From assembly GCF_003367075.2 (NCBI RefSeq), contig NZ_CP065936.1, positions 3,690,001-3,722,000 on the forward strand: a stretch of 32,000 bases of DNA, in the 5' to 3' direction. This document shows positions 1 to 32,000 of the stretch, one piece after another; the first letter of the stretch is position 1, and each line of letters begins with the position of its first letter. The position numbers were made by a program, and so were the translations under genes. A model generated the notes under the pieces. The model had not been told where the DNA came from. It was given only the letters and a program-made list of their open reading frames with translations, and did not search any database. The stretch comes from Cylindrospermopsis raciborskii Cr2010 (lineage in GTDB: Bacteria > Cyanobacteriota > Cyanobacteriia > Cyanobacteriales > Nostocaceae).

Positions 1-186
1 CTCTTCTAAGGTCACAGGCAAGGTGGTTTCATAACCCAGAATAACTGACAGAGAATCCCCCACCAGAATTAAATCCACCCCAGCAGCATCTAACAGTTGT
101 GCGATCGCATAGTCCCAAGCGGTCAAAGCAACAATAGATCTTCCTTGTTGTTTCCACTGTTTTAATTGCTGGGTGTTAATTGGCAT
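1..186 (-). CDS. panB: 3-methyl-2-oxobutanoate hydroxymethyltransferase (ketopantoate hydroxymethyltransferase), N-terminal part; the gene continues beyond the window edge
   Basis: My own reverse-strand translation from the ATG at 186-184 gives [62 protein letters not shown]. This is the typical PanB N-terminus (TAWDY...GVDxILVGDSL). It is absent from the ORF track because it is cut by the window edge. Confidence 0.8.
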
Positions 187-334
187 AATTGTTTCAAAGT
201 AGGTAGATGGTAAAAAAGAAAGAAAAGTTAAAAATTTCTTCTCATAAGAAATTTAAATCTATCAATTCCAAAGATTGAAAGAATAAGTGATCCAATTGTT
301 GATATATTGTGGAACAGGTTACCAAAAGTGCTGG

Positions 335-363
335 TTAGCCAACCCCAACTAGGAGGGTATTAT
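335..363 (+). promoter_or_regulatory. Candidate rbcL operon promoter (-35-like TTAGCC, 17-nt spacer, -10-like TATTAT)
   Basis: TTAGCC lies at 335-340 and TATTAT at 358-363. This would give a leader of about 375 nt before the rbcL ATG at 747. Long rbcL leaders of about 400 nt are known in Anabaena/Nostoc. This is a sequence match only. Confidence 0.3.
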
Positions 364-746
364 ACTCTAATATTCCACAACAGTTAGGTTATTGGTTAGG
401 TTCTCGTGGTACCCGTGGCGCAACTTGAGGAAAATTCATCAAATTCCCCAAAGAGCAAAACTCCTCTTGTTGAGGATTGTCCAAAATTCCGTCCTGTGCA
501 ATTTTTGTCCCCCGGTTCTCTTGATCCAACCAGTAGCAGCTGAAATTTCCACATTCTACGAGTTTAGGGGAGTAGTGGGAGACTAACGTAGTAAAGTCCC
601 CAAACAGTGCCTTGTGGCCATAAAAACTGACTGTTATATAAGTTTTTCTTATACAGTTGATGAGAAAAGGATCAAAGGAGAGAGTGATAGGAAGTGGCAC
701 ATAACGTGATTTGATATTAGAAAGAGTGACTTCTTGGAAGAAAAAT

Positions 747-2177
747 ATGTCTTACGCGCAAACGAAGACTCAGAGCAAATCTGGGTATCAAGCTGGGGTT
801 AAAGATTACAGACTAACATACTACACGCCCGATTACACACCAAAGGATACAGACCTTTTGGCTGCATTCCGGATGACACCCCAACCTGGAGTTCCCCCCG
901 AAGAAGCAGGTGCAGCAGTAGCAGCTGAATCTTCTACAGGTACTTGGACAACAGTTTGGACAGATCTATTGACTGACCTAGATCGTTACAAAGGACGTTG
1001 TTACGACATCGAACCAGTAGCAGGTGAAGACAATCAATATATCGCTTATGTAGCGTACCCCCTGGATCTATTTGAAGAAGGTTCCGTAACTAACATGTTT
1101 ACCTCTATTGTAGGTAACGTGTTTGGATTTAAGGCCCTACGCGCCCTGCGTTTAGAAGATTTACGTATTCCCGTAGCTTACCTCAAGACTTTCCAAGGAC
1201 CTCCCCACGGTATTCAGGTTGAGCGCGACAAGTTGAATAAATATGGTCGTCCTTTATTAGGTTGTACCATTAAACCCAAATTGGGTCTCTCCGCTAAAAA
1301 CTACGGACGTGCAGTATATGAGTGCTTGCGCGGTGGTCTGGATTTCACCAAAGATGATGAAAACATCAACTCCGCTCCTTTCCAAAGATGGCGCGATCGC
1401 TTCTTATTTGTAGCGGAAGCTATTAAGAAGTCTCAAGCAGAAACAGGTGAAATCAAAGGTCACTACCTAAACGTTACAGCTCCTACCTGTGAAGAGATGC
1501 TCAAGCGTGCCGAGTTCGCCAAAGAACTAGAGATGCCCATCATCATGCACGACTACTTGACTGCAGGATTCACAGCTAACACAACCCTAGCTCGTTGGTG
1601 TCGTGATAACGGATTGTTATTACACATTCACCGTGCTATGCACGCCGTAATTGACCGTCAAAAGAACCATGGGATTCACTTCCGGGTACTAGCTAAAGCC
1701 CTGCGTATGTCTGGTGGAGACCATATTCACACCGGTACCGTAGTAGGTAAATTAGAAGGCGATCGCGCGATCACCATGGGTTTCGTAGATTTATTACGTG
1801 AGAATTACGTAGAACAAGACAAATCTCGTGGTATTTACTTTACCCAAGACTGGGCTTCCATGCCTGGGGTAATGGCGGTAGCTTCCGGTGGTATTCACGT
1901 ATGGCACATGCCAGCTCTAGTAGAGATCTTCGGAGATGATTCCGTACTACAATTTGGTGGTGGTACATTAGGTCACCCTTGGGGTAATGCACCTGGAGCC
2001 ACAGCTAACCGTGTAGCCTTAGAAGCGTGTGTTCAAGCGCGTAACGAAGGTCGTAACTTAGCCCGTGAAGGTAACGACATTATTCGGGAAGCTGCCAAGT
2101 GGTCACCTGAATTAGCAGCTGCTTGCGAACTGTGGAAAGAAATCAAATTTGAATTTGAGACAGTTGATACCGTCTGA
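747..2177 (+). CDS. rbcL: RuBisCO large subunit, form IB
   Basis: The ORF track entry is 711..2177. The canonical N-terminus [30 protein letters not shown] starts at the ATG at 747. The full-length RbcL sequence includes [13 protein letters not shown] and the active-site regions. Confidence 0.98.
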
Positions 2178-2262
2178 TCTAGTGCAAAAGTGCAAGGATG
2201 AAGCAATCATAACCTCATCCTAAAAATTGCATTATTCCTTTTATCGAGGGGACGGTTCAAAT

Positions 2263-2646
2263 ATGAATTTGCGGGAAATTGCCAAAGAGACTGCCAAAAC
2301 TCTCCAGAGCTACCTAACATACCAGGCGTTGAGGATAGTATTAGTGCAGTTGAGCGAAACTAATCCACCCTTGGCGGTTTGGCTACATAACTTTTCTGCA
2401 GGAAAGGTTCAAGATGGAGAGAGATACATCGAAGAGCTGTTTCGAGAGAAGTCGGATTTAGCCTTGCGGATTATGACAGTGCGGGAATACATTGCGGCAG
2501 AAATCACAGAATTTTTGCCAGAGATGGTACGGACTAACATACAGCAAGCCAACATGGAGCAGCGTCGTCAACATCTTGAGCGAATAACCCAACTAAGCGT
2601 ATTTGAACCTCACCCAGATAACAATTTAGATAACCCAGCTGGTTAG
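2263..2646 (+). CDS. rbcX: RuBisCO assembly chaperone RbcX
   Basis: It lies between rbcL and rbcS, the classical cyanobacterial rbcLXS order. The sequence MNLREIAKETAKTLQSYLTYQALRIVLVQL... is RbcX-like. I place the start at the ATG at 2263; the track ORF begins at a TTG at 2227. Confidence 0.9.
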   Translation: MNLREIAKETAKTLQSYLTYQALRIVLVQLSETNPPLAVWLHNFSAGKVQDGERYIEELFREKSDLALRIMTVREYIAAEITEFLPEMVRTNIQQANMEQRRQHLERITQLSVFEPHPDNNLDNPAG

Positions 2647-2706
2647 AAGAATTCTCCATAAAACCAGCACAATCAGTAGTAAACTATAGCCACAGAGCGT
2701 TTAGCT

Positions 2707-3036
2707 ATGCAAACCTTACCAAAAGAGCGTCGTTACGAAACCCTATCCTATCTTCCTCCCCTGTCGGACGCGCAAATTGAGAAACAAGTGCAATACATTT
2801 TGAGCCAAGGGTATATTCCTGCGGTGGAGTTCAATGAGACTTCTGAACCTACAGAGTTTTTCTGGACATTGTGGAAGCTACCCCTGTTCAACGCCAAAAC
2901 CACCCGTGAGGTGTTAGGGGAAGTACAGTCTTGTCGTTCTCAATACAGCAACTGCTACATTCGGGTTGTGGGTTTTGATAACATCAAACAGTGTCAAGTA
3001 TTGAGCTTTATTGTTCATAAGCCTACCAGATACTAA
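2707..3036 (+). CDS. rbcS: RuBisCO small subunit
   Basis: [42 protein letters not shown]...[14 protein letters not shown] is a typical RbcS sequence. Confidence 0.95.
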
Positions 3037-3082
3037 TATGTAGGGGAGTTAGGGGATTTAATTCTCTATCTCATCACGCCAA

Positions 3083-3101
3083 CCCCCCTTACCAAGGGGG
3101 G
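3083..3101 (+). terminator. GC hairpin downstream of rbcS (CCCCCCT-TACCAA-GGGGGG), a possible operon terminator
   Basis: A C6/G6 stem lies 47 nt after the rbcS stop. The downstream tract is not strongly U-rich, so support is only moderate. Confidence 0.35.
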
Positions 3102-3185
3102 TGTCAGTACTTACTTGATGTTAAGCTAGTTATAAATTAATTCTATAAATTAATTCCATGGAATTTGCCAAGTAAATTATCAAGT

Positions 3186-3710
3186 ATGGATAACAACCTA
3201 ATTATCATTTATCTTTCAGTATTTGTTGGGTTACTTTTGTTTGCGGCCATTAGTGTTTTTCGTCAGGTTCTCAAAACCCGCAAAACTGAAAACTCCCTTG
3301 CACGCTTAAACAATAAATTGACGAAGGAAAAGGGTTCCGCCCAGGAATATTACGAACTAGCAAGTATTTATTCCGAGAAAAAGGTTTTTAGTCAGGCTAT
3401 TACCCTTTACCAAAAGGCTATTAAAGCAGCTGAAGAAGAGGAAGAAAAAGATATTGCTCCTGTATATAATGCCCTAGGTTATGTTTACTTCTGTCAAGAC
3501 CAATATGATTTAGCTATTAGACAATATAAAGAAGCAATCAAGTTAAAACCAGACTATGTTACTGCTTTGAATAATCTTGCCCACGCCTACGAGAAGAAAA
3601 AGCTCCCCTCGCAAGCTTTACAAACTTACCAAGAAGCAGTTAAATTCAACCCGAGTAATTCTATTGCCAAAAGACGTATTCAGTCTTTGAAAAGACTGGT
3701 CTCTAACTGA
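3186..3710 (+). CDS. TPR-repeat protein with an N-terminal transmembrane helix
   Basis: The hydrophobic N-terminus is LIIIYLSVFVGLLLFAAISVF. Repeated TPR-like units follow (YNALGYVYFCQDQYDLAIRQYKEAIKLKPDY, ALNNLAHAYEKKKLPSQALQTYQEAVKFNP). I chose the ATG at 3186; the track ORF starts at a TTG at 3165. Confidence 0.75.
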   Translation: MDNNLIIIYLSVFVGLLLFAAISVFRQVLKTRKTENSLARLNNKLTKEKGSAQEYYELASIYSEKKVFSQAITLYQKAIKAAEEEEEKDIAPVYNALGYVYFCQDQYDLAIRQYKEAIKLKPDYVTALNNLAHAYEKKKLPSQALQTYQEAVKFNPSNSIAKRRIQSLKRLVSN

Positions 3711-3740
3711 CTCCGACTAAAGCGATACCTGTCAAGAGGT

Positions 3741-4544
3741 TTAATAGAGACTCTTCAACCAACCTTGCGCCATGTAATCAGCTATTAAGTCATTCACTCT
3801 TGTTCTTAGGTCATCATACTGCAATCCTTTGGGCATCACTATTGATAATGGCTCTACTGACAGTCTGTCCAGTAGTATTTTGTATTGGCTATATTGTGGT
3901 TCTATCCAACCTTGGAATACAGTAGAGTCTGCTGCACAAGCGTCTACTTGACCATTATCTAATAGTTTTTTGGCTTCTAGGTAAGAATTCACGCCCACCA
4001 ACTCCCCTTGGGGAATAGCATATTTAACATGGGGAATAGTGCTGGAATAGTTGAGTACGCAAATCCGACGCTTATTGAGGTCTGATAGTTTTTGAATAGC
4101 AGGGTTTTTTGTCACTATAGCTGTGCCATCATAGTAATAAGGTATACTCAAGCTAACTATGCGGGAACGAGATGGAGTAGCAGTGACTCTTGCTATGGCT
4201 AAATCCACCTTATGGTTGAATACTGCTGGTAAACGTTCAACATTAGTTACCGGTTGGAATTTAACTTGCAATTTAACCCTGGAACTTGGGGAATCACCCA
4301 ACAAGTCCCTAGCCAAACGTTTGGCCAAATCAATTTCCAGACCCTGTAAATTGCCCTGTTTATCCCTAAATGCTAGGGGAGGAGTGTTATCCTTCACCGC
4401 AATGGTTATGTACCCCCTTTCTTGAATTTCCTGCATGGTTGCTGCCAAGCTGGTATTTATTATGCCAGGTAAGGGTAAAAGCACGCAGGAAAAAAGTAAG
4501 ATGGTTAGGGGGAGGAAACTTAACAAAAAAAGGAAAAATTTCAT
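3741..4544 (-). CDS. Periplasmic solute-binding protein, family 3 (amino-acid ABC transporter type)
   Basis: A signal peptide is followed by ITIAVKDNTPPLAFRDKQGNLQGLEIDLAKRLA...VDLAIARVTATPSRSR...SIPYYYDG, which is typical of SBP_bac_3. Confidence 0.8.
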   Translation of the reverse strand: MKFFLFLLSFLPLTILLFSCVLLPLPGIINTSLAATMQEIQERGYITIAVKDNTPPLAFRDKQGNLQGLEIDLAKRLARDLLGDSPSSRVKLQVKFQPVTNVERLPAVFNHKVDLAIARVTATPSRSRIVSLSIPYYYDGTAIVTKNPAIQKLSDLNKRRICVLNYSSTIPHVKYAIPQGELVGVNSYLEAKKLLDNGQVDACAADSTVFQGWIEPQYSQYKILLDRLSVEPLSIVMPKGLQYDDLRTRVNDLIADYMAQGWLKSLY

Positions 4545-4598
4545 TGGTTGGGTGCATGGTTTGGTGCACGAAGAGAAATTCCTCGCGCACTTAACTAA

Positions 4599-4958
4599 CT
4601 AATTACCTTTTACAGAACTCGCTAATTCAGCTACCTTAGCAAAAGTAGTAGGATCTAACACTGCCAATTGTGCTAACATTTTCCGGTTCAACTCCACATT
4701 AGCTTTTTTCAAGTTGCCAATTAACTGACTGTAGCTTAAACCTTGTTGTCTAGAAGCAGCGTTAATTCTTGTAATCCACAAACGACGAAAATCACGCTTT
4801 TTCTTTTTTCTATCTCTATAGGCACTTCTGAGTGCCTTCATTACTTGTTGATTAGCAGTTCTAAATAGGGTAGAATGGGATCCACGAAAACCCTTGGCTA
4901 ATTTAAGGATTTTGTTGCGACGGTTACGAGCAACATTACCGCGTTTTACACGAGTCAT
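4599..4958 (-). CDS. rplT: 50S ribosomal protein L20
   Basis: [43 protein letters not shown]... is the canonical L20 sequence. Confidence 0.95.
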
Positions 4959-5053
4959 TTTTACTTTACCTGGATGATTTCAACAATTTCAACAACTTTA
5001 ACTATGGACTAGCTATTAACTAAATAGCTAACTAATTCCAAAGTTGACAAGAC

Positions 5054-5251
5054 TTATAGATAGGGCAACATTAAGCGCACATTATCTTCATCCCTTTCGT
5101 CAACAACTGCCATTTTTGACAGACTACGCTTCTTGCCAGATGTTTTATGTTCTAACAAATGGTTTTTGAAGGCTTTGCGACGCACAATTTTACCGCTACC
5201 AGTAACGCGGAATCTTTTTGCTGCAGCTTTTCGGGTCTTGAGTTTAGGCAT
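5054..5251 (-). CDS. rpmI: 50S ribosomal protein L35
   Basis: [36 protein letters not shown]... is the canonical L35 start at the ATG at 5251. The track ORF is extended upstream to 5290. Confidence 0.93.
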
Positions 5252-5336
5252 GGTGGCTAATAATTGACACAATCCCTTATTATATATCATGGAAGCTAAA
5301 ATGGGAGAATTAAAAATTAGGGAGGATATATATATA

Positions 5337-5699
5337 ATGTTTGATTATACTAAGGCAAAGGAATTCTATCTGGATAAACAAAGGTCACTTCAAGATGAGC
5401 GTCACCTTCTTTGGCAAAAGGCTAAACTGGACTCGGAAAGAATTGTCGCCATGATTATTCAGGACTACGCGCCAAAACAAATTATTCAGTGGGGGTCAGT
5501 TTTAGCGCCAGAACATTTCTCCTCTGTCTCTGATATTGATTTGGCAGTGTTGGGTATTGAACCTTTGGTTTTTCTTCGCTTGTTTGCAGATGCAGAAGCT
5601 ATGACTAACTTTTCTTTAGATTTGATTCGTTGGGAAGACATTCATCCTGCTTTTCAACAAATCCTATTGCTTAAGGGTAAGGTCATTTATGCATCATGA
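5337..5699 (+). CDS. Minimal nucleotidyltransferase (MNT-type) protein, the putative antitoxin of an MNT/HEPN pair
   Basis: The motif block is ...[25 protein letters not shown]... (GS...DxD nucleotidyltransferase signature). The ATG at 5337 is preceded by GGAGG at 5321-5325. The track ORF starts at 5289. The gene overlaps the next gene by 11 nt. Confidence 0.7.
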
Positions 5700-6174
5700 T
5701 AGTTTACCAGTTCTAATTGCAGAAATTGAAGAAAGTCAAAAGGTATTGACAGATTTGGAAAAATTATATAATACCTATAAACCATTTTTTACCGATGAGA
5801 GCAAACGAGATATTCGGGATGCAGTTTTGCTGGCGGATATCTTTTGTAATACTTATACTTGTTTAGAAACTATATTTCTACGCATCTCTAGAGAATTTGA
5901 AAACCACCTGGATGATTCCCAATGGCATAAAGAACTGCTGCGCAAAATGCGGATTGAGATTCCCGGAATTCGTCAAGCTCTTTTGTCCCACCACTCCTAC
6001 CAACTATTGGATGAGTTACGACGATTCCGTCACTTTAAAAGATATTACTACGATTTTAACTATGATTGGTCTCGTTTGGACTATTTAGCCAATATTTATG
6101 AAAGGGCAATAGCTCTGGTCTTTAATGAATTAACAAGCTATATAGCTTTTTTACAGAACTTGATTAACATTTAA
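5689..6174 (+). CDS. HEPN/HepT-like protein, the putative RNase toxin partner of the MNT gene
   Basis: It is all-helical and carries LDELRRFRHFKRYYY, which resembles the R-x-x-x-H(-x-x-x-Y) HEPN motif region. The overlap with the upstream MNT gene is the usual operon layout. Confidence 0.65.
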   Translation: MHHDSLPVLIAEIEESQKVLTDLEKLYNTYKPFFTDESKRDIRDAVLLADIFCNTYTCLETIFLRISREFENHLDDSQWHKELLRKMRIEIPGIRQALLSHHSYQLLDELRRFRHFKRYYYDFNYDWSRLDYLANIYERAIALVFNELTSYIAFLQNLINI

Positions 6175-6178
6175 ATCG

Positions 6179-6530
6179 AATATTAGTAGTGTTGCCATTA
6201 TTGTTGGGTGGAGAAAACCCAACAGCCAATTTACCAGATATGACCAAATTATGTGGGGTTATATTGTATAACTACATATTGTATTAATCCCTCAACTCAT
6301 ATATATAAATATGAACAATAAGAAAAAATTATATTTATGGGATGGTAAAATAAGTTTTTTTGTGGTCGAAGGGGTAAAAATGTGGTATTATGAGGGTTGA
6401 TTATAATGGAGTGTGAGCATTTGTAAAAAAAAGTGTATAGATTTCCATTGTCAAAGTATCACGTCCAAGAGACAATAGTCAACCCCTACCATTGAAAAAA
6501 AATCGGCGCGTGGGTAAATAGATATCCTCG
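6179..6530. repeat. Solo copy (about 350 bp) of the unit that forms the 10588-13298 tandem array, in the same orientation
   Basis: By manual alignment it contains the GTTGGGT-GGAGAAA-ACCCAAC hairpin (6203-6223) and the AT-rich cassette (6298-6407, with TATTAT at 6386-6391 and TATAAT at 6402-6407). It also holds the conserved segment GGAGTGTGAGCATTTGTAAAAAAAAGTG...CAATAGTCAACCCCTACCATTGAAAAAAAATCGGCGCGTGGGTAAATAGATATCCTCG, which ends at 6530. It lacks the roughly 140-bp CTTGAAATTAATAGG...GAATATC segment of the array units. Confidence 0.75.
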
Positions 6531-6636
6531 TCTTCGGTCTAAGTTTCAAGCTCCTCACACATAGCGAAAACTAACTGTGAACCAAATCTTAAAAGTCTCT
6601 CTTTGTGAATGTTGAGTATACTGGGGGGAATGTCGA

Positions 6637-7596
6637 TCAGTCTCCTGAGGTTTCCTCAGTCAGCTTTACTGAACCAATGCTTAATTTTGCTATATATATA
6701 CCTGTTAAAATCAGAAAAAATGCTATCCAATTAAGAGGGCTCAATTTTTCTCCAAAAATTACCCAAGCGAATAAAGCTGTTAGCAAAGGTTCAATGAGCA
6801 TTAAAAGCGTCACAAAACCCGAAGAAAATTGCTTAAGATTATGAATTAGTAATCCCTGTCCTATAATTTGACACAAAACCCCTAGAGAAATAACTGTGAG
6901 CCAAGTTTGCCAAGAGGTTGGAAATAATTGGGTTTCAGTAGTTAATGTAATTAAGAAAGTAAAGCATCCACCCAATAAGCAAGTCCGCAGTAATATAGTG
7001 GAGGCTGAAAATTTGGAACGAAGATTTTCTCGAACTAGATAATTGAGAGCATAAAAAACAGCAGATAGAAGAGCTAAACAATCACCATAAAGGGAGTTAA
7101 CTGCTTCTTGAAAATCTCCAAAACTGATGATAGCTACCCCAATGATTGCTAACGTCATTCCCAATACAAACTTATAATCAAAACGTTGACCAAAGAACAG
7201 CCATCCACCTAATACAGCAAAGATAGGGGTGAAATTATGGAGTAAATTAGAATTAGCAACGCTGGTTTGAGTTAATGACAAAGCCCAAAGAAAAATAGTA
7301 GCCGTTCCTAATACTGATGACAAAAGAAAAATTCCCCAATCTTTCAACTGAATGGATTTATTCGGGTTAGATGAATTATTCATCCCATATTGAGTTCCTT
7401 CCCACAGAGCCAAAACAATTGTAGCTATGTAATAACGATTAAAACTAGTTCCTGCTGGTCCAAGTTCGTTTTCGCTCAGTCGAGTAAAAATTGCCCCAAA
7501 GGATAAAATAAAAACTCCTAATAATAACCAAACAAAAGCCCATGAAAATGAATAGTTTTTGGTACTATTTAGTGGTAAACCTGGTTGCTCAAGCAT
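6637..7596 (-). CDS. EamA/DMT-family transporter (10-TM drug/metabolite exporter type)
   Basis: The protein is polytopic and hydrophobic with two EamA-like halves. It lies downstream of, and on the same strand as, the DAO/ATP-grasp gene. Confidence 0.8.
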   Translation of the reverse strand: MLEQPGLPLNSTKNYSFSWAFVWLLLGVFILSFGAIFTRLSENELGPAGTSFNRYYIATIVLALWEGTQYGMNNSSNPNKSIQLKDWGIFLLSSVLGTATIFLWALSLTQTSVANSNLLHNFTPIFAVLGGWLFFGQRFDYKFVLGMTLAIIGVAIISFGDFQEAVNSLYGDCLALLSAVFYALNYLVRENLRSKFSASTILLRTCLLGGCFTFLITLTTETQLFPTSWQTWLTVISLGVLCQIIGQGLLIHNLKQFSSGFVTLLMLIEPLLTALFAWVIFGEKLSPLNWIAFFLILTGIYIAKLSIGSVKLTEETSGD

Positions 7597-7814
7597 AAGT
7601 TTTGAAAGATATTTTATTTGTCTGTTGTATAAAACATTATACTCGCTACAGGAAGATAATTATAGCTTACTGAACCATAACAGTTAAACTTGAACTGGAT
7701 ATGGCGGTTATCCCTAGAATGGTATAAAATAAGCTAGAAGTATAAGCCCCACGCTCCTACATGCTTAATAATTTAGTAACCGTATCTTAATCAGGTGTAT
7801 ACCGCCATATTTGC

Positions 7815-10028
7815 TTATACTGTCAGGGCTACAAAAACAGCTTTTAATTCCTGGAAAGAATCTTTTTTAGTCTTATATAAACTGAGAGAATTAGCTAGTT
7901 TATAATCCTGTTCGAGTGTTGAAAAGTCATGATTGCTCAAAAGCATGGCAATAGCAACATCTCTCATACTTTCTGATACCTTGAGTGTCTCTCCCAGATA
8001 AATCTGCCAATAAACTTCCACGTCACTGTCGAGAATTGGCTTCTCAATTTCTGTCACCACACCCTCCTGCTTTGGATGAATCGAGTAAGCACTATACTTC
8101 CATTCACTTCTGTTTTTGAGGATGATTTCAGGATCATCTCCCATCTGTAATTGGAGATGTAATTCGTTGAGACGTACTCCTTGATATGTGTAGAACATTT
8201 TTGATACAAGGCCGCCAGGAGTGCGTGCTGCTACTTCCATGAGAATTGGTTCTTCACTGCCTTCTTGTAGGAAGAAATCAATGTTGAGTACACCATTTTT
8301 GGGATAATCGTGTTCTAAACTTTGCAACGTATCACTGGAGAATTGTCGCAGTTTCTCAAATTTTGGATCTTCCTCTCTAACAACAATATTCCCGATTGCA
8401 TGACCGTAAATGAAATCATCATTAGGTCGGTAGTGTTTGCAAGCAGCAAAATAACAAGGTAGACCATTTTTCATGACAACACTTGTATTGTATAATTCGC
8501 CTCTGATAAATTCATTAAATTCAAATTCATCATCAGAATCTACATTGCTGTTACACCAAGCTTTCAATTCATCAATAGTATGTATTCTTCTAGTTTTTTC
8601 GCTTCCCGCACCAATGACAGGCTTGACAAAAATGTCATTACCCAGTTCTTTGATGACAAACTGTAAGTAAGAAATTCCCTCCTGGCGGTATTGGCTCTGA
8701 TTAAAAATTAGATGCTTTGGTACACGAATGGATGAATTTTTGAGGGCAGATTTGAGGTAACTCTTGTCAGTAAATTGGCGGATCATTGTGGGGCGATCGC
8801 CAGCTAAATTTAGGGTTTCACGTAACTGTGCGGCTAATAGTACGGAATACTCATCATTGGTGACAATCCGACAATTATCATCCAGTAGTCCATAAGCTGC
8901 CTTAATTTGTTGATAGGTTTGGAGGAGATTTTGCAAATTATAGGGTTCTACAATCTGCACAAGGTTCAAGTGTTGATACTGGGAGGGTATAACCTTACTT
9001 ATTCCTCTCCTACTACAGAGTAAAACTAGATTTCTATTGCTTGATTGAATCTCTCTAAAATCAGTTTTGCTGGGGAGCATATCATGCAGCACGAAAATAG
9101 TCTGCTTATTGGTATCTATTTTATTACTCAAAAAGGCAACTGGATTGGCATCTTCGCGGATCATTTCTTGTACCAACTCGACAATTTCTTGTGAACATCC
9201 CCATGATAGAGTTACACCTGCTCCTCCATGTCCATAATTATAAAATACCCGAGTATTTGGCACTCTTTCTACACAAACATTTTCTTCTGTAAATGGTCGC
9301 AAACCAGTTCTTACAGGCTCTTGTTCATCAAGTGGGAGTGGTCTTAATTCTTGGAGAAATTGCAAACAACCATCATACATCTGTCGAATAATTGGCACTT
9401 CCAAAGATAAGTTTGTATCCCATTGGTCTTGCTGTGCTAATCCTCCTAAAACTACTAAATCATCCCCTCTAGGAACAATGAAAATAATGTCTTGTTCAGA
9501 GGATGAAGTTTCATCGTGGGAAATGCAATGAGCATCTGTGATCACTCCACCTAAATTTTTAACTCTGACAAGTGCGCCTCTCAAGGGATACATGGAAGTA
9601 TCTCCTGTAGTTGCGATAGAACCTAGTCCCGCACAATTAACAATTGCTTTTGCATTGAAGCGACGGAGAAGTTCGTGCTCATTTTGAACTACATTGACAG
9701 TAATTTTTTCCTGGATGATTTCACATCCAATATCCTTGACGTATTGCAGTAACCACTTCATGTAGACATCAGTATTTGCCATGGGAGCCATATGCTTAAA
9801 AGCATCTTTTATGCCTCCTTGGAAAGTTAAATCAATGGTTTCTTTAACGATGTGTAATCCTCTTTCAAATCCATCAACCTTGTCCTTGAGTTCATTCATC
9901 TTGCGAAAATCAGCGGGTCGATTTTCCAAAATATCTCGGAAATAAAAATAGGAGTCTCTTAAATAAACGCCTGTTTCTTGTGAACCAAACTCTGCGTGTA
10001 TTTCCTTGAATTTATTGTAAGCGGTCAT
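7815..10028 (-). CDS. Fusion protein: remainder of a D-amino-acid-oxidase-type FAD oxidoreductase (N-terminal about 290 aa) joined to an ATP-grasp ligase domain (C-terminal about 400 aa)
   Basis: The N-terminal half aligns by eye with the DAAO family (IVNCAGLGS, PLRGALVRV, TGLRPF, YNYGHGGAGVTLSWGC). The C-terminal half has ATP-grasp hallmarks (FVKPVIGAGSEKTRRI, EFIRGELY, LMEVAARTPGG). It lacks the GxGxxG dinucleotide-binding start, which sits in the adjacent 79-aa ORF. Confidence 0.75.
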   Translation of the reverse strand: MTAYNKFKEIHAEFGSQETGVYLRDSYFYFRDILENRPADFRKMNELKDKVDGFERGLHIVKETIDLTFQGGIKDAFKHMAPMANTDVYMKWLLQYVKDIGCEIIQEKITVNVVQNEHELLRRFNAKAIVNCAGLGSIATTGDTSMYPLRGALVRVKNLGGVITDAHCISHDETSSSEQDIIFIVPRGDDLVVLGGLAQQDQWDTNLSLEVPIIRQMYDGCLQFLQELRPLPLDEQEPVRTGLRPFTEENVCVERVPNTRVFYNYGHGGAGVTLSWGCSQEIVELVQEMIREDANPVAFLSNKIDTNKQTIFVLHDMLPSKTDFREIQSSNRNLVLLCSRRGISKVIPSQYQHLNLVQIVEPYNLQNLLQTYQQIKAAYGLLDDNCRIVTNDEYSVLLAAQLRETLNLAGDRPTMIRQFTDKSYLKSALKNSSIRVPKHLIFNQSQYRQEGISYLQFVIKELGNDIFVKPVIGAGSEKTRRIHTIDELKAWCNSNVDSDDEFEFNEFIRGELYNTSVVMKNGLPCYFAACKHYRPNDDFIYGHAIGNIVVREEDPKFEKLRQFSSDTLQSLEHDYPKNGVLNIDFFLQEGSEEPILMEVAARTPGGLVSKMFYTYQGVRLNELHLQLQMGDDPEIILKNRSEWKYSAYSIHPKQEGVVTEIEKPILDSDVEVYWQIYLGETLKVSESMRDVAIAMLLSNHDFSTLEQDYKLANSLSLYKTKKDSFQELKAVFVALTV

Positions 10029-10264
10029 ACACCATTGGAGCGTTCCAGGGATCTAGGAGTCCCATGACGACCACAAACCGCTGGTGGCCATTCCCACAAC
10101 GCACCTGCGACAACAGAGGTTAAATCAGGGGCGAAACGGTCTGCAATAATAATCACATTAAAACCAGCTTCTCTCAGACAGATAGCGGTTGTTAGACCGC
10201 TTACCCCTGCCCCAATTACTAAAATATTGACATCATTATGTTGGTTTGGCACTATCTTTACCAT
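10025..10264 (-). CDS. FAD-binding N-terminal fragment (Rossmann beta-alpha-beta) of the same DAO-type oxidoreductase, in a different frame from the 7815-10028 ORF
   Basis: NILVIGAGVSGLTTAICLREAGFNVIIIADRF...AGALWEWP matches the DAAO N-terminus. Its stop overlaps the next ORF's start as ATGA. Confidence 0.7.
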   Translation of the reverse strand: MVKIVPNQHNDVNILVIGAGVSGLTTAICLREAGFNVIIIADRFAPDLTSVVAGALWEWPPAVCGRHGTPRSLERSNGV

Positions 10265-10863
10265 AATTGACTCTCCGCTCTATAGGATCTACCCAAAGCT
10301 ACTCAGACCTTTGGTCTTGAATTGTTTCAAACTGCCAACCTCTTACCTTTAGGTATGGGGATTCACCAGACTGGTAGGGTTCAAAATCAAACACTTTTAA
10401 TTGAACACCAATCTAGTCACAGCCATGTTTCCTAACCTCAATCCGTATGGATTGATGAGTCTTAGGGATGACTTTTGCTCTGTCCGCACGTAGGGGCTTT
10501 TTATTTTTTGGGAAGACCAATCCCATTCAAGTTTTATCTAATTTTGGGAAGATTACAACTAGAAATTGTTAATAAATCATAAAGAAAATGGAGTGTGAGC
10601 ATTTGTAAAAAAAGTGCACAGATTTCGATTATCAGAGTATCATCCCCAAGAGACAATAGTCAACCCCTACCATTGAAAAAAAATCGGCGCGTGGGTAAAT
10701 AGATATCCTCGCTTGAAATTAATAGGACTTCCGGTGTAATTACCAAAGATGGGGAAAATCCTGCGGTGCTGTAATAGGAGATAGATAGCGATCGCTCTTT
10801 CGCGAGGGGAATATCAAATATTAGTAGTATTGAAACACCAGTGGGATATAGATTTCCATTATT

Positions 10864-10884
10864 GTTGGGTGGAGAAAACCCAAC
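10864..10884. other. Conserved hairpin of the repeat unit: GTTGGGT (7-bp stem), GGAGAAA loop, ACCCAAC
   Basis: A perfect 7-bp stem is also present at 6203-6223, at 11354-11374 and in copy 6 (about 13116-13136). In copy 5 the outer stem base is mutated (ATTGGGT). Confidence 0.6.
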
Positions 10885-10964
10885 AGGCAATTTACCAAAC
10901 GTGACCAAATTATTTGGGGTTGTATAACTTAAAATGGTTGTACAATCGTATTAACCCATAAATT

Positions 10965-11079
10965 CATATATAAATATAAAAGATAAACAATAAGAAAAAA
11001 TTATGTTTATAGGGGGTTGAGATAAGTTTTTCTGTGGTCGAAGGGATAAAAATGTGGTATTATGAAGGTTGATTATAAT
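10965..11079 (+). promoter_or_regulatory. AT-rich promoter-like cassette inside the repeat unit (representative copy), ending in TGGTATTAT and TATAAT
   Basis: The sequence is CATATATAAATATAAAAGATAAACAATAAGAAAAAATT...GGTTGAGATAAG...AAAATGTGGTATTATGAAGGTTGATTATAAT. TATAAT hexamers at the cassette end lie at 6402, 11074, 11564, 11867, 12742, 13397 and 14598. The AT-rich upstream part looks like an UP element. No experimental evidence is available. Confidence 0.4.
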
Positions 11080-11942
11080 GGAGTGTAAGCATTTATAAAA
11101 AAAGTGCACAGATTTCCATTGTCAGAGTATCATCCCCAAGAGACAATAGTCAACCCCTACCATTGAAAAAAAATCGGCGCGTGGGTAAATAGATATCCTC
11201 GCTTGAAATTAATAGGACTTCCGGTGTAATTACCAAAGATGGGGAAAATCCTGCGGTGCTGTAATAGGAGATAGATAGCGATCGCTCTTTCGCGAGGGGA
11301 ATATCAAATATTAGTAGTATTGAAACACCAGTGGGATATAGATTTCCATTATTGTTGGGTGGAGAAAACCCAACAGGCAATTTACCAAACGTGACCAAAT
11401 TATTTGGGGTTGTATAACTTAAAATGGTTGTACAATCGTATTAACCCATAAATTCATATATAAATATAAAAGATAAACAATAAGAAAAAATTATGTTTAT
11501 AGGGGGTTGAGATAAGTTTTTCTGTGGTCGAAGGGATAAAAATGTGGTATTATGAAGGTTGATTATAATGGAGTGTAAGCATTTATAAAAAAAGTGCACA
11601 GATTTCCATTATCAGAGTATCATCCCCAAGAGACAATAGTCAACCCCTACCATTGAAAAAAAATCGGCGCGTGGGAAATAGATATCCTCACTTGAAATTA
11701 ATAGGACTTGCGGTGTAATTACCAAAGATGGGGAAAATCCTGCGGTGCTGTAATAGGAGATAGATGGCGATCGCTCTTTCGCGAAGGGGAATATCAAATA
11801 TCAGTAGGGTTGAGATAAGTTTTTCTGTGGTCGAAGGGATAAAAATGTGGTATTATGAAGGTTGATTATAATGGAGTGTGAGCATTTATAAAAAAAGTGC
11901 ATAGATTTCCATTGTCAGAGTATCATCCCCAAGAGACAATAG

Positions 11943-12299
11943 TCAACCCCTACCATTGAAAAAAAATCGGCGCGTGGGTAAATAGATATCCTCGCTTGAA
12001 ATTAATAGGACTTGCGGTGTAATTACCAAAGATGGGAAAAATCCTGACAAAAAATCTCTCTCCTGCGCTTCTGCTTGATGCTCCCTAACCAGTGGTTCTC
12101 CTTCCCATCCACCAATAACTTCCTCAAAAAAACCAGGAAACCAGCCCCTATTTTGAGGCGTAATTATAGGTGTATTTTCCGTGATATCTTCAAGAATAGA
12201 TGTGATTTCTTCTTCTAAAGTCCGTTGATGACTTTGAGCAAGATATTTGAGTTTTTCAAGAACGATAGGATTAAGCTTTTGCAAAATAACTGGAGTCAT
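11943..12299 (-). CDS. Ribbon-helix-helix (Arc/MetJ-like) antitoxin-type protein; the last roughly 34 codons are read from repeat sequence
   Basis: MTPVILQKLNPIVLEKLKYLAQSHQRTLEEEITSILEDI is RHH-like. GFFEEVIGGWEGEPLVREHQAEAQERD is a tail I recognise from small cyanobacterial antitoxin-like proteins. From 12046 downward the ORF continues into array copy 4, and its tail is the same as in the repeat-derived ORFs (...SLVITPQVLLISSEDIYLPTRRFFFNGRG). Confidence 0.6.
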   Translation of the reverse strand: MTPVILQKLNPIVLEKLKYLAQSHQRTLEEEITSILEDITENTPIITPQNRGWFPGFFEEVIGGWEGEPLVREHQAEAQERDFLSGFFPSLVITPQVLLISSEDIYLPTRRFFFNGRG

Positions 12300-12964
12300 A
12301 AAACCTATAAAGTAAAACCAACCTTAGCTAACTATATTTTAACCCCCCCATGGAGAAAAAATCGGCGCCTAGATATCCTCACTTGAAATTAATAGGACTT
12401 CCGGTGTAATTACCAAAGATGGGGAAAATCCTGCGGTGCTGTAATAGGAGATAGATAGCGATCGCTCTTTCGCGAAGGGGGGAAACATCAAATATTAGTA
12501 GTATTGAAACACTAGCGGGATATAGATTTCCATTATTATTGGGTGGAGAAAACCCAACAGACAATTTACCAAACGTGACCAAATTATTTGGGATTGTATA
12601 ACTTAAAATGGTTGTACAATCGTATTAACCCATAGATTCGTATATAAAAGATAAACAATAAGAAAAAATTATATTTATAGGGGGTTGAGATAAGTTTTTC
12701 TGTGGTCGAAGGGATAAAAATGTGGTACTATGAGGGTTGAGTATAATGGAGTGTGAGCATTCGCGAAAAAAGTGCACAGATTTCCATTATGAGGGTATCA
12801 TGTCCAAGAGACAATAGTCAACCCCCCCGATGGAGAAAAAAATGGGCGCGGGGGTAATTACCAAAGATGGGAAAAATCGTGCGGTGCTAGGAGATAGATA
12901 AGGAGTAGTGATCGCTCGCGAATATCAAATAGTAGTGAGTGGAATTAAATATAAGACAATGTAG

Positions 12965-12989
12965 GTTGGGTTGAAGGATGAAACCCAAC
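12965..12989. repeat. Second type of GTTGGGTT/AACCCAAC hairpin (8-bp stem, 9-nt loop) inside the insert that interrupts array copy 6
   Basis: The sequence is GTTGGGTT-GAAGGATGA-AACCCAAC. It resembles a short palindromic repeat family I have seen in Nostocales genomes; this comes from memory and was not checked. Confidence 0.4.
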
Positions 12990-13338
12990 GCCCGCATGGA
13001 TAAACCATCCTACAAATAATTGTGCCTACCTACAAGCGATCGCTCTTTCGCGAAGGGGGGAACATCAAATATTAGTAGTATTGAAACACCAGCGGGATAT
13101 AGATTTCCATTATTGTTGGGTGGAGAAAACCCAACAGGCAATTTACCAAACGTGACCAAATTATTTGGGGTTGTATAACTTAAAATGGTTGTACAATCGT
13201 ATTAACCCATAAATTCGTATATAAAAGATAAACAATAAGAAAAAATTATATTTATAGGGGGTTGAGATAAGTTTTTCTGTGGTCGAAGGGATAAAAATAG
13301 CGCTCAAATACGTGAAAATATTAAGTTAGTCCCTTAAC

Positions 13339-13402
13339 TTATATATAAAAGATGAACAATAAGAAAAAACTATGTTTATGGGATGGTAAGATAATTTATA
13401 AT
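13339..13402 (+). promoter_or_regulatory. Shortened variant of the AT-rich cassette, again ending in TATAAT (13397-13402)
   Basis: ATATATAAAAGATGAACAATAAGAAAAAACTATGTTTATGGGATGGTAAGATAATTTATAAT is most similar to the solo-copy version at 6298-6350. It points towards the 3' end of the minus-strand gene at 13469-13852, so it is antisense to that gene. Confidence 0.3.
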
Positions 13403-13468
13403 GAATCCCCGTCTCTTTAGAGCGGGGAGAGGTGAAAACATGAGGACTAGGTAACGATTTAGACTTAC

Positions 13469-13852
13469 TTAACTAGTAGTTCCTAATAAAGCTTTCTTTG
13501 CTGCAATTAAATTATTAATCTCCGCGTTAAGGTCTTTTAAAATTTCCTTAATTGTGTCCACTGTCAGAATTTTGCTTTCAGAAACCTGTTTTTTCTCGCC
13601 CCTGTAATATGCAATTAATTGATCAATTTGCTCGACAGTTAATCCTTTTGTATCAACACTATAATATGAATACAGAATTAAGTCATCAGTTTGCTGGGCA
13701 GTTAGTCCTGTTGTATCAATAATAGACTGTACACCTACAAAGTCTACGGGAGTAGCAATAGCGATAGGTGGAGCAAACAACAAGCTGCCAATTGAAACCA
13801 ACAATACTAATGAGTAGACAAGCAGATTTTTTAAGGAAGTAAAGAATTTCAT
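13469..13852 (-). CDS. Small secreted or membrane-anchored hypothetical protein with an internal duplication
   Basis: The N-terminus is signal-like (MKFFTSLKNLLVYSLVLLVSIGSLLFAPPIAIA). Two related segments follow (DTTGLTAQQTDDLILYSYY and DTKGLTVEQIDQLIAYYRG). I did not recognise a family. Confidence 0.55.
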   Translation of the reverse strand: MKFFTSLKNLLVYSLVLLVSIGSLLFAPPIAIATPVDFVGVQSIIDTTGLTAQQTDDLILYSYYSVDTKGLTVEQIDQLIAYYRGEKKQVSESKILTVDTIKEILKDLNAEINNLIAAKKALLGTTS

Positions 13853-13982
13853 TTTTACGTGTTCGGTAAGTTTACGCTCAGTATACTAACATCTTTAGCT
13901 ATAAAAATATCTGAAAATTTAATATGACTTAACATTTTAGTTAGTTGCATACGAAAAAAGAACAGGTCACGAGGTTCATAAT

Positions 13983-14503
13983 AGAGTTGTTGGAAAATAA
14001 GGGATAATAATCAAGCAGACAAGTAGGGTGACATTAATGTTGAAGTTAGACCGCGTCCTGAATCAAGAACGAGTGATTATTCGGACGAAAACCAGAGCAG
14101 GTAAAGTGCATGACAAACGGTTACTCCATGAATCAGAGATAGTGCAATACATTCCTGATGAAGTAGCAATAGAGGGAGATTTGGGTTTTCATGGGTTGGA
14201 GAAAGAATTTGTCAATGTCCATTTACCACACAAGAAACCGAAAGGTAAGGAGTTAACACAGCAGCAAAAGGAGGAGAATCGAGAACTCAGTCGTCAGCGA
14301 GTTGTGTGTGAGCACGCTCACTCTGGAATTAAGAGATATAACTGTGTACATTCTGTATATAGGAATCGTGTGACCGATTTTGATGATCAATTGATGTTGG
14401 TCAGTGCAGGGCTATGGAACTTCTATTTAGATGCAGCATAAATTCAATCGGGATGGGGGAAGTTCTGTCATCCGGAAATATGCTTTTATTTCCCAACAGC
14501 TCT
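13983..14503 (+). mobile_element. Internally deleted IS5/Harbinger-like (DDE_Tnp_4-type) insertion sequence of about 520 bp with recognisable terminal inverted repeats
   Basis: The left end GAGTTGTTGGAAAATAAGGG (13984-14003) matches the reverse complement of the right end GAGCTGTTGGGAAATAAAAGC (14482-14502) at 16 of 20 positions. If the ends are drawn as AGAG...CTCT, AAT flanks both sides, which may be a 3-bp duplication. Only the C-terminal part of a transposase is encoded. Confidence 0.6.
14028..14441 (+). pseudogene. Transposase fragment (C-terminal DDE region, IS5/Harbinger-type)
   Basis: ...GDLGFHGLEKEFVNVHLPHKKPKGKELTQQQKEENRELSRQRVVCEHAHSGIKRYNCVHSVYRNR... is the conserved C-terminal block of these transposases, which are about 250 aa long. 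The N-terminal half is missing and the ORF starts at a GTG. Confidence 0.65.
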
Positions 14504-14514
14504 AATACATGTAT

Positions 14515-14603
14515 CATATATAAATATAAAGATGAACAATAAGAAAAAATTAAGTTTTTTGTGGTCAAAGGGAAAAATGGGAAAAATTTTGTAGCGATAT
14601 AAT
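14515..14603 (+). promoter_or_regulatory. Copy of the AT-rich cassette placed as the likely promoter of the DUF29-DUF29-dam genes
   Basis: The sequence is CATATATAAATATAAAGATGAACAATAAGAAAAAATTAAGTTTTTTGTGGTCAAAGGGAAAAATGGG...GCGATATAAT. TATAAT lies at 14598-14603, 49 nt before the ATG at 14652. The cassette starts 12 nt after the IS right end. Confidence 0.4.
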
Positions 14604-14651
14604 TTAGGAGATAGGAGGAATAGCGATCGCTGGCGAAAAGGAGAAATTAGG

Positions 14652-15125
14652 ATGAATGCTACCAACTATGATGAGGATATTGTCGCTTGGGCAAATCAAC
14701 AGGCTAAATTTATACGCAGTCGCCAATTTCACTTGCTTGACCTGGAGCATATTGCGGAGGAAATAGAGGATGTGGGTAAGAGCGAACAAAGGGAACTAGC
14801 TAGTCGCATGGCTGTCTTGTTATGTCATCTCCTTAAATGGCAGTATCAACCTTTGCTCAGGGGGTCCAGTTGGCAAGCAACAATTAGAACCCAACGGGAC
14901 CGTATTAGATGTCGCTTGCAGAAAACGCCTAGCTTAAAAACTTGTTTACAAGACCCAGAGTGGTGGTTAGATGCTTGGGCAGATGCAAAAGATGCTGCAA
15001 GCCAACAAACCTCTATTGCTTATGACCAGTTCCCTGAACAATTCCCCTGGGATGGCGATCGCATACTAACGGAAAACTGGTTTCCGGAACTTGAGGAAGG
15101 TGAAGAATACTATGAGTCTTTATGA
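14652..15125 (+). CDS. DUF29 family protein (copy 1)
   Basis: YDEDIVAWANQQAKFIRSRQFHLLDLEHIAEEIEDVGKSEQRELASRMAVLLCHLLKWQYQP...SSWQATIRTQRDRI...TPSLK is the DUF29 signature as I remember it. Confidence 0.8.
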   Translation: MNATNYDEDIVAWANQQAKFIRSRQFHLLDLEHIAEEIEDVGKSEQRELASRMAVLLCHLLKWQYQPLLRGSSWQATIRTQRDRIRCRLQKTPSLKTCLQDPEWWLDAWADAKDAASQQTSIAYDQFPEQFPWDGDRILTENWFPELEEGEEYYESL

Positions 15126-15552
15126 AACGGATTTTTATGCATGGACGCAACATCAAGCTAAGGCTATAAAAGAGGGTAAATGGGAATGTTTGGATTTACC
15201 AAACCTGTGGGAGGAGATAGAAGCTTTGGGGAGAAGGGAAAAAAAGGAGCTGAGAAACCGCTTGGGAGTTTTACTGGGACATCTGCTCAAATGGGAGTAT
15301 CAAGCAAAATTCAGAGGTAATAGCTGGTTAGCGACGGTTCGAGAGCAAAGAAGAGAAATAAAAGTCCTTTTGGAAGAGAATCCCAGTCTCAAACCATATA
15401 CCAAAGAAGTCCTTCTTGCAGCATATCAAAATGGGTTAGACCTAGCTGTACGTGAAACCGGGTTTTCTTATGACCTTTTTCCCCAATCCTGTCCTTATTC
15501 CTGGGAACAAACTTTGGATGGAGACTTTTTTCCCACAGAGAGGACGAAGTAA
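15112..15552 (+). CDS. DUF29 family protein (copy 2)
   Basis: MSLYETDFYAWTQHQAKAIKEGKWECLDLPNLWEEIEALGRREKKELRNRLGVLLGHLLKWEYQ...NSWLATVREQRREI...NPSLK is a paralogue of the upstream gene. The ATG at 15112 overlaps the end of copy 1 by 14 nt. The track ORF starts at a TTG at 15091. Confidence 0.8.
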   Translation: MSLYETDFYAWTQHQAKAIKEGKWECLDLPNLWEEIEALGRREKKELRNRLGVLLGHLLKWEYQAKFRGNSWLATVREQRREIKVLLEENPSLKPYTKEVLLAAYQNGLDLAVRETGFSYDLFPQSCPYSWEQTLDGDFFPTERTK

Positions 15553-15575
15553 AATTATAGGAATTCCTCAGATTT

Positions 15576-16493
15576 ATGTCTTTATTTAATCCAGCTTTTG
15601 CACAAAATCCTAAACCATTTCTTAAATGGGTAGGTGGTAAGACTCAATTAATTAATGAACTTGATAAACTAATTAGTTATCATATATCTAAGTATAATAC
15701 TTATACTTACATTGAACCATTTGTTGGTGGGGGGGCAGTATTATTTTATATTTTATCAAATTTTCCTCAAATAAATAACATTATTATCAATGATATTAAT
15801 TCAAATTTAATAAGTACCTACAAGCTAATAAAGGAGGATTACAGGAAATTAGTTTTAGTGCTGGCAGAAATTGAAAAAACTTATTATAATCTCACCTCAC
15901 TTGAGAATAAACAACAATTTTACTTAGCCAAAAGAGATGAGTTTAATCAAGAGGATAGTGAATTTTCTCCAGTTAATAAAACTGCTCTAATGCTGTTTTT
16001 AAATAAAACTTGTTTTAATGGTTTATATCGAGTTAATAAAAAAGGTAAGTTTAATGTACCTTTTGGCAAGTATAAAGAACCTAAAATTTGTAATGTAGAT
16101 AATATTGTTTCGGTCCATTACCATTTACAAAATGTTAAAATTTTTCAAGGGGATTTTACAGAAACTATAAGATATGCCCAACAACCGACCCTATTTTATT
16201 TGGATCCTCCTTATAAACCGATTAATGATACTTCGGCATTTACATCCTACTCTTTGGAAAATTTCAATGACCAAGATCAACTTAGACTTAAAAATTTTTG
16301 CGATCAAATACATGTCAATGGACATTATTTTATATTGAGCAATTCAGATGTTAAAAATTTTAATCATGAAAATACTTTTTTTGATGACCTTTATCAAGGT
16401 TACAATATTAAGCGAGTGAAAGCCAGACGGAATATTAATTCTAAAGGTGATTGTCGGGGTGAATTGTTTGAATTGCTAATTAGTAATTTCTAA
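15576..16493 (+). CDS. Dam-type (D12 class) N6-adenine DNA methyltransferase, with no adjacent restriction endonuclease
   Basis: The motifs are KPFLKWVGGKTQLINEL (N-terminal Dam motif), EPFVGGGAV (AdoMet binding) and FYLDPPYKP (catalytic DPPY). By eye the gene is much more AT-rich than its neighbours. Confidence 0.85.
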   Translation: MSLFNPAFAQNPKPFLKWVGGKTQLINELDKLISYHISKYNTYTYIEPFVGGGAVLFYILSNFPQINNIIINDINSNLISTYKLIKEDYRKLVLVLAEIEKTYYNLTSLENKQQFYLAKRDEFNQEDSEFSPVNKTALMLFLNKTCFNGLYRVNKKGKFNVPFGKYKEPKICNVDNIVSVHYHLQNVKIFQGDFTETIRYAQQPTLFYLDPPYKPINDTSAFTSYSLENFNDQDQLRLKNFCDQIHVNGHYFILSNSDVKNFNHENTFFDDLYQGYNIKRVKARRNINSKGDCRGELFELLISNF

Positions 16494-16543
16494 ATTAGCG
16501 ATTTCTATATAGACTTTCAGGGGAAGTTTCAATTCAAAAGGAT

Positions 16544-17863
16544 TTATATCTGATTTTTGGCTTTGATTTGTAAGTACCTTTCCACCAACTGCTCGGAAAT
16601 TTGATTTGCTGGTGCATCCAGCACTAAAACCCCCTGTTGTTTCAACTGGGCAAAAGCAATTTCTCTTTGTGATATTAAGTCTAAAGAAACAGCTCGATTA
16701 TAAGCCTGTGTTAAGTCTTGACTAAAAGTATGGGCTATTTGATCAATCCCAGGATCCCTGAGTGTTACACAAAAAGGTAGATATTGAGGCACTAGTTTAC
16801 ATAGCGCTACTAGTAGTTCACGGGAAGCAGTAACATCGACTAAATCAGTAATTAACACTACTAGACATCTACGAGTCTGTTGTTTTACTACGTAGGTAAT
16901 GGCATTTAAATAATCAGACTCCACTAATACTGGTTCAATAGGTGTAAGTCTGTCTATAAGTCGATTGAGGTGATTTTGTCCTCGTTCGGGAGGTATCCAG
17001 GTGTGCACCTGGGAGTCAAATACCCCCACCCCTACGCGATCGCCCCTATGTAATCCTGCTAATGCCAAAGACAATGTGGTATTTAAACCCCAATCATATC
17101 GTTTTAACCCTTGTACATTAGCTGTCATTAATCTACCACGATCTAGTAATATAAGCAAGGTTTGTTCCTGTTCTGGATCCAGAACTCTTACTAGGGGACT
17201 CATATTTCCATAAGCACGTCTAGCTGTGGCTTTCCAATCAATTAACCGCAGGTCATCCCCCATGCAGTAATTACGGAGTTCAGCAAATTCCGTTCCCATT
17301 CCCTGTTGACGCAATTTAGTGATAGATCCAGAAGATTGTAGGGTTAAACGAATAGCGAGGGATCTGAGTCCTAACAAATCAGGATATACCTTAACCATAG
17401 TTTTTTGGGGAATTTGCCAATTGTCCCACCCTAGAGCCCAATTTCCCAACTGTCGAACTTGAATATTTCCCCACCAAAATTCTCCCCGTTGATTGGGTCT
17501 AATGGTGTATTTTACTTCCTGAGTATGATTTGGGGGAAGGTTAACTGTGAGGTTAGATGTGGATACGGGAAATTCTGTGGGATAGTAATCACGAATTTGA
17601 ATAGCACTATTGACATTCCCAGACTCTACATTCAATATTACTAAATTGTCACGTCCAATAGATAAACGTAGAGGTAGTTGACGACTAATTTTCACCCGAT
17701 GTCTTCTGATATTGAAGCAGTCAATCACCATCAGTCCCATGACCACCAAATCAAATAACAGGGTAAAGGTAATACTCTGGTAAATACCCACAATCACTGA
17801 TAAGATGGGTGAAATCACTATTCCTAAACCCAATAAGAAATAAACTTTTTTAGCTGGAATCAT
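16544..17863 (-). CDS. DUF58 domain protein (vWA-like, MoxR-associated) with N-terminal TM helices
   Basis: GDDLRLIDWKATARR is the typical DUF58 motif. The gene lies immediately downstream of a MoxR ATPase. Confidence 0.8.
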   Translation of the reverse strand: MIPAKKVYFLLGLGIVISPILSVIVGIYQSITFTLLFDLVVMGLMVIDCFNIRRHRVKISRQLPLRLSIGRDNLVILNVESGNVNSAIQIRDYYPTEFPVSTSNLTVNLPPNHTQEVKYTIRPNQRGEFWWGNIQVRQLGNWALGWDNWQIPQKTMVKVYPDLLGLRSLAIRLTLQSSGSITKLRQQGMGTEFAELRNYCMGDDLRLIDWKATARRAYGNMSPLVRVLDPEQEQTLLILLDRGRLMTANVQGLKRYDWGLNTTLSLALAGLHRGDRVGVGVFDSQVHTWIPPERGQNHLNRLIDRLTPIEPVLVESDYLNAITYVVKQQTRRCLVVLITDLVDVTASRELLVALCKLVPQYLPFCVTLRDPGIDQIAHTFSQDLTQAYNRAVSLDLISQREIAFAQLKQQGVLVLDAPANQISEQLVERYLQIKAKNQI

Positions 17864-17864
17864 A

Positions 17865-18815
17865 CTATCTAGGAACGGGAACCTGATTAATTACAGTGGT
17901 TATGACCGAATCGATTTTTGAGCCATCTAACATTGCTTCTGGGTTTAAAATCAAACGGTGACGCAATAGGGGAGCAGCAACTGCTTTCACATCATCGGGG
18001 GTGACAAAATCTCTACCAGCAACCCAAGCGCATGCTTGAGATGTTTGTAACCAAGCTCCAGCAGCACGGGGAGACGCGCCCAGGGCTAAATCGGGATGTT
18101 TACGGGTCTTACTCACTAGTTCCAGAATATAGTCCACTATAGCTTCGGCTACATTCACCTGTTTCACAGCTTGTCTAGCTTGTAGTATATTATCTACAGT
18201 GGTAACTGGATTTAAATGAGAAATATCTAATCTTTTTCCTGTAAAACCAGATTGACGATTAAACAACATTTGTTTTTCTGCTGTTTGATCTGGGTAATCT
18301 ACCACCAGTTTAAATAGAAACCGATCTAATTGGGCTTCTGGTAGGGGATAGGTTCCTTGAAATTCTAGGGGGTTTTGGGTAGCAACTACCCAAAATAAAT
18401 CGGGTAATGGCAAACTTTCACCATCTAGGGTCACCTGTAATTCTTCCATTGCTTCTAGTAATGCAGCTTGGGTTTTGGGAGGGGTACGGTTAATTTCATC
18501 AGCAAGTAAAATTTCTGTAAAAACTGGACCTTTCCTCAAATAGAAGTTGCGGGTGTTTAAATCAAAAATATTCGTACCCGTAATATCCGATGGCAACACG
18601 TCTGGTGTTAGTTGAATTCTTTTGAACTCTCCTTGAATCAGTTGTGCCAAAACTTTAACCAGCAAAGTTTTTCCAGTTCCGGGAACTCCCTCTAAAATTA
18701 TGTGACCACCTGCTAGGAATGCAATTAAACATTGCTTGATTAAACCTGATTGTCCCACAATAACCTTGTTTACTTCTTTTCCCAGGTTAATTACAGATGA
18801 ATGTGTTATGCTCAT
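17865..18815 (-). CDS. MoxR-family AAA+ ATPase
   Basis: The Walker A motif is GVPGTGKT and the Walker B motif is LLADEINRTPPKTQAALLEAMEE. The overall sequence is MoxR-like, and a 1-nt gap separates it from the DUF58 gene. Confidence 0.9.
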   Translation of the reverse strand: MSITHSSVINLGKEVNKVIVGQSGLIKQCLIAFLAGGHIILEGVPGTGKTLLVKVLAQLIQGEFKRIQLTPDVLPSDITGTNIFDLNTRNFYLRKGPVFTEILLADEINRTPPKTQAALLEAMEELQVTLDGESLPLPDLFWVVATQNPLEFQGTYPLPEAQLDRFLFKLVVDYPDQTAEKQMLFNRQSGFTGKRLDISHLNPVTTVDNILQARQAVKQVNVAEAIVDYILELVSKTRKHPDLALGASPRAAGAWLQTSQACAWVAGRDFVTPDDVKAVAAPLLRHRLILNPEAMLDGSKIDSVITTVINQVPVPR

Positions 18816-18842
18816 GTGTTTAATTTTGTTTTATAAGTAAAT

Positions 18843-19961
18843 TTAGATAAGGGATTGATTTTTCCGTAGACTTTGCCATTTAGCTAACCAGTTTAACAGG
18901 TTCTTTTCACTAATACGGTGTTTGCTGGTCTGTAGTTTTAGTAATTCTTCTAGCTCCGCTGGACTTTTACCAGTTTGTTGTTGCCAAGTTTTAATTAAAT
19001 CCTCTTGGTTTGCTGGTGTGTTTCCCATTCCTAATACCTTTTGTAGTTGCAACTGCTCTTCTTTGCCAATCATTTCTAAAACAAAATCACTAGATTGGGC
19101 TTTGCGTAAAATTGCTGCTAATGCTTGAATATAAGCCTGACTGTTTTCTGTAATGGGTAGATCTAACTTGATAGCTCTACCAAAACGACGATTGCCAGAC
19201 CAAATTAATAATATTACTACCACACTTAATTGTAATAGCATTGGAAATAATGGAGTCTTGGCGAAGTAATCTAATAAACTTCCTTGTTTGCTCTGATAAT
19301 TAGTATCTTGATTAATATCTTTATATCCATGAATATATTCATCTACAAGAATTTTTTCACTACCATCAGTAACTAATTTTGCTAAGTAACTAAAGTTGCC
19401 CTCATCCTGGTAAGCATTGGCAGCGAGATGGATAGTAGTGGCAAATATTACTTTTCCTTTACCAGATTTCCACTGCCAAACCACAGCACCAAAACGATCT
19501 CCTAATAAAACTTCTTCCTTGGTGGGTTCAACATATCTTCTGCTAGTGTCAATCTTGACTCTACCCAAGGGTGATTCTTGATAGGTAGTAAATTCTGCTG
19601 CTGTTGATGGTTGTTTGATCCCTAGAATAACTAATGTGTTACCTTGTCCTATCCATTTAATTTGTTGAGCTTCAAAATTGCCTTCTACCGAATTTAGGTT
19701 GATTGGCACTAATTCAGGATTGACCTGAATCAAGGTTACTGGTTTGGTTTCTGACTCAATTTCTACAAAAGGCTTTTGCCATCGCTGGATCTTTACCCCT
19801 TGATTTTGCATAAAAGCATACCAACCAGCATAGCCTTCTGGCCCGCGATTATAACTAGAACCATTTTTGATATTCTGACTAGGAGTAAAGCTGAAAATAG
19901 CCAAGATCACCATTACCAAGGCGATCGCACTTAGATAAAGTCGACGTTTAGGGGGGAGCAT
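18843..19961 (-). CDS. Membrane-anchored protein, probably DUF4350 family (MoxR-operon associated)
   Basis: It has N-terminal and central TM helices. Its position between a DUF4129-like gene and moxR matches a conserved neighbourhood I recall. The family assignment was not verified. Confidence 0.55.
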   Translation of the reverse strand: MLPPKRRLYLSAIALVMVILAIFSFTPSQNIKNGSSYNRGPEGYAGWYAFMQNQGVKIQRWQKPFVEIESETKPVTLIQVNPELVPINLNSVEGNFEAQQIKWIGQGNTLVILGIKQPSTAAEFTTYQESPLGRVKIDTSRRYVEPTKEEVLLGDRFGAVVWQWKSGKGKVIFATTIHLAANAYQDEGNFSYLAKLVTDGSEKILVDEYIHGYKDINQDTNYQSKQGSLLDYFAKTPLFPMLLQLSVVVILLIWSGNRRFGRAIKLDLPITENSQAYIQALAAILRKAQSSDFVLEMIGKEEQLQLQKVLGMGNTPANQEDLIKTWQQQTGKSPAELEELLKLQTSKHRISEKNLLNWLAKWQSLRKNQSLI

Positions 19962-19963
19962 AA

Positions 19964-20599
19964 TTAAGGGGAGTTGAATAATTCTTGATAGGACTGAAGA
20001 CAGTGTTGATAATTTTCAGATGAAACCTTGTGGTTACTAAAGCATAACTGCTCATGAGTAGTAATTAAAGTCTCATAGGGTTGAATGGAAGCAACAGTGC
20101 CCAGGAGTAGTTGTAAATATTCTCCATCGGTGCGACTTGGTTGTTGAAGGGCGATCGCTCTTTCGTGCAATTGTTGGAGCATGGAAAAATATAGGAACTG
20201 ACAGGCTTTTTGATAGTCACCCTGGTGGTAAAACTCTTGAGATTTAGCCAATAGGAAATTGCTGGAGAGCTGAGGAGGAGAATCAGGGACCCAGGGATGA
20301 CCAAAGGTGGAACTGAGGTTTTTCCACCAGGTATATATTTCCGGGTAAAATTCTTGCCATAAACGCCAAATTACCCAACCCAATAATAAAACCAATATCA
20401 GCCAAAATAATACCTGTAGAATTTGCAGGATTTGTTCACTAATGGAGAATCTTGAATTTTCTGGGATGTTTTTAAAAAGTTGAGAATATTGGTATTCTAA
20501 CCATTGTTGTATTCGCTGATTGAACAAATATAATTCCCATTCCCAGGTTGTTTTTTCCCAAGTATTATTGCCCATAACTATCGTATTTTTAATAGACAT
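19964..20599 (-). CDS. Membrane protein, probably DUF4129 family (first gene of the MoxR operon)
   Basis: A TM helix (LFWLILVLLLGWVIW) is followed by a helical C-terminal domain. A 2-nt gap separates it from the next gene. The family assignment is from memory only. Confidence 0.5.
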   Translation of the reverse strand: MSIKNTIVMGNNTWEKTTWEWELYLFNQRIQQWLEYQYSQLFKNIPENSRFSISEQILQILQVLFWLILVLLLGWVIWRLWQEFYPEIYTWWKNLSSTFGHPWVPDSPPQLSSNFLLAKSQEFYHQGDYQKACQFLYFSMLQQLHERAIALQQPSRTDGEYLQLLLGTVASIQPYETLITTHEQLCFSNHKVSSENYQHCLQSYQELFNSP

Positions 20600-20777
20600 C
20601 TTGCAACTGACTTTTGAAAGATTGTACAGGAATGGGGAAGGTATAGCAAGTAGCTGACAAAATATAAGCGTGGGGAATGAGTTCAGTTTTTTGGAGAGTA
20701 GCTATGGGTGTGATTAGGTGTAATATATTAATGCTACGTGTCAATACTTGTCAATAACAGCTTGGAGCGATTTTCAA

Positions 20778-21227
20778 ATGACTATTTATTTTTACAAAGT
20801 TTGTGAACCTTATGGCTGTTTCTCCAACTTTTCCCCCCATCCGATTGAAATTGAGGGTGTTTACTGGGCAACTGTTGAACATTATTATCAGTCGCAAAAG
20901 TTTGTTCACACCCAGGACAATGTCATTATACCTCTAATTCGCAGTGCTCCTACTCCTGAAATAGCTGCTGCTTTAGGAAGATGTGAAACACGTAAATCAC
21001 GTCCAGACTGGAATTTGATTAAAATTGATGTGATGAAAACAGCAGTTTGGCAGAAATTTCTCAGCCATCAGGAAATCCAGGAGGTTTTGTTAGGAACGGG
21101 AGATGAAACATTAGTAGAAAACTCACCCGTAGATTATTTCTGGGGTTGTGGTGCTGATAAGACAGGAGAAAACCATCTCGGGAAAATTCTCATGGGTATA
21201 CGCAACCAAATTCGGTCGAGGAATTGA
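20778..21227 (+). CDS. NADAR (YbiA/DUF1768) family protein
   Basis: FYKVCEPYGCFSNFSPHPIEIEGVYWATVEHYYQSQKF...DWNLIKIDVMKTAVWQKF...LLGTGDETLVENSPVDYFWGCGADKTGENHLGKILMGIR contains the characteristic NADAR blocks. I chose the ATG at 20778; the track ORF begins at a TTG at 20748. Confidence 0.8.
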   Translation: MTIYFYKVCEPYGCFSNFSPHPIEIEGVYWATVEHYYQSQKFVHTQDNVIIPLIRSAPTPEIAAALGRCETRKSRPDWNLIKIDVMKTAVWQKFLSHQEIQEVLLGTGDETLVENSPVDYFWGCGADKTGENHLGKILMGIRNQIRSRN

Positions 21228-21404
21228 AGAATATTACGTTTTGTTACAAAAATGGCAAATCTCTGGTAACTCTAATTTGAAGGTGTTATTCTATAGTTGA
21301 AGCCAAAAAAGAGGCTTCCCTGGCAGATCGAACAGCTAGAGTTAGAGTCAAAAAGTAGTAAGAGGTTGAAAACGCTGTTGAATTACAATCTGTCTCGTCT
21401 GAAC

Positions 21405-21579
21405 ACCACAACACCCAACGCGAGTGCTTGTATTCCCTCAAGTTAGTAACACAGGGGGTAGTGTGACCAGTATTCATTCCTTAGTAGCTCAAGGTGGTGA
21501 AAGCAGGCACATCCCTGGATAGGATCAGCAAAAGTGGGGAGTCACCAAGTCGGTAGATGTTGGGTGTTGCGCTGTGTGG
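21405..21579. other. Non-coding segment of about 175 nt bounded by a long-range inverted repeat (CCACAACACCCAAC ... GTTGGGTGTTGCGCTGTGTGG); either a structured RNA or a small inverted-repeat element
   Basis: CCACA/TGTGG (5 bp) plus ACACCCAAC/GTTGGGTGT (9 bp) can pair with a 7-nt bulge, enclosing about 135 nt. The track ORFs here (21286..21477 and 21481..21669) look non-protein-like. Confidence 0.3.
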
Positions 21580-21678
21580 ATATAACTTTTTACTGATGGT
21601 AATTTTGTACTGATTTTCTCCTATTTTTGTGATATAATTAGCGATCGCAGGGAGTTTCAATAATGTCAACAGCGGTTT

Positions 21679-22449
21679 ATGTCAATAATTGCGCTCAGAG
21701 CATGGTATATACGGGATTATGAACCAATTACAGAGTTGGAAAAACGACCTCCAGACATTCGTCTGAGTAAGAAGAGTTTGCTCAAGTCTGGTTTGCGGGC
21801 TGATTTTTTGGAGGATGCTGACCAGGTAAGAACAGCAACCTGGTTTAAACACTATTTGGAAGGTGATTCCATAGAATTTTATATTGAGGGTAGTGGTGGT
21901 TATTCTGTGGCTAACGTTGATTTGATTAGTCATGAAATTTACTTGACAAAACAAAGTTTGTTATCACAGTTAGAACCAACTATTTTTTTCTCTTTTCAAA
22001 CCGAGTATGCAAGGTCCAGTGACCTATTCAGGGAGAACCTACAGGAAACCATAACAACCCTAAATAGTAAGTCCCGCGTGCCCTTAACACTGATAGAATC
22101 ATCCCGGTCAAGAAATAAACCTTTAAGATTAAACCGCACAATTATGCGGAAGATCCGTAAAAGTCTGTTATTCATTGCTGATACCACACCAATTACTAGC
22201 ATTGAGGGGAAAGATTTCTCTGAGTTAATTCCCAGTCCCAATGTTTGTATAGAAATAGGTTACGCGTTTGAACACAAGCGAACGGAACAAATTATGTTCG
22301 TACATGTCCATCGTCCAGAATTAGAGGGACAATTTCCCTTTGATTTAAGTGCGGAGCATATAGCAGAATTTGCTGATGCAGATGAGATTAAGCAATTCTT
22401 GACTGTTGCTATTGAAAGCAAACTCTCACGATTTAGACTTTTTGGTTGA
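21679..22449 (+). CDS. Hypothetical protein with a C-terminal half that looks like a bacterial TIR-like / nucleoside-2-deoxyribosyltransferase-like fold
   Basis: The pattern in the C-terminal half is PTIFFSFQ (beta1), LLFIADTTPI, then SPNVCIEIGYAFEHKRTEQIMFV. This resembles the (Q)NVxxExGY block of TIR-like effector domains (CAP12/PycTIR type) as I remember them. I did not recognise the N-terminal roughly 100 aa. An extended -10 (TGATATAAT, 21630-21638) lies upstream. Confidence 0.5.
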   Translation: MSIIALRAWYIRDYEPITELEKRPPDIRLSKKSLLKSGLRADFLEDADQVRTATWFKHYLEGDSIEFYIEGSGGYSVANVDLISHEIYLTKQSLLSQLEPTIFFSFQTEYARSSDLFRENLQETITTLNSKSRVPLTLIESSRSRNKPLRLNRTIMRKIRKSLLFIADTTPITSIEGKDFSELIPSPNVCIEIGYAFEHKRTEQIMFVHVHRPELEGQFPFDLSAEHIAEFADADEIKQFLTVAIESKLSRFRLFG

Positions 22450-22646
22450 CCGAAACGCGGTTTAAGATAAAAATCTTGGGGCTCCTTTGGCTAAAAGTCA
22501 AGGGAGATAATTGTCAGGAAACCATGATATTCTCCCCGATTTCTCCACCATATCTCCCCTAAATCTCCTCCAGCAGTTTTTAAACTGTAGCTTGTGACTA
22601 CAGGAATAACACATCTTTAATTTGCTAGGGTTTGCTAGGAGGGGAT

Positions 22647-23099
22647 ATGCCAAAGTGTATTGTGATTGAGCCTCACTTGACCGTTCAAGAGCTGGAAAAT
22701 CGTTATCAGCAATCACAAAATAAGATTGAAAGCACTCATTATCAAACTATATGGTTATTAGCGTCAGGAAAAACCACCGCAGAAGTGTCTGCAATAACGG
22801 GATATGGTGTGCCATGGATTTATGAGTTGGTTCGTAGTTACAACCTTTATGGGACGGAGATTCTAGGGGATCTCAGAAGAAATAACAAAGGGACAGCAAG
22901 ATTATTGAATAATCAACAATTACAGCTTTTGCAGCAAACTTTACAATTACCACCTGAAGATGGGGGTTTATGGAATGGACCAAAGGTGGCAAACTGGATG
23001 AGTAAATTGTTAAATCGCAAGGTTTACCCCCAAAGAGGATGGGAATATCTAAAGAAGCTGGGAAATATTCCATTTTCTAGGTCCCTTACTCAATTATAA
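22647..23099 (+). pseudogene. IS630-family transposase remnant (HTH/winged-helix N-terminal part only; DDE domain absent)
   Basis: ...HYQTIWLLASGKTTAEVSAITGYGVPWIYELVRSYN...LWNGPKVANWMSKLLNRKVYPQRGWEYLKKLG is typical of the IS630 OrfA region. The sequence diverges after LKKLG, and mltA starts 96 nt later, leaving no room for the catalytic part. AGGAGGGG lies upstream of the ATG at 22647. Confidence 0.6.
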
Positions 23100-23194
23100 T
23101 TCTTACCATCTGTGGAAATCATATACCAACTTCCGAGGAGTGCTATATTGGTACTGGTAATAATTACTTTGTTCCTGGTGTACACACAGCAAAA

Positions 23195-24487
23195 ATGATC
23201 ATCAAAACTCTTGGTTTCTTTTTCTTGGGTCTGGGAATTACTCTCGCAAGTCCCGTAGTTTCAGTTGTGGCTCAAAACACACCGAGTCCAAAACCAATAC
23301 CCATACAGGTCCCTGTGATCAATACTCCAGAGGTAAATACTCCCCCTCCGGTTGTCCCACCGCTACAACTAATCACATCAGAAAGCGCCTGCAATTCTCA
23401 AAAATGCCTAGGTTGGGATGAACAACTATGGGGAAAAAATGGCGATCGCCAGGCTTTATTAAATGCTATTGATCTGAGTTTAAATTATCTAAGAACTAAT
23501 AGAGCAGTTCAAGCATACGCCAACTATCCCATTAAGGAAATTAGTTTAGACAGGGTGCGTCGCAGTTTATTACGTTTTAGGGAACTGGTTGTAAATTCCC
23601 GGTCAGCAGCAGAGTTACAAGCAGCTGTGAACCGCGAGTTCGTCTTCTACCAGTCTATAGGTAACGATGGCAATGGTACGGTAAAATTTACTGCTTATTA
23701 CGAACCTGAATATGTAGCTAGTCGGGAACGCACAGCTATATATCAATATCCCATATACAGGGTTCCACCAGATTTTAAACAATGGACAAAACCCCATCCT
23801 AAAAGGGTTGACTTGGAGGGTAAAGATGGTTTACAAGGGGGTAAGGGCAAATTAAACGGATTGGAACTACTGTGGTTTAGCGATCGCCTGGATCCATACA
23901 TCATTCAAATTCAAGGATCTGCCCAAATTAGACTACCTGATGGAACAAGAACCTCCATAGGTTTTGCGGGGGGTACGGACTATCCTTGGACGAGTATAGG
24001 TAGGGAACTGGTAAAAGATGGCAAACTAACTGGTGGTAGTATGCCACAATTACTCAGTTATTTCCGTGCTAATCCCCTAGAAATGGATAACTACTTACCC
24101 CGCTGGGAAAGGTTTGTGTTTTTTAGAGAAACCAATGGCAATCCAGCTACAGGTAGTCTGAGCGTTCCCGTAACTGCAGAGCGTTCTATTGCTACAGATA
24201 AGTCCCTCATGCCCCCAGGCGCATTAGCGTTGATTAATACCTCTTTTCCCTTTGTTGTGGGTAACAACAGAATGGAAAACCGCCGGGTGGACAGATTTGT
24301 CCTAGACCAAGACACAGGTAGTGCGATTAAAGGACCTGGTCGAGTAGACTACTTTATGGGAACTGGGAAAGTAGCAGGCGATCGCGCTGGAGTTACGGGT
24401 ACTAACGGTACATTATACTACTTACTGCTCAAGGAAGAGACAAAAGCTGGCGATCGTCCGTGTCCAAAAGTCAACAAAGGGAATTAA
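23195..24487 (+). CDS. mltA: MltA-type lytic murein transglycosylase (MltA plus 3D domains) with a signal peptide
   Basis: The matching blocks are KFTAYYEPEY...YPIYRVPPD...LWFSDRLDPYIIQIQGSAQIRLPDG...ERSIATDKSLMPPGALALI...RFVLDQDTGSAIKGPGRVDYFMGTG. Confidence 0.85.
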   Translation: MIIKTLGFFFLGLGITLASPVVSVVAQNTPSPKPIPIQVPVINTPEVNTPPPVVPPLQLITSESACNSQKCLGWDEQLWGKNGDRQALLNAIDLSLNYLRTNRAVQAYANYPIKEISLDRVRRSLLRFRELVVNSRSAAELQAAVNREFVFYQSIGNDGNGTVKFTAYYEPEYVASRERTAIYQYPIYRVPPDFKQWTKPHPKRVDLEGKDGLQGGKGKLNGLELLWFSDRLDPYIIQIQGSAQIRLPDGTRTSIGFAGGTDYPWTSIGRELVKDGKLTGGSMPQLLSYFRANPLEMDNYLPRWERFVFFRETNGNPATGSLSVPVTAERSIATDKSLMPPGALALINTSFPFVVGNNRMENRRVDRFVLDQDTGSAIKGPGRVDYFMGTGKVAGDRAGVTGTNGTLYYLLLKEETKAGDRPCPKVNKGN

Positions 24488-24488
24488 C

Positions 24489-25370
24489 TTAATAGGGAGG
24501 ATAGGCAAAATCCTCATCATCGGCGTAAACATAGGAGCTGGTAACACCGGGAACTTCTCCCTTAGAAATTTCCGGTTTTATTGCTTCCTTACCGAATTCT
24601 TTATGTTCCTCAAAAGTGCGACAAATGATTTGGGATTCTGGGGAATCTGAAGCAATCATATAATCAGTCAAGGTAGAAGGGGTAGGATGTTTATAATCCA
24701 CCGTACAAGCGACTGGAATAATATTTGGTTCCACACCTCTTTCTTCACACTCAATGATGGGGCAAAAAATCCCATGGGCGTGAAACAAAGACCCTTTAGA
24801 AACTAAGGATTTCTTTTGAAATCCAGCATAAGCTTTTTCTAGTTCTCCTGCAAAACCTCCCGAGAGTTTACCTTGTTGATATTCGGAATAACTTTTACCA
24901 AAACTAGCACCTGACACACCACTCAGGGTCAATTGTAAAGGTGAATGGTGTAAAAACTTTTTATTTTCGCCAACTAGAAAAATCAGATGGCGAGTATAGA
25001 TTTTAAATTTAAGTTTATTAGCTAAAAAATCATCTTTGTAGTCTTTGAAAGTACCTAACCTAATTTTTGTTTCTCGGTCCTGCACTGACAAAGGTCCCCT
25101 ACGGATAATCACCAACCTGGGAGTGGTAGTAATGTAGACCGTATCCACATCCCCGGATCCAAATTCGTATTCTATCTCTTGCCAATTATCATCCGGTTTG
25201 AAACCTACAGCTTGGGCATTATCTTGTTTAATAGCCAAACCATAACTTTGCAACCCGTCCTCTCCGTAGCGAGGATTGATCATTTGACACCAAGGGAGAA
25301 CTTGGGAGGGTGGGGCATTAAATTTTTCATCTTCAAAGTCGAACTTGCTATTAGCTGTTGCTGTAATCAT
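24489..25370 (-). CDS. Conserved-looking hypothetical protein (293 aa) with an acidic C-terminal tail
   Basis: This is a long ORF with protein-like composition. I did not recognise a motif with confidence. It ends 1 nt from the mltA stop, in convergent orientation. Confidence 0.65.
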   Translation of the reverse strand: MITATANSKFDFEDEKFNAPPSQVLPWCQMINPRYGEDGLQSYGLAIKQDNAQAVGFKPDDNWQEIEYEFGSGDVDTVYITTTPRLVIIRRGPLSVQDRETKIRLGTFKDYKDDFLANKLKFKIYTRHLIFLVGENKKFLHHSPLQLTLSGVSGASFGKSYSEYQQGKLSGGFAGELEKAYAGFQKKSLVSKGSLFHAHGIFCPIIECEERGVEPNIIPVACTVDYKHPTPSTLTDYMIASDSPESQIICRTFEEHKEFGKEAIKPEISKGEVPGVTSSYVYADDEDFAYPPY

Positions 25371-25488
25371 TGCAGAATATCCCAGTGTTTAATTTATCAG
25401 GGTTTTCTTTTGTACTACCATTTGTACCATTTTTTATATCAATGGCAATTTCTAAATCAGATTTTAACAATTTCTTCCTAAATTTAAA

Positions 25489-26175
25489 TTACAAACGTTG
25501 CAATAAACTTAATCCATGGGTATCTGTTCCACAGGTGCTCATTAGTCCATACTCCTCTGCCAACATTTGTACCTCAGCAGTTAGTTTAGGACACGGTTCC
25601 CAGGGGGTGGGATTTTTGTAAGCATAAAAAGATTCTACTCCATCAATACCACACTCAGCCGCTTTGGGTATTAATTCAAAGTGCGATTTCTTGTAGCGGG
25701 CTGGATGGGCAAGCACAGCTATTCCTCCAGCGTCGTGAACAGCCGCAATGACATTTAATGCATTATATTCTTCTCCTATAGCTGCTTCTCGCTGTAAATA
25801 GGGTTTCATGCGATGGTGTTCCACTTCAAAGCTATAACTTAAAATGTGTACTTCTACATCCAATAGTTCAGCATTAATTTCTACCCCACTCCATAGATGG
25901 GGTGCGGGACTAAAAGGATGATGGCATTGCCATTCTTCTAGCCAATTTTTTGCTTTCTCATATCCTTCAACGCTATGATGATCTGTAATGGCTAAGCCCT
26001 TTAACCCAATGGCGATCGCCTGTTCCATAAGTATATGGGGGTGCAATTTACCATCAGAAAATACCGTGTGCGCATGGAAGTTGAACAATTGGGGACAACT
26101 TTGTTTATCAAGTCTTTGGAAGACTCGTCTTAGGTATTCTGTACCAGCAGTAGTCCGGGCAAAATTTACAACCAT
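25489..26175 (-). CDS. PHP-domain metal-dependent phosphoesterase
   Basis: The PHP histidine/aspartate motifs are FNFHAHTVFSDG, AITDHHS, VHILSY, VLAHPARY and CGTDTHG. Confidence 0.8.
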   Translation of the reverse strand: MVVNFARTTAGTEYLRRVFQRLDKQSCPQLFNFHAHTVFSDGKLHPHILMEQAIAIGLKGLAITDHHSVEGYEKAKNWLEEWQCHHPFSPAPHLWSGVEINAELLDVEVHILSYSFEVEHHRMKPYLQREAAIGEEYNALNVIAAVHDAGGIAVLAHPARYKKSHFELIPKAAECGIDGVESFYAYKNPTPWEPCPKLTAEVQMLAEEYGLMSTCGTDTHGLSLLQRL

Positions 26176-26365
26176 AACTCTCTGTGATCAACAATCTATA
26201 ATTTTGAATAAACCAGCAGGCCACACTTACTGATCGGATGCACCGAATCTTTTGACTTATTATGAATAATAACAAACCTGGCAAATTTTTGCCGTAAAAA
26301 TTCATCAGTATTTCTGATTAGTTGTATAAGGACATACTAATACTCTTAAATAATTTTGTCAATAA

Positions 26366-26388
26366 TCACCGACGTTCTACGTCGGTGA
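26366..26388 (-). terminator. Intrinsic-terminator-like hairpin after acnB
   Basis: On the minus strand, 5 nt after the TGA stop, lies TCACCGACG-TAGAA-CGTCGGTGA (9-bp stem), followed by TTATTGACAAAATTATTT. Confidence 0.5.
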
Positions 26389-26393
26389 CCGCA

Positions 26394-28958
26394 TCAAATC
26401 AAAGTTGCCTGCTGTTCCTTGCTAATGACCCTACCTTGATCTTCAAAACCGGTAATTTGATCGAAATTCAAGTAGCGATACAAGTTATCGGCAAAGGGGT
26501 TAATTTTTTCAACCACAACGGACATATATTCCTCCACTGTGGGAATACGTCCCAATAAAGCACAAACTGCTGCCAACTCTGCCGAACCCAAATATACTTG
26601 TGCACCATTACCCATGCGATTATTAAAATTGCGGGTTGATGTAGAAAATACAGTTGTATTATCTTCTACTCTTGCTTGATTTCCCATACATAGGCTACAT
26701 CCAGGAACTTCGGTTCTGGCATGGGCATTGACAAAAACATCATATACCTTTTCTTGCTTTAATTGATACTCATCCATTCTGGTTGGTGGTGCTATCCACA
26801 GTCTTGCTTTTACTTGGCCTGCACCTTCCAAGACCTTGGCGGTGGCGCGATAATGTCCAATATTGGTCATACAAGAGCCCACAAATACTTCCTGCACTGG
26901 ATCATTAGCAACTGCCGATAATAACTTAACATTGTCAGGATCGTTAGGGGCTGCGACAATAGGTTCCTTGATGTCGTTTAAATTAATTTCAATCACTTCT
27001 GCATATTCTGCATTTGGATCTGCTGTCAAAAGTATGGGGTTAGCCAACCATGCTTCCATTTTTGCCACTCGTCTCATAATGGTGCGCCCATCACCATAAC
27101 CTCTGGCTACCATATTTTTTAACAGGGCAATATTGGAACGTAAGTATTCAGCAATTGTTTCTTCACTTAGTTTAATAGTACAACCAGCACAAGAGCGTTC
27201 TGCTGAAGCGTCGGTCAATTCAAAAGCCTGCTCGACTTTTAAATCTGGTAGTCCTTCAATTTCCATAATTCTACCGGAGAAGATATTTTTCTTGTTCTTC
27301 TTCTCCACGGTTAATAGTCCCTTCTGGATAGCAACGTAGGGAATAGCATTAACAATATCCCTCAGAGTTACTCCTGGTTGTAATTCTCCTTTAAATCTGA
27401 CCAAAACTGATTCAGGCATATCTAAAGGCATTACACCCAAAGCACCTGCAAATGCAACCAGTCCTGAACCAGCGGGGAAAGATATGCCCAAAGGAAAACG
27501 AGTGTGGGAGTCTCCACCGGTTCCCACCGTGTCTGGTAATAACATCCGGTTCAACCAGGAGTGAATAATCCCATCTCCTGGACGAAGAGCTACACCTCCA
27601 CGGGATGCAAAAAAGTCTGGTAGTTCTTGATGGGTTTTCACATCTACTGGTTTAGGGTATGCTGCGGTGTGGCAAAAACTTTGCATTACCAGATCCGCAC
27701 TGAAACCTAAACAAGCAAGTTCTTTCAATTCATCCCTGGTCATTGGTCCTGTGGTATCTTGGGAACCAACTGTGGTCATAATTGGTTCACAGGAAGTACC
27801 TGGTCGCACACCTGGGAGACCACAAGCTCTACCAACCATTTTTTGCGCTAGGGTGTAACCCTTACCCGTATCTTTTGGTAGTTGGGGACGAATAAATAAA
27901 TCACTGGGCGCTAAACTTAATGCTTGTCTTGTCTTGTCCGTGAGAGTGCGTCCAATCAACAGAGGTATTCTTCCACCAGCGCGAACTTCATCTAAAATCG
28001 TGTCCGGTTTTAAATTGAAGGTGGCAATGATTTTTCCCTCTTTGGTGATTTCACCCTGGTAAGGGTGAATGGTAATAATGTCACCCGTTTCCATTTGAGT
28101 AACATCACACTGGATTGGTAGTGCACCCGCATCCTCAGCTGTGTTGAAAAAGATAGGGGCGATCGCACCGCCTAAAATATAACCACCTGCTCTTTTGTTA
28201 GGAACAAAGGGAATATCATTGCCTATATGCCATAATACGGAGTTGATTGCCGATTTACGTGATGAACCTGTACCCACCACATCTCCGACGTATGCTATGG
28301 GATATCCTGTTTGTTTAAGTTGGGCGATAGTTTCCAAGCTTCCTGGTTGTCTGGTTTCCAACATTGCTAAGGCGTGCAGGGGAATATCAGGACGGGTTGT
28401 GGCGTGGGTAGCGGGTGATAAATCATCAGTGTTGGTTTCTCCTGGAACCTTGAAAACCGTAACCGTAATTTGGTCTGCTAGGGTAGGACGGGAGGTGAAC
28501 CATTCTCCTGCGGACCAGGAGTCTATGACCTGTTTAGCATAGGAATTAGTCTGGGAAAGTTCTAATACATCATTGAATGAGTCATATACAAGTAGAATTT
28601 TACTTAGAGCCGTTGTTGCAGCTTCAGCTACTGGTGAGGAGAGCAAGTTAATTAATGACTGTACGTTATAACCTCCTACCATGGTTCCCAGCAGTTCTAC
28701 TGCGGTGAGAGGAGAAATTAAAGGACTGGTAATTTCTTGTTTAGCAACAGCGGTGAGGAAACCAGCTTTAATATAAGCTGATTGGTCTACTCCTGGGGGA
28801 ATGCGGTCCCGTAATAAATGTAATAATAGCTCTTCTTTTCCTGCAGGGGGATTTTTAAGTAATTCACATAGTTGAGATGTTTGCTCCACATTTAGTGGTA
28901 ATGGGGGTATACCTAATTCTCCCCGTTCTTGAGTGTGTCGTTGGTATTCTGCTAACAT
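26394..28958 (-). CDS. acnB: Aconitate hydratase B (bifunctional aconitase 2 / 2-methylisocitrate dehydratase)
   Basis: At 854 aa it has the AcnB-specific N-terminal domain ([23 protein letters not shown]...) followed by the swivel and catalytic domains (GSCMTN, cysteine ligands CSLCMGN). Confidence 0.95.
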
Positions 28959-29054
28959 GCCAAGTTCCCTTTTTTGCTGTTATTGCTCCTATTTTAACCT
29001 ATTTCAGGATAAACCGTTAACCACCACCTAAAAATGCTCCGCATTAAGTGTCGC

Positions 29055-29489
29055 CTAAGTGTCACCTATACCTGTATATTGAGAACTACCGAAGATTGCT
29101 TCCGGGTAGCGGTAGTGTTTAAACTCCATGATGTTATAGAATGGGTCTTCCAAGAAAAAAGTTCGGTGTTCTAGGGGAGAACCGACAAAGCGATTTTTTG
29201 GTTCTTCTCTAAAATTCAACTCTTTAGTTTTGGCACGTTCTAGGAGTTCTTGCCAATCTTCTTCTTGGATAAACACTAAACCAAAATGCCTAGGATAAAT
29301 GGCCTTTTGAGGTGTTAAGGGTTCTTTAGTGATATGTGCTACTAGTTGATGTCCATAAAGATTAAGGATTAAAGCATGGGGGTTTTCTCGACCAGCTATG
29401 CAGCCTAATCCATCAATATAAAAGCCTTTAGTTTGAGAAATATCACCAATGGGAAATGCTAAGTGAAATATAGTTTTCATGGTTGCCAA
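29055..29489 (-). CDS. VOC (glyoxalase/bleomycin-resistance/dioxygenase) family protein
   Basis: FHLAFPIGDISQTKGFYIDGLGC...HFGLVF...FFLEDPFYNIMEFK is the typical paired beta-alpha-beta-beta-beta module pattern. Confidence 0.7.
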   Translation of the reverse strand: MATMKTIFHLAFPIGDISQTKGFYIDGLGCIAGRENPHALILNLYGHQLVAHITKEPLTPQKAIYPRHFGLVFIQEEDWQELLERAKTKELNFREEPKNRFVGSPLEHRTFFLEDPFYNIMEFKHYRYPEAIFGSSQYTGIGDT

Positions 29490-29623
29490 TGTGTATTATA
29501 GCTTTTTAGCTAGACCTATAGATGGAGTAGATGGGAAAAATTGAGTGCAGGCGTTCTGATTAGAAGCAGTGGGGTCATAGCAGCAAAGATTCAACTGTTG
29601 ACCCCAAGCTTACTACCAGCTTA

Positions 29624-29950
29624 CTAACTGGGAACCTTAGCTTCACGGGCCATGTCCATAAAACCACTCATGTTGGCACCAGGACGACGACGTGCTCGGG
29701 AAGTTAGGGTGAGCAGGTATTGGGGTGCAAAGGTAGTTTCCTTTGCTACTACTGGTTTTTCCACCGGTGCTGGAATCGATTCTACCTTGGGTGTTACAAC
29801 CGATTCTACCTTAACTACTGGTGCTACTTGTACTACTGTGGTTGGTTCATTTTCTTCTTTAAGCTCTAAGTAATATTCGTCCTTTTTGCCAAATATTCCA
29901 CTAATAAAGCTCAAAATGCCCGCAATTAAATTTTTGATAAATCCAAACAT
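29624..29950 (-). CDS. Small hypothetical protein with an N-terminal amphipathic/hydrophobic helix and a basic C-terminus
   Basis: The sequence is MFGFIKNLIAGILSFISGIFGKK...PV-rich linker...RARRRPGANMSGFMDMAREAKV. I chose the ATG at 29950; the track ORF extends to 29977. It is divergent from chlB. Confidence 0.5.
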   Translation of the reverse strand: MFGFIKNLIAGILSFISGIFGKKDEYYLELKEENEPTTVVQVAPVVKVESVVTPKVESIPAPVEKPVVAKETTFAPQYLLTLTSRARRRPGANMSGFMDMAREAKVPS

Positions 29951-30209
29951 GGCAAGATCTCCTGTCTTCGATTCCAATACAAGTTTGATTCTTTAACAAT
30001 AATTTTACATTCTAGTTACATTTTTTGATGCTCCGCTGATTTATCAGCGGATACCCAGTTCCATCGTAATAAATCTTATTTGTTTCTCGAGCTTGAGTTT
30101 GAGAAGATAGAACCAATTTAATAAACGATCCTAGTACCTACTTACCACCCGATTGAGCTTGGATTATAGGTTGGTTTAGGTTCTTTAACTTGTTACAGGA
30201 GAAGACTGA

Positions 30210-31736
30210 ATGAAATTAGCTTACTGGATGTATGCAGGACCTGCCCACATTGGCACCCTAAGAGTAGCTAGTTCTTTTAAAAATGTTCATGCGATTATGC
30301 ATGCTCCCTTGGGTGATGATTATTTTAATGTTATGCGTTCTATGTTATCCAGAGAACGTGATTTTACACCGGTTACAGCTAGCATTGTAGACCGGAATGT
30401 TTTGGCTCGCGGTTCTCAGGAGAAAGTAGTAGAAAATATCACTCGTAAGGATGCGGAAGAACACCCGGATTTAATAGTTTTGACTCCTACTTGCACTTCT
30501 AGTATTTTGCAGGAGGATCTACAAAACTTTGTAGACCGTGCTCAAATGGATGCTAAAGGGGATGTGTTGTTAGCAGATGTTAATCATTATCGTGTAAATG
30601 AGCTACAAGCAGCGGACAGAACTTTACATCAAATTGTTAAATATTACATAGAAAAAGCTCGGAAAAAAGAGGAATTGCCAAGTGGTAAAACTGAAAGACC
30701 GTCGGTGAATATTATTGGTATTTCTACTTTGGGATTTCATAATAATCATGATTGCACCGAGTTGAAAAAATTAATGGCTGATTTGGGTATTGAGGTAAAT
30801 GCAGTTATTCCTGAAGGAGCTTCAGTCCATGAGTTGAAGAATCTGCCAAAGGCCTGGTTTAACTTGATTCCCTATCGGGAATTGGGTCTATTAACTGCTA
30901 ATTACTTACAGGAAGAATTTGCCACCCCCTATGTGGATATTACTCCTATGGGTGTGGTGGAAACTGCTAGATGTATTCGTCAAATTCAACAAATAATTAA
31001 TCAACAAGGTGCCAATGTTGATTATGAAGAATTCATCAACGAACAAACTCTGTATGTATCCCAAGCTGCTTGGTTTTCTCGCTCTATTGACTGTCAGAAT
31101 TTAACCGGTAAAAAGGCGGTGGTTTTCGGTGATAGTACCCACGCAGCAGCAATGACCAAAATTCTTTCCAGGGAAATGGGTATTCATGTGGTCTGGTCGG
31201 GCACTTATTGTAAATACGATGCTGACTGGTTTAAAGCACAGGTTAGTGAATATTGTGATGAGGTTCTCATTACAGATGACCACGGATCCATCGGAGATGC
31301 GATCGCCCGGGTGGAACCTGCAGCAATTTTTGGCACTCAAATGGAACGCCATGTAGGTAAACGCTTAAATATTCCCTGTGGAGTTATTGCAGCTCCTATT
31401 CACGTACAAAACTTTCCTATAGGTTACAAACCATTTATGGGTTATGAAGGGACAAATCAACTGACTGATTTAATTTATAACTCCTTCACCCTGGGAATGG
31501 AAGATCACCTGTTAGAAATTTTCGGTGGTCATGATACTAAGGAGGTAATTACTAAGGGAATTTCTGCAGAATCTGATTTAAATTGGACAAAAGACGGGTT
31601 GGCCGAATTAAATAAGATTCCCGGTTTTGTCCGAGGTAAGGTGAAACGGAATACGGAAAAATTTGCCCGTGAACGAGGATTTAAAGATATCTCGGCGGAA
31701 GTGTTATATGCTGCCAAAGAGTCTGTGGGAGCCTAG
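30210..31736 (+). CDS. chlB: Light-independent protochlorophyllide reductase subunit B
   Basis: [46 protein letters not shown]... is the canonical ChlB sequence, at full length (508 aa). Confidence 0.97.
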
Positions 31737-31762
31737 TCAAACCCTTTTTCTAGCCTAGGTCA

Positions 31763-31807
31763 GGCGATCGCATTATTTAAAGTCTTGAGAAAAAAGATGC
31801 GATCGCC
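31763..31807. terminator. HIP1-based inverted repeat between convergent genes (GGCGATCGCAT ... ATGCGATCGCC), a possible bidirectional terminator
   Basis: An 11-bp perfect stem (31763-31773 and 31797-31807) encloses a 23-nt A/T-rich loop. It starts 27 nt after the chlB stop. Confidence 0.35.
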
Positions 31808-31822
31808 ATAATTGTAAATTGT

Positions 31823-31999
31823 CTATAATAACCCTTCCAATCGCCGACGAATACTATCTAGTTCAGAACTAGAGATTTCCTGTTGTTCCTCCTTGGTCTT
31901 TTCACTGGAATTACCCTGTTCCCAATCTGTTTTCTCTACATTTTTTTCTGGAGGGGTAATCAAAACAGTGCTATCTTGCGGTACAAATTGCCAGTCAAA
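31823..31999 (-). CDS. C-terminal end of an unidentified minus-strand gene that enters from beyond the window
   Basis: My own translation gives FDWQFVPQDSTVLITPPEKNVEKTDWEQGNSSEKTKEEQQEISSSELDSIRRRLEGLL*, an open frame from the window edge to the TAG at 31825-31823. I recognised no family, and it is too short for the ORF track. Confidence 0.3.
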   Translation of the reverse strand, partial: FDWQFVPQDSTVLITPPEKNVEKTDWEQGNSSEKTKEEQQEISSSELDSIRRRLEGLL

Positions 32000-32000
32000 G

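Follow-up and report, generated by a model that had tools for sequence, protein, structure and literature searches.

The 32-kb stretch of Cylindrospermopsis raciborskii DNA analysed here (the window) carries a tandem array that we read, with a probability of roughly 60%, as a hypervariable segmental duplication of an intergenic promoter/leader mosaic upstream of a DUF29-dam gene cluster, reshuffled by recombination between strains. We saw no sign of a new RNA gene family or mobile element in the array. Tandem Repeats Finder reported a period of 490 with 2.5 copies and 98% matches over 10587-11807, and a repeat search of the window followed the repeat families to 13298, giving a whole array of 10587-13298 with a 490-bp period. 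A preliminary description of this DNA had divided the start of the array into two 490-bp units (10588-11077 and 11078-11567) differing by just four substitutions; direct comparison gave exactly four differences, at unit positions 10, 18, 40 and 44. Its view that the array is tandem and non-coding also holds, as the longest ORF of the unit (82 aa, minus strand) has no Pfam match, and its one relative in the database comes from the same species. Nine of ten related assemblies, including three finished chromosomes (AP018317, CP195152 and CP073250), carry the array at this locus, with 1 to 7 copies of its core segment (R-S, below), which shows that it is not an artefact of assembly.

The unit is a mosaic, H-X-A-P-R-S in our module map, where H is a hairpin module, X a middle segment, A an AT-rich cassette, P a double -10 box, R a 125-nt segment and S a 91-nt segment with a second -10 and a HIP1 site. 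R and S together span 216 nt, and successive R-S copies are parted by an H-X-A-P spacer that is shortened in some units. All copies described here lie on the plus strand. The array opens with a leftmost R-S copy that has no H-X-A-P cassette before it (10588-10803), followed by two full units that are 99% identical (10804-11293 and 11294-11782; module map and repeat search). Within full unit 1, the hairpin occupies 10864-10884, the AT-rich cassette 10974-11038, TGGTATTAT 11055-11063, TATAAT 11074-11079, R 11078-11202 and S 11203-11293, the last with TGTAAT at 11260-11265 and HIP1 at 11278-11285; S combines a -10-like box (TGTAAT or TATAAT) with a HIP1-containing leader. The perfect hairpin GTTGGGTGGAGAAAACCCAAC (GTTGGGT...ACCCAAC) is present once in each H-containing unit and once in a solo copy outside the array. 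The preliminary description had put this hairpin at the end of the unit; in the phase it used, the hairpin actually follows the HIP1 segment directly, some 275 nt from the start of the unit, and 11568-11782 is an R-S-only stretch. The TGGTATTAT and TATAAT boxes, and a single HIP1 site in every unit, were found as it had claimed.

The remaining copies, placed by alignment and the module map, are reduced or degenerate. A short unit (11783-12046, with repeat from 11807) consists of a linker, the end of A, P, R and S positions 1-51, with H, X and most of A deleted. A variant-form R 3′ remnant with a full S lies upstream of vapB (12341-12473), and a degenerate full unit, 90% identical to the unit, combines H-X-A-P with an R variant, ‘form B’, and S positions 24-58 (12480-12900). 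The last unit retains H-X-A only, being truncated within P (13057-13298; 96% identical over unit positions 3-250). Inserted between units is a small MITE-like hairpin element unrelated to the unit (12920-13035, plus strand; hairpin GTTGGGTTGAAGGATGAAACCCAAC), which has several copies at the solo locus of the related assembly L007.

The array faces a DUF29-DUF29-dam cluster on the plus strand (14652-16493), made up of two DUF29 genes (14652-15125, Pfam E = 1.6e-43; 15091-15552, E = 2.5e-52) and a gene for a D12-class adenine DNA methyltransferase, dam (15576-16493, E = 7e-61). Directly upstream of the first DUF29 start codon sits a collapsed unit (14520-14651, plus strand) comprising the AT-rich cassette, a P/S hybrid, TATAAT and the HIP1 leader. 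Its leader is identical to that following the last array unit in L001, which reads ...TGTAATAGGAGATAGGAGGAATAGCGATCGCTGGCGAAAAGGAGAAATTAGGATG, the same leader preceding DUF29 at window 14600-14654; internal units part from the DUF29 leader exactly at the HIP1 site. Six related loci (L001-L004, L006 and L009) have an array ending with R-S and an annotated DUF29 gene about 60-80 nt later, and in all seven multi-copy loci the terminal S corresponds to positions 1-72 or 1-84. At the other end, the unique left flank between a DAO/ATP-grasp gene and the first R (10265-10587) is 99.7-100% identical in the seven loci with multi-copy arrays, in all of which the array begins with R directly after it. 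R-S would then be the native upstream region of DUF29-DUF29-dam, its S leader running into the DUF29 start codon, and each unit would probably add promoter activity towards DUF29-dam. An R-S transcript may accordingly be pictured as a leader or by-product and not as a structured trans-acting RNA.

Small gene modules are nested in or next to the units. A chimeric 118-aa ORF on the minus strand (11943-12299) fuses a vapB antitoxin of the ribbon-helix-helix (RHH) type to array sequence; it scores as FitA-like RHH with E = 4.6e-4, its true vapB part spans about 12047-12299, and vapC has been lost. At the same position L003, L006 and L009 carry an intact 85-aa vapB and a 135-aa PIN vapC. In the window the end of the last unit is replaced by a strain-specific insert (13299-14519), absent from L001-L010, which holds an X-A-P fragment (13326-13410), a 127-aa ORF (13469-13852, minus strand) and a transposase fragment (14028-14441; DDE_Tnp_4, E = 1.9e-17). 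The 127-aa ORF occurs elsewhere only in L012, where it adjoins an A-P-R-S-H unit. Depending on the strain, the array has gained or lost the vapBC module and the small-ORF cassette. In the window, transcription from the unit promoters would also be predicted to enter both the vapB remnant and the 127-aa ORF in antisense direction. That the array forms the upstream region of a DUF29 gene, with a nested vapBC module, had been missed in the preliminary description.

Strain comparison revealed extensive variation. The number of R copies ranges from 0 to 7; multi-copy arrays hold 3 to 7, L005 and L010 have a single copy, and L008 has a 41-nt remnant and no array, the same remnant being found in L007. 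Flanking genes are 97.6-100% identical among strains, mostly >99%, yet even strains with flanks >99% identical differ in how the array is built. The short unit form of the window recurs, at 303-304 bp, in L001-L004, L006 and L009. Within a 60-nt stretch of R, all four gametes were observed at 33 of 55 informative site pairs, and the leftmost R in the window carries the ‘leftmost’ haplotype in its first 43 nt and the internal-unit haplotype in the rest, which identifies it as a recombinant. This heavy mosaicism of copies indicates gene conversion. The close similarity of the units is explained by recent or ongoing duplication and gene conversion, as the preliminary description had proposed. Units recombine with one another, by unequal homologous exchange and by gene conversion, and in this way copy number and unit structure change; array deletions fall at short repeats, with junctions at HIP1 or at microhomologies such as the AAAAATC at the chimeric vapB junction, and between P and S, whose motifs are similar. 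A VNTR-like segmental duplication has this profile of head-to-tail copies that keep one locus, are polymorphic in number among close relatives and are mosaic in make-up. Variation is uneven along R, with 3 variable columns in the last 57 nt versus 21 in the first 68, and the near-invariant 3′ part could reflect a selected functional RNA or DNA site and not gene conversion.

The solo copy that the preliminary description had noted about 4 kb away was located at 6176-6530 (match 6192-6530, plus strand; module map and alignment) and comprises H-X-A-P-R without S. It is 85% identical to the unit over 351 nt, although the last 57 nt of R are 100% identical to array units, and this R 3′ half stops exactly where solo/array homology ends. 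The copy begins 2 nt past the stop codon of hepT, and an EamA gene encoded on the other strand has its 3′ end turned towards it. Nine of the ten related loci have the solo copy; in L007 it is rearranged and has lost its -10 boxes and the R 3′ end. The solo copy probably exchanges sequence with array units, as these do with one another. As it is not upstream of a DUF29 gene, a role as ‘DUF29 leader’ cannot be the whole story.

The promoter-like boxes of the unit are conserved. A 25-nt double -10 motif was exact in all 33 P copies that it matched in eight loci, among them the diverged copy of L012; L005 and L010 (two of ten strains) have a slightly variant form in their solo copies. Every genome examined retains at least one intact P-R copy. 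A generic promoter scan of the array region gave 34 sites versus 30.4 expected, with no enrichment, and picked the minus-strand TTTATA-16-TATAAT, which overlies the same palindromic -10 region, instead of the plus-strand boxes.

These boxes bear on a different reading, in which the units are multicopy sRNA genes resembling NsiR1: each would be transcribed from its own promoter (TGGTATTAT/TATAAT) into an R or R-S RNA some 125-290 nt long, with the invariant 57-nt R 3′ half as functional core and copy number as dose. Such an RNA might act in trans, or as an antisense regulator of the nested vapBC or of convergent genes. We consider this reading unlikely. A perfect TATAAT and an extended -10 box persist in nearly every copy, diverged ones included; homology between the promoter-less leftmost copy and internal units opens inside TATAAT itself, 2 nt before the box ends; and the retention of P-R in all genomes and the strong conservation of the R 3′ half, also between solo and array copies, would fit an RNA gene. 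The whole unit also folds better on the plus strand (z = -3.7) than on the minus strand (z = -1.5), but this stability comes from the H-X hairpins and not from R, which is no more stable than shuffled sequence (z = -0.88 plus, -0.06 minus). The preliminary description had raised the prospect of RNA structure conserved across copies; the RNAalifold covariation term of R was ~0 on both strands, a weak hairpin in the R 3′ part showing one pair changed from A-U to C-G in variant copies. A window scan found no terminator-like site inside the array, and no Rfam family matched at the gathering threshold or at E ≤ 10. The absence of an array in L008 and the damaged solo copy of L007 also sit poorly with a conserved RNA gene, as does the lack of homologues outside the species group. 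Exact and degenerate core patterns gave 0 matches in 185,579 species genomes, a collection from which the source group is apparently missing, 0 in viral contigs and, by blastn, 0 in plasmids, and a 22-mer scan of metagenomes gave one match, to the solo copy. By these searches the element seems limited to one species group, Cylindrospermopsis/Raphidiopsis raciborskii. The narrower proposal that each unit is a lineage-specific sRNA gene with a 57-nt core, present at a dose of 1-7 copies and acting on selfish modules nearby, as antisense to vapBC and convergent genes or by regulating DUF29-dam, appears more doubtful again; it would make the array an analogue of NsiR1 with long units and variable copy number.

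A pile-up or tandem amplification of a non-autonomous element, such as a MITE or an IS200/IS605-derived hairpin element that was also inserted as the solo copy, strikes us as improbable. It would account for the partial H-X-A-P-R copy at a second locus, for hairpin modules like those of small cyanobacterial repeats (another such element interrupts the array at 12920-13035), for AT-rich cassette copies in three further contexts of the window (repeat search), and for a 19-nt HIP1-bearing mini-insertion, GGCGATCGCTATTTTATGG, that is polymorphic among S copies, being present in one at L001 15763-15781 and absent from the others. Against it, the repeat search found no terminal inverted repeats at the ends of the unit or solo copy, and comparison of the two flanks of the occupied solo site, ...TTTAAATCGA and TCTTCGGTCT, showed no common target-site duplication. 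Unit copies were found at only two loci across the window and 12 related loci, the array keeps the same boundaries with respect to its flanking genes in every strain, and no transposase is associated besides the unrelated DDE fragment. The units might instead form a toxin-antitoxin-type repeat, with a small Ldr/Rdl-like toxic peptide and an antisense RNA in each unit, or an integron-like array in which the 490-bp units would be recombination sites between small cassettes (vapBC, the 127-aa ORF, DUF29); we hold either version to be very improbable. The layout recalls LDR loci, the palindromic -10 region can be read on both strands, toxin-antitoxin modules adjoin the solo copy and sit inside the array, and the strain-specific 127-aa cassette lies between AT-rich and promoter modules. 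However, a small-ORF scan found no membrane-like or hydrophobic small ORF with a start codon kept between unit and solo copy, the candidates (13-52 aa) differing from copy to copy and having no membrane-like character; Pfam annotation of window ORFs revealed no integrase or recombinase; most units abut with no cassette between them; and junctions lie at microhomologies or HIP1, not at one fixed crossover site. Least credible is an outward promoter plus guide-RNA scaffold at a transposon end, of the omega-RNA, bridge-RNA or CRISPR-associated-transposon type. R does vary in its 5′ half and stay invariant in its 3′ half, which ends where solo/array homology stops, but neither the 32-kb window (Pfam) nor the related loci of 20 kb (gene tables of L001-L010) showed a TnpB, IscB, IS110, Cas12k or Tns gene, the variable half consists of point substitutions common to a few haplotypes and not of spacers, and R has neither a stable fold nor an Rfam match. 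The guide-RNA scaffold is already largely refuted on these grounds. Thus the preliminary description stands as regards a tandem, non-coding array, its origin by duplication or conversion and the absence of a nuclease or recombinase gene from the window, while none of its three functional proposals, the promoter-plus-sRNA array, the mobile-element pile-up and the transposon guide RNA, is favoured.

If the segmental-duplication reading is true, the locus would be a well-documented case of cyanobacterial intergenic mosaics, built of hairpin modules, HIP1 sites and portable promoter cassettes, being amplified and reshuffled on the time scale of strain divergence. The array could serve as a length-polymorphic typing marker for strains of this bloom-forming, toxin-producing species. 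It also carries a warning, in that near-identical tandem promoter-bearing units can mimic RNA gene arrays without structural support. Should the units make a functional RNA after all, this would be the second tandem sRNA array in Nostocales after NsiR1, with natural dose variation.

Among known systems, E. coli long direct repeats (LDR) encode the Ldr toxin and Rdl antisense RNA in tandem units of ~500 bp with a solo copy elsewhere. The array shares the unit size, the separate solo copy and candidate promoter-like boxes on both strands, but lacks a conserved small toxic ORF in its unit. The small dispersed repeats (SDRs) and MITE-like hairpin elements of Nostocales intergenic regions were reportedly described by Elhai et al. 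in 2008. Our unit is similarly a mosaic of short modules, with perfect hairpins, ~19-nt HIP1-bearing mini-insertions and nested small elements, and the GGCGATCGCTATTTTATGG insertion in the L001 S copy is a ~20-nt element inside another repeat, as in SDRs; here, in contrast, it is the whole mosaic that has been multiplied in tandem, every 490 bp, at a single fixed locus. SDRs of Nostocales intergenic regions are cited in PMC3116915. NsiR1 is a 60-nt RNA with the DIF motif TCCGGA at -35, encoded near hetF in all heterocystous genomes (PMC4030482). Like NsiR1, the array consists of tandem direct repeats of a non-coding unit in Nostocales with promoter-like boxes in each unit, but its units are 490 bp long and have no terminator or Rfam match; TCCGGA is absent from 10587-13298, occurring in the window only at 868, 14471 and 15083, and there is no hetF-like gene in the window, the neighbours being DAO/ATP-grasp, vapB, DUF29 and dam. 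A further parallel is with bacterial VNTR-like tandem segmental duplications upstream of genes, which vary promoter copy number. The units here are long and internally complex, with a toxin-antitoxin module nested inside, but as in those systems copy number differs between near-identical strains, recombination homogenises the units and the array lies directly upstream of an operon.

Tandem Repeats Finder reported a 490-bp period at 10587-11807 of the window (2.5 copies, 98% matches), and a repeat search extended the repeat families to 13298 and recovered a related copy near 6192-6530. The first two units (10588-11077 and 11078-11567), compared base by base, differ by exactly four substitutions, at unit positions 10, 18, 40 and 44, in agreement with the preliminary description. 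The hairpin noted there is present as GTTGGGTGGAGAAAACCCAAC, every unit has one HIP1 site, and both promoter-like boxes, TGGTATTAT and TATAAT, were found. The unit also appears non-coding, as had been proposed: Pfam recognises nothing in its longest ORF, an 82-aa frame on the minus strand, whose single database relative is a partial hypothetical protein of Cylindrospermopsis raciborskii. Mapping across the window and all related loci divided the unit into modules H (110 nt, a perfect hairpin), X (60 nt, a middle segment), A (65 nt, an AT-rich cassette), P (39 nt, TGGTATTAT ... TATAAT), R (125 nt, beginning at ATGGAGTG) and S (91 nt, a second -10-like box, TGTAAT, followed by HIP1). The solo copy consists of H-X-A-P-R and lacks S. 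At the start of R (11078-11098 and equivalent positions) there is a mini-ORF, ATGGAGTGT(A/G)AGCATTT(A/G)TAA (MEC[K/E]HL), with GAAGG 9 nt upstream; variant copies lengthen it to 14-23 codons, and it is probably fortuitous.

We compared the locus with its counterparts in ten assemblies, including four finished chromosomes (AP018317, CP195152, CP091284 and CP073250; 3.4-4.1 Mb). The gene order rbcLXS, rplT-rpmI, MNT-HepT, EamA, DAO/ATP-grasp is common to all ten, the HepT protein (window 5689-6174) is unchanged throughout, and the flanking genes are 97.6-100% identical to those of the window, mostly >99%. Searching these loci with the unit by blastn placed the solo copy at the identical position in nine of the ten and a multi-copy array in seven, always with the DAO/ATP-grasp gene on one side and a DUF29 gene on the other. 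The core segment (R-S) is single-copy in L005 and L010, and just a 41-63-nt remnant occupies the array position in L007 and L008. Array architectures all differ, near-identical strain pairs excepted. Recurrence at a fixed place between near-identical flanks answers the concern that the array might be an assembly artefact: the array is real, and its structure is changing much faster than its surroundings. Two neighbouring features were also recorded. Directly upstream of the solo copy, overlapping genes (5289-6174) encode an MNT (Polbeta nucleotidyltransferase)/HepT-like toxin-antitoxin pair; the hairpin module of the solo copy begins ~30 nt past the hepT stop codon. Compared with L001, where the DAO/ATP-grasp fusion gene is an intact 817-aa reading frame, the window copy (7815-10264, minus strand) is split by a 4-bp TTCT deletion at 10025-10040. 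L003, L006 and L009 have split copies too, and L005 and L010 have lost most of the gene, so its decay appears to be under way in several strains.

The two ends of the array are fixed. All multi-copy arrays open with R-S, without H-X-A-P, right after one common unique flank, and all close with R-S, the annotated DUF29 gene following ~60-80 nt further on. Successive R-S copies are separated by either a full H-X-A-P spacer or a short form without H, X and most of A, yielding units of 490 bp or ~303 bp, respectively. Fixed ends combined with a variable spacer suggest that R-S is the invariant repeated element and represents the native upstream region of the DUF29-DUF29-dam cluster, which was assigned by Pfam. 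The last unit of L001 reads ...TGTAATAGGAGATAGGAGGAATAGCGATCGCTGGCGAAAAGGAGAAATTAGGATG..., its leader is identical to that before the DUF29 gene at window 14652, and the HIP1 site is the exact point where internal units depart from the DUF29 leader. The most economical reading is a hypervariable tandem duplication of a promoter/leader mosaic upstream of DUF29-DUF29-dam. Its copies recombine unequally, convert one another and lose sequence at short repeats, which continually reshapes the array, and selfish cassettes (vapBC, a 127-aa ORF and an IS fragment) enter and leave it. This reading retains the non-coding, tandem, recently homogenised character and promoter-like boxes of the preliminary interpretation; the functions proposed there fared less well, as discussed below.

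With regard to the cluster itself, S was rejected as a general DUF29 promoter, because nothing S-like lies upstream of an extra DUF29 gene in L004. The window DUF29 protein shares only 77% identity with its nearest outside homologues, from Oscillatoriales, and a DUF29 gene between SBP_bac_3 and rplT is present, absent or truncated depending on the strain (L002 8088-8540; L004 8336-8809; L005 8672-8872). DUF29 genes therefore seem to act like mobile accessory genes. PADLOC and PDB sequence searches gave nothing informative on DUF29 function.

Exchange between copies can be followed in R, for which 26 distinct sequences were recovered from the window and related loci. The leftmost R of the window begins with 43 nt of the “leftmost” haplotype and continues with the internal one, a switch that marks a crossover or conversion tract. 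Among the 16 standard-form R copies of a 19-sequence alignment, all four allele combinations occur for 33 of the 55 informative-site pairs lying within 60 nt. Variation is uneven along the module, with 21 variable columns in the first 68 nt versus 3 in the last 58 columns; the 3′ part is identical in the solo copy and array units, which overall share just 85% identity. Either conversion or selection could account for the conservation of this part.

Other sequences are nested within the array. In L003, L006 and L009, a minus-strand vapBC module encoding an 85-aa antitoxin and a 135-aa PIN toxin sits between units (15839-16500 in L003). The toxin is gone in the window, L001, L002 and L004, where the antitoxin is kept, fused to array sequence; in the window, a 118-aa chimeric ORF (11943-12299, minus strand) matches a FitA-like ribbon-helix-helix family. 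The toxin-deletion junction lies at a short AAAAATC repeat (microhomology), and HIP1 is found at the junctions of further deletions in related strains. A strain-specific 1.2-kb insert (13299-14519) replaces the end of the last unit in the window. In it, an X-A-P promoter-cassette fragment precedes the hairpin CCCCGTCTCTTTAGAGCGGGG; also present are a 127-aa ORF, hydrophobic at its N-terminus and unmatched in Pfam, and a C-terminal fragment of a DDE_Tnp_4 transposase. A collapsed A-P/S unit lies downstream of the insert, ahead of DUF29. The 82-aa unit ORF, used as a protein proxy for further copies, led to L012, a 1187-bp contig of the L007 strain with one diverged unit. Here a homologue of the 127-aa ORF directly adjoins an A-P-R-S-H unit, so these cassettes exchange via shared modules. 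The contig starts and finishes with the identical 26-nt sequence GTGGGGTGAGCGTGCATGACTCCGCC (1-26 and 1162-1187) and is thus either repeat-bounded or an assembly loop. At 12920-13035 the array is broken by a further small element, a hairpin distinct from that of the unit (GTTGGGTTGAAGGATGAAACCCAAC plus ...CCTACAAATAATTGTGCC). Several copies of it, interleaved with H modules, are found at the L007 solo locus (10500-11300), from which the R segment and its -10 boxes have been deleted.

The preliminary description had suggested an array of promoter-plus-sRNA genes. A multicopy sRNA array draws its main support from the invariance of the 3′ half of R and from conservation of the -10 boxes. All 33 matched P copies, from 8 loci and including the diverged L012 copy, carry the 25-nt double -10 motif unaltered, and homology to the promoter-less leftmost copy starts inside the TATAAT box, 2 nt short of its end. 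Judged from the sequence, these two observations favour a candidate promoter function. None of the tests applied supports a structured RNA. Rfam gave no relevant match, either at the gathering threshold over the whole window or at E <= 10 over the solo and array regions. R does not fold significantly better than shuffled sequence (z = -0.88 and -0.06 on the two strands), and the covariation term for the consensus fold of 19 R variants is ~0 on both strands; the single A-U to C-G exchange, in two variant-form copies, is probably one event. No terminator-like sites were found within the array. On the plus strand the complete unit is more stable than its shuffles (z = -3.7), a signal that a sliding-window test placed in the H-X hairpins, not R. 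The sole strong local signal (z = -3.5, plus strand) is a hairpin pair in H-X, part of which depends on G-U pairing and is absent from the solo copy. A generic promoter scan showed no enrichment in the array region, its best matches there being on the minus strand and sharing the palindromic TTATAA core of the plus-strand boxes. Overall, we regard an sRNA array as unlikely.

An NsiR1-type array found no support: the array has no DIF motif (TCCGGA, as defined in PMC4030482), hetF is not nearby and there is no family match. The suggestion of a mobile-element pile-up was not borne out: no terminal inverted repeats of the unit and no target duplication at the solo copy boundaries were found, the boundaries of the array are fixed, and the unit occurs at only two loci across the window and related loci. 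A guide-RNA scaffold, also proposed previously, found no partner, as no RNA-guided enzyme gene is present in the window or related loci; the “variable” half of R shows point changes only. Type I toxin-antitoxin repeats (LDR-like) were discounted because no small hydrophobic toxic ORF is conserved between copies, and an integron-like array because there is no integrase and the junctions lie at microhomologies.

Exact and degenerate patterns of the R core gave 0 matches in a species-representative genome collection. Because a 22-mer of this core is found in 10 of 10 related loci, that collection apparently lacks the source group, and the negative covers other taxa only. A metagenome scan with the 22-mer gave one match, the known solo copy, while viral contigs contained 0 matches to the core and plasmids gave none by blastn. 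In the literature we found neither a description of the repeat nor TSS data for the species. In its building blocks the array is similar to the small dispersed repeats of Nostocales: S copies are polymorphic for a 19-nt HIP1 mini-insertion, and the separate hairpin element (12920-13035) has multiplied at the L007 solo locus.
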